Shown here piece after piece: positions 1 to 64,000 of a stretch of DNA of 64,000 nucleotides. Under the pieces are notes generated by a model that was given only the letters and a program-made list of their open reading frames with translations, was not told where the DNA came from and made no database searches. The stretch comes from Octopus sinensis (taxonomy: Eukaryota): the NCBI RefSeq assembly GCF_006345805.1, contig NC_042998.1, forward strand, positions 118,978,001-119,042,000, written 5' to 3'. The position numbers and the translations under genes are program-made. The number at the start of each line of letters is the position of its first letter. Position 1 is the stretch's first letter.

Positions 1-29
1 CTATACCGCAACAATTCTGAAATAGGTTG

Positions 30-61
<32 letters not shown>

Positions 62-154
62 CCAACAAAAGAAATAAAAATAAGTTGTAGAAAAGACAGG
101 TAGGACTATCAAATTTGTATTAAGTAAAACACGTGAGTGAATCACGTGTCAAAA

Positions 155-538
155 TAATTGTGTAGTATGTTCTACAAACCCACATACGAACTGCAAAAAG
201 AAAAACACTGTATACCAGATTAAGTGCCAAGAAGGAAATTGCGCTATTATCCCAGAGTCATATTCGCGAGACTTCTAGGAGAACCAATGACAAGTTCAAA
301 GAACAGTTGGACAACTACATTGAAAAAAGATCAAACTCCATCGTTCTATCAGCATGCTGTAGACTTCCACAATGGCTCCTTAGGGAGACTTAAGTTAGAC
401 ATCTTATCTACACATCACACTGATGAATTGCTAACGCAAGTCACAGAAGCTGTCTGTATACAGGAATATAAACCCACACTCAACCGTAAATCCGAATGGA
501 GTTTCACCCAGATTCCACACGGGACTACCCATCTATAA
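155..538 (+). mobile_element. Penelope-like element relic, GIY-YIG endonuclease C-terminus (frameshifted)
   Basis: Manual translation NCVVC..NCKKKNTVYQIKCQEGNC..Y(I)RETSRRTNDKFKEQ, then ORF 224-538 FYQH..EAVCIQEYKPTLNRKSEW. This fits the CxxC / VY.I.C / YIGET / EA..I...P.LN pattern of PLE GIY-YIG domains. Confidence 0.8.
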
Positions 539-769
539 TCATCCTTTCTCTGATTTACATGTAAAGATCCACACATGCATGTTGAGATGCATGATACTGA
601 AATACATATCTGTAGTTATATATAATCGCATGAGTGTACTTAGATTAATATATATGTACGTATATGTAGATGTATGTGTATTTTAGCGTGTGTGTGTATG
701 TATCAGTTGTGTGAGTGAGTGTGTGTATGGCTGTGTACATCCATGCACTTATGAGTATGTGTGGATATG

Positions 770-816
<47 letters not shown>

Positions 817-1112
817 ATGCACATATATATGTATATGTATATGCATAATAAAAAACAAATTCTAATGAAAATAAAAAAAATATAAATATTTTTAAAAATT
901 TTAAGCGTTGTCTGCGAAATTAGTGACATATATATGTGTAGATGGATAAGCGTATATATGTGTATACTTTAAGATTATATGTATATATGTGAGTGTGTGT
1001 ACTTGCTTATGTGATTGTGCGTGCTTGTACGTATTTACAGGTAGGTTTATATTTGCATGTATGAAGCTAAGCTGTTGTATCCATTCACCGTTAGATGGTG
1101 GTGAGAGGAACA

Positions 1113-1159
<47 letters not shown>

Positions 1160-1431
1160 GTGTGTGTGTGTGTATGTATATATGTGTGTGTGTTTGTATA
1201 TATATACACACACACAAACAACCTTCGAGAGTGTAACAGTCTTATATGCAACTTGAGCAGACACATATATCAGTACGTAAACATACGTCCACATGAACGT
1301 ACACATATACACAGACACAGACACGTCTACACATTGACATACCTAAATACTCACATATATACATAAGTACGTACGTACATACATATATATATCATGAACT
1401 AACTGTTACTTTCTCACATGCAGCACGGAAT

Positions 1432-1482
1432 TTTGTCAGTGAACAGGTCGCGGTCTGAAAGCGACGAAAATATTTTGACAAA
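1432..1482 (+). ncRNA. Minimal type I hammerhead ribozyme, G3:C8 core variant
   Basis: TTTGTCA-GTGAACA-G-GTCGC(ggtctgaaa)GCGAC-GAAA-ATAT-T-T-TGACAAA: 7-bp stem I, 5-bp stem II, palindromic stem III (AATATT). Confidence 0.7.
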
Positions 1483-3013
1483 TTAAATTTAACGGTTTTT
1501 GTTTGTTTTTAAATGGCTTATAAACACTTTCCATGCTGCATTTGTTTCTTTGCTTTTTTTTTTCTTTTCGTTATCGGATAAAGAACTCGAAACTTTTGAA
1601 TCATTTACAATTAACTATATTTAAAAAGCGAGTCGCTGATTTCCTTGCGCTATCAATATATACGGTTTTGTCATTTCTTTTTCATATGACCGTGACTTTT
1701 TTATCCTTCCCTTCTTCAGCCTTCGCATAAACGCGAATTCCCTTACCCTTCTTGAAAGTTCCCGCTTTACTCTCTTCATTTAGTTACTTTATTATGATAT
1801 TTATATAGTCATAATACTCACTCATTAATATACGATTTCTTTATTATTGTATTGTAACCGTTATAGCCCAATGAATTTTTATTTATATTCTTATATTTTC
1901 TCTGTAATATTTTCTCGTTGCCGGTCATAGGATTTATATTTCACTATTTTCGGAGTTCCTTTCCTTTCTCTTCTTTTGTGTCTCTATCCTTTTTTCTCCT
2001 TATCTATTTTCATGTATACTTAGTTGTCTCATAGTTTTCTAACCCTATTGATATTATTTCTGACATTATAACTAAATATTTTGCCAACCTATGATAATTT
2101 AGTTAAATATGTATAATAATTATCCAAGCATTATAATCTCAGTAATTATAGGCATCGTTTTGGCATGATTATTCAGAACCCATATATACCAGCGATTTAC
2201 ATTAAAGTTCATAGTTGTATTTTGAAGCGGTAACCAGTAACTCTTATTAACAGCGCCGTACAATCTTAGTTTTAATTCTTATTACATTAGTAGTAAGAAA
2301 CTCTAGGGAGAGCTTCGTAACTATCATGCAAGTCTTTCGAGTTTAAAATTTCTTCAGTTTGTATGACTTTATTCTTGATGGTGATGTAGAGCTACCAGTG
2401 TACTGAACAATTTTATTCTTTAATCAAGAAAGGTATTTCTGCGTCATTATTTCATGGCGGTGGCCACACATGATCCAGGCTTCGTGAAGAAAAGACTAAG
2501 AAAACTTCTTGTCGAATATCTACAAACGTTATATGCAATAATTCTTTTCGCTTTATTGTATATATATTTCTTTATATATTTGCTCTTTGTCATAAATCTT
2601 CTATAAACTGAATCCATATCAGTCAATTTGACATTTCTGCCTACGAGGCCCAAGACGTAAACAAGCAGTAATATGTTGCGCGAAACACAGTTTATTTTAA
2701 CGAGGTACCTCTTGAAAATCACTTGCAGAGACACATCTGTCACGAGGGATGCACCTCAACCCGTTGCATAGTACCCCACTCGCGTGGGATCGATGCTAGA
2801 TGGATCGAAACGATTGTCGTGACCAATAAAGATTCTCGTATATTCCATCTTCCGTCTCTCTCATTAATTACATACTCGATGAACTCTGGAGAATTCCTGG
2901 GCTAAATCCAGCGACTTATATAATAATACAGCAGATAACTTCAGCTAGCCATAAACAGTGAACGTGCTTTACCGGCAAACTACCAGGAGTATACTATATA
3001 CTTAATTAAATTC

Positions 3014-3158
<145 letters not shown>

Positions 3159-3559
3159 ATGTGCACTCATATTTAAATAACGTCTATGTACATAAAACCT
3201 AATATGTGTGTCTGCGTGTGTGTGTGTGAGAGAGAGAGAGAGAGTTGTCAGGCCTAAGTATACTTATGTATACATAGCGAGTGACTTTGAATAGACTTGT
3301 AAATATGTAAGTATGTAGCTTAATACATACATACCTAAATAAATAATGTACCCGTACTTAAAAGCGCTGTAAAGCATTAAGATGTCTTTACAAGATAAAC
3401 ATTATCCACGCCTTGATATATCGTGTATTTATGATACAAGAATATGGTGTCTTTTGAAAAGAACAATCTACGAAATTAGAAATAGGAGAAAGCGAGAGAA
3501 AACACTGAGATGATAAAATGCCAAGCAACATCACTACGATATTATTTGTTGCTTACAAA

Positions 3560-3920
3560 TAAAACTCTCGATAAGGACATTTTCAAACAAAAGAAAAAAA
3601 ATAGAATGATGAAATCCCTGCAAAACAAAGAGAAAAAAATTGCAAAAAGACATAATTTTAAAATTTGTCTGCTGGAAATGATGAGTATCTTTTACAAACC
3701 GGCTATAAATTTCCAGCCCTCGCAAGATTAAACGATGCAAAGAGGAAATTATAGCGACTCTGAAAACGTGATGGCAAGATAAAATAGTTTTAGAATTCTC
3801 AGGAAAAGAAGAATTGATGTTAATATCCAAACAAAAAACAATAATCAGTATGAAAAAGAAATAACCATTCCTTACAAATGAATATGAAAGCAATTGTTAG
3901 ATTTCTTCATAGATAATTTT
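3560..3920 (+). mobile_element. Possible highly decayed Penelope-like RT fragment
   Basis: Weak residual peptide similarity (..QLLDFFIDN..); many stops. Confidence 0.25.
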
Positions 3921-4559
3921 AAATATTATTTCTCAATCGAGTTCACAATAACTGTATTGTACAATTTACGTTTAAAGTTAGTTAGAGTGAAATATTATTT
4001 CAGAAAACTGCTTAATTTGATTTTTTTCCACCATTTATTTATACGAAATTTTGAAAAAAACTATTAAAACAAATGTAAGGAAAAGGATTTTGTGAAAATA
4101 ATATTTTAAATTACAATGTAGATTTACATATGGCAAAATTGTAACTCATATTATTTTAGTTTTAACGATAACTTTCTTTACTTCAATGCGTTCAGTAGAT
4201 AATGCACTGTTTAGCAATGAAGAGTTGGTTCAAAATATACACCACAGTATTAATATTAGTTTCTCAATTGCTATGTTACTGACATCACCAACTTCAACAC
4301 AAGAAATGAAATAGCCATAACTAAGACATACGACATTTCATTACGAGGGCCATTGCGCTTTATCAGAATTTTTTATATTACTCCGCTTCTAATTGAACAA
4401 ATATGTAAAGACAATTTGTATTTAGTGGTGAATCACAGAAACTTTCATACACTTGCATTATCAAACTCTGCAAATTATGAAATGTTATAAAGAGTAATAG
4501 AGCTGACTTCGAAATTATTGAATATACTATCATCGCACATTACCTTAAATATTCTCCCA

Positions 4560-4956
4560 ACTTAAGACTAAATCTATTTGTATATTGTTTTACAGGATTC
4601 CTTTATTAAAAAGCAGTCAACTGGGCGAATCTATTATGGCTGCATTCAATCATTTCACCCAAAGTTCTAATTTCAATCAAGTATCTATTGTTACGTTGAG
4701 TTTTTCACACATGTAGAACAAAATTGAATTTAAAGTTGGTATAAATATAGAGACATATAGAGACACCGGAGCAAGACTTCGCAAAAGCCTCCTTCTCCTG
4801 ATGAAGGAAGCTGGTCTTATGGTGATATCTATATGCGAACATTTGCTGGTGCATGTCTATGATTTTTTGCACGTTCCAAATGCAAATAATCAATATTAAG
4901 AATATTACATAATTCCGAGCTCCCAGAAATAACTGTCGAGTTAGAAGTCTATGCAT
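4560..4956 (-). mobile_element. Penelope-like GIY-YIG relic
   Basis: Minus ORF 4705-4956 contains LGARNYVIF..FAYRYHHKTSF.HQEK (cf. PLE FK.RY.NHK.SF); further downstream is an LFNK remnant. Confidence 0.5.
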
Positions 4957-5325
4957 TCTCTCTTTAGTACTCAGTATTTTATGATCTATGTAAATTTATT
5001 TGTGTACAGACACACACGCACATATACACACACACATACATGCATACGTATATATATATATATATATATATATAAATATTTATATATATGCACCTCTATA
5101 CATGTATCTACACACATACGCACATACACACACACATATATAAATATAAATGTTCTTCCTCTTTATATATAACTATTTCCCTATAAGTATTTACATGTGT
5201 ATATATATGCATGTATATTTTATATATCAAGCCCATCACCCTTTACTTGCATCACTATATTTCTCTATCTCTCTCTATATATATATATGTGTGTGTGTGT
5301 GTGCGTTTGTGTGTGTGTGTGTGTG

Positions 5326-5394
<69 letters not shown>

Positions 5395-6319
5395 CGTACT
5401 ATAAATTTAAAAAATACAAATAAGAGAAGCAGAAATACCAGTTCTTAGTACTTAGCAGCTAACACAATCTTTCGAATCGATAGCAACAGCACAGGAGATA
5501 TAATAATGTGTCAGAGTGAAAAAAAAAACCTTTCGATGAAAAAATTTAGAAGATATCAACTATTCCATGAAAATTTTAAAATAGAGGAAAGAAAGAAAAA
5601 AATCCTTGTCGAAGTAATGATAAAATATAGCGAATGTCCATTAGGCCCCCAAAAATGATGCAGATGATAATTTCGTTTCAGCATGGGTTATTAACCTAAA
5701 CAGATTCTTTTGAAATATTTTTTTTTTAAATACATAACGAAATAATATTTCTTCTAATGTTTTTGTTCCTACAAAACATGCAAGTTATTGATTCAGATAA
5801 CAATTTAAAATGACATTTAGAACACAACTTTGATATAACATTTAAAATTATGCAAATAGCGATGAAAATAACTTGGGTTTCCCTGCCTCGTATGAAGATC
5901 TGCATTAAAACAACAACATTATTGGGTTTATTGTGTCTCTGAACACCGGGTATTTCGAGTCATTTTGCCCGCAACTGAAAACAATAATACATAGCAATAG
6001 CCTCGCAGACTTACTTGCCTTACTAAAGCATTACAATTCTGTTTGCGACAGTTATCCCACTGCTTCAAGATAACAAAACTGCAGTTAATTTGTTCTAGCG
6101 TGTTACACAAAACCATTATCATTGATGTGGGACCGATTACTTGACAGACGCTATTGACTCTGACAACCCAACTGCAACGAGCCAAATGTAACGATTATTC
6201 AGAGAATAAAATGCACTGTAGGAAATGACAGTTATCAACCGCCTTAATTATTCTTGTAAGAAATTATACATAATTTTTAATGGACAAGAATTAATATATC
6301 CTGCAATATACTACAGATA

Positions 6320-6570
6320 GTCGAACTGGTGGGTAAAATTCTTAACAGCATTTCGTCCATCTTTCCATTCTGAGTTCAAATTCTGCCGTAGTCAACTTTA
6401 TCGTTCATCTTTTATGAGTCGATAAAATAAATACTAGTTGAGCACAGGGATCGATGTACTTGACTTGCGCCTATCTCGAAATTATGCGCCAAAATTTTAA
6501 ACCATTATTAAGTACCAGTTGAGGTACAAAATTCCGCCCCTTGTGCCTATAGTAAACAATTATTATTGTT
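6320..6570 (+). mobile_element. tRNA-derived SINE family A, diverged copy
   Basis: ttctgagttcaaattctgccgtagtcaacttt..gagtcgataaaataaatactagttgagcac matches the reverse complement of the SINE at 27699-27921. Confidence 0.7.
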
Positions 6571-7442
6571 TGTTATTAGAGATGGCAGAACAATGCTATT
6601 ATCAAAGGTGTTCTAACAATAACTATCTGAACATTCGGTCCAATATACATTCAATTATACATCAACAATATGTACTTCCTATCTTTAAGAAGATAGTGTT
6701 CGTTTGAAGGAATTGTTTTAAGTGCTAATTCTAGCATGCTGAGCAGTGACGTGGAGATTCTGAGTAACTCAGCCAAATCAAGAGTGAATAACGTGTCACT
6801 GGAGTGTAACTGATTACGTGACAAGGACAATTCGGACAGTCTGTAATATCTCAACTGTAACGAGCCAACCAGGAAGCCTCACAGGTGACAGAAATAATAA
6901 CAAAATATACTTAGATTGTATCCTTCCTTCTCAACATTGGGAGAGTTCATTAATTAATGCAATCCTATAGTATTGTATAAAACAAAAATAAGGAACTAGA
7001 CGTTTGCTGCTGAAACATTAAAACATATTTGATAATCACTCTACTCAACAAGAGTTAATCTGGATTTAAATAAGAACAAAAATGATCCAATGGAGGGTAT
7101 CATTCCGGGGATGCTCAAAATGCTAGATTATGTAGAATACACACACACACACACACATATACACACAGAAGCATTGCAGTATGACTACAGTTTTTTTTAT
7201 CCTTTTAATGTAGAACTTGAAATATATATCTTGTTCTCTTCATACACAGAAAGATAAAAGATATACAATATGTTTCAGTACTCAGCAGAAGAAAACCATC
7301 CCTTCAATTCCTCTGAGTAGCTGCCTGGAAACGTTATTGCCTACAAGTGTATGTTGATTTAAATAGCAAACACGTACATACACAAACACACATACTTCGC
7401 AAAAAGCTACGTAAAGACATTTATGAAAACAAATCGAACGTT

Positions 7443-7487
<45 letters not shown>

Positions 7488-8494
7488 ACACACACTTATC
7501 TTGGCAGTTACACAATCACACACACACACACACACCATACGGAAACAAACTACGATTATACACACACATTCACACAACAGACACACAACGCAATACATGC
7601 AACTTTATAGTCGTACATGTGTCTTACGCATAAATATACACATACAACGAATAATTTAAAATTAACACAAAATCTTAAAGAAACACAAGCACACACACAC
7701 AGGCTTAAATTGAATACATATTCACGCAATAAACACGCTTACACACGTGTGTCTATATACAATCTTAAACATTTGACCTACGGTTACGTTGCGTGACCTC
7801 ATTATTTTCCCACTTGTACCGTCTTTCCAAAGAAGCTTAATGTATCGTAATGCAGTAATGTTTTTTTTTTTGTATCTTGTATGTTTTTTCTTGTTACTAT
7901 ATCATTCTTTTTCTTAGTTAAGTATGAAACATCAAAGACAACTTTATTTCCCTTCCTGATTGTCAACCTAACGACTATACTTGCTTTTCACTTTGTTTTT
8001 AGTGTTCATCAATCCCAGATCTACGACTCCAGACAAACACACACACACGTATGTATGTATGTATGTATGTATGTATGTATGTATGTATGTATGTATCAAA
8101 TGTTTACAGGCTGCTAAATATTCATAGTAGAGTTTGAATAAGGTAGATAAGAGACAGGGGACTAAGCAAACAAAATACAATGGTAAGTGCGTATATCACC
8201 ATTTAAATTGATAACAAGTTTTGGCTGTATTCCGATTGCTAATACAGAGACATCCAGCGAGGAAACAGCGTTGTCCATTTTTAAACATTTCTTTTATATT
8301 CATAGTTTGGCTTTCCCATGTTGTTAGAATCGAGGTAGCTGTTGTGACCGACGAGTGAATGAATCGTACAAACAAATATGAAATCTGCTTTACGCATACA
8401 ACTGATGTACAGAGTTCAAGGGATATTTGAGAATGCTTAATCATTAGTGTATTAAGCTCTTGAAACCAATTATCTATTTCTCACAAATCTCCAC

Positions 8495-8765
8495 TGACAG
8501 ATGAAATGTTAACACCAGAAATGAAACGACATGCACTCACTGTTTTCATATGTTCGGAGACCAGCGGCTTAGAAATTGCCAACTTTTAACTCTTGCAAGA
8601 TGTTTCTGTGTGAAAAGTTCAGGTAGTATTAGAAGCTTCTAGCGGGAATGTTTCAACTACATCAAAGAGAATGAAAAGCATTCTAAATAGTCGGACACTA
8701 TAAAGACACCACAATTCATCCCACAGGTTCAAAATATTATCGATGATGCATACTCTCAGGGAAAA
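8495..8765 (+). mobile_element. Tc1/mariner-superfamily transposase N-terminal relic
   Basis: Translates EMLTPEMKRHALTVFICSETSGLEIANF..KHSK*SDTIKTPQFIPQVQNIIDD, an HTH-type N-terminus with stops and frameshifts. Confidence 0.55.
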
Positions 8766-11743
8766 TCAACAAAGTAATCATAGGCATAATAAAGATAAAA
8801 CAGCAGTATATTTTAATGACAATAATGATAATTCTATTAAACCTCTGCGATAGTCTGAAATTTTTAATGGGTATGTGAGAGAGTGTCCAACATTACCGGT
8901 AAACATAAAACGAAACTTTTCATCCCATATTAATGAAGGATCGTCGACAACTACTCAAAGTAACATCCATTGTGAAATTCACTGAAAACCATGCTATGAA
9001 TTTAAGTTGTTCCGCCACTTATTTATGAATGCAGTTGTACAAGTTTGCTGGAAATCAGAAATTTCCAAATGAAAAATTCGAGATAATCGTGGCGTGAATG
9101 CCTTTGATTATAGCATGTCTGCTCTAATAGAACTGGGTTAATCTGAAACTAGACAAAAGCCACATCAACAACAACACAGCAACATAATCGTTTCATTCAG
9201 CTAATTCTGATGCGTCTTAAATATTAAAATATGGAAATAGAACTTTGCAACTCATCAATAAACTCAGACATAAACCAGAATTACTCAACAGAAACAACCT
9301 TTTGAAATACCAAAATTTGAAATGTATTGACTAGCCTATCTGAAAAGAATAATACACGCTTGATATGTTTAAAAGAATTCCGGAAGTCAAAACTCTCCCA
9401 GATAAACTAAGCAAAAATGATGGATGCGATCTTAGAATTTTGCAGTATTAAGCAGCTAAAATAAAAAGAAAATTTTACAACAAACGTACTTAATTTGTAA
9501 CCGACTAGTTGAAGCATTTGGGAACATAGTAAACTAAGATCTCCTTAACTGACTTTGTCGATATTTCTTTACACCTTGTTGGTATTAAGATGATATCAAA
9601 CAAAAGGAAAATCAATCGCTACACGTCTAGGCTGATTACCACTCATGATTTAAATGTTATCGTTGTTTGTTGAGTCAAGCCAGAAGAAAACTGTAAAATG
9701 AATCAAAGGGCATTATCAACTTCAATGTTTGAAAATACAAATGTTTGAAAATACAAATGAATTTTCTTTTGTTTATTACGAAAATTATACCTATTATTTT
9801 GATTCATGTTATGCCAGTTCGTTAATCTTTCATGTATCATATCACATTTAAATACTTTGATTGATTAAACATCCTGAGAGTAATTCATAATATCAAATAT
9901 TGATTTGTTACATAAGCACCATCTCATGCATATTCAGATGATTGAATCTACACCAGAACATTACTGCTATTTGAATTCTCTAATTGGCCGGCATAAAAAA
10001 TCACAGCTAGCTTTGGTCTGATATAAGTGAGTATAGAGACATGGTTAAATATTACAAATATTGTCTTAATCTGACACTCCACTACCTCTAGAAATATATT
10101 CCAGTCCGTGTAATAATTATTTAAATGCTAAATTTATAAGTTTCGTATAATGATATCTAAATATTGGTTTACAATATTTAGATTTAGAACTCGTCATAAG
10201 CCTAACAAAGTTGACGAAGGGCGACTCAGTAGCAACCAAGAGGAGAATATTTCTTTTCAACATATGGATACACTTTGTTCTTAATATAAAAGGGTTAGTC
10301 AGGAAAGAAGGATAACGTCCATGATTTGTATGAAGAAACCCGTGGCAGGAAAAACCACGACTCATTGGTTTTCCTTAAACCGGAGTCGTGGTTCGAATCC
10401 ATACAGCAGAGAAACTTTATCTAATAAAACCCAAAGATCAGGTGTAGTAGCTGAAAGAAATTTTTACATAACGAGAACTTATACTTTCGTCAACTAAATT
10501 GACATACATAAGTTACTGTGAAATTCATTCTACATTCTTACTGCTTATACAGGCTTTTTTAAAAACCAACGGTGGAGACTCTCGTAGTCGGTTACTCTAC
10601 TAAACGTAACAGCTAAACCTCTCTTCAAACGCACTCTGCCTCCTCAAAACCAGAGAGACCATATAGACTAATGTAGCCTTAGATACACCAGTCCTGAAAT
10701 AAAAACACAGTAATCTCAGATACAACTTCTCTGATAATATATCTATTCAATCAAGATTAACATTTATAACATATTTTAAAATCATGTTCTATTGTTGATT
10801 TTGTTCTAATCGTATCGTTCCTTGTCACAACTAATCGAGCAGCTGTAAAGCACACAGCCATGCGTGAAACAGTTTTGTTTTTCTTTTTTTCTTTTTTATT
10901 CCGAATATTTTTTGGTGTGTTTTATTGAAGACGACATAGTCCTGTGTATTTATTCAAAACCACAAGGATGTATTTGAAGGACTTGGACGCTAATTAATGA
11001 AATCTTTTAAGTTTTGATATATACTGTAATATAAATTTATAATGGAAGAAAAGATTGGTATTGTTCTTTAGTTAAGTTATTGATTTCTGTGACTAAACTT
11101 TAGTGAAGTTGCAGCAATAACTTCAAAGGTTTGAGTTGTCGATAATGATTCGCTTACTTTGCCTAGAACTAAATGCTACAAGTATACTTTTATTAAAAAA
11201 AACCCAAAGATTCTGCTATTATTACGCCCTCGGAAAAGCTTCAATGTTGCAGCAATCTTGCACTTCGTGTTAATACTATATTTAAACATTATTTTTGCAC
11301 TGGTCCCTGTATCAGTTTATGTTACCTGGTGCATTTAATATTCTTAAAGATTCTTATCTCAGATAGAACATCTGTATATATATGTGTGCGTGTATGTGTG
11401 TGTATATGTGTGTATTTATGTGTGTATGTATGTAGCTATATATGCATATATATAGTGATAGATAGACAGAAAAACAGGTATGCATATATACACGTACACG
11501 CATACATACGCACACAAAACACACACATATACATATATATGCATACATATATATATGTGTGAGTCTTTATGTGTGTTTATGTGTGTGGTGGGGGTGTATC
11601 TACTGCGTATAATATATATGGAAACGTTATACTTAACCAGTTCATCGAAGCAATGTAGTTAACGGTTGAGAGTGTGCAACGACTAAGCCAGTACTTGCTA
11701 GCATAACTTAAGTGGATATGACTTTATTACGCGTGTACATAAG

Positions 11744-12425
<682 letters not shown>

Positions 12426-14842
12426 CGACTAGTATACTTACAGTTTTATCAAATTTAACTAAGAGGACGTTGATAATCAGAACTTATGAAGAGAGCAGTG
12501 AAGTGAAAAACCACTCTGTAAATACGTGATTGCCAAGCCAGCTTCTTACATTCACAGACATGTCTACGACGATCTATTTTCAATATTTTTAAAATGTCTT
12601 CTACAATTTAGTAGATGAATTTTTTTTTTACCTAAATACCAGCATTTTAGTATAAGCGCCGTTACTTTCTTACAATGAATAACTCGAGAGTTTCTGGAAA
12701 TATCTTTGTTAGTTATTTGATAAAGTATTATTATTATCCATTTATTCTTAAAGAAATTTACCTTAAATATAATGATATAAATATTCTATGGTATAAATAT
12801 ATAATTATGATATACTGTGATATATAATATATATATATATATATATATAGTATTTCTGTCATATATCGATTTATTATTCTTGTGTTGGTAACTGTATGGC
12901 ACACAATAATCGGCTGTATATCCTGGCGCAACCCGCGAATTGTTAGTGGGTCATCACTTAGATGAGAGCTTGAACATTTTTACAGATGATAGTAAACTGT
13001 GAGGAATGTGCGGTAGTATGTTATATCCTTTCTACCGTCCAATCTATTTTTCAAAGAATGATGTTTCTGGTGATGTTCATATTGCTGAATAGTTCAAATC
13101 TTCCATAATCCAGCAGACTTACCCTACCCTTATAATTCTGCTTTTATGCAGAGACAGTGTACGAAGGATTAGATCATCCAATGTATCCTTTCTAAAAAAT
13201 GTGCAAGTTATGACTGGAGGAAATTTCGGTTACTATTTCTATTTCTTCGTTGTCTTGTATGCCTATAGATCTTGATTGTAAAGTTCAGAGTGGAATCAAA
13301 CTGAGATCAGTTTGAGCATAACAGTTGCTATTTTGGAGACACTTTCTAATGGTGATGTGCATGTGTATCCTCACACCGGATTATCTCTCATGAAGTGATT
13401 GATGCTACAACTGTTGCTGTGTGTGGTGTATTTTTGGGGGTGTGTGTGTTTGTGTGGGTTGAGTGAAAGAACTAATATTTTCTGGATGTAATTGTAGTAG
13501 TAATTTGTGTTTTCGTGTAGCGAGCGGATGCGTCAGGGCTCTCCTCGATAGTTAGAAGAAATATAAGATCAGACATTCCGTGAAACCTGTTCATAAACAA
13601 AGCTGATGGACAGAAATCGTGTTCTTGTTTACATTGATGGAAGACAGCCAATTAGAAAAGATATCTTGATTTATAATTCCAGACCAGGGAAATGTAAATT
13701 TGTTGCGACACTAATTGAATACTAATTAGATGGGTTTCTCAAATAGTAATTCATTTAAATATTGGTGTAACTGTAGTTTCTTAAATGCTGTGGCCCAACG
13801 GCATTACATTAATGGTATCTAAAGAGAAGTACAATTCCACTTGACAAGAAACTGAATTGTAATAGCAAGTTTACGAAAAGTAGAAGTCCAATAGAATTAA
13901 AAGCTTTCTAACCACATTACATACAATTTGTACAATTGGTAAAGTGTCATGACTGTCAGTATAATCTAGTTAAATAAACAGTAAGTTCTGTTGGTTTTTA
14001 TCAGAATGATGCTTTTGAAAATGGTTTAAGTTTAGTGGTCAGTGCTCATGCTTCTATACAAAGAATATTATCGCTATCATCATAATCAGCACTCCAATCC
14101 ACATTCCCATCATCATGATTATCATCATCATTTTCTCACATTAACTACTTCTCAGCATAAAAGTAAAAGTTATTTATGTGTAAATGTCTCTAACTCTACA
14201 TCTAGTCCTACCCTTAACCTAAATTCTTACGTGGGATAGAATTAAAATATTTGCACTGCCTAAAATATCATATTTCATAGAAGAATTCTTTTGTTGCTGT
14301 TTAGTTTTGTTATGTTTCTTTGTTTTCCTTTTCTTTTTTTTTCTTTCTCCTGTTGCCGAATTTTACATTAGACAATTGCAAAGAAGGACAGTTTCGTAAA
14401 AAAAAAAAAAAGGAAACCACGTCTATTAGACGTGCCCGAATCAGAAAAAAAAAGAAAATATATTTGTATGACCAGATAATATAATTATCTAATGACATAT
14501 TGAATATTTCAGATATCACTGTCATTTATGCGTCGTAAATTGAATAAATATTCAGTGATCCTATTACCATTCAATGCAATTTGAACTGACATCTTGCAGT
14601 GCAGAGAGGATATCATTACAACAGTCTATGATAAACTGGCGCTCAACACAACATCTGGCTTGAGTTACTTCAGAGCAGCCTCACAATCATAAAATACAAT
14701 AAATGTAAATGATCACTACTGGACTGCTCCACGCAAGATCCATTAAAAATACATCTATCACCCATTCCCGGTGCACGTTTTTATGCTCTTGTATTGGGAT
14801 TTTCGTATTACTATATTTCATATAATTATATACCATAAATAC

Positions 14843-14938
<96 letters not shown>

Positions 14939-14983
14939 ATATATATATATATATTATATATATATATGTATGTATGTATATAC

Positions 14984-15014
<31 letters not shown>

Positions 15015-16104
15015 GTATGTATGTATGTATATATAAACAGTAATGACATTTACTTATCTGTATGTCTTTGTCAGCTAACTATTCACTCAACTGCTTAGCC
15101 TATTTAGGATTGTTTCCAACCAGCCATGGGTAACATTAAATTCGTTCAATTAACTCAAATGGAACTGGAGGCCGGCAGTAGTACAATAAAATGAGATGTA
15201 TTCACAAACCTAATCAATTGAGAATACCATAAAGAGATGTTAAGCCAAAGGGAAATTGGTTTCAATTCCCAGCAATAAGCATTATTTTAATTCAGCTACT
15301 TTGCTGAAATCCTTGAGAAATGTGTAGATGTCCTACAACAATATTATCCCCTATCCTATAAACATGACAATATCTATCTTTCAAAGAAATCAACAGTATT
15401 ACTGTTGATAAGTGTATCGAATAATGCGATGTTATACTTCAGTTTGTATAAACCTCTAGCTTTTATAACAAAACTTACAAATACATCAACAATTTCTATT
15501 ATTTACTCACCAAATTCGAGTATACCTCGAGAGAAATAATTTCTAAAGGAGGAAACATTTACTTAAACATGTCTTGTAGTTTTCAGTCTGCGCTTTCAAT
15601 CTAGCAGTGCTTTTATAATATCACTATCGCTTAATTTCTACCCAACATTGATCTCTTTTGGGATTCTATACAAATTTGTGTTAATTTCATCAGATATAAC
15701 TTTGGATTAACAAATATTCTAAACAAGTTAGAAATAGTTGCTGTTTAATCGTACATGTATATATTTCTGGCTTAGTAATGTTAGAACATGTGACTGCGCT
15801 TTTCTAAAGGAATCTCATCAGTAAAGAACTGATAATAGACCTACGCCAGATATTATATGGATGCATCATTATAAACTAGTCTGGAAATACTTTAGTAAAC
15901 CATATTAAATGCATAAGGTTATAATTTATACTTGGGCTGCGAGTGTATTATAAATGTTAATGTAGTTTACATCGTGTTGTAACAACAGAACAGAATAAAA
16001 AACTAGAAATAAAAAATTCCAACACACACATACACACGTATACACACACACAAACACACACACACTCTCTCTCTCACACACACACGCATGCACACATACA
16101 CACC

Positions 16105-16158
<54 letters not shown>

Positions 16159-16358
16159 ATGATTGAATTTTTTATAAGTTGTTCCTACTTTTTTATTCTA
16201 TTCTGTTGTTTTTTTCATCATGTAAACTACATTAACATCTATTATACACTAATATATATGTATGTATATGTGTGTGTATATATGTATATATGTATATATG
16301 TATATGTATATATACATATGTATATATGTATATATATATATGTATTTATACATATGTA

Positions 16359-16416
<58 letters not shown>

Positions 16417-17299
16417 TTATGTATGTATGTATGTATGTATGTGGGTGTTGCTTTAAACCAATACATACACAAACAACCAACATGAATACACATATACAAA
16501 CAAAAATAAACTTTACAAGAATGTTTTCAATAAATATACGGCGACATATGCATATAAGACTGTGAGCCGTCTTACGTAAGTTTACATATAGCAAATATTG
16601 GGCTACACATATTTGGCACTTTACCATTTCTCTGATATCATTATCACTGTCTTTGGCTATATTTAACACATACATTCGAACTATACAGCTGGAACCAAGC
16701 ATAATTACAGATTTTTCAAAATTTGTTCAGTTTTGTTAAAATTCGAGTTACTTAGTCAATTCAGGTTTAAACACAAGCATTTCATATTCATAACACTAGT
16801 TTCTTTCAATAATGAAAAAATTTTCTGTTTATTTTGTAGTTAGTAAATCATTTTAATCATAGTCGGAGTGAACTCTTTCCATAATTGTGGTTCTAATTGA
16901 AACTTCGCATTCCTACTTGTCACATATAAAGGAACTGTGTGCTGAAATGACTTGTTCGTTTTGTATTTGTTTCATCTTTTTAATTTCTGCTTTATCCCAA
17001 TGAACTGCATTTTTTCTCAGTGGAGTTAATTTTTGCATTGTCCAGATCACAAGAACAGCTGGATTACAACTTCTTGCAGGAACTTTGCGATTTATTTGAT
17101 GGAATGAAAAGATAGTTTTAATTATGGAAAATTGCCAATTTGGGGCTTTCAACCATTGTATTATTCTAAGATACTTAAAAAAAAAACATTCTGTGTAATT
17201 TAATGTGTGTATGTGTGTGTATATGTAGAGCGAAAGAGAGAGAGAGTGACATATATGCATGTGTGAGTATGCATACGTATGCATATAGAAGGATGGTGA

Positions 17300-17630
17300 A
17301 AATTAGAATTAAATTATTCCTATACAATGGAATTCTGAAGGCCTGGAATTAATGAATGCTTCGAAGTCGTTTTAAACTTTTCAAGTCGTTTTTTTGTTGA
17401 AGAGCTTCCTTAACAGAAATTTACTCAGATACTTGAAAATTGTAAGTCCATTGGAATAATGGTTGATGACTAAATTCAGGGACATACATTTCTGTAGGCT
17501 CAATATCTGCAGTATCATTTGCGAGGAATATAACCGGACGTTGTCATGATGAAGATTTTCACAGCCAGCAAGCGTTGCAGTGCTTGTTGCATTTTGCCGA
17601 ATTCATAACAACGCTATTCTTCTGTGGTAG
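17300..17630 (-). mobile_element. mariner transposase C-terminal relic
   Basis: Minus translation ENLHHDNVRLYSSQMILQIL..TIFKYLSKFLLRKLF resembles mariner LHHDNARPH..YHFFKHLDNFL. Confidence 0.6.
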
Positions 17631-17713
17631 CTTCAGTTACATTCAAGAAAGATTAGCAGATGAGTCCTGTTGCTGAAGATCAAAGAGTTACTAAACAATT
17701 TTATGTGTGCATC

Positions 17714-17747
<34 letters not shown>

Positions 17748-17750
<3 letters not shown>

Positions 17751-17855
17751 TGAGTGAGTGAGTGAGTGAGTGAGTGAGTGAGTGAATGAGTGAGTGAGTG
17801 AGTGAGTGAGTGAGTGAGTGAGTGAGTGAGTGAGTGGGTGAGTGAGTAGGTGAGT
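17748..17855. repeat. (GAGT)n tetranucleotide microsatellite
   Basis: Direct sequence. Confidence 0.95.
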
Positions 17856-18572
17856 GAAATTTGTTGATGCGTGTGGCAATAGCATCTTCCTTCATGCCTG
17901 TAACTCTGCTCTAATCCCTTTCGTAAAGTGTTGCGCCCCACCGTTAACTGCTTGCTTTGCCCATTCATGTTTCACCTTGCCTTTTAAACGGATTTTCAAC
18001 CTCCCTTCCTCAGAGTTGCTGCCTCCAGCCATTCCATAAATGTCCCGCCCCATTCTTTAGACAGGCTCTTTCAGACCCTGCTGTTCTACGCTAATTGCAC
18101 CAAATCGGGTTTTTGCCCTGCTCTCGAATTTTCTAACATTGCTGTTACATACTTAACGCTACTATTTCTTTAGCTTCAACCAACGTTCTTTCCTAATCAG
18201 AAGCCATTTCACCTGTACAGTAAAAATGGCATTTATTGTCATGAATGCCATTTATTTTGTCTCTGACACACTGGGAAATTGACTGCAGGTTAGCAGATTG
18301 TATCATGGAACACCTACTAGGCATCCACATGTATATATTACACATTGATTCATACGCCACCTCAGCTTACACCAACACACACACACATACACTCGCACAC
18401 ATACTATGTTATATGTGTGTGTGTGTGTCTGTGTGTTTGTGTGTCTGTGTGTGTATAGTTTTTATTACGTTACGCATGCACATAATCATAACTAATAGCT
18501 TCAAATATGTGCTCACAATATATATACTGGTATATACACCCTAATTATATAAGGTCTATACACACACACACG

Positions 18573-18610
<38 letters not shown>

Positions 18611-19394
18611 TGTATGTATGTACGTATTATACCACACATATACAAACACCTACACTTAATGCACACCACCATATAGACACAGTATTTTATTGCATTCATC
18701 CTCTTCCTCTGACCACAACACAATCTGTACATTCACAAACTACACATTCATACATTTCACCTGCGTTCATACCATTCACTCATGCATCTGCTGAAACGCT
18801 ACATCTCATAAACAGACAAACGCACGCACACACGTACACGTAGACACACACATACGAACATACACAAACACAAACACACGCAGAGTTTAGGAAACTTACT
18901 AAAAGACAATGTGTTAATTACCTGGACAATTAGTCGTATATGATATTGGCGATAAACATAGTGATTTATAGTTCAACAGTGATAAATATATACCTTAACT
19001 GAAGCACACATAGGCGGACATTCAGCTTATTATGCTGGTCTACGAACTGACCAAAGCGTATACAATTACAACCGTTAACCTTTGATATAAGCAAACAGAT
19101 GAAGTCTCGTATATGTGTATAGAATTTGGTACGTGTGAGAGATGACATGCGAGTATGTGAGTGCATATGTGTCTGTATAAATGTATGTCTGCCATGTGTT
19201 CAATGTCATAGGAACTTAATGTCTTGATGGCCTTGTAAGGACATCGCTGTGACATACGATGTATCATTAGGGAACGTATTACCTCTCCAAATTTGACCTC
19301 AATCCATTTTCCAGTTGATGAGGATTAACCGCTACAAACACTTACACAAGTAAGCACATACGTGCGTGTGCATATACATATATATATATATATA

Positions 19395-19443
<49 letters not shown>

Positions 19444-19745
19444 TATATCATATATGATATATCATATATCATATATTAGGCAGTGAGCACAAAAACTGAA
19501 CAGCATGAAGGATCTTTTTTAACCAATGTTTTATCAGTGAATTAAAAGAATGGAAAATAGTGGTGAGAAGAGAAGGAGTGCAAAAAGAGCAAAATGAGTC
19601 CAATGCAATTTAGGAAACTGTTCCGAGTTTAAGACGTCCTGGTATGCGCTAAAAATTTTATTCCAAGCAATGAACACAAAATGAAGACAACTAAGATGGG
19701 ATAAGTCTAAACATATGTAACAGTTTAATACTTAACGAAAAAGAG

Positions 19746-19782
19746 TGTCGACGTTTCGGACGCTAGTACTTCATCATAAGAA
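19746..19782 (-). ncRNA. Decayed minimal hammerhead
   Basis: Reverse complement ATGATGA-A-GTAC(tagc)GTCC-GAAA-CG-T-C; C3 mutated, one stem II mismatch, stem I lost. Confidence 0.45.
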
Positions 19783-20985
19783 AATGAAAGAATGAGAATA
19801 TTTAATTGGAACATATATATATAAGCTTGTATTTACGTACATATACATTCATATATATATGCATGTATGAGTGTATACTTATTTATTATATATATATACA
19901 TTAGTACATATTTTTTACTATTTTAAATTGACACGAGTTATAAACTGACTCATGGAACATGTACTCTCAACAGTTGAATCACTTTGTAATTTCTACCAAT
20001 TATAAATAATAGTGTGTCTGTATGTATGTTTAAATGTTTACACATGTACATACATATATTTACACGCTGAGCTTGATATAGTATATTACAATAATGACTG
20101 GTGCATACTAGGTGCACGAACAATATAAACCTCGACACATTATATACTATTTAAGAGTTACATAGATGAAAACAATACAAACACACCCCTATACAAGACG
20201 TGCACACAGTCAATTATACGCTCCCTTACGCATTTAGCTTACGTTCCCTAATTCTGCTTCAGTCCATTTACACTCTCTCATTCTCAGATGCTCACTTTCT
20301 AGCTTGCTACCACACTCTTTCTTTCACTCTCTCTCCCACTGCTCCCTCTACCCCTCACTTTCACTATAATTCAGAATTTGCCGGCACTTCAAGACTACCA
20401 ATTCCGATAGCTATTTACCTATTTACACCAAGACTGCAATATAAACACGTCGTAATTTTGGCATCATCCCAATTTCTACTTCTCTTTCTCTGATTTCCTT
20501 TACTTTTCTTGCATAGAGGGTTTAGCTAGTGCATTAGTTACTGTTTTTTATTATTTTCATTTGGCTTATTTATTTTTATGATATGCATTTTTTACTGTTG
20601 CAGATTCGTTTCATCTCTCTATCCTATTTTTCCATCGCCTATTTTATATTCATATCTTCATATATTATCTGTTTGATTTTTAACCTCGTTATCTACCTCG
20701 TTTTAGTATTCTGCTTTTTACTTACTATATTCTCTGCACCATTACTGTTCGATACTATCGTATACGTATACTTAACACACACACACTAACTGGTAAATAT
20801 GTGTGTTCACATAATTTTATATCATAAAGAGTAATAGATACTTATAAGATGTTTCCTGTGGCTGTGAAAGGAGCTGCACGGTGAATTTATAAGTTAACTA
20901 CAGCTTCTAGGGCATCAACTATATGTATCTACTCTATATTTTATATCGAGTTGTGCTCTTGATAATGGCTATACACAGAATATCC

Positions 20986-21070
<85 letters not shown>

Positions 21071-21073
21071 TAC

Positions 21074-21111
<38 letters not shown>

Positions 21112-21187
21112 TTTGTATCGTCTTCTAAATGTTTTACGTTCTTGTCCCAGTTTGTATTTTTCTACATATAATATATATATATATAAT

Positions 21188-21344
21188 AGGAGTCGCGCTG
21201 TGGTAAGTAGCTTGCTTACGAACCACATGGCTCCGGGTTCAGTCCCACTGCGTGGCACATTGGGCAAGTGTCTTCTACTATGGCCTCGGGTCGAACAAAG
21301 CCTTGTGAGTGGATTTGGTAGAAACTGAAAGAAGCTCGTCGTAT
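21188..21344 (+). mobile_element. tRNA-derived SINE family B, 5' half
   Basis: A-box-like gctgtggtaagtagc, B-box-like gggttcagtcc, then ttgggcaagtgtcttctactat; same as the head of the 54891-55303 copy. Confidence 0.85.
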
Positions 21345-21476
21345 GCATGTATATATATATTAATAAAAGGAATTCCAACCTTGTCTGATTTTCACCTTTT
21401 ATTTACAATCTTATAATGATATAAGATAATATAATATAATAAAATAAAATAATAGAATGTTAAATGTTCATTCTGA

Positions 21477-21523
21477 ATGAACTAGTACTTTCATGCATTA
21501 AATTCTGCAATCTTCAGGTTCAT
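21477..21523 (-). ncRNA. Minimal type I hammerhead ribozyme (canonical core)
   Basis: Reverse complement ATGAAC-CTGAAGA-T-TGCA(gaatttaa)TGCA-T-GAAA-GTAC-T-A-GTTCAT: 6-bp stem I, palindromic AGTACT, CUA site. Confidence 0.8.
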
Positions 21524-21935
21524 GTAGTAGTGGTGACAGACATGATTGAACTGTGCCTTAAATACAGCTGTGTAGGCTCCAGATTGCTAGGTTTTGCAAA
21601 CTGTATTCTGACCAATCAGTGTGTAGTATCACTCAATTACTTAAGCTGATTGGTTGGTTGAGCTGATTGGTTTAGGCGTCACGCTTTGTTGGACATGTCA
21701 AGAGTCCTGTATCTTAACCCAGGCCAAGGCAGCAATTGTTGGGCTATTTTTAGAAATGTTGTAAATAGCCTTTGTCAGAGATTTTTATAAATTTTTATAT
21801 TTCAATTGTCATTATCATCATTGTCAGCACCTTAATTATTGTTGCTAGTGGTGATGGTGGTGGCAATAGAACTTTTAACCCTAAATAAGATAATTTTCCA
21901 GCTATCTAAGTATTATTATTATTGCTTATTTAGCA

Positions 21936-21979
<44 letters not shown>

Positions 21980-22318
21980 TTGTGTGTGTGTGTGTGTGTG
22001 TGTGTGTCTATCTTTGTGTGTCTGTGTTTGTTCTCCCAATATAGCTTTCAGTGTTGCTTTCAGTTGTTCCTTGTATCTTCGATGAGAATAATCCCGCGTT
22101 TTTCTTTTTTTCCTGAACAGAGCTCACTGAATAAGACTTGGTGTAGGGGCATCGACACTTCTATTCCTGGTACATATCCTGACCATTGAAGACAGCGTTT
22201 CATGTTTAGCGATTTGATACCTTTCCAGGACTCTGTTGTTAGTCACATAGTGTTCCCATTTAATGCTCAAATATATGTGTGTGAGTGCGTGTGTGTGTGA
22301 GTGCGTGTGTGTGTGTGT

Positions 22319-22367
<49 letters not shown>

Positions 22368-22644
22368 TAGATCAGGATTCAAGTGAGTTATGCACTTACA
22401 TGTATGTGTACACTACAAAAATATAGGAATAGATACTCGGGTACTGAAGTAGAGGCAGGAATATATTCAGGTTATGTATGCGATCAACGGCACCCGACTA
22501 AATATATCAATAGCTCTGAAGCTAATTAAGAAACGCACATTGCACTAAATGTACGGTTCGTAATATATTTCGGATATACGCAAGGAAAAGATTCCGAAAT
22601 AGATGAATGATAAATAAATAACAACAGATGGATAAATTGTCAAT

Positions 22645-22725
22645 TCACTACAGATGTTTCCAACGGATATTTAATTGATTAATTGAGACGTTACATGATT
22701 ATAAAAGACCGTTTTCATCAGGTGA
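22645..22725 (-). ncRNA. Type I hammerhead ribozyme with long loop II
   Basis: Reverse complement TCAC-CTGATGA-A-AACGG(~40 nt)CCGTT-G-GAAA-CATCTG-T-A-GTGA; GUA site. Confidence 0.7.
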
Positions 22726-23167
22726 GTACATGAACCACAACATTCAAACATATCCGAAAGTCAAGGGCATGAGCACCATATTGATTCTATAAACCTTGCT
22801 GATCAGTTTGGTAGTATTATAGGAGAAAATGATGTGATGTCATGTGTGAGTAGGTGGGGTAACGAAGATTTATAGCCATGAAGAAGGTTAGAGAATAAGG
22901 TGGAGGGGAATCATATATATTTATATATATATCGTATCTATTATGCAAAAGTGTCGTAAATCCAAAATGTTTTTCAGAAAACGAAAAATTAGTTTCATTA
23001 TTCCATAGCAAAACCGTTATACTACACTTTGACAATCTTTGATATCTTGGCATCTGAAACAGCTGGAGATACGATTATTTAACCAAAAGATTATTGCAAG
23101 CAAAAATAACATTAGAAAAAACGCATTTGGCCAAATTTGGACATACGACATTTTAACATAATAGCAA

Positions 23168-23228
<61 letters not shown>

Positions 23229-23252
23229 CAAATATATATAATATATACATTC

Positions 23253-23325
<73 letters not shown>

Positions 23326-23443
23326 GCAGGCACACATGCATATATTATATGTGTATATATATGTGTGCAGCACACGCACATACATTATTTGTGTGAATAT
23401 TTGTATGTACGTGTATAATTGTGTGTATGTGTGAGTGTGTGTT

Positions 23444-23508
<65 letters not shown>

Positions 23509-24070
23509 ATGTTAGTGTATGTGTTTGTGTGTTTGTGTTTGTATTTACAAAATCAACGTATTGTAATCGCCGATATGAACGCTGATAGAAGATTGTGTAG
23601 AAAATTAGCCATGTTTAAGATATGGAAATGTTAGCTCAGAAATCTTTTATTAATCCAGTTAGTTTGTCTTAAAAACTCTTTTAGATTGGTGTTGCAAAAT
23701 AAGATAAAGATTATCTGTCAAATCTTTTAAAGTCTAGAAATTTTGTGTGTGAAATTGGAATTACCACGTATGAGGAACAGTAGGAACTGGTGGTGAAATA
23801 TATCTCAAACGTCTTCCGTGTCTGCGTTCGACGACATTTGAACAAGCGGTTTTTAGGTCGAGACCACGAATTATACAACTGTGGATATAGCGATGATATT
23901 CATACGAATTACTATCATAATTTATCGAAATATTTCGAGTGTTTTTAAGTCCGAGTTGTGATAAACTAAAACCCTTCCTTATTATGTTTAAAAGGTACTG
24001 CTTCATGCAAGTGAAAATACTGAATACGAGTAAAAGCTATGCTTATATTCCATATCTATCTATCTATCTA

Positions 24071-24104
<34 letters not shown>

Positions 24105-24495
24105 ACACTTATGTCCAAAGTATATAAACAATACAATAAATAAAACATATAGATCAATTCTTAATATATGTTCTATACACACTCACATACGCAAACCAAA
24201 CACACAAACAAGTGTGTCTGTGTCTATGTGTATCTCTGTATGTGTTTCTGTGTGTAGATAGATAGATAGATGCGCATGTATGCATGCATGGGTGTATATG
24301 TGTGGAAACTACTGTATAAAAGACGACAGTTTAGGCATAAAACATGTTGGCTGAAAGTCAAGAAATTCTAGTGCAGTTCAGGTTCAGGCAAAAATATTTT
24401 TCCCAACTATAAACAGAACAGGTCTCTTCATATATTTAATCATTGAGTAACCATATAAGCACTGTATTACCTCGGGAATAGAGAGAGAGAGAGAG

Positions 24496-24530
<35 letters not shown>

Positions 24531-24728
24531 TACACACATACACACGCACATGCGCACACATATATATATATATAGATGGATAAAGGAAAAGACAAAAACG
24601 TGCATACATACTTACACACACATATATACATATATATATATATATATCAACATGTATGTGTTTGTGTATATACATACGCATACATACATAAATACATACA
24701 TACACACATACATATATATATATATGCA

Positions 24729-24810
<82 letters not shown>

Positions 24811-25325
24811 GATGATGATGATGATGATAACGCGAGAAAGATAATATAATCGAGAAAAGGAAACACAGCCAGAGAGTAACATTAGAAAGTTTTCTAATAA
24901 ATATATTTAGAAAGTCAAATATTAAGTAAACAATTAATCAGAGAAGAATCGCCTCTAAGAATAAAAAATATAATAATTCATACACAGACCCACACCATCT
25001 TATTTGCACTCAGCATCTAAACGTATACGTAAAAATGAACATTGAAAGAATGTACGCAAAGAATGTAGAATGAACACTGATATTATGCACATTCTTAACT
25101 CCAATGATTATTCTACAATATTAAAGACTATCAATCAAAACGTCAATAACTCTCGAAATATGATAGTTCTATTTATCGTTCGAGTACAACTGCCAAGAAC
25201 TGAACACAATTCGCTAAACCCCAATGGAAAAAAATATGATCAGTTTTTCAACAAGATTCATCTCGATGAATACTGCTTATGAGCAAAATCATAGAATATT
25301 TAATCAAAATTATATAAGAACACAC

Positions 25326-25396
<71 letters not shown>

Positions 25397-25448
25397 ATGT
25401 GCTTATGTTTCTATATGTGTACGTAGAAATAAATATAAGTTTAGTCAG

Positions 25449-25510
<62 letters not shown>

Positions 25511-25979
25511 TTATGCACTTACATATAAACGTTGATATATGAATAAAAAAGAATATGAGGGAGTGCACGTGTGAGTGTGTGGGGGGTTGAATATGTGATA
25601 AATCATCATATTTGACACGTGTGTATACTCAGAAGCCAATCGATGAAAAAGTGTGTATAAAGAAAAGCAGATGTTGGGGAAAGGTAACCTAGAACTTGGT
25701 CGAGAATGCATCTAAAGAGTCGGGGTTTGCATCGAGGAGACTTATTGAACAAATGACACATTGCATCGCGTAATGAAATGGAAAGAGGAAACGTCAATTC
25801 ACAGAATGGTATATTGTCTGTTATTATGAGTTTTACCATAAGTCGGCTTCATAATTTATATTTGATCTTCGATATGATTAAACGAATTTAGAAAAAAGTT
25901 TCGGAAATATTACGAAAGAAACAGAAAATATTATTTCTGAATTATTGATGAGAATGCATCGTGACCACATAAAGCTAGA

Positions 25980-26040
<61 letters not shown>

Positions 26041-26201
26041 ATATATATTATATAGCCTTTAAGTTTGTTTACCGGAAACGTTTTTGAGTACTCACACAAT
26101 AGCTCCTATTCTATTGTGCAGGCTACTGCCTAGTAATTCCGACTTACATCAGCAATTTTATTGGATAGTACCGAGTTGTATCGATATAATTTAGGATAAA
26201 T

Positions 26202-26205
<4 letters not shown>

Positions 26206-26277
<72 letters not shown>

Positions 26278-26284
26278 TAATAAT
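26206..26284. repeat. (TAA)n array abutting the R4/Dong 5' end
   Basis: Direct sequence. Confidence 0.95.
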
Positions 26285-29200
26285 AAATGTCCTGATTAAT
26301 GATACATCTAGTAATACACTGAGTGTAATAAAAAAACAAAATATTGTGACAATAAAAAAACAAAATATTGTGAATAACGGTGGTAATGAAACTGAAGCCA
26401 TTAATGGTGACAGGGTTGCACCCGGCAGCCTCATAATTTCTGGTCCGGTTCCAGCGTGTCGATATCCAGAAAGAGACCACTACACACGGTGTAGATAGAG
26501 CAGGCAAATTAATGCTGTGGTCATGGAGTGTTACTACCTGAGCAACCCGGTAGATTAAAATGGTGCTCAAATAAGGGGAACAGGGATAGTTTCAACTCTC
26601 AGAACAGAGACTATGTTATTAAACTAGAACAATAAGAAAAAATTGTTGGTTCACAGAAGTAGAGTTCCAAACTATCAAAAGACGGTTCTTGGAAAATAGC
26701 AGCAGAGATAACAATAAAAATAGATTCGTGCTGCATCTCTATAAAAATAAAGTTCTTACTAATAGAAGTAATCACATAGCACAGAAAAGGAGCAGTAGTA
26801 GTTTACATGATGCGAGACATATAGATGATATAAAAGAAGACAATAAAACTATTGCCGAAATGACAGATGAACGAAAGGCAATCTACGACAGAATAAAGGA
26901 GGTACCAGAGGAGAACGATAACGACATCATTTGCAACCTAAAAACGTTCATCGGTGAAAATTGAACCAAGAAACGAACGATGTCAATGAAATTCTGAAAT
27001 ACATCAGAACAAACAACATTACAGAAATAAATAATTTGATCAAGGCAGCAAGTATTGTTGTAGCAGAAAACGTGGGTGTTGATGTGAAGAAAAAGAAATA
27101 TAATGGGCATGACAAAAGAAAAGATCCATGGTGGAAAAGAAGAATACAAGCAGGGTTATTTTATGATCTCAAAAGAAATTTCTGTGTTAGACCGAAAGCA
27201 GAAAGAGGAGCTTAAAAGCGAACAAAAATACAGGCTCTGAAAAGAAAGTATAATATTGAAAGAATGGGATGCAAGTGATAATGGAGGAACTGAAACAGCG
27301 CCTCGTTGCAAAGAAAGCAAAAATGGTAAGATGCAACCAAAGAATGAAAGGTTATCACCAGATTAGGTTATTTAGAGTAGATCAGAAGAGATTATATACA
27401 GAAATAAATTGAGAGTGTACAGATGAATAGTTGATACCAGATAACATTGAAAGTCAAAGGTTTTGAAGTGACATCTGTAGCAAAGTCAAGTAACACAAGA
27501 AGGATGCTGAATGGTTGCAAGAACTGAAACAAATAGTAGTCTGACCCAGACATTTCAGTAAGGAAATTGGAGGAAATCAGCAAAGAAATGAGCAACTGGA
27601 AGGCCCTGGGATCAGATGGAGTAGAACGCTACTGAATCAAATCATTTGGTGAATGTCATGCACAAATAGCTGCGCAACTCAACACCTTGCTAAATACCTA
27701 TTTCTTTACTAGCCACAAGGGGCTAAACACAGAGAGGACAGACAATGAGATTAATTCGATTACATCGACCCCAGTGCGTAACTGGTACTTAATTTATCGA
27801 CCCCGAAAGGATGAAAGGCAAAGTCGACCTCGGCGGAATTTGAACTCAGAACGTAACGGCAGACGAAATACGGCTACGCATTTCGTCCGGCGTGCTAACG
27901 TCCGGCGTGCTAACGTTTCCGCCTTGTTAAATACCGACCAAGTAACACCAGCGTGGTTGACGTTGGGTAGGACAGTGCTGTGCTTGAAAAGCATCGAAAA
28001 AGGCAATACGGTAGACAATTACATGCCGATATCCTGTTTGCCACTTATGTGGGTGTTAATGACTGGAATAATCGCAAAATCAATGTACGAACATCTGGAA
28101 AAAAATGGAGTCCTGCCACATGAGCAGAAGGTTTGCAAGCGTAAGTGCAGAGGTACCAAGGATCAACTCCTAATAGATAAAACTGTACTTGGAGACTGCA
28201 AGAGGAAGAAAAGTAACGTAGCCATGTCATGGATCGACTATCGTAAAGCGTTCGATATGATCCCACATTCTTGGATTATGGAGTGTAAGAACTCACTTGG
28301 TATTGCATCGAATGTTGAGCGATTGCTTGAAAAATGTATTGCAAATTGGAGGACGGACCTGACAGCATACGGAAGAAGTTTAGGGATAGGAGAAATTAGG
28401 AGGGGCATCGTCCAAGGGGACTGCCTGTCCCCACTGATCTTTGTACTGTACTTGATACTACTAACACTGATTCTGAGGAAAGCAAAAGCCGCTAACAAAA
28501 AGTCAACCATTTTTTATTCATGGATGGCCTCAAACTTCATGGTAAAGATGAAGCCGAAGTCGAAATTAAATGGACGGAATAAGATTGAAGCTATCAACAC
28601 CTGGGTGATTTCACTTCTTAGATATGGAGCAGGGTTAATCGCATGGGCATTAGACGAAATAACAGCTTAGACAGAAAGACAAGGAAGTTGCTAACTAGAT
28701 ATGGGTCACTCCACCCAAAAAGGGACACAGACAGACTGTATGTTCCAAGAAAAAGAGGGGGAAGAGGACTTATTGGATGTTAACATAGCATTGGAGCAAA
28801 AAAGAAACAACATAACATGTAACAAAAATGCCATCGAACCGCTATTATTAGAAGTAAGAAGGAAAGGCCTGTGTAGGATGAAAGATTGCAAAGTAAAAGC
28901 ACTGTACAAGCAATTAAAAATGTATGAAACTGAAAAAGGTGGGTAAAGAAAAGAATGCATGGACAATTTCATCGGGATGTTGAATATAAGACAGAGAAAA
29001 AAGATGGCTGTGGATGACTAAATGTGATTTAAAACTGGAAACGGAGGCTCTAATCCGCGCTGCCCAAGAGCAAACACGAACAAACTACATAAAATACAGA
29101 ATAGACAACACATCAGAAAGGATAAGTGCAGAATCTGTGGACGAAATGCTGAAACCGTATGGCATATTACCAGCCAATGTACGCCACTAGCTCTGAAGGA

Positions 29201-29728
29201 ATATAAGAGACGCCACGACAACATAGCAAGACTTGTGCATTGGACCCTTTGCTATAGGTATGGACTTGACAGAGCAAAAAATTGGCACGACCACAAACCC
29301 GAATCCATCATCGAAAATGATAATGCAAAGATCCTGTGGTATTTTATGATTCAGTGCAACCATAAGATAGAGAATAGGAAGCCAGACATAGTCTTAATTG
29401 AGAAAGAGACCAAACTATGCGGAATCATAGATATAACATGCCCAGCTGACAACATGGTGTGCGATAAGGAAGAAAGAAAAGTTGAGAGATATGACAGGTT
29501 AGCTTGGGATGTTAAGCAGATGTGGTCGATGAAAAAGATGGTACCAATAATCGTCGGAACCCTTGGAACAGCGAGCAAAAATCTCGAGAAGTACGGGTAA
29601 CAAATAGAGACTGCAATAAGGTTGGGGCACTTGCAAAAAAACAGCAATGCTTGGAACCGCTCGAATACTCCGGTAGGTGCTCGATAAATAAGAGGTGTAA
29701 CCTTAGTTCACCGGTAGTGAACAGCTGA
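26285..29728 (+). mobile_element. R4/Dong-clade RLE non-LTR retrotransposon, near full length, decayed
   Basis: N-terminal VMECYYLSNP; [51 protein letters not shown]; CCHC CRICGRNAETVWHITSQC, RRHDN; RLE KPDIV..IIDITCP..K. Multiple stops and an internal deletion near 28558. Confidence 0.93.
27699..27921 (-). mobile_element. tRNA-derived SINE family A inserted in the R4/Dong element, with TSD
   Basis: Reverse complement has B-box-like gagttcaaattcc and ttcatcctttcggggtcgataaattaagtaccag; flanked by ccttgctaaatacc (27685-27698) and ccttgttaaatacc (27922-27935). Confidence 0.9.
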
Positions 29729-31811
29729 CACATTTTCTCAATTTCAATGAGTAGGTCCTTATATTTTCTGAGCTTGTCAAACTCTTTCGCTGAGATATTA
29801 TGATCACAGGGGATGCTCATGTCGATCAATAAGCAAACTTTATTGTTTTGGTCTTTCACAACAATATCTGGTTTATTGGCCTTGATGGTTCGGTCTGTAT
29901 GTACTGGAAAGTCCCACAGAATGGTTACATTTTCTCCTTCAGTTACAACCTCAGGGTGGTGATTATACCACTTGTCGGCAGTTTTGATATTGTAATGCCG
30001 ACTTATTAGCCAGTGGAGATATTGGCCAACTCTGTCATGTCTTAATTTATACTCCACTGGTGCTAAGACTTTACATCCAGAGATTAGGTGGTCCACTTTT
30101 CAATCATGTCGTTGCAGAATCGGCATTTTGGGTCTGCTCCATTTTTCATTACATTGGCCTGGTAGTTCCGGGTTAATAGGCTTTGGTCTTGAGCAGCCAG
30201 GATGAAACCTTCGCTCTCTGCTTTTAGCCCTGAGCTCCGCAGCCACTGATGGGTTTGCTTCTGGTCAACATCAGCTTGTTTGCTGCGGGTCACATATTTG
30301 CCGTGCAGAGGTTTCTCCTCCCACCTATCAGCCAATTGCTCGTGCGCTTTTTTCATTGCCATCATTTTCACCTTCTTTGCAACAATAGTTGCCGTACTTC
30401 CCTCGGATTGTTCAGTTTGGGTATCCTGCACGAGATCAATAGCAAATTTTTTGCTTTCCTTGATGATAGAATGAAGCTTCTTTCGTCTCTCGTGATTTTC
30501 CACGAGCTTTAGCATCCAGTCATTCGATATTTCGAGATATTGGCCAGTCCAATTGTGGTTGTTTTGTAAGCTAGTTCAAATTGGATCAGGCCTCGACCTC
30601 CTTGGGCTCTGGGAAGGTAAAGGCGATCTACGTCTGCCTTTGGGTGGTGCATCCTATTACAACTCAGCAGCTTGCGTATATTTCTATCTATATTCTTTAC
30701 TTCACTCATATTCCAGTTCAACACATTGTAGCTATAAGTAACAACTGGAACTGCTAAGGAATTTATAGCTAACACCTTGTTACGTGCATTTAGTTCAGAT
30801 TTCAGGACTGCACGAACTCTCCTATAACATTCCTTCCTGATTTTCTCTTTCATGCTTGCATGCTGAATACCAGAGCCTTCATTTATCCCTAAATATTTGT
30901 ATGTCTGTTCTTGCTCAAGCTCTCTTATGACTGTGTCAACATCTAACACTTCTGGAAAGTGGCCTTGGCACACTTCTCAAGTCCAAACTCCATCCCGATG
31001 TCATCGCTGAATGCTTTCACGGTGCGCAATAGGCCTTCAAGTTCATTATTGTCTTTACCATAAAGTTTTGAGTCATCCATATAAAATAGATGGCTTATTT
31101 TTTTATTGGCAATTTTATACCCATACCCTGTTCTGTTTAATTCACTTGTAAGGGGTATTAGGGCTATGCAGAATATTAAAGGTGAAAGTGAGTCACCTTG
31201 AAAAATTCCACAGTTGATGTTTATATTTTCTGAGGCAAGTACTCCATTAGAGTGGTATAATTGGAGATTCGTATTCCACAACGACATATTGTGCTTCAGG
31301 AAGTTTGAAATCACAGGGGAAATTTTAAAGATGTCCAGCGATCTCAAGATCCATGGATGCGGTATACTGTCGAAGGCCTTTTTATAGTCAATCCATGCGG
31401 TGCTGAGATTTCTGCGCTTGTTGTGACAGTTCTCAAGGATCATACGATTGATTAGCAGTTGATCTTTGCATCCGTAAGAGCCTCAGCGGCACCCTTTTTG
31501 TTCAATGGGGAAAATATCGTTCTTCTCTATGAATGCATATGTTTTCTCCGCCAGGATAGATATTAGGATTTTATACGTGGTGGATAGACAGGTTATAGGC
31601 CGATAGTTTTTTGGAAGGTTGGTTTCGTTATTCTTTGGGAGTAGGTAAGTAATGCCACTTGCTAACCATTGAGGTGTTTTCTTTGGGTCTCTCAAAATTC
31701 CATTGAGCAGCTGAACTAGCTTGCCGTGTGCGCACGGGAGCGATGCGAGCCAGAAATTCGGCACCCTATCTTTACCGGGGGATTTCCAATTATGGGCCTT
31801 CGTGAGTGCCT
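29729..31811 (-). mobile_element. Second R4/Dong-clade element, 5'- and 3'-truncated
   Basis: Minus ORFs: NWKSPGKD, NYRPITCL, WIDYKKAFDSIPH, GIFQGDSLSPL, FYMDD, RLYLPRAQGGRGL, AAQDQSL, CRFC, LRHD, KPDIVV..IDMSIP. Confidence 0.95.
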
Positions 31812-31813
31812 TA

Positions 31814-31815
31814 TA

Positions 31816-31872
<57 letters not shown>

Positions 31873-31932
31873 ACGATCACAACAGCAACAACAATAAGAA
31901 GAAGAACAATAATAATAATAATAATAATTAAT

Positions 31933-32005
<73 letters not shown>
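31814..32005. repeat. (TTA)n array followed by oppositely oriented (TAA)n array
   Basis: Direct sequence; strand switch around 31872-31905. Confidence 0.95.
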
Positions 32006-32006
<1 letters not shown>

Positions 32007-32374
32007 TAATACCGCATGGACCTGTGACAGCCAGGTGCCGAGAAGCAGGAATTAAATAGTAAAAACAATGAAAGAAAGTTGTCTTAATATAAGCCATCTC
32101 AGCAAACTGAAAGATTTTTCTGATACATATACACAAAAAATAGCTTCCCCCGATGCACTGCCACAGCAACATGTGCGTAAAAATGTAAACATTTGGATAG
32201 CAATATTTTATACGCAAACTGCAAATCTGTGAGTAAAATTTTAATTTAAAAATTTTAAATATTAATTACATATACATTCACATTTATACAAGACATTTAT
32301 ATATGTGCACATTGCTGTTTCTTCTCGGTCTCTCGCTGGTACATCAATAATAATGATAACTACGAGAGAAACAT

Positions 32375-33095
32375 ATACAGTGACAAAGCAGTTCCAAATG
32401 AAGTAAAAGCTAGAAAGAAAAATAGCATGGATAGATTAAAGGAAGGCCTCATGGATAAATGAATGTTTTAGTATATTCAGTATAGCAGACACCACAAGAG
32501 AATTAATTTGCTTTAGAATGAAGAAATGGAAACAAGATCTATACTCAGGTGACACACTGTTAGGGAAAGTTAATATAGAAAGAGGAATTTTCCAGGGGGC
32601 TCGTTGTTCCCTTTAATATTTGTCTGTTTGATCTCTGTCAGTTTAGTATTAAGGAAGACATAGGCAGGCTATCAATTCAGAATAGTAAGGGGAAAATTAA
32701 CCATTTGCTCTACATGGATGACCTGAAGTTCTTTTAGTAAGAATGAAAAAGAGAATTCTTAATACAGACGGTAAGACACTTCAGCAAAGATACAGGCATG
32801 GAATTTGGCATAGATAAGTGAAGGCATCCAATTACCAAATGGCTATTGAAAGGAGGAGATAGTTATAAGTATCTAGGAGTATTAGAATCTGACAGAGTGC
32901 CAACTGTAGAAATGAAAACGACATTTGAGGAGTATATTAGAAGGTGAGGAAGCTAATGAAACCAAAGCTAAATGGTCCGAATCTAGAGAGAGCTGTAAAT
33001 ATTTAGACAGTACCATTACTTAGATACTCATCAGCTTTTGTAGATCGGACAAAAATCTGAAGTAGCAAAGCTAGGCAGAAGAACTAGGAAGGAAT
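32375..33095 (+). mobile_element. Third R4/Dong-clade RT fragment (old)
   Basis: AWID*RKA, KKWKQDLYSGDTLLGKVNIERGIFQG, KINHLLYMDDLK, YKYLGVLE. Confidence 0.88.
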
Positions 33096-33109
33096 TCAAT
33101 AAATTTAAT

Positions 33110-33230
33110 CACAAGGCTTTAATCGTCAGGAAGCTATAGTAGAAGACTCGTGTCGAAAGTGCCACACAGTGGGACTGAACTTCGATACATATGGTTGGGA
33201 AGCAAAATTCTTAACACACAGCGACACCTA
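33110..33230 (-). mobile_element. SINE family B 5' fragment
   Basis: acaaggcttt..gctatagtagaagac..gccacacagtgggactgaac..tggttgggaagcaa. Confidence 0.75.
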
Positions 33231-33680
33231 TTGATATTTCTCTCATAGGACGAAAGATTTTTATAATATATTTATGATATTCTGTTGTAGGTAGCATCAT
33301 TATAGTTTCATTTCTGTGCAGGATTTTTTCCGAGTTTTACATACAAGAATTTCTCGCAAACATAACCAGTAGAAATTGTTCCACAAGATCCTAACTCTAA
33401 CCCTACATCACTTCTGCAATTAAAAATGCCTCAGGTAAAAATTGAATTCGTTTGACGTGATCAAGCCCATTCCTGCCATTTCAACTATGGTTACTGATGA
33501 AATTGGTGTAAGTTTAAACGACCATATATTTAAATATGACTATTAACTTTAAAAACAACAGATGGTAAATTTGAAATTGCTCAAGACTTCAGCAAACCTC
33601 TTTATAGTATGGAGGTTTCACAATTTAGACAGAAATTAACTAACTATAACATCATGCTAGCAATAAATTATGGTATTCCT

Positions 33681-33890
33681 ATACTTGTTTCAGTCATTTG
33701 ACTGCGGCTATGATGGAGCACCGCCTTAAAGGACGTTAGTCGACAAATGAACACCAGGGCTTATTCATTCTAGGCCTAGTATTTATTCTATCAGTAATTT
33801 TTGCCGAACCGCTAAGTTACGGGAACATAAATACATCAACATTGGTTGTCAATGGTGGATGGGGGGAAAAAGAGAAACAAAGACACATAT
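33681..33890 (-). mobile_element. SINE family B 3' half
   Basis: acttgtttcagtcatttgactgcggc..ggagcaccgcc..gccgaaccgctaagttacggg matches 54900-55090. Confidence 0.85.
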
Positions 33891-33968
33891 AAAATGCATA
33901 TACACACATATGTTTATGTATGTATGTATATATGTATGTATGTATGTATATATATATATATTATATAT

Positions 33969-34048
<80 letters not shown>

Positions 34049-34287
34049 CAGGGTGGCCCAAAAGTAGGTTTACAGTTATTCAACTATCTCTTTCGCATTC
34101 ATATAGTAACAGTTTAGATCCTAATTATGAAAAAAACATAAGAAGCTATTATTCTATGCTAATTTAGTTAATTTTTTGCCAAGCTCCCTCTTCAGTTTGT
34201 AAGATAGAAATTTAATGTAATAAAATGTTTTAAAAGAAATTTAAAATGCCTACGTGGTAACTGTAAACCTACTTTTGGGCCACCTTG
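34049..34287. mobile_element. Tc1/mariner-type MITE
   Basis: 29-bp TIRs cagggtggcccaaaagtaggtttacagtt / aactgtaaacctacttttgggccaccttg; left end preceded by TA. Confidence 0.9.
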
Positions 34288-34290
34288 TTG

Positions 34291-34344
<54 letters not shown>

Positions 34345-34348
<4 letters not shown>

Positions 34349-34480
34349 AGGCGCAATGGCTCAGTGGATAGGGCAGCGGACTCGCGGTTGTAGGATCGCG
34401 GTTTCGATCCCCAGGCTCCGGCAGGGGGTGGTGGCGATCCCTCTATACTCTTTCGCCTGAACTTTCTCTCACTCTTCTGT
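34345..34480 (+). mobile_element. tRNA-derived SINE family C (internally deleted)
   Basis: A-box tggctcagtggatagg, anticodon-arm-like gcggactcgcggttgt, B-box ggtttcgatccc. Confidence 0.75.
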
Positions 34481-34482
34481 TG

Positions 34483-34596
34483 GCCTGCCCGAGGCTATAG
34501 TTGAAGACACTTGCCCAAGGTGTCATACAGTGGGACTGAAAACGCAATCATGTAGATGGGAAGCAAGTTTTTTACCACACAGCTACTCCTGCGCCT
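34483..34596 (-). mobile_element. SINE family B 5' fragment
   Basis: gcccgaggctatagttgaagacacttgcccaaggtg..cagtgggactgaa..ttaccacacagctactcctgcgcc. Confidence 0.8.
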
Positions 34597-35409
34597 ATGT
34601 TGATGATATTTATCTCATCTCAAAGGTATTTCATATTGAATCTTATTTTTTCCCCCTAAAGTAGTTAGCAAGTAAAGGCCAGTCAATGTCTGGAATATTT
34701 TGTAATACTATTACTGATTTTCAGTCGTTGTATTATGGCTATGCTGTGGCACTGCTATCGACATTATAAAAATACTTTGATAAGAAAAAGAAACTTTTAT
34801 ATTATTTACTGGTTTCTCAGAATTGAGAAATCTATTGAGCCATTTTTAATAATAGATTTACATCTAACAATCATATTAATCGATTGACATAGACCTAATC
34901 TCGCTATATAGGAAACAGAAAACTAATGGGGTGAAGATAATTATGAAACATATAGGAGAAAATGTGTTTCTTTATATTTTCGACGATAGGACCAATTTGC
35001 GTTCGAAGAGAGAATACAGTATACCTTTGAAATATTAACTTGGCTAAAATGTTAATGTTAAAGCTTCAATATTATGAGATGACAGAGACAACAGAAAAGA
35101 GATTAGCTTTCGATATCCTTTAGGAATATAATGAATACAATTTAACTATGAATTCGGTTTTTTTTCCTTTTCTTTGAGCACATTAGTATCAAACATTAAA
35201 ATTTACTCAGAATTACACTAACATCTAACACCTTACGTAACTGATTCCTGATTCATAGAGAATATGTATAACAAGGATGATGTGCGTAGGAATTCACTGA
35301 AATGAAATACGTATATACACATAAGCGCATATACTAACAGGTATACACATACACACACGCACATACTCACACAAACACTCGCAAACTCACATAGGCACCA
35401 ACATTTGAA

Positions 35410-35580
35410 CCAAATTTCTTCCGCCTTTAAGTTCTGAGTTCAAATGCCTCTGAGGTTTAGTTGCCGTTCATCTTTTCAGGAATCGATGTAATACGTACCT
35501 GTTGAGCACTGGAGCAGATGTAATTGACCACACCCTCCCCTGTAACGTTTCTGACCATGGGCTAAACTTTTAGTCCATTA
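35410..35580 (+). mobile_element. SINE family A, diverged copy
   Basis: gttctgagttcaaat..gccgttcatcttttcagg..gtacctgttgagcactgg..gatgtaattgac. Confidence 0.7.
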
Positions 35581-35653
35581 CACACACACACACACACACA
35601 TACATACACATACACACACATACTCACACGCATACACACACACACACACATAC

Positions 35654-35724
<71 letters not shown>

Positions 35725-36428
35725 AAAGCAAATATATAGTGTACTTTGTATTATGTGTGCATTTCATGGGTTGAATTGCTTATTTTATAATATATATGAT
35801 GGAGATTATATAAGATAGTTTATTAAATCTTCTGTATATTGTTAGTTTCTTGCTGTAATTCGCTTACACATTTTATTTTATAAATATCTATAAAGATATG
35901 GGTTATATACTTGCATGTATATATTCCTTTTATCGATAATATTCTTTATATTTCTTGTATTTCTATCAGGATTTTATGCCCGTTATTTCTATTAATATGT
36001 AGTTAGATTAATATATAGAAACATATAATACATACATGCATGCATCCATAGATACATACATACACACATACATACACACATCCATCCATACATACATACA
36101 TACGTACATAATATTATGTATTATGCAATATTCAATTCATATTATATTTTAAACACTGAATATGCATATTCTTTTATTACATATTACAGATTTTGAAAAC
36201 TTCATTGATTTTCTTAATATTAAATTTCATAATCATTTCATACTATGTACGGGTGTATATATACCTTTATAAATGCATGTGTGTGTTTATATTTGCATTC
36301 ATGTGCACAAGCATGTATAGAAACATATAGGAATAAGTTAGTACATACAAGTATATATATGCATATATGTATGTTATACCCACACATTTGTGTATATAAA
36401 TGTATTATATATATATATATATATATAT

Positions 36429-36471
<43 letters not shown>

Positions 36472-36488
36472 ATATACATATATATATG

Positions 36489-36544
<56 letters not shown>

Positions 36545-39500
36545 GATAGATAGACAGATAGATAGAACGAAGGCGTTAAAAAGGGGGAAAGGTGCAGATA
36601 CAGATAGATACGTATGTGTGTGTCTGTATATATATATATATATCCATTCTTGTTGCTTCTTTCTCGCTTATAATCACCCCACATTACTGTATTGTTAAAA
36701 CAGTATAGTTTTTTTGGTGCATCTAAGTTAGGTACCATATTCAAGTAAATTCATTTAAATTAACTTGAATCTTTATTGCTTTTTATATATATATATTATA
36801 TATATATATAATATATATATATAAAAATATATATATACATATATATATATACATATATGTATATATAAATGTATATATATGTATATATACATACGTAGAT
36901 ATATGTGTGTGCGCGGGGGTGGTTGTTTACCTAGATACACTCACGTATAAGAGTATATGTGCAGTAATGTGCATTAATGTGTGTGAGTATATATATATAT
37001 GTGTGTGTGTCTGTCTGTGTGTGTGTGTGTGGAAGTGCATGTGTTTATTTTATTAGATGAGTGCGGGCGCTTAAAGAATGTGAAACATCTGGTATGCTTT
37101 TATTGATATCCATAAAGTTTTACTTTATAACTATAAATATATAAAAATGAGTGTATGCGCGTGTATTTGTAGGTATGTCATATGGATTATGCATACGACA
37201 GTTGAGTTTTGGTTTTGGTTTTGGTTTTTCCTTTTTCATGTAATCATTTGAGCAAATTCCATAATATTAGTGAAAACTGACATTAACTTAGGGGAAGAGA
37301 AATAGCAAACACGGTTGACGCTGGATTCGAGCCCTGAACGAAGCGAATGATGTCAAATATTGTAATGCGTTAAACATTTCGCTCTATAGCTATTATTAAC
37401 CAACCTGGTGTTCTATGAATATATTCAGAGTTAAATACCTCAGTTGCCGGAGAGAAAAATAGGTAAGCTTAGAAAGAGAATAGGAGTTAGAGATGAATAA
37501 ATGACAAATGGGAAGGAATAAAGTAGAAAGGGATAATTAGGAGCTGAAAGAAATACGAATAGTCCACGTGACAAAAGGTGGTGCGATATTCAAGGAAACG
37601 ATTTTGGCGTTTGAAGAAAACAGGAAAAGCATGCGGATGCAAGCGGATATCTTGATGGTGTCAAGGCTACCGATAGCTATGATGATCACTTTGATATTGC
37701 TGATGGTGATGATAATGACGGGAATGTAGATAAAAGATAAATGGAATGTGGGAAGGAAATATTATCATATACATAACCAAGAATGACAGAAAAAGAATTG
37801 GTTGAAAGATAACTTAGTTTACATATATCTTGTGTTTATCCCGATATGTATTCATGGAAAGAAAATGGGTTTTCTTGAGCATCTGCCTAATTGTGTGGTG
37901 GTCTTAGATTTTAAGAGCTAGCATTAACTGAGATATTCTATAGGATTCAACCAACCATTGTTAAGCACACGCTCTATAGATACATATATTCTGGAGAAAT
38001 AAAGAAAGCTGACTTCTTCATTGTTATTAAATATCGTTTGATGTATTTAGCTAAGAATATTTTCTTTATGTATTTATTCTTATAAAATCATCTCTTTGTG
38101 TATATATCCAGCTACACAGAACTCAAAAACACACTAGCATATTACAACAGAGTATGTATTTATATGTGTGCGCAAATTTTATCTTAAACCACGTAGACAT
38201 CACATTTCTTATGATTACGCAGCCCCGCTTCCGTCACCCTCCTTCAAAACAGTGTATTTTAGTCAATATATTTAGTTTTTCTTTCATATATTTCCTTTTT
38301 GTTTCATTCTTTTTTTTAATCTAAAACTTCTATAAGAGTATATTAATAGTGCATTACTGTTATTAGCTCTTTGTATTTCGAAACGTACCAATACTTGGAA
38401 TCGTAATCTTGCCTTTGCTATTTTACTACTTTACTGCTTCTTATTATGGACAGCCATAATTACATCGATGCCAACAAGTCAATAAAAGGCAATAAATAGC
38501 AACAGAGAGAGAGAGAGAGAGAAGAAGAAGAAGAAGAGAGAGTATGACTGAGTGTGAGAAAGAGTAAGAAACTGCAGCGATAATCACAAAAAAATTTAAG
38601 AAAAACTAATATATATAAAATGCTCAAATGAAATGATTTCGTTCAAAGTCTAGAATGATGTAAAATTGCCAACATGTGTAGGAGGCGAACAATTCTGAAG
38701 AAACTATATCAAATATGATGCATAAATAACGCCAATGTGCTTGAAAAAGTCATACTTTTTGAGATAGGAGATGATTGTACAAAATTATTAATGCTTAGGT
38801 TTAGAGTTTGTTTTTTGTTTTGTTTTTAGTAAAATAATTAAATTTTTTTCAAGGCCGAGTAAAATGAAAATAGATAAAGCACATGACAATTTAGTAGATC
38901 AAATTAATGAGAGGGCATCTATATGGTCACTCGATGCATACAATATTACAGACAATATCTCCACCAAATGACACGCCATTGTCTAAAAACTAGAAACACG
39001 CGTTCGATAATGATGGTCTCGTTACTCGATGTCTAAATAAAACCACCAGCTAAACTGTCTTTGATCATAGAATTTCTGGATCGGGTGCCAAATGGCAATA
39101 ACAAGAAACATTTATATCAGACCAGACGGAAGAAAAGAAATTTCCTGCTACGTGTAATCTTTGTGTAATTTGTCACTTTTCCGAGTTCATTTCTTAAATA
39201 TAATTTGCAACTTCCATCAACTTTCACCCAGACAATGGGACCTAGATGATTCAAACAATTTTCTCTTTCCATCATGTCTTTTATACTTAAATATCTTTAT
39301 CGTTAAACGATCCCGTTTAGTACAATATGTTATTCACTTCACCAAACATTTTCCCATTTCGTTACTTGTTACCTGTCTTCACTTACTACACTGTTGCCCT
39401 GCCCCTTACACAATACAATATTTCTATATTTGAATTCTATAATGCCAATATACGACAAATTGTACTTAACTATTTATTCTATACAAATATCTATATATAA

Positions 39501-39855
39501 ATGTGTATGTGTGTGTGTGTGCTCACTCTCGGTGGTTTTACCGTACAGCCTAACAGCAACCAAAGCTATAACTGCGTCCCAGCACTTCGATGGATTGTCG
39601 TCACATATATTAGTTAATCAATAACTGGGACCTGGACAAGTGCTACTACTCCGGATCTGAGAAATCCTGAGAAAAATACTGGGTTGGAGGTAAATCCATA
39701 CTCCTCAAAACCCTTGACCTCCCGAACCAGGAGTTCCACAACAGGAAGCAGTTTAAAGTCATACACTGGATTATATGTGTGCGTATACACACATATGTAT
39801 ATATACACACACACATCTATATGTATGTATGTATGTATGTATCTATGTATGTATG

Positions 39856-39936
<81 letters not shown>

Positions 39937-40006
39937 GATAAAATTTTCGAAAAGATTTTATCAGTGGCCAGCATATTAAAAAATACTTTTTAAGGTTAAA
40001 TTTATA

Positions 40007-40336
40007 AACAACTTATAAACAAGGGCAAAAGAAAAAAAATTCCAGTGCCTAATATGCCGGAAATAGACCTAAATCATCAATAACCACATATAATTCATCA
40101 TTATAAGCACGCGTCCCAAAGCAAGCCGACAGAAATCGGACCGATTCGGTAATAACGGAATTTTTTAGAAATTTCTGTCGGGTAATAAACGGAATTTTTT
40201 TCAGAAATTTCAGTCGGCTTACTTCGGTACGCGTGCTAATAGTGATGAATTATATGTAGTTATTGAAGATTTAAGTCTATTTTCGGCATATTTGGCACTG
40301 GAAAGTTTTTTCTTTTGCACTTGTTTATAAGTTGTT
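40007..40336. repeat. ~130-bp inverted repeat (foldback) with tandem-duplicated spacer
   Basis: 40007-40136 aligns by eye to the reverse complement of 40207-40336 with scattered mismatches. Confidence 0.9.
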
Positions 40337-40337
40337 G

Positions 40338-40374
<37 letters not shown>

Positions 40375-40459
40375 ATATAATATATATATATAATATATAT
40401 ATATATATACGTATGTGTGTGTGTGTAGAAGTTAGAAAGGTAACACACGAGTTGATGTT

Positions 40460-42459
40460 TATAAAGAAAAAAGACAGGGTAGAAAATGCTAAAATAGTTT
40501 TATCATGAAGTACATTTTAGTACTGGTTTCCGTCGTTTAGACGTTTTCAACTAAAAGTAAAGTAAGGAAAACAATTAAATTGGAGAAACAAAAATAAGTG
40601 AAATGTTTTGTAAATATTTCCAGTCTTCATAAAGGTAAATATTTCCAAAGTCTTCAGATAGTCTGGCTCTCTCTCTCTCTCTTCTTTTGTGAATGCATGG
40701 TAGATAGTAGTAAGTTTGAAGAGAAAGTTTATGAGTAAGAATTGATGGTTTTAGCCGGAGTCACCGAGAAGAAGAAGAAGAAGAAGAAGAAGAAGAAGAA
40801 GAAGAAAAGAAGTGGAGGAGGAGGAAGAAGGAGGAGGGGGTGGAGGAGGAGGGGGAGGAGGAGGAAAAGTAGGAGTAGGGAAAGAGGAAGAAGGAGAAAG
40901 AAAATAAAAATAAAAATACAGAAGTGCTGTGACGCAGAAGATCGTTCGTGGAATCTTCTTTATTCGTCAAATGACCTAAAAGTGACATTTGTGGCCGTAG
41001 CAGTAGTGGTTGGAATTGTTCTAAATTCTTGTAGTAGTTTCATCCGTGGAGGCATTCAAATTAGGTTTATATTTTGCGATAAAAATACTTCCTTGCTAAT
41101 GCGCTGTTTATAGGATGCATTGAATTTATAGAGGGGAAAAATTCTAAAGTTGGGTTGTTCGGTAGTGGCGCAAATATCCATGTGCTCGCTTAATTCTATT
41201 TTTCTGTATTCTCGTATTTTAATTTGTGATCTATGTACCGTCATTCTCTGGTGTAGACTGTTTTTAGTTTGACCAATATATTGTTCTCGACATCCTGGGC
41301 AAGTTAATACATATATTAAGTTTTTCGAAGCACATGTGAAATTGTTTTTCACTGTAAAACTTACACTCTGAAGGAGAATTCTGATCCCTGAATTAGGTTG
41401 ACACATATACCACAGTTAGGTCTTGCGCATTTTTTGCAATCGTTTTCAATGTTGTAGACAAGTATACTTGGACCTGTGTTAGCAGACTTTCATTGACTTG
41501 GGCTGTCTTGTGCTCTTTATGATGGTGTGCGTCTGGAGGATTTGATCCATTTTGTGGTTTCTTTTTATTAAAAGGATGTTCTGGAGGATGGTGTCAAAGG
41601 CGCCATTGTTTAGGTGGTTGTGCGTGCATATGCATGGCAGGCCTTTTGGTTGTAAATCCTTCTTTAGTTTGGGGTGTCTGAGTTCGTGAATATTGAGTTG
41701 TAGGGTACTTTGAAAGCCTATATCATTTAGTGGTAGTGGGTAGTTTCTGCTGATGAGTGTATATTTTAGCTTATGCAGTCATGTATCAGATACTTGTGCT
41801 TGTATCAGATGCGTTAATACAAATCCTTTTTGCCAGGTTGTAAGGGATATTCATTCTAATGGGATGGCATGAGTTGAATGGCAGATATTGCTTGGAGTCC
41901 GTGGGCATGTAATATATGTCTGTTTCTATTTTGTTGTTCGATTTCTTAATGAGGATGTTGAGGAATGGAAGTTGTTGGTGGCTATATTCCATCATAAATT
42001 GAGTATTTATATCACATCCATTCAGAAGTGCTTGAAATTCTTGAAGTCTCTCTATACTTTCGTTCCAAAGAATGAAACAGTCATCTAGATATCTTTTCTA
42101 GTTATTTTCTATGAACAGGGAGTATTGGTTTCCGTATTTTTCTAGTACCCTGCATTAAAGACAGATTTCTAGGTACCCTATGACTAGGTTAGCAAAGGAG
42201 GTAGCCATTGGAATTCGCAATTGCAGTCCCCGATACCTGTCGATAGAAGTTGTCATTGAATATGAAGAAGTTATTTTACAAGATGAATCTTAGTCCTTCT
42301 ATTACGAATTCTTTTTTCATGCGGTGTAGGACTTTATTCGAGTAATTATCTAGCCAAAATTGAATTGCCTCTATAAACTGCTTCTGCTTAAACCACCATT
42401 TCTCTGTACTCATAAACTACCCCTTCAAATTTACTACTACCTACCTACCAAGCGTTCAG

Positions 42460-42496
<37 letters not shown>

Positions 42497-42685
42497 ACTT
42501 CAAGACTTGGCAATATTTACTTATTTGAAGACTATGGAATATTTACAAAACATTACATTTATTTTTTTTCTCCAATTTTATTGTTTTTCTTATTTTACTT
42601 GTAAAAGTCTAAACGACGGAACCGGTACAAAAAGGTACTTCATGATAAAATGCTTTTAGCATTTTCTACTTTGTCTCTTTTTCTT
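40460..42685 (-). mobile_element. Penelope-like element (RT + GIY-YIG), 5'-truncated, with inverted terminal repeat copies
   Basis: FYRQVSGT, KRYLDD, LPFL.ILI..ETDIYYMPTDSKQYLPFNSCHP, and NLIYVLTCPGCREQYIGQT..RMTVH. 40460-40665 is the reverse complement of 42492-42685. Confidence 0.93.
40515..40556 (-). ncRNA. Minimal hammerhead ribozyme, U3:A8 variant, in Penelope pLTR
   Basis: Reverse complement TTTTAG-TTGAAAA-CGTC(taaac)GACG-GAAA-CCAG-T-A-CTAAAA; the decayed inverted copy near 42595-42633 retains ACCGGT. Confidence 0.78.
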
Positions 42686-42709
42686 ATATACATATATATA
42701 TACAAGATA

Positions 42710-43030
42710 GTGATGAGTAGCGGGAACGGGGCCTCAACATCACATATGGTGGATAAATATTTTCTTTACGCAATTTTCAAGTTTTCCACTTAAGAATGTT
42801 GGTAATCTGTCTCCATGCGAGTATACGAGACTTCATACTTTGCTTGGTGGTATGGGATGAGATACGTGAAACACAGATAAGGGGAAGTAACTGATATAAG
42901 GATGTCTTTAATTGTTATTTCTCTTGCATTGGCCTTGGGTACATTGTAGGTGTTGGTAAAAATAGGTCAAATATATGTGGGTTTTGCTTCCAATACAGTT
43001 TATTTGCAGTATCCTAACACATACAAAGTA
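42710..43030 (-). mobile_element. Possible Penelope RT N-terminal fragment
   Basis: YNVPKAN..ILISVTSP..ICDVEAPFP loosely follows Y.LPK.HK..PIIS..FDV.ALF. Confidence 0.3.
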
Positions 43031-43286
43031 GCCTCTTGTTGATGTATGTGCATGCGTATACTGATCATTTTGGGAGATTTGCAACGATTTTAAGCGTTAA
43101 TAAGTTCACTAAAGCACGTTTTACAACTCGCATGATTTTTATAGGTGCGTTATATCTAAATATATATATGGGTTTGAATTCAAATAAGAATTCCCGCTAA
43201 AGAATAAAGAATCTATATTTTATTGTAGATTTTGAATATTATATATAATAATATATGCATACATATTGGAATATATATAATATATA

Positions 43287-43333
<47 letters not shown>

Positions 43334-43669
43334 TAAACATACATACATATTCGGACTAAATATATATATATATATAATATTCAAGTATATTCATATTCGG
43401 ACATTCAACTGTGCCAGCCTTGATTTTCGGCGCAAAATATATTGTCGCATATTAACGCACAGCCGTAGTGTGGAACCTACAAACATTTCTAAGACTAGCA
43501 TTATGACCCGTCGTTGCCAGGTTATAGTGCTAGTGCATGTATATATGTGTATATATATGAGTACATATTGCATGTATATCTATATATATATACATCTACA
43601 CATAAAATACAAAATACAAGGTTATAACTTGATATCGCTAGTGATAACAATACTCAAAATATATAACAG

Positions 43670-44210
43670 ACTGGAATTGTAGGCCCGTCTTTTGCAATTT
43701 CGATCAATTGTATCGTATCTTGTCTTCCCTCTTGTATAGAAGTGTAGCTACAATCCAGCCTACCTCTACTTCTGAGGATACATTTTTAATTTTTATCCGG
43801 GACGTCCTACGTCCCAGATATAAAGGTAAAAATAAAATATTTCCACTTTGCAAGGTTCGAGTCAAGTACTCCCTTGCACGCTGCGTTGACTCGAACCTTG
43901 CTTCTATTGTGGCGAATTTATCGCCTATGGTTAGATATCTTTCATAGTCGCACCAAGACACTTTTCGATGGTGCTTTCCTCCAGGTGTTCAAATCTTTTT
44001 TTTTTCTCTACATTGTATACTTTATAGACAATAGTCTTTTCTTTAATTTATTTTTTATTTCGTTTGGTGGTGTTATCCTAAATTCACCGTCTTTGTCGGT
44101 GATCAATCTGAAATAGGTTTGTATTTCTTCCATTTTAATTTTAATGAGTTCGCGCCCGACGACGGCTGCAGCGAAATTCATTTTTGGACTTTCTTCTATC
44201 GAAGGCATTC
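43670..44210 (-). mobile_element. L1/Tx1-type LINE ORF1 N-terminal relic
   Basis: MNFAAAVVG..FATIEARFES..LPLYLGRRTSRIKIKNVSSEV resembles the RRM-like region of Tx1/L1 ORF1; interrupted by a stop/frameshift. Confidence 0.55.
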
Positions 44211-44869
44211 TAACAAAAATGCTTCCGTGTAAACGGTGAAAATATAGTCAATTTCCCTAAACAGGGACACAATTCGAATTTTAAACAATAACCAAAGCTC
44301 CTTCTCCCAAAGGGGGAGGGTTACAGTTTACAATTATTTAACAAATACAACACAACAACGTTTCCCTTACGAGGAACCAACAAACGTGATAATAATAGTT
44401 AAACAGTAATAATAATAACAACAAACCTTACGGTGAATCAAAAGGCAGTACGCAGTTGAAGCTATAGTCCTTTATGTATAAGAAATAAACCAACAGCAGT
44501 ACTCAGTAGAAGTGGCTGTTGGAGAAAACAGACATTACATACAGTCAAACTTCATATAGATACTTAATGCTAGCTAATTAGCAGATGCTCTAATGTAAAA
44601 GCCTTGTAAATGGTATGTGCACAGCTCCATCTGGACTATTCAATTTCTGGACGTTAATTTTATTTTTAATTTATTCCCATTCATGTGAAGCCACTTATTC
44701 AAGTTCAAGACATTCATGCAATTTAAAACCATATGCTATTTCTAATTTTGTTATGTTACGATTACATTATACTTTAGTTTGATTTTAATTATTACTTACT
44801 ACATATAATTCATTTGTTATTATTATCTCTAATTTTTATTGTTAAAGTGAAAGTATCTGACATAAAATA

Positions 44870-45113
44870 GAGAAATGTTTTTGTTTCACTCTTAACACGT
44901 AATACTGAAATAGTGGAGAAGATATGATATTGCTATGGACTCGCTCTTGACAAGAAGTTAAACATTCTTTTTGCCCATGAAACTACATGGACCCTAAGTA
45001 AGGCATGTGTAAAATTTGAATGAAATTGAAATTGGTTGTGTAGTTATCAAGTTTTAGGGAAACACAGACAGACACACACACACACACATTCTCAGTTTTA
45101 TATAGAGAGAGAT
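44870..45113 (+). mobile_element. Helentron/HINE-like non-autonomous element end
   Basis: tgtaaaatttgaatgaaatt..ggttgtgtagtt..(ACAG)/(AC)n..ttttatatagagagagat architecture. Confidence 0.4.
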
Positions 45114-45444
45114 TACTACTAATCACGAAATCCTCCTCTACAATATTTGACAGATAAAATTCAGACAGCCCTGACTTCTAGATATGGCCATTAGACATGT
45201 TCACTCAACTCTGACAGTATTAACTAACAACGCCAAAGATATTGCTACATGACATTACAGAACGGACATAACAGAGAATTACAAACATTTATAAAATCTA
45301 ATCACGTGATCATCCTCGACTAACCAAAACATATTTGAAACAGATACTAATTTGAGTCATGTTCTCTCTATAAAATCAAGACAATTTTTGAATTCCAGTC
45401 AAAAGCAAGGCAGTTGCGCCATAGCTCCACGCCTTCCTCACTCA

Positions 45445-45483
45445 GCTTTTGAAAACCAGAGACATCTGTGAAACCGGTTAAGT
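45445..45483 (+). ncRNA. Minimal hammerhead ribozyme, U3:A8 variant
   Basis: GCTT-TTGAAAA-C-CAGA(gaca)TCTG-T-GAAA-CCGG-T-T-AAGT; palindromic ACCGGT; (TA)n about 55 nt downstream. Confidence 0.7.
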
Positions 45484-45649
45484 CTTTAAAATATCAAAAA
45501 TAAAAAATTCTAAACGAATCCCAGTGCATTTTCTTCTTATATATATATATTGACACTATATCTAATATATATTAAAATAATTCTTGCTGGATAGGTGTTG
45601 AAGTTGAAGTGGGTGTTCATGCTTGAAACTGCGCAATTTAACCTGTTGA

Positions 45650-46170
45650 TTGTGTAAGTAAAGTGAGAATGTATTTTCCCTTATGTTCAAAATATTCTCT
45701 TTTGCGGTTATATCTATTTTTCTACCATATAGAGATTACATCTGCTGTCCCCTCTCTTACTTTTGCTAAATTTGGTCATGATGATTCGGTTTATTTTGGG
45801 CCTGTTTACAATCATGCCCTGCATTTAGGGTTATTTACGATATTAGACAAGCAGGTTGCTTGTCTTTTATTTTATCTCTAAACGAAGTCAATTGTTGCAT
45901 GTATCTTTTTCGAAGGCTTTTCCAATCATGCCGATGTAAGATTTTAACGTCCCTTCTATGCTAGTGATATTAGACTTGTAAACCATTTACCGGAAATATA
46001 TAGTAACAGGATGTTCCTAATGCTATTGTTCTTGCAGGGATTGAAGACTATCGAGGATATCTTGGAAGGGCAACAATAGCTAAATTTAAGCGCGCTTTTA
46101 TTAAAGATCTTGTGATATTTATGTAAACGGGAAAAGTCGGGGAGGTGGATTACCAAGATTCTTAGGTGTA
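45650..46170 (-). mobile_element. Penelope-like linker + GIY-YIG relic
   Basis: HKYHKIFNKSALKFSYCCPSKISSIV; MVYKSNI..KSYIGMIGKAFEKRY. Confidence 0.8.
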
Positions 46171-47126
46171 AAATTACGAATTTTTTCGCGTGAGATTTTT
46201 GATATCATTGTTAATCTAGAAATGAAATGTGTGTGTGTGTGTCTGTCTGTCTGTCTGTATGTGGTTGTGTGGGTGTTGGTGATATGAGTGTATGTGTGTA
46301 TGTGTGCGTAAAAAATAATACAGATAGATTGGTTCACAGCTGTTTCAGATGTGTTTTTTATTGGTATCAGGTGAATACAAGTAAAAATTAAATATTTTGA
46401 ACAAGTGTACAACGTGCCAGTTAATGCTACCGACCCAAATACGGTCAGAGAGTGAAGACTCTAAGCTAGCATCAAGTTTATAAAGAGGAACTCAGTAAGG
46501 GTCCTGGGTTAGGGAGTGGAGTTGGTAGGGGAAAACAAGAAGTAAGCGCGGGGGAGAAATACAGAAGAGAAGAGAGAGAAGGGAAAGTGTGTGATCTCGT
46601 TTGATCTCGTAAAGAGTTGTAAATATTAGGATATTCCGAGTTATTTGAGAGAGTGTTAGACGCAAATGCAATAAAATGCAATAAGAATAGAAAGGTAGGG
46701 TGAAGCAGATAACTACATACATACATAGATATATTCATACATATTTACATACGTAGCTACATGCATGCATATATACATATATAATAAATACATACATACA
46801 TATATACATACATATTGTGTTGTTATCTGTTTATCATTCACCGACCTCGGAACCTGCAATTGGTTTAGATCTAGAGTCTATTGACTGCAGTGCAATAGGT
46901 GCAGTGAGTCTCCCATATGTGACCTGGAGGACTCGGTGTGTATTAAGACTGCCCTTTGTGATTGTACGCACAACCGGAGTACAAATCCGTGTTTACATTA
47001 GTAAGTACGTATTTGTCCTTAAATATTGTTTGTACACTATAGCACTATAAACGACCTGACCTTGGTGTTCTATTTATGTACCTGATTCTCTTGAATCCCG
47101 AAAAACTTATATAATATAATATATAT

Positions 47127-47170
<44 letters not shown>

Positions 47171-47277
47171 TATTATATATATATATACACCCTAATATAT
47201 TTTATACCTATGTCATCAATGCACTGAACAGCGTAGAAAGACCTACAGCTAAAGCATATACATGTGTGTGTGTGTAT

Positions 47278-47336
<59 letters not shown>

Positions 47337-47842
47337 GATATCCAAGATGGCGCCGAACTAGTAAGATGTGTAATTGTACTTATCTGAAAGTTTTGTAGAA
47401 CCTCCAAAAGATCTATGTGATCAGAAGTGAAGTGACCTGTACCGCAAATATAGTTGAAAAGTGTAACAAGTACGCTATATTTGAGAAGGATATTTTGCTT
47501 TTGATGGTAGTATATGCAGCTACAAGGATAACCTATCCAACACGAAGATTTCAGGAATTGAACACGTGTTGTTGAAGCCACGTGTTGCAAAGGGATATAC
47601 AAAGAAAGAAAAAAGTTGCCGCTTTGTTTACCCTGCTAGCATTTCTTTTAGAAGCTACGTCCTGACATCTACAACTTGTTCAAAATATTAAAGTTGCAAG
47701 TTGTTCAAAGCATAAAATATTGTAACTACGGACAACGGAGCTCTGTTTTGTTTACAAAACGCAAGCGGGAACTTGTTCAAGATATTGAAAACAGGAACAT
47801 CGAAGGTCTGTCTTTTTATATCTTTCTTCCTTCTAAAACAAA

Positions 47843-47871
47843 ATGAAGGCAAGTGTTCTCTCAACCAGAAG
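47843..47871 (+). CDS. Candidate first coding exon (MKASVLSTR..), unassigned
   Basis: CAAAATG start context followed by AG|GTAAGA donor, at the end of about 500 bp of non-repeat sequence that starts with CAAGATGGCG. Confidence 0.25.
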
Positions 47872-48149
47872 GTAAGAAAAATTATTCATTAATAATTTAT
47901 TGTATATTCATATATACTCATAGACAGTTTCAACTGTAACACCAATATATCCATAGATATATTCACGCGTGCGTACACTATTTCATATGTGCGTGTTTGT
48001 TTGTATATAAATATACAAGTTGCACGTCCCTGATACAGTCTTTCTCCTTCTCTCAATCATGTCTATATGTTTACCTTTCTCTGTATAGTTTATGCTGGTG
48101 TACATATATATATATAAAATATCTGCACGTCCCTAACTATACAGCCCAC

Positions 48150-51100
48150 TCTTGTCTCTGTCTCACTTTTCCCCTTCTATTCTCACTTCCCCTCTGTTCT
48201 CTCTCACCCCGCTGATCTGCCTTACTCTTTCTCTCTCTGTCTTACCATTCTCCCCTTCTGACACCCTCCTTATCTCTTTCTCCGTCCCTCAGACCCTCTA
48301 TTTTGCTCTTTCATCTCTCTCTCTTTCTCTCTCTCTACCACCCTCTGCTGAACTTCCACTTGCTTTCTTTCTCTGCGTCTCTCCCCACCCTGCTTTCTTT
48401 CAGGTCAATTTCCTAGCATCTCACCCTCTCTCTGTCTCTCTACTTCATTCTTTCTCTCTTGTACCTCTACCTCGCCCTCTCTCATTTTCTCTCTCCCTCT
48501 CTCTGCTTCTCTTCTTTCTCTGCCTCTCTTCTCTCCGCTCCCCTTATCTCTCTTTTCCTCTCTCTCTCCCTTTACTTCTTTCTCTTTACCACACCTCTAT
48601 CCCTCTTTCTCCCTCTCTCCCTCTGCTGATCTGCCACTCTTTCTCTCTCCTCTCGCTTCTCAGGTCGATCCCCTTATCTCTCTCTCCCCAGCTGATCTGC
48701 CACCCCCTTTCTCCCCTTCAGCATTTCTCTTCTCTTCTCTCCTCTCCCACTCAGGTCAATCTCCTTATCTTTCCTCCTCTCCCTGTTCCTTTATTTCACA
48801 CCCTCACTGTATCCCAACCAAAGATGACACGGAACTGGTCCGCAAAAGAATTGCAATTGTTTGTCCGCGCCTGGAAGATTGCTGAAGATGACTCCCCAAA
48901 CAACATCATTGCAGCGGCACTTAAAAGTAATGATTTCTCCAGAACCACCACCCAGATAGAGCGGAAGAAACGCGAATTTCTCCGTTCATATGCTTTAATT
49001 AGACAATATCTCGACATACTTGACATCATCTTGGGAGTGACTGCACCAGGGATGACAAAAAGGATGGAGAAAACATCCAGGACGCAACAGTCCCTCAGAA
49101 GAGCAAAACCAAAGACACAACAGAGAGACCTGCAACCAAGGGAAACAATGGATCTTGTCCAGCCCCCAACACGCCTGAAGACCAAAGAAGTGTGATGGCC
49201 GAAAAAGTAAAGCACCTTAAAACCAAGAGAACAAAAGCTGCTGAAGGCAATGAAAAGCAAGAGGTAAAAGAAAAAAAGGAAAGAACACAACAAAAACTGT
49301 TCAGAAAAAACAGAAGAGCAAGAGTTACAGGAGTTTCAAGGGCAAAAGCAGGAGCATCTGCAAATTTTACTTGCAAGGAAACCGCTGGCATGGCGACGAT
49401 GGTGCAAACTGTCCTTTTGCACACCAGGAGACCTGCCAAAACCGCATGGCCCCAATACAACAATCCCAGGAGGAGGCCAAAAAGAAAAAGAAAATGAAAA
49501 ATACCAAAGAAGGAAAATGGCGCACTGACTACTCCCGAAAGACAATATGCAGATGTAGTGCGCGGTCCAAAAAGGATACTGCATGGCCCAACAAATGCCA
49601 GCTTCACCCAGATGGGAGAAGAGCAGCAGCTGAACAGCAATCTTTTTTTTGCATTGTGCAAAAAATTGTCCAGCAGCTGACTTGGCTACAAAGACAAAGC
49701 TGGAACTATACCTACAAAACATAAGGCCACCACCAACAGGTGCAGGATAGCCACCACAAACACCAACTCACTCGCCACAAAAATATTTCTACTGAACGTA
49801 GGAGGACTGTTGCGCAGCAACTGTAAAAGGAAAATATCATTCTTGAATGACATTGCGGCATGCAATCAATCTCTATGCATGGTACTCATAGAAACGCATA
49901 TTGGACCTGATATAGGGGATGCAGAAATAAACATACCGCAATATGTTGTCATACGCTCAGATAGAAAAGAGAGGAGACATGGTGGAGTTGCAGTGTACAT
50001 CCGAGATGACCTCACGCCCCAGGTCCTGTTGTCATATTCAAACTCAGTGTGTGACACTCAAATTGTACGAATAAGATAACTGAATATCGTCATATGTACT
50101 ACATATCGTCCACCAGATGCCCCAAATCGCACAGGCATGTTTGAAGACTGCCTAACAAAAATAGAAGTTCTCGCCAAACTGGAACAACACAACAGTGTAT
50201 TCTTCATGGGTGACTTTAACTTCCCCAATGTGGAATGGTCTGGGCGGCAGATGCTCCCATGGATGACATACCATCAGCAAGGACGGGTAGAGCCCCTTCT
50301 TCACCTTACAAATACCTCTTTCATGGAGAAAATTGTGCTGCAACCAGCCAGAGCAAATAATATACTGGATCTCTGCTTCACAAATAATATGGACATTATC
50401 CATAATGTTAAAGTGATGCCGACATTGGTCTCGGATTACAACCTAATAGAGCTGTCTATGTATGGACCAAACGCCCCCGCAGACGTACAGCCTATACGAA
50501 GCATCCACAATCTCTCCAAAACTAAACTTTCATAAACCAAGTTGGAAGTTGATTGAGAAAGAGATACTCAAACAGGATTGGCCTAAATGTCTTTTCGCGC
50601 CAGACATTGACATGAAACACAAACGTTTCATGTCCATAATACAAGCCATATGTGACAAATATGTCCCAGTGTGCAGGACCAGCACACACAAAAACAGTTT
50701 CCCTAGGGAAAGGAAGATTCTTATTAGACGACGGACAAGGATTGCGAACCGCCTGAGCAAGTACACCAAAAGTGGTGAGAATTCTCGCCTCGTGAGAATG
50801 CTAATGGAAATTTAGAAAGGTCTGCATCAGTCTCATGAAAAGGAGAGAGCAGATAAAGAAGCTTGGGTTATAGAAAATATCAAGTCAAACTATAAAGCCT
50901 TCTTTAAGTTTGCCAAAGAGACGGCCACAGTGCGCCAGAGGATAGGACCTCTCTTCCAAAAAGTTGGTTCCCTCACAGGAAAACTCATGAGGATAAGTGA
51001 AATACTGAACGAACAGTTCCAAAGTGTATTCACTACACCTCTAGGACACAGGCAAGTAAACAAACCAGAAGAATTCTTTGCCACTTTACCTGTAGCGAAA

Positions 51101-52154
51101 TAGGCAAAATTTGAGTACATCAACATTGAAGATGATGATATCACACTGGCCATAGACGAGATTGACACAAACTCAGCTGCTGGACCTGATGGATTTCCAG
51201 CGATCCTTCTCAAATCGTGCAAACGAGCCCTTGAAAAACCGCTACAGCTTCTTTTTCAGAGCTTTCTTACAAGTGGTAAGCACCCAGGCAAATTGAACGA
51301 AGGGATAATATGCCCTATCCATAAGGGAGGAAGTAGAGCAGATGCTAAAAATTATAGGCATATCTCTCTGACCTCAAACATCACCAAAGTCATGGAACGA
51401 ATAGTCCACAAGAAACTAATCAAGTTCCTTGAAGAAAATGACTTGCTGACTAACCCACCAGCATGGATTTCGACCAGGTAGAAGCTGTCGAACACAACTC
51501 CTGCAACACTCTGACTGGATGTGAAAACAGCTACTAAATGGCTCAAGTGTAGATGTGATATATCTCGACTTTGCAAAAGCCTTTGATAAAGTCGACCATG
51601 GTATGATCTCTCACAAACAGCGTGATCTCGGCATTGGCGGAAAACTTGGAGAGTGGCTGCACAACTTCCTAAAAGATAGAAGGCTGGCAGTGGTGACCAA
51701 TGGAGCCACCTCCAAGGAAACACAAATAACAAGTGGTGTTCCAAAGGGCACTGTCTTGGGGCCACTGCTGTTCATAGTGGCCCTTTCAGACGTACCCTCA
51801 GTTGCTAAGATGGCCACCGTTGTTAGCTATGCAGATGACACAACAGTCTCTCAGACACTACAAAACCTTGGAAATATTGTACATCTGCAACGGGAGTTGG
51901 ATATAATATACTGGTGGGCTGAGGACAACAACATGAAGTTTAATGCAGGGAAGTTCCAAGCCCTACACTACTGGAAAATGAACATACCTCTCGGCAGGAA
52001 ACACAGATTCGGGCAGCGGCGTCACACTCCCTTGTTGACCAAGTGCCAAGTATCAGAGGTGGTTTCACATACTAGAGTAGCTCATCCGACGGTGGTGCCC
52101 CAGCATGGCCGCAGCTTTCGGCCTGAAACACATTTTTAAAGATTTAAAGATTTT
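48150..52154 (+). mobile_element. CR1-group LINE (ORF1 + APE-RT ORF2), both ends present, internal deletion
   Basis: Pyrimidine-rich leader; APE motifs LLNVGGL, LIETH, HGGVAVYI, TYRPP, MGDFNFP, NILDLCF; RT AAGPDG, NYRHISLTS, YLDFAKAFDKVDH, GVPKGTVLGPLLF, YADD; tail ending in tttaaaga repeats. Confidence 0.92.
48824..49724 (+). pseudogene. LINE ORF1: Myb/SANT-like domain, Lys/Glu-rich linker, CCCH-type finger (frameshifted)
   Basis: MTRNWSAKELQLFVRAW..IAAALKSNDFSRTTTQIERKKREFLRSY; ICKFYLQGNRWHGDDGANCPFAH. Confidence 0.7.
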
Positions 52155-52181
52155 ATATCAATATATATATATATATGTATC

Positions 52182-52219
<38 letters not shown>

Positions 52220-52388
52220 CATACATACATACACACATACATACATAGCAAACATAAAGAATACATTATATGCGTATATACATAAATATATATATGTATG
52301 TATATACTTGTAATATATGTATATATATGTATACATACGTGATCATACAAGCATACATACTTTCCTTATGTCTGTACTCTATAAGCAT

Positions 52389-52444
<56 letters not shown>

Positions 52445-52445
52445 G

Positions 52446-52487
<42 letters not shown>

Positions 52488-53018
52488 AGATAGTGGCAAA
52501 ACAGAGGTTAGGAGATGCTGGAAAGTGAGTTATGGGTATCAAAGAATTACATTCATAATTTTGACATCTGCTTAATACAATAACGTTGATTTTCTAAACA
52601 GCATGTTAGACAAATGCGTCCCCATATGTCTATATGCTTGTGTGTGTGTTGCATATCTTTGTAATTGTATATGTGTTCATGTACGTGGATGTGTTTTTAC
52701 TATGAATCACTAAGAATGGCTTGCCTTTGTCTTTGAGAGTTGTATATGTCAGAAATGGTGAAATAATTTCTGTGATGTTAGTGTAACAATGAAAAAAGTC
52801 TTCTCTTCTGAAGTTTCTTTATTCCAGATTCATTGAGGTTTTTCTTCAGGTATAAGGGTTTACGTCTAAGAGTACTTAAGTTGAAAAGTTTTGATTCAAC
52901 AATGCATTGTTTATTCCAAAAACAATGATTGCAAATACAAACAGAATTTGATTTTTTCCAAATATATATATGCACCTATCTAATATAAATTTCTCTCCAC
53001 TCTCTTCCCCTCTTTCTT

Positions 53019-53097
<79 letters not shown>

Positions 53098-53243
53098 ATC
53101 TCTCTTTCTCTCTAATATATTTTTACTCATACAGCAAGCTAGATATAAATACGTCTCTGACACATACATACAATATGTATACTCATATAAATATATATGC
53201 ATGTGATACAAATTATAGCATGCCTGCCTTTGTATATAAGTTT

Positions 53244-53244
<1 letters not shown>

Positions 53245-53322
<78 letters not shown>
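53245..53322. repeat. (GATA)n microsatellite
   Basis: Direct sequence. Confidence 0.95.
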
Positions 53323-53324
<2 letters not shown>

Positions 53325-53610
53325 ACATAGATAGAGAGAGAGAGAGAGAGATTATTATATGTGTTAATGTATCAATATACATGTGTATTCGTCTGTGTGC
53401 TTTGTAGACATATAAAAAGAAGGCATGGGTTAATATAATGCGCACATATATAATATAAAATATAATGTGTATATATGTATTTTGCATACATGAGCCTATG
53501 TATGATGTATAAGCATACAGCATGAGTGTATGTACTAGTAGTGGCATCATATACACATTTATACACATATATATGCACACACATAAATAGCATAAATATA
53601 TATTCATACA

Positions 53611-53830
53611 TAGGAGCGGGTGCTGAATAGTTCCTCGCTTTGGGTAATAGAAAATGCAGGAGTATCAGTTAATTATGATTTTATTCAATATATTCCTATC
53701 TGAGATTGACACAAACATTGCGGCGGTTCTTCAGTGTTCTAATCTCTGTAAAAGAACTCGGAAAGTTGAGCTCTCCAACCATGTCTTTCGTGATACACTT
53801 AACGGCAGGAATTTGCAGCAACCCCTCGTA
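53611..53830. mobile_element. mariner-type MITE
   Basis: Degenerate TIRs taggagcgggtgctgaatagttcct / aggaatttgcagcaacccctcgta, bounded by TA. Confidence 0.7.
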
Positions 53831-53899
53831 TGACCGCGTGTGTACCGTTGGAGATTTTTTTCCTCCGTCTTCCCTTCCTTAGATCTTTCCTTTTCCTAT

Positions 53900-53934
53900 G
53901 TTTCTGACGAAGAGCTCCGCTCGAAACGTTAAAC
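53900..53934 (+). ncRNA. Minimal hammerhead ribozyme in short non-coding element (~53835-54048)
   Basis: GTTT-CTGACGA-A-GAGC(tcc)GCTC-GAAA-CG-T-T-AAAC; palindromic ACGT. Confidence 0.8.
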
Positions 53935-54059
53935 CCTCATTATTTCCTTCTTTCCTGAGCGTCCAATAATACTATACTTGTTCCACGTCCTCGCGTTGTT
54001 GTGTTTTTTCTTTGTGTTTTTTCTTTGTGTTTCATGTTTGGATTAACCATATATATATG

Positions 54060-54147
<88 letters not shown>

Positions 54148-54153
54148 AGTTAT

Positions 54154-54187
<34 letters not shown>

Positions 54188-54345
54188 GGTGAAAAGTTGT
54201 GTGTGAAAGCACGTGGTTGGATATATAGAATATAGAAAAGAGTGAAAAAATCTGCAGAAGGCTTGTTTTATAAGTTAAAGAATATATTTAAGTCGTTATG
54301 TTAGAAGAATGTTATAAAATTTTTCATAGAGTAACATATTTTTGA

Positions 54346-54381
54346 AGAATTTACCGGTTCGTGTTAACTTTTCAAATTTCT
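54346..54381 (-). ncRNA. Decayed U3:A8 hammerhead
   Basis: Reverse complement AGAAAT-TTGAAAA-GT(taac)AC-GAA-CCGG-T-A-AATTCT; one A of GAAA missing. Confidence 0.5.
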
Positions 54382-54841
54382 CAAATGTCTTTACCTACAT
54401 CGTCTTAAGTCTTCGTTTTGCAGTGCAAAGAAGAGTTCCAGGTAGGGGGAGGTAATAAGCGATTTTTTCCGGCATAAGGGAGATAATCGCTTTATGTTTC
54501 TTTTTTAATGGGGTGAGTTTCTCTGTATGAGAATACATATATATGAATTCGTATATATATTTATGTCTTGCCTATATATGTCTGTATATGTATGCAGCTA
54601 TGTACATACGTCTGTATGTTTTAGTGTATGTATATATATTATAGAATGGTTTGGTATTTGCATACACTGCTAAATGTATGTGTAATCCAACATCAATTTT
54701 TTTTAAACAGATATAATTTTTATGTATTAATTGATTAATATTTTACAAATAATTATTTTACCCTGGGTATTTAGACTCTGTCCTTTTTTATAAACCAGTT
54801 TTGATTTAAGGTGTTCCTTGATTTTATAAGATGATTTTATA

Positions 54842-54873
<32 letters not shown>

Positions 54874-54890
54874 TATATATAATATATATA

Positions 54891-55128
54891 CTCTTTTACC
54901 TTTTACTTGTTTCAGTCATTTGACTTCGCCATGCTGGAGCACCGCCTTTGGTCGAGCAAATCGACCCCAGAACTTATTCTCTGTAAGCCTAGTACTTATT
55001 CTATCACTCTATTTCTGCCGAACCGCTATGTTACGGGGAGGTAAACATACCAGCATCAGTTGTTAAGCGATGTTGGGGGGGGACAAACATAGACACACAA
55101 GCACACACACACTCACACACACATACAC

Positions 55129-55168
<40 letters not shown>

Positions 55169-55303
55169 GACGGGCTTCTTTCAATTTCCGTCTACCGAAT
55201 CCACTCAAAAGGCTTTGGTCGGCCCGAAGCTATAGTAGAAGACACCCAAGTTGCCACGCAGTGGGACTGAACCATGTGGTTGGTAAGCAGCCACTCCTGC
55301 GTC
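54891..55303 (-). mobile_element. SINE family B, essentially complete copy with internal (AC)/(TA) microsatellite
   Basis: Head matches 21188-21344 and tail matches 33681-33890; ends gtaaaag repeats on the minus strand. Confidence 0.9.
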
Positions 55304-55795
55304 TATATATGCGTGTGTATATGCATGTATATAAATATATCTATATGGGTATACATATAACTGTATATATATAAATTTATAACTAATTATCAATTATAAT
55401 TGAGGATACACGAAGTACCCCCGTTGCTAGAAATAAGAGTCGAAAAATACTCAAATAAACCACCAGTTCACTGAAAGTCAACAGGCTGACGAAAATCGAG
55501 GAACGAATAAAAATTTTGCCTACCAATGCGGCTGAAAGTCACAAATAAAGATCGCAGATATACCTATATCATGTGATTTCGAACCTAGTGTTTCTCTTAG
55601 TGATCATCAGTGGGTCCTGCCATTGCCAAAAGTTAGATTTATACTCGTTTCGTCACGCCTGTCAAAATCATTGAAAGACCAGCGCCAAATTCAAAGGATG
55701 CCAGTGTGTAACTATAAATAAGTGAATAAATAAGTAAATAATTTATTATTTTCGTCATTATCACTTAACCATTATACCATATACGCACGGACATA

Positions 55796-55849
55796 TGCCG
55801 TAGTGATTAAGAACGCGGGCTACTAAACGAATTCGATTCCAGGCAGTGA

Positions 55850-55853
<4 letters not shown>
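55796..55853 (+). other. Degenerate tRNA-like Pol III head
   Basis: gccgtagtgattaag (A-box/D arm), gcgggctactaa (anticodon arm), attcgattcc (B-box); internally deleted, so not a functional tRNA. Confidence 0.6.
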
Positions 55854-55885
<32 letters not shown>

Positions 55886-55913
55886 GAAGAAGAAGAAGAA
55901 GAAGAAGAAGAAC

Positions 55914-55951
<38 letters not shown>

Positions 55952-56024
55952 TAATAATAATAATAATAATGACGATGATGATGATAATAATAATAATAAT
56001 TATAATAATAATAATAATAATAAC

Positions 56025-56083
<59 letters not shown>

Positions 56084-56102
56084 TAATAATAATAATAATA
56101 AT

Positions 56103-56655
56103 AAATGCCCTGATACAGTACCAGGCAGTGGCTCTCGTGGCTACTGATCTTAACTGATTGGACGTGTTATCATGTACATTGTTTTGTCTTGATATAAAAG
56201 ATGGGCTACAGCAAATATTCTGCTCAATACCACAGATTTGCTTGTCAGTTGTTTGATCATAACCAGTTGAGCATGCCCCTTACTAGCTGACTATATGTGC
56301 ATCTCTGATCCCAAGCAGAAGGAGTGGGGGAGCATCATAGTCATGTGTTGAAAGGGATTCTTTGGGGTTTGAATAATTCACCTCTGGAAACATGGGTGTT
56401 TCGTTCAACATCCTTAAACATCCCTTATTCAGGGACTTTTTGAGCGGGATGGGCCCCACCTGCAAATTCTAACTGGGCCCCACCTGCACGGTCATGTGCT
56501 GTTTATCTTGATATAAGATCCCCATATCGCATATATATGGTTGGGATGCATGTTCCTAGTGTACCCTTATCAGATGGGTAGTCAGGATGGGTATACTGGG
56601 CTTTGTATATTTTACCCCAGTTTCACTTCGATGGCATGCACTGCTCAGTCATTCA
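56103..56655 (+). mobile_element. Non-coding ~550-bp element inserted in a (TAA)n array; putative non-autonomous R4/Dong partner
   Basis: (TAA)n on both sides; 5' end aaatgccctgat resembles the R4/Dong 5' end aaatgtcctgat at 26285. Confidence 0.6.
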
Positions 56656-56735
56656 ATAATAACAATAACAGCAGCAACAACAACAACATCGAAAAATACC
56701 TTAGGGTTGAGAACCCAGGTTCGAAATTTCCCCAA

Positions 56736-56781
56736 GACACCTGATGAAGGCTGGAGGGTATATCATCCGAAACGTTGTGTT
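56736..56781 (+). ncRNA. Minimal hammerhead ribozyme
   Basis: GACAC-CTGATGA-A-GGCTG(gagggtatat)CATCC-GAAA-CG-T-T-GTGTT; one stem II mismatch. Confidence 0.72.
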
Positions 56782-56870
56782 AACAACAAACAAGATGAGG
56801 ATAAATATGCGTCAAATGTAAACAATGTAAATAATGTACATCATCATCATCATCATCATCATCATTATTA

Positions 56871-56923
<53 letters not shown>

Positions 56924-57197
56924 AATAATAACAAAAATGTTCGAATCACGTGATACAAGTATATCTGTATATTTGCGAGTTTCAGCCGCAATGGTAAGTT
57001 AAATTTTTACTCGTTCCTCGATTCTCGTCAGCCTGTTGAATTTTCAGTATTTTTCGACTCTTATTTCTAGCAATACTGGTGCTTCGTGCACCCTCAATTA
57101 GAATTAATAATTAATTATGAATTTATGAATGTACCATTTTAGCTTTAATGCTATCTAGCCGCTTATATTAGTATTTATGATAATAGTATCTTTATGG

Positions 57198-57272
<75 letters not shown>

Positions 57273-57929
57273 ATACACACACACAGATATATATATATAT
57301 ATGTATCTATGTATGTATGTATATATGTATATATAATATATATTACACACATATACATATATATATGTATATATATTTATATATTTATATGTATATATAT
57401 ATTTATTTATTATAATATTATATTGGTATATATATATATATATGTATATATATTTATATATTATATATATATATATATATATAAATAAGTATATATATAT
57501 ATATATATATATATGCACCTCTGTATGTATCCTATAAAATGGAGAAGCATAAATTTCACCGATATCTGATACTGTAATTGCATCAAAATACTTTCATTAA
57601 GATATCATTAAATGTATAATTACATAGTTGTTATACAGGTTTAATTAATTGAAACTGTTAACTAACCCTGTCCTATATATTATGATATTTATGTCTTGAA
57701 TCTTCTTATATGTATTTGTGTTTATGGGTGAGTGTATCGATATACATAGATACACATACACATATCACACACACGCACGCACACGCACATATGTATATAT
57801 ATATAGATATACATATATACATTCATACATATATATACTACATAAATACATACATACATTCATACATACATATATATATATATAATATATATTATAATAT
57901 ATATATATATTATATATATATATATATAT

Positions 57930-57980
<51 letters not shown>

Positions 57981-57982
<2 letters not shown>

Positions 57983-59615
57983 CCCCATTAGCTCAACTAA
58001 TTAGGGAAAGAGTTTGTCTAGATGAGATGTAGTTTGGTTTCGTACCAGGTAGAAGCACCACTGGTGCTATATTTCTGGTAAGGCAACTGCAGGAAATATA
58101 CCTAGCCAAAGATACATCTCTGTACTTGGCTTTTGCTGAATTGGAGAAAGCATTTGACAGGGCACCTCGTTCCCTTATCTGGTGGTCAATGCGGAACTAG
58201 GAATAGACGAGTGGTTGGTGAGAGGTGTATAAGCCTTGTACAGAGACACTACCAGTAAGGCGAGGGTGGGCAATGAGTACGGCGAAGAATTCAGGGTCGA
58301 CGTAGGGATTCATCAAGGATCAGTTCACAGCACCCTCTTGTTCATCATAGTCCTCCAGGCAATAACATAGGAATTCAAGACAGGCTGCCCCTGGGAGCCC
58401 CTCTATGCTGACGACTTTGCTCTTATAACTGAATGACAATCAGAACTAGAGAAGAAGTTCCAGACAGATAAATCACAAATCCTTTCAGGTAGATGGCCCT
58501 ACACGATATGTAGAAAATACGTAGGTAGAAACTCTATAAATGCATCCGGTGTAAGCTTTGGACCCATAAAATATGCAGCAATATCAGTGGATGGCTAACA
58601 GGGAAAATAGCTTCTGCATGTGGAAGATGTACAGGCAAAATAACGTTGAAAATGTGTAGAAAATAGACTTCATCAACTGCCAAGGAGGCAATCTAGAGGT
58701 AGTAGATAACTTCCGTTATCTAGCTGACCAAGTTAGTAGCGGAGGTGGATGTCCGAGAGTGTAGCTGTGAGAATAATATTAGCCTGGGCAAATTTCAGAG
58801 AGCTCCTACCTTTGCTGGCAACAAACGGCCTATCTCTCAGAGTGAAAGGCAGATTGTATGATGCCTGTGTGCGTACAGCCATGCTACATGGCAGTGAAAC
58901 ACAAGCTGTGACAGCCAAGGACATGCGTAGGCTTGAAAGAAATGAAGCCAGTATACTTCGCCGGATGAGCAATGTAAGTATGCATGTTCGACAAAGTGTA
59001 AGCATGTATAAAGACATGTGTAAAGAAGTGCCGATCTATGGAGGGAACTGGTGTTAGAGGTAGACCCAGGAAGACATGGGATGAAGTGGTGAAGCATGAT
59101 CTTCGAATTTTAAACCTCACATAGAAAATGACTAGTGACCGAAACCTTTGATGATATATGCTTGAGAAGACCCGCCAAGCCAAGTGAAATCGTAGTCATA
59201 GCTGATGAGGTATCATGTAACTGGCACCCGTACCGGTGGCGTCTTTCCAGCGTTGGGCCTTACAGAGACAAAGTAGCTGAGTTCCTTTCGTGTGTTGGGC
59301 CGCACGGAGGGAATGACTGAGACCTCTGGCATTATGCTGAGCTTGAGAAGAAGACCCATCAAGCCAAGCAAAATCGCAGTCGTGGCAGACACCAGTGTCA
59401 TACAAATGGTACCTGTGTCTGTGGCACATAAAATCACCCATTACACTCTCGGGTGCTGGCGTTATCAAGGGCATCCAGCAGTAGAAACCATACCAAATCA
59501 GACTGGAATCTGGTGCAGCCTTCCAGTTTGCCAGCCCTGACCAAACCGTCCAATCCATACTAGCATGGACAACAGACATTAAATGATGATGATGATGATG
59601 ATGAGGATGATGATG
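57981..59615 (+). mobile_element. RTE-clade LINE, 5'-truncated
   Basis: FGFVPGRSTTGAIFLVRQLQE, ELEKAFDR, GIHQGS, LYADD, Cys-rich insert, VKGRLYDACVRTAMLHGSET, RGRPRKTWDEVVKHD; (GAT)n tail at 59584. Confidence 0.93.
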
Positions 59616-59842
59616 ATATATAAATGTATTTATATGTATGTGCGTATTTTTGCACGTACCAGTTTCCTTGTGATTTGGGTAAACACAGCTTTAGAAATTA
59701 ATTAATTTAGATTAATTATGTATCAGATTAATTATGTATCACAATTATGCTTTTCTGTTTTCACGCTAAATATATTACTCTTAACAATCTCTTTAGCCGA
59801 TCATTTATACATACACATATGTGTATGTGTGCGTGCGTATAC

Positions 59843-59845
<3 letters not shown>

Positions 59846-59873
<28 letters not shown>

Positions 59874-60037
59874 TGTATGTATGTATGTATGTATGTATGT
59901 ATGTATGTATGTATGAATGTATGTATGTATGTATGTATGCATTTATGTATGTATGTTTGTATGTTTGTATGTATGTATGTATGTATGTATGTATGTATGT
60001 ATTATGTATGTATGTATGTATGTATTGTGTATGTATG
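59846..60037. repeat. (TATG)n microsatellite
   Basis: Direct sequence. Confidence 0.95.
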
Positions 60038-60159
60038 TCCCCACTTGGATTTACTGGAATATAATAATGCATTGTAGTTTATCAACCTGTTATCAAATCA
60101 GCTATCGATTACTGCAGATATATTTTTTATCGCTTTTATTCCCATCTCTATACGGAGAA

Positions 60160-60214
<55 letters not shown>

Positions 60215-60298
60215 GTCGGTGGATCAAATATCTGAAAAAAACACACTCTAAAAGTTAGAGCAGTAATGTATTTACAAGGAATTAAATATGTCTGGTCG

Positions 60299-60362
60299 TA
60301 AAGTGATCAATGGTTTCGCTTCCATAAAGCGCTAAACTTTATAGACGACTCATCGGACTTTA
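60299..60362 (-). ncRNA. Hammerhead ribozyme (CCGAUGA variant) in inverted pLTR
   Basis: Reverse complement TAAAGT-CCGATGA-GTCGTCTATAAAG..CTTTATGGAAGC-GAAA-CCATTGA-T-C-ACTTTA. Confidence 0.75.
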
Positions 60363-61291
60363 ATTCGTGAGGATATATAATCTCCCTTCAAACTGGAGCT
60401 AGAAAACCGTTACAGTCAGTTAATTTGTAAACAAAACAACAATATACACTGCTTGAGCTCTAAACGGGGCAAGTTTGATGGAGGAGGCAGCAGCGGCAGA
60501 ACCACCAGCAACGACTGCGGCACCGGTATCAGCGATACGGCTGAAAATGACGACCACGCCAGCACCAGCAGTACCAGCGTAGCTACCAATCCCACACCCA
60601 GAATTAACAGCGACGGCAGGCACATCATCGGCATAGCAGCAACAACACTACGCCAGACCCATGCGCTGTAATAACAGCACTGATGACAGCTCCAACAACA
60701 GCAGCGCGACAACTCCATGCCCCAACCCAACAAAAGATACACAAGAAGCGTGAACACAACCAGCGCTCAAGTTCGGAGTGATATCTGGTCGGGCAGAACT
60801 GCCTTTAAGCGGCGCCTGTACAACCACAGTTCCTCATTTAGGGTTCTGGAAAGACGTTAAGTCACGCTTCTGTCCTGCTACGTGTGCCGCCTTAAGGATG
60901 TAGGAACTCCATACGAAATTAAATGGAGGATCATAGAGCAGACAGGGTTCTATATAAATGGGAGCAGACGATGCAAGCTTGTATAGCAGAGCAGGCAAGG
61001 ATCCTTAAAGACTTGCTGGACCGTGATCTCTCTTCAACTCAAGGCACGTGATGCATTATCCCTGCCCCTACTAACACAACCCGCTGCAGGCGTGGAATTC
61101 TCCGTTCGTACTTGCAGACCGGAACTAGCCTAAGGACAGAGATTCTTTGTACGCCCTTTAGGTCCGAACTAAGAGAGATAACTCGTCCCGTTTAAGGCTC
61201 AAACTGTATATCATTATTTTGTTTACAAATTAACTGACCTTAAGGGTTTTTCTACCTTCAGTTAGAAGAGAGATTACATGCCCTCAGCCAT

Positions 61292-61355
61292 TAGAATTTG
61301 ACGAGTCGTCTCTAAAGCTCAGCGCTTTATGGCTGCGAAACCATTGGTCATTCTA
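61292..61355 (+). ncRNA. Hammerhead ribozyme in 3' pLTR
   Basis: TAGAAT-TTGACGA-GTCGTCTCTAAAGC..GCTTTATGGCTGC-GAAA-CCATTGG-T-C-ATTCTA; GUC site, C3 changed to U. Confidence 0.75.
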
Positions 61356-61494
61356 TGACCGGACATGTATTTAACTTCATCTAATTAATATACATGTATC
61401 TCACTTCCCGAGCGTTAAACTATTACATCTGTTTGTTGTATAGACACCATACAATTAGATGAACTGAGGTAGAATTAAGAGGAATTAAATTAGG

Positions 61495-62313
61495 GAAACC
61501 ATTGCACCGGCAGATTTCCAAGATATAACCCCCCATCCCCATCCCCAGATCATCACAGATCCTCTTCTATGTTTAACAGTTGGAAGAAGACAGTCTGGGA
61601 CAAATGCTTCTTTTGTCTGTCTCCACACATATACTCGGCCGCTAGTCGGAAATAAGATAAAGGATGACTCGTCCGAGAAAATAACATTCTTCCACTGCTC
61701 TAGGGACCAATTCTATAGGTTTTTACTCAACTCTAAACGCTTTGCAACGTTTGTTTTTGAAAGTAGTGGTTTTCTGATTGCAGCCCTCCCGTGAAATCCG
61801 GGTTTGTGCAGCTCCCGGCGAAGAGCTTTTGGGGATACTGGGTTCTCGAGATGGTCATTAAGCTCTGCAGTAATTTGGGGATCTGTACTTTTGTGATACT
61901 TTCTAACAATTCGCGTAAGAGTCCGACGGTCCCTATCAGAAAATTTTGGTTTTCTTCCGGAGTTTTGTTTCGACGAAGATGTTTTTCCCCTCTTTCTCAA
62001 AGGCTGTCATTACTTTCGAGACAGTACTGCTTGATACACCAAACGGCTGTTTTCGTTACGCTAGCGCCTGCCATTTGACCTTTTTGAAAGCAATTTGACT
62101 TCTTTGAAAGTCCGATAGATCTCTCATTTTAATGAATTTTAATTACCTTTTTCTGATGATATCTGAAAAGAAACAGAACTTTTAGCAAAACATATTAAGC
62201 AACGCTAATAATAAATCAAAAAAGCATAAAAGCAAACAAGCTTTTGATGGTTTCATAGATACTTTAAAATTATAATGCTATGATGCTAGGTGTTTCCATT
62301 ATTTTGTCCAACC
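61495..62313 (-). mobile_element. Tc1-family transposon 5' portion
   Basis: SGRKPKFSDRDRRTL..RKPLLSKTNVAKRL..QWKNVIFSDESSF..PTVKH..SVMIWG; TIR-like ggttggacaaaataatggaaacacct. Confidence 0.92.
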
Positions 62314-62909
62314 TAATTTTCCGATATATGTTTCTGCTTAATTACTAAGAGTAAATCTATTATCATTAGTCAATTAAATAATCGTTATTAGCGAAATTCT
62401 TAGTTACATCATTTAAAAATAGTTATAAACTAAATCATTAAAATCGTTATTACTATTATGAACGTTAAAACATATTAAAAATAAAACAAGAATATATTAC
62501 GTATAATGGCAAGAAAAAATTAATTTCATAGAACGAATAGAAAGCGAAATAGAACAACAATGTCATTTCGGTGTTCTCATTCTTCTATTCCAAGCAGCTA
62601 AAGTTACAACATAATATAACGGAAATTTTATCTAAAAAATAACACATATAATCAATTCTAAAGATTCTTTATCTTAGTAAAATATTTACCTTATCTTTTA
62701 TATATGAACAATTGATACCTTATTTTTTATTAAATATGTCACACACATACATATATACATATACATACACGTATATATATTCATAATAATATCCTTATAT
62801 ATACACACATACAAATAGTTGCATATCTCCATACATGTTCACACTAACATACACACATGTTGATACACTTGCATACATGCATATATTATTGCACATATAC
62901 CACAATCCT

Positions 62910-63030
62910 TTCTCTCTAAGAACATAGGTTCGAAACGTCATAAACTGTTCCATTCTTCCTGAGCGTAACACTAATACACCTGCTTGTTGTTCCCTCACCT
63001 GGCTTCGTCTTTTGTTTTCTATAAATTTGA
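62910..63030 (+). mobile_element. Decayed relative of the 53835-54048 hammerhead element
   Basis: GAAC(atag)GTTC-GAAACGTC followed by ttcctgagcgt..taatac..cttgtt, as in the 53960-53985 region; CUGA core lost. Confidence 0.55.
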
Positions 63031-63049
63031 ACTGTGTGTGTGTGTGTCA

Positions 63050-63141
<92 letters not shown>

Positions 63142-63150
63142 ACTCGGTCA

Positions 63151-63381
63151 CTCGTTCGTTATCAAGGCAATCAAAAATGCTATGAAAGTGACCGTTTCTG
63201 AAGGAAAATTACTATGTTATTAAGATAAAAGAGCTACTATAATAACCCCTTCGATTTTTTCCCCTTGTTTAACGGTCATTCTAGTAGCTCTTTTGTCTTA
63301 ATAACGGTCAACTACGTAGTAATTTCCCTTTGTTTAACGGTCATTTTCATAGCATTTTTTATTGCCTTGATAACTAACGAG
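63151..63381. mobile_element. MITE/foldback element
   Basis: ctcgttcgttatcaaggcaatcaaaaatgctatgaaagtgaccgtt / aacggtcattttcatagcattttttattgccttgataactaacgag; inner arms also pair. Confidence 0.88.
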
Positions 63382-63463
63382 ATGCTGGAGCAATTTTCCA
63401 CCCCGACATCCGAAACTCGGAGTTTTATAATGGCAACCGAATAATTGTCACATTATATTACAG

Positions 63464-63491
<28 letters not shown>

Positions 63492-63495
<4 letters not shown>

Positions 63496-63610
63496 CCTTT
63501 AGTTAACTCTCCATAAAAGAGTTGTTTTGGCATCCTTGAATCCTTCATCCTGACCAAATGGCCATTCCATCTGAGCCTTTGCTTTGACCCAAGCCCTTCT
63601 ATACTTTCAC
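63492..63610 (-). mobile_element. RTE (BovB-like) 3' ORF fragment
   Basis: SIEG..KQRLRWNGHLVRMKDSRMPKQLFYGEL. Confidence 0.85.
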
Positions 63611-63827
63611 ATACATACATAAGCATATATATACACATATATAATATATATACATATTGGAACTTAATCACAAAGTACAGGAATCTTACATGTATACCAC
63701 TGTCCCTAAATAATGAAACTGAAGATACAATATCCCTGTATATCTCACGTCTATTTTTGTTCCGCCACTTCACTCTCTATTTCATATCTTATCTAGAATA
63801 ACTATAGCTTAACCATCTTCTCACAAC

Positions 63828-63875
63828 GTCTCCGATGAAGGGATACATAAAATATCCCGGAAACAGCTGTAAGAC
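63828..63875 (+). ncRNA. Minimal hammerhead ribozyme (CCGAUGA variant)
   Basis: GTCT-CCGATGA-A-GGGATA(cataaaa)TATCCC-G-GAAA-CAGCTG-T-A-AGAC; palindromic ACAGCTGT, GUA site. Confidence 0.8.
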
Positions 63876-64000
63876 ATTCTATTTATAAATGTTCTGAAAT
63901 CTTTCACAGCCTAGGAATTTTATCTCATTCTGTTAATTTATATATATATATATGCATATGTCTGTGTGTGTGCGTATGTGTGTGTGTGTGTGTGTGTGTG

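What the first reader, a model, noticed from the sequence alone, without database searches (positions are those of the whole stretch)
1432..1482. Natural G3:C8 swapped-core hammerhead
Seen: the core reads GUGAACA instead of CUGANGA, between a perfect 7-bp stem I and a 5-bp GC-rich stem II, followed by GAAA. Known: C3-G8 is a tertiary Watson-Crick pair, and the compensatory swap restores activity in engineered hammerheads. Inference: two simultaneous changes that preserve this pair suggest a selected natural isoform, which CUGANGA-based searches would miss. The cleavage triplet would be UUU, which is unusual.
Basis: partly seen in the sequence, partly recalled or inferred. Interest (0 to 1): 0.8.

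Follow-up and report, generated by a model that had tools for sequence, protein, structure and literature searches.

The report
Swapped-core hammerhead in octopus Penelope element
An octopus jumping-gene family carries, in thousands of copies, a hammerhead self-cutting RNA motif whose two paired core letters are swapped compared with its sister families; it likely still cuts slowly, which would make it a natural form so far found in print only as a laboratory rescue mutant.

Summary
Confirmed, and it is a family consensus. The motif lies in the terminal repeat (pLTR) of a 5'-truncated Penelope-like retroelement whose endonuclease remnant fills window 82-520. The swapped 19-mer occurs 5,708 times in the genome; none of the C3:G8 hits inspected belongs to this family. 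Two related Penelope families keep C3:G8 in the same scaffold, with a compensatory A-U/G-C change in helix II, so the swap is real but a single evolutionary event. The extra G after A9, the palindromic 2-bp helix III and the UUU site fit Penelope minimal hammerheads. An engineered C3G/G8C Penelope hammerhead partly regains cleavage (PMC11167929). In the papers I could read, natural 3:8 covariation is reported only as U3-A8. Cleavage is not shown: no read-end pile-up, no clear excess of copies starting at the cut site, and a sister family amplified with an uncompensated A9C core. Hundreds of copies begin with an extra G at one fixed start, likely a copied cap, so uncleaved RNA was the template. 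The scan noted G3-C8 candidates in two other genomes (unchecked).

The parts
82..520 (+). Frameshifted remnant of the C-terminal linker and GIY-YIG endonuclease of a Penelope-like element. The RT remnant continues about 1.3 kb upstream of the window start.
   Evidence: Three-frame translation; 40 scored genomic copies at 82-87% apart from the window itself carry open RT/EN frames; tblastn of the intact sister ORF on L099
521..1391 (+). Microsatellite-rich 3' untranslated region of the element
   Evidence: Shared with other copies
1392..1540 (+). 3' pseudo-LTR; this copy has an internal deletion after about 1490 and lacks the roughly 50-nt tail of longer copies
   Evidence: Alignments of genomic copies; the same repeat lies directly upstream of the ORF in L364
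1416..1416 (+). Position matching the inferred transcription start of the family RNA (this copy has a private change at 1417)
   Evidence: Copies start here with an extra G: 378 G against 113 A/T; 18 of 25 in the held loci. Cap origin is inference.
1432..1438 (+). Helix I, 5' strand
1439..1445 (+). Core G3 U4 G5 A6 A7 C8 A9 (swapped 3:8 pair)
1446..1446 (+). Extra nucleotide between A9 and G10.1, typical of Penelope minimal hammerheads
   Evidence: PMC4209133
1447..1465 (+). Helix II (5 bp, G10.1-C11.1) with a 9-nt loop that varies between subfamilies
1466..1469 (+). G12 A13 A14 A15.1
1467..1476 (+). 10-nt palindrome containing the 2-bp helix III; predicted to pair between two motifs (dimer)
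   Evidence: dimer model from PMC4209133
1473..1475 (+). Predicted cleavage triplet UUU; the cut would fall between 1475 and 1476
   Evidence: Homology to the hammerhead numbering; cleavage untested
1476..1482 (+). Helix I, 3' strand

Best explanation
This is the minimal type I hammerhead motif of an octopus Penelope-like retroelement family in which the C3:G8 core pair has become G3:C8, and it likely still cleaves, slowly and probably only as a dimer or with help from the element's protein. Shown: the element context, the consensus status of the swap, and homology to C3:G8 sister hammerheads. Inferred: the RNA starts capped about 23 nt before the core; the 2-bp helix III keeps a single motif nearly inactive; two motifs (5' and 3' pLTR, or tandem copies) pair through the palindrome and cut after U17; uncleaved RNA is the usual template for reverse transcription, which gives the many short pLTR-only copies.
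For: 5,708 exact copies, control 0. Sister family F2 has C3:G8 with the same helix I base, extra G and helix II (143 exact hits) and a related ORF (37-51% identity). Young family F3 has C3:G8 in the same scaffold (ORF about 53% identical). In a 12-row alignment of four families the 3:8 pair is CG in 7 and GC in 5 rows, helix II is 100% paired with AU 6 / GC 6 at one pair, and the slid controls are far lower. U4, G5, A6, G10.1-C11.1, G12-A15.1 are invariant across the families. Within the family, common non-CpG variants hit 5 of 9 loop-2 positions and 1 of 42 core or helix positions, that one an A-to-G wobble (p = 0.0003, with C8>G counted apart). In an anole Penelope hammerhead, C3G and G8C each abolish cleavage, the double mutant partly restores it, cleavage needs the element protein, and uncleaved RNA is the main insertion substrate (PMC11167929, passages).
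Against: No cleavage test was possible. The swap is one event on one branch, so the pair counts are not independent. F3 amplified to 2,555 exact copies with an uncompensated A9C core, against 712 with A9, so this lineage tolerates core changes. G3:G8 copies number 195, about five times the other transversions (about 35 G3>C, about 38 C8>A), and the one near-full-length copy seen has G3:G8 in its 5' pLTR. The core is not significantly more conserved than the 3' flank (1 of 42 against 3 of 32, p = 0.31). RNA reads of a related species show no pile-up of ends. Only 1 of 134 inverted partner copies starts at the cut site.
Confidence: 0.6

Rival explanations
1. The hammerhead fold is kept for a non-catalytic role (protein binding, RNA folding near the start of the transcript or near the reverse-transcription start) and no longer cuts at a useful rate; the 3:8 pair is kept for structure or is a relic of an earlier active stage.
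For: A9C family amplified with intact ORFs; capped, uncleaved RNA appears to be the template; cleavage is not needed for insertion in vitro (PMC11167929); Naiad elements spread without canonical hammerheads (PMC8557442, passages); minimal hammerheads cleave poorly in vitro (PMC4209133).
Against: The 3:8 pair is a tertiary pair of the active conformation (PMC3884650, passages), so keeping it complementary points to selection on the catalytic fold; the other core bases are unchanged across families.
Confidence: 0.28
2. The two substitutions were fixed by drift in one master element whose hammerhead was already dispensable, and their complementarity is coincidence; copy number reflects the success of the element only.
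For: One event only; position 8 changes to G unusually often; high copy number itself says nothing about selection.
Against: Rough estimate (my arithmetic, no call): two changes among 13 core sites falling on 3 and 8 and giving a Watson-Crick pair is about 1/78 x 1/3. Helix II also shows a compensatory change and the loop, not the core, varies between subfamilies.
Confidence: 0.1
3. The motif is a chance hairpin, or its letters are set by an overlapping reading frame, and it is not descended from a hammerhead.
For: Rfam gives no hit.
Against: It aligns base for base with canonical hammerheads of related families and lies in the pLTR where Penelope hammerheads lie. In L364 all three frames across the 5' pLTR contain stops before the long ORF begins. 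Chance rate 0.033 per window.
Confidence: 0.02

Closest known systems
Minimal type I hammerheads of metazoan Penelope-like elements (Cervera and de la Pena 2014, PMC4209133)
   Same: Location in pLTRs, extra nucleotide after A9, G10.1-C11.1, short palindromic helix III, U17 sites including UUU, thousands of mostly truncated copies, opposite-strand pairs
   Different: Core is G3:C8. The 56-row alignment (parts 1-2 of 3 of the supplement read) shows CUGA or UUGA cores only. Helix I is longer (7 bp against 4-5), and the extra nucleotide is G where their consensus gives H.
Natural U3-A8 hammerheads (Perreault et al. 2011, PMC3088659, section 8 read; Schistosoma and Saccoglossus rows in PMC4209133)
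   Same: Natural compensatory change at the 3:8 pair
   Different: U3-A8 keeps pyrimidine-purine order (two transitions); here the pair is inverted (two transversions) and position 8 is a pyrimidine.
Engineered C3G/G8C double mutants (anole Poseidon PAc hammerhead, PMC11167929; review PMC8495972)
   Same: Same core letters; one case is itself a Penelope hammerhead
   Different: Laboratory controls with partial rescue, not natural; different scaffold
Neptune/Nematis-type EN+ Penelope-like elements (PMC8557442)
   Same: RT followed by CX3CxxC linker and C-terminal GIY-YIG with cysteines between the two motifs, pLTRs, inverted 5'-truncated copies, tail, microsatellite targets
   Different: Clade not placed by a tree against named references; Pfam gives only a weak RVT_1 match below cut-off.

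Membership tests
Hammerhead ribozyme (type I) | Three-way junction with helices I, II, III | tested here: met
   Helix I 7 bp, helix II 5 bp, helix III 2 bp in a palindrome
Hammerhead ribozyme (type I) | Literal CUGANGA core sequence | tested here: not met
   GUGAACA; no Rfam hit
Hammerhead ribozyme (type I) | Watson-Crick complementarity at 3:8 and the other core bases (U4 G5 A6 A9, GAAA, U16.1, H17) | tested here: met
Hammerhead ribozyme (type I) | Site-specific self-cleavage after H17 | not testable with these tools
   Indirect tests gave no clear signal
Hammerhead ribozyme (type I) | Loop 1-loop 2 tertiary contact of fast natural hammerheads | not tested
Penelope minimal hammerhead | Located in the pLTR of a Penelope-like element | tested here: met
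Penelope minimal hammerhead | Extra nucleotide after position 9; palindromic 15.2-16.2 region | tested here: met
Penelope minimal hammerhead | Cleavage as a dimer | not testable with these tools
   The palindrome can form an intermolecular duplex (-4.6 kcal/mol), but the unconstrained two-strand fold was not the double hammerhead
EN+ Penelope-like element | Single ORF with RT and C-terminal GIY-YIG endonuclease | tested here: met
   Motifs read in natural copies; best hit an Octopus vulgaris RT-domain protein, 53%; Pfam weak
EN+ Penelope-like element | pLTR on both sides of the ORF, inverted 5'-truncated copies, tail | tested here: met
   5' pLTR before the ORF in L364, 3' pLTR in the window and others; 134 inverted partners; tail present or absent. 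No single copy with both pLTRs and an intact ORF was seen.
Neptune or Nematis clade | Placement in an RT tree with named clade members | not tested
   Only the CX3CxxC linker motif was seen
Non-LTR retrozyme | Head-to-tail tandem arrays of short hammerhead units without an ORF | tested here: not met
   Copies are dispersed, single or inverted pairs, and linked to an ORF; few direct tandems (L008, L073)

The most novel reading that the evidence does not exclude
This is a catalytically active natural G3:C8 hammerhead, the first genome-scale example, and one octopus Penelope lineage has run a natural experiment on the core (C3:G8, G3:C8, A9C) that tunes cleavage down so that capped, uncleaved RNA can serve as template; searches keyed on CUGANGA have missed a recurring class of such ribozymes.
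Probability: 0.4. Interest if true: 0.7.

Novelty: new variant of a known kind. Interest (0 to 1): 0.52.

Why it matters
Position 8 supplies the general acid and the swap is the standard laboratory rescue control, so a family of about 6,000 natural copies widens the natural core consensus and shows that descriptor searches under-count hammerheads. Three related families with different cores in one scaffold give a ready panel for the open question of what Penelope hammerheads do. The extra-G footprint places the likely RNA start just before the motif.

Tried and rejected
Rfam at gathering score: 0 hits. A loose genome pattern for other swapped-core families gave 2,281 hits against 2,015 in the control, so no further large family was seen. 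Run search: no RNA holder listed. Raw RNA reads of a related species (about 6% of each of three runs) cover the repeat in both directions, with no place where many molecules begin or end; a cDNA library has little power for this. Contigs of four coded organisms span the motif, but the tool lists differences only away from contig ends, so positions 3 and 8 were not directly read. Truncation at the cut site: estimated 61 copies (CI 47-74; 49 without microhomology cases) against 21, 30 and 79 at neighbouring positions, from 44-49 inspected hits each; inconclusive. G3:G8 as an older intermediate subfamily: rejected, since divergence is the same (31 against 98 copies, p = 0.27), it occurs in at least six loop-2 types, and the inverted partner had C8 at 6 of 9 loci. 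A 3' splice site reading of CTAAC...TTTCTCAG was considered; only one letter (G) is constant before the start, which fits a cap better, but splicing is not excluded. The MITE reading from the 1415-1430/1529-1544 inverted repeat was dropped once the ORF was found. PDB search of a relative: 0 hits. Literature: nine answered searches plus one search found no natural G3:C8 report. Przybilski and Hammann 2007, Lunse et al. 2017 and Martick and Scott 2006 were not held; Lunse et al. describes Penelope hammerhead variants and could hold a prior case. Supplements of Perreault 2011 and Craig 2021, and part 3 of the Cervera supplement, were not read.

Full report
Observation. Window 1432-1482 reads TTTGTCA GTGAACA G GTCGC GGTCTGAAA GCGAC GAAA ATATTT TGACAAA. 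Helix I (7 bp) and helix II (5 bp) are perfect and appear in the predicted fold. The core has G at position 3 and C at position 8. There is one extra G after A9, and the 2-bp helix III lies in a 10-nt palindrome. A descriptor for this architecture hit 2 times in 60 resampled windows. Rfam finds nothing at gathering score.

It is a repeat family. The window lies in a 2.72-Gb genome that encodes near-identical matches to a protein named Octopus vulgaris, so the host is an octopus. The exact 19-mer over the swapped core occurs 5,708 times, control 0. With the same flanks, G3:G8 occurs 195 times, G3 with A or T at 8 151 times (75 T and 25 A among 100 listed, hand count) and non-G at 3 216 times (57 A, 27 T, 16 C among 100 listed, none C3:G8). 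G3:C8 is therefore 5,708 of 6,270. A C3:G8 pattern gave 8 hits, all with flanks of other families. Copies differ by about 4% from the column majority.

The repeat is the pLTR of a Penelope-like element. Homology between copies runs upstream through a microsatellite-rich region to window 82 and beyond. Window 82-520 is a frameshifted GIY-YIG endonuclease. Other copies carry open frames with RT motifs (GGAIG, YVDD), a CX3CxxC linker and the endonuclease. The RT remnant of this copy extends about 1.3 kb upstream of the window. L364 has the pLTR directly before the ORF, with stops in all three frames across the motif. Inverted 5'-truncated partners, an optional tail and (TA)n flanks match the description of Penelope-like elements in PMC8557442 (passages). 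The clade was not placed by a tree.

Related families give the covariation. Family F2 reads GTCA CTGAAGA G GTCAC AGATGT GTGAC GAAA (143 exact pattern hits); 4 of its 38 inspected loci carry a related ORF piece. Family F3 is young, has intact ORFs of about 1,000 codons, is about 53% identical in protein to the window's family, and has C3:G8 in the same scaffold. In a 12-row alignment chosen by me from four families, 3:8 is CG 7 / GC 5, helix II is fully paired with one AU/GC exchange, and helix III shows AU/GC/GU. Outer helix I pairs hold only within families (66.7% paired). These rows are related, so the swap counts as one event. Since published Penelope hammerheads have C3:G8 or U3:A8, G3:C8 is the derived state.

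Within the family, among 158 copies not picked by a core pattern, common non-CpG variants fall in loop 2 (5 of 9 sites) and at one helix I site as a wobble; the core is otherwise stable (p = 0.0003). The core is not significantly more conserved than the 3' flank (p = 0.31). C8>G is the exception: about five times the other transversions, spread over subfamilies, same age, usually on one copy of an inverted pair, and more frequent than at a control site of like context (195 of 346 against 3 of 14, p = 0.013). Some other sites in the repeat also show C>G at 3-6%. I cannot explain it.

How it likely works. Many copies begin at the 1416-equivalent with one extra G (378 G against 113 A/T in a pattern that left out one subfamily; 18 of 25 in held loci, with variable letters before the G). 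I read this as a reverse-transcribed cap; the cap-G precedent from other retroelements is recalled, not checked. The RNA would then start 23 nt before the core, and these templates were uncleaved. That agrees with the anole Penelope study, where cleavage needs the element protein, C3G/G8C partly rescues it, and unprocessed RNA is the main substrate (PMC11167929, passages), and with the dimer model for motifs with a short palindromic helix III (PMC4209133, parts 1-2 of 4 read). I put slow, dimer- or protein-dependent cleavage at 0.6.

Evidence against. F3 spread with an uncompensated A9C core (2,555 against 712 exact copies); that A9 changes are damaging is recalled from the mutagenesis literature. 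RNA reads of a related species show no end pile-up. Copies starting at the cut site are not clearly in excess. The unconstrained two-strand fold was not a double hammerhead.

Comparison with what is known. It works like, and by position and anatomy belongs with, Penelope minimal hammerheads; it fails the literal CUGANGA consensus and its activity is untested. Natural 3:8 covariation is reported as U3-A8 (PMC3088659 section 8; PMC4209133). G3:C8 appears only as an engineered variant in what I read (PMC11167929; PMC8495972 and PMC3884650, passages). Searches found no natural case, but three key papers were not held. The scan's own notes list two unverified G3-C8 candidates beside Penelope-like RTs in other genomes. 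UUU has a precedent in a Crassostrea gigas Penelope hammerhead.

Verdict. A real, high-copy, natural G3:C8 variant of the Penelope hammerhead, supported by homology and one clear covariation event, with activity unproven. New variant of a known kind; interest 0.52.

Noticed in passing
L214:4640-4690 and related loci (family F3): A young Penelope family with intact ORFs carries a hammerhead with A9 changed to C (CTGATGC-G): 2,555 exact copies against 712 with A9.
   Followed up: partly
window 1416 equivalent in family copies: Hundreds of copies start at one fixed base with an extra G, likely a reverse-transcribed cap marking the transcription start.
   Followed up: partly
core position 8 (window 1444 equivalent): C-to-G change about five times more frequent than other transversions, arising repeatedly across subfamilies; unexplained.
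   Followed up: partly
window 53899-53935 (+): Canonical-core minimal hammerhead-like motif (CTGACGA A GAGC TCC GCTC GAAA CGTT) of another repeat; related sequence also seen in L070 and L085.
   Followed up: no
window 40515-40556 (-): U3:A8 hammerhead-like motif with a 6-bp helix I; its central 23 bases are single-copy in the genome, so it may be chance or a decayed copy.
   Followed up: partly
window 1398-1417: CTAAC followed by a pyrimidine tract and CAG in family copies resembles a branch point and 3' splice site; it coincides with the inferred start site.
   Followed up: partly
RNA runs X21-X23 laid on L018:1502-1735: RNA runs show many more A>G and T>C sites than the DNA run of the same organism, as expected from A-to-I editing of inverted repeat copies; not checked against DNA of the same individuals.
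   Followed up: no
L063, L062, L066, L067: Further repeat families with C3:G8 hammerhead-like motifs on a similar helix II.
   Followed up: no

Follow-up and report, generated by a model that had tools for sequence, protein, structure and literature searches.

An inverted, 5'-truncated copy that abuts the 5' end of the element is a routine structure in Penelope-like elements, which may also have a tail of 30–40 nt on one side only (PMC8557442). For the formation of these inverted repeats, the accessible text of the reports offers a proposal of self-priming from junction palindromes, with a single template (PMC3846280), and an in vitro description of priming on both strands, the purified Poseidon element of Anolis carolinensis, for which a dimer is predicted, being able to cleave and extend both strands (PMC11167929). 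Moreover, the Anolis enzyme starts at an RNA site with no homology to the DNA that it cuts (PMC11167929). The hammerhead motifs of Penelope-like elements form many covarying families per genome, and they include pairs on opposite strands, 100–700 bp apart, and a U3-A8 variant of the core (PMC4209133). In octopus, an expansion of Penelope-like elements has been reported at a distance of 0.2 from consensus (PMC13282606), and thus a divergence of 20% between two repeats of one insertion would be unremarkable.

The locus described here lies in a 64-kb stretch of Octopus sinensis DNA (hereafter, the window) and occupies positions 60243-61448. It is a decayed Penelope-like retrotransposon insertion of the known head-to-head shape and of ordinary anatomy, and it carries one suggestive clue to how the inversion forms, namely two hammerhead stems that differ between the inverted arms and are nevertheless fully paired in both.

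Anatomy and family of the insertion

The element is bounded by a left pseudo-LTR, inverted and 5'-truncated (60243..60475, minus strand), and a right, 3' pseudo-LTR in sense orientation (61180..61415, plus strand), each delimited by alignment to the other. These repeats were taken from a BLAST self-comparison, the whole-window repeat finder being dominated by microsatellites, and they share 78% identity over 210 columns (60269-60475 versus 61387-61180). In a global alignment, 41 of the 205 ungapped columns differ, with 27 transitions and 14 transversions, a divergence of about 20%. The proximal part, up to 60289, accounts for 36 differences in 185 columns and two gaps, and the left segment 60288-60243 is still homologous to the right arm (14 of 46 columns differ, with three gaps; 4 of 3000 shuffles), the left tail alone being non-significant in the local alignment test (p 0.135) and scored weakly by a profile of three other tails (0.17). 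A test for clustering of the differences along the arms, which would have hinted at selection or conversion, was negative (p 0.22–0.58). BLAST, nhmmer and a covariance model retrieved no third copy of this pseudo-LTR in the window and, besides the two arms, returned only a short shared tail at 62947-62990.

The two arms are joined head to head. At 60475/60476 the left arm adjoins, by its 5' end, the 5' end of the body, so that two 5' truncations meet there without clear homology between the joined ends, and both 3' ends face outward, that of the left arm pointing leftwards with a (TG)n tract about 30 nt away. No palindrome is present at this junction or at the corresponding junction of a second locus, near 42385/42386. 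In L1 twin priming, two primers at one site likewise produce an inversion joined at 5' ends, a single RNA being copied with its upstream piece inverted. The inverted piece at the Octopus locus, in contrast, repeats the 3' end, so that the insertion has two 3' ends.

The truncated body begins with a segment of low complexity in translation (60476..60737, plus strand), which likely represents the linker that precedes the endonuclease, and continues into a broken endonuclease of Penelope-like type (60738..61020, plus strand), identified by its relatives and by a profile score of 78 bits. With E values of up to 0.001, 296 relatives of this fragment were retrieved, the best with 52–54% identity, while word-based protein searches returned no close ones. 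It is interrupted by a stop (60858) and, near 60978, by a frameshift, and the YIG motif is not recognisable in frame. Pfam assigned no family to the fragment and, among seven of its relatives, gave GIY-YIG for one, below the cutoff. The longer relatives have, ahead of the matching C-terminal domain, a region that we take to be reverse transcriptase-like on account of an RDDG motif, and the copy in the window is truncated downstream of the reverse transcriptase. The nearest two relatives (P0052 and P0053) likewise contain segments of low complexity upstream of the endonuclease; several relatives have a Cys-rich linker, and the window copy has scattered cysteines only. The endonuclease leads into the repeat and is not followed by a reverse transcriptase, which argues against Naiad, and the reverse transcriptase-like region and Cys-rich linker of the relatives tentatively point to the Neptune type as defined in the accessible text of PMC8557442, a clade marked by a Cys-rich, Zn-finger-like linker upstream of a C-terminal GIY-YIG domain.

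On the right side only, the element extends by a further 33 nt (61416..61448, plus strand), a segment recognised by tail comparison. It has no significant match to the left arm (911 of 3000 shuffles were as good), and 23 of its 33 positions agree with the tail that another repeat has at 62967-62999, a score reached in 0 of 3000 shuffles. Being present on one side only, it matches the one-sided tail of Penelope-like insertions. With its endonuclease type, inverted pseudo-LTRs, hammerhead motif and one-sided tail, the insertion is an EN+ Penelope-like element. It shares with the elements of PMC8557442 and PMC3846280 the head-to-head arms, the 5' truncation and the tail of 30–40 nt, together with the C-terminal endonuclease, the hammerhead within the repeat and a nearby microsatellite. 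However, neither a target-site duplication, a feature that varies within the family, nor a junction palindrome was found at the Octopus locus, and the accessible text of those two reports holds no description of arms with differing compensated stems.

An 11-bp direct repeat (60277-60287/61480-61490; 6 of 1000 shuffles) was considered as a target-site duplication and rejected, since left-arm homology continues past it to about 60243 and the repeat falls within the arm. In this continuation 12 of 17 positions match, a level reached at 9 of 127,968 positions for a motif chosen after the fact. No other exact direct repeat longer than 7 bp was found in the regions searched around the element. With no convincing target-site duplication, the case for a single insertion event comes from geometry only.

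Outside the element lies a neighbouring Tc1/mariner transposase fragment (61491..62127, minus strand) that ends at residue 208 of 343. The remainder of this Tc1 was found nowhere in the window, including the left of the element, and an insertion of the element into the Tc1 was rejected because of its absence there. In the 40-nt stretch that separates the tail from the truncated Tc1, two 11-bp segments match the arms: one is an inverted copy from the right arm (61376-61386/61453-61463), and the other, in the right-hand copy of the repeat mentioned above, is a direct copy from the left arm. These copies are possibly templated filler at a deletion junction.

Hammerhead motifs and their compensated stems

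Each arm contains a 64-nt type I hammerhead motif, at 60362 to 60299 on the minus strand in the left arm and at 61292-61355 on the plus strand in the right arm, and the two align without gaps at 13 differences. The spacing and helices of the type I core (CUGANGA, GAAA and UH) are present, with one core substitution per copy: U4 is replaced by C at 60355 on the left, where a helix III pair is also broken at 60307, and C3 is replaced by U at 61298 on the right, against G8. The predicted cleavage sites follow 60305 and 61349, respectively. Since each carries a core substitution, both hammerheads are probably impaired in these copies. Moreover, the hammerhead is not more conserved than its flanks, with 13 differences in 64 positions as compared with 28 in 141 elsewhere in the arms (p 1.0).

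Stem I reads TAAAGT/ACTTTA in the left arm (60362-60357 with 60304-60299, minus strand) and TAGAAT/ATTCTA in the right arm (61292-61297 with 61350-61355, plus strand), and all six pairs are Watson-Crick in both, which bears out the two double substitutions with preserved pairing that had been described in the earlier note. Pair 3 is A-U on the left (60360/60301) and G-C on the right (61294/61353), and pair 5 is G-C on the left (60358/60303) and A-U on the right (61296/61351). The predicted pairing probabilities of the six pairs are 0.63–0.97 on the left and 0.24–0.98 on the right. That note had also taken the fold to be real and selected, a view that is supported for the parent lineages, being expected from the covariation-rich families and the paired motifs on opposite strands reported in PMC4209133, and that is not supported for these copies with their substituted cores.

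Rfam reported no hammerhead in 60220-61500, where it gave two weak unrelated matches, and none among the 150 matches listed of 182 in the whole window, so that the hammerhead call relies on a custom descriptor. In its first form, the descriptor matched three places in the window, including only the right motif of this pair; with helix III relaxed, it matched five loci including both arms, and none in each of five block-shuffled windows. As in the metazoan type I hammerheads of PMC4209133, helix I has 6 bp, a G10.1-C11.1 pair is present and helix III is short and near-palindromic. The motifs differ from those in that helix II is long, interrupted and capped by a 6-bp hairpin, in that they lie 930 bp apart and in that both cores carry a substitution. 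In Poseidon, the ATG that starts the ORF lies within the hammerhead (PMC11167929), and the Octopus locus also has an ATG there, within helix II of both motifs (61329 on the plus strand on the right, with a matching ATG on the left). Unlike in Poseidon, there is no evident coding constraint after this ATG, where two codon differences are synonymous, several are replacements and one stop occurs; none of the fetched relatives begins with the peptide read from it.

To what extent ageing alone could yield such stems was gauged by simulating identical arms that decay independently to the observed divergence. At least two compensated stem I pairs were obtained in 267 of 200,000 simulations, and in 44 of 200,000 when all pairs were also intact, for a locus chosen from many because it shows the pattern. 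A comparable compensated 6-bp helix anywhere in the arm appeared in 2 of 1,500 simulations, and the analytic chance figure over about 20 pairs is 0.013. The pattern is thus unlikely under independent neutral decay, as the earlier note had held. G-U ancestors resolved in opposite directions were considered and set aside as less likely than plain chance. A column-shuffle control (126 of 500 shuffles as high) is uninformative for an alignment of two rows, and RNAalifold gave six double-changed pairs among 45 on these rows, a number that it optimises, so that only the two stem I pairs are counted.

Age alone would require a decay of roughly 0.10–0.11 per arm, and the estimates from the body and the hammerhead amount to about half of this. 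Conserved endonuclease sites give 0.045 (2 of 20 changed; interval 0.01–0.135), or 0.095 (5 of 25 sites) with a 60% conservation cut-off, and constrained hammerhead sites, with the four compensated changes set aside, give 0.04–0.06 (4–6 of 106; interval 0.02–0.12 at six breaks). Both estimates lean low, the former by hit selection and the latter by assuming the model, and their intervals include 0.10, with which age alone is compatible.

Other inverted pairs and repeats of the window

A second, different Penelope-like insertion consists of a 3' pseudo-LTR (40455..40755, minus strand), a broken body of reverse transcriptase and GIY-YIG endonuclease that is 5'-truncated within the reverse transcriptase region (40900..42385, minus strand; Pfam GIY-YIG, E 3.3e-05), and an inverted arm that adjoins the 5' end of the body (42386..42693, plus strand), with the same abutment of 5' ends near 42385/42386. 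The body has stops and frame changes, and its reverse transcriptase, which we presume from a YLDD motif, has no Pfam match. The arms, delimited by their alignment, differ in 40 of 288 columns, and the transition excess of the main pair relative to them is not significant (p 0.12). At 40556-40518 on the minus strand, a motif missed by the descriptor was recognised by eye as likely a minimal hammerhead with the U3-A8 core, while the hammerhead of the 42386-42693 arm is broken: its stem I has mismatches that nothing compensates, its core is altered and bases have been lost. Among the perfect 6-bp helices of this inverted pair, none has so much as a single compensated base pair. The pair had been cited, as 40460/42492, as fitting the same picture as the main locus; it is a real inverted pair, but it looks like an aged ordinary insertion under plain decay and lends that picture no support.

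A third inverted pair (55379-55584/56939-57117) differs in 24 of 179 columns, surrounds unrelated repeats and yielded no compensated helix. Hammerhead-like motifs of other families occur on the plus strand at 53900-53934 and 56737-56780, both with intact cores and no helix III, and at 1432-1482 and 63370-63428. A GAGCGT-centred motif follows the hammerhead region at 61396-61448, 62947-62999 and 53943-53980 (14–16 of 23 positions identical) in three repeats that carry different hammerheads, which suggests a putative conserved tail or initiation element across families. Long imperfect palindromes at 39997-40346 and 63151-63381, the second running into the hammerhead-like motif at 63370, are possibly MITE-like. 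Finally, 27636-32265 and 49681-52139 contain broken ORFs that we take to resemble reverse transcriptase and endonuclease regions of non-LTR retrotransposons, and two of them converge near 29000-30000.

Origin of the differing arms

That the two arms had different parents is the likelier reading, and we consider it probable. Guessed inputs, namely priors of 1–20% for mixed pairs and likelihoods of 2–10%, place the posterior of this reading anywhere between 0.13 and 0.95, and the even divergence along the arms and the second and third inverted pairs, with no compensation, speak against it. The explanation that we favour, with somewhat less than even confidence, is a single insertion event in which copies of two related RNAs, whose stem I already differed by compensated changes, were joined head to head and subsequently decayed. 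Both DNA strands would be nicked by the endonuclease, each 3' end would prime reverse transcription on its own RNA, and the two truncated cDNAs would be joined at their 5' ends, the enzyme presumably being common to sister subfamilies. Selection on the hammerhead fold would have acted in the active parent lineages, before insertion, and a later decay of roughly 4–6% per arm would have damaged both cores. An event of this kind, using two RNAs, needs neither a pre-existing repeat nor a homology search, and the direct abutment of 5' ends at both loci is as expected of one event. Poseidon supplies the mechanism, with both strands cut and extended and with internal start sites that make the tail, although it belongs to another clade by linker type and an insertion from two templates is not shown in the accessible text of that report (PMC11167929).

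The arms could instead have been identical at first, copied from one template by fold-back, self-priming or use of the same RNA, each then drifting by about 10%. The even divergence of the arms and a body decay compatible with 0.10 agree with this account, as does the second pair with its appearance of plain decay, and chance would produce the pattern in about one of every 1,000 of the many old loci in a genome. The compensated pairs might also derive from a template switch during replication that copied a 3-nt tract between the stem strands; they lie one pair apart, so that one switch could fix both, and such switches have been proposed to make multi-base compensations (PMC8794818). However, the clean pattern was rare in the simulations, a 6-bp stem closing a 52-nt interior would be a weak substrate for switching, and the junction lacks the palindrome on which the self-priming model of PMC3846280 draws. 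A single template with age is regarded as rather unlikely. A donor locus that already held two diverged repeats, whether as a mixed tandem or as an older composite, could have been copied through one long transcript. Penelope-like elements are transcribed from tandem arrays (PMC11167929), and a mixed donor would explain the compensation and the single-event geometry equally well, but the origin of the mixed pair would only be pushed back one step, and we regard such a donor as improbable.

Two successive insertions, the second at or onto an older inverted related repeat by homology or by endonuclease preference, would also bring together arms from different parents, as these probably are. For the Anolis enzyme, nicking of AT-rich DNA has been proposed, whether within the element's own pseudo-LTR or at other places (PMC11167929), and nesting of one family in another in opposite orientation has been reported in a rotifer (PMC3846280). 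Priming on an older repeat would, however, place a 3' end within that repeat, to which the two 3' ends, outward-facing and both outside the other arm, are a poor fit; neither arm interrupts the other, two 5' truncations without clear homology meet at 60475/60476, and the second locus shows the same abutment, a routine one according to PMC8557442. The homology-guided targeting of an older inverted pseudo-LTR put forward in the earlier note is thus not borne out, and two insertions appear quite improbable. If ectopic gene conversion had later replaced one arm, wholly or in part, by a sister-subfamily copy, a locus made in a single event would have acquired mixed arms, and the segment 60288-60243 is indeed somewhat more diverged than the proximal part, but no tract boundary is detectable in the clustering tests and we regard conversion as very improbable.

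Mixed-subfamily inverted arms or two-template insertion in Penelope-like elements were not found described in open-access text. One-template models predict identical arms and the two-template model allows mixed ones, a distinction that a single old locus cannot make. Compensated hammerhead stems remain usable as a marker after decay, and genome-wide counts of mixed pairs would separate the models. More generally, and more tentatively than for this locus, head-to-head insertions may reflect two enzyme-RNA units that prime both strands of one break, with RNAs possibly from different subfamilies. If true, mixed inverted pairs, legible through their hammerhead stem variants, would preserve, across the genome, a fossil record of integration from two templates.
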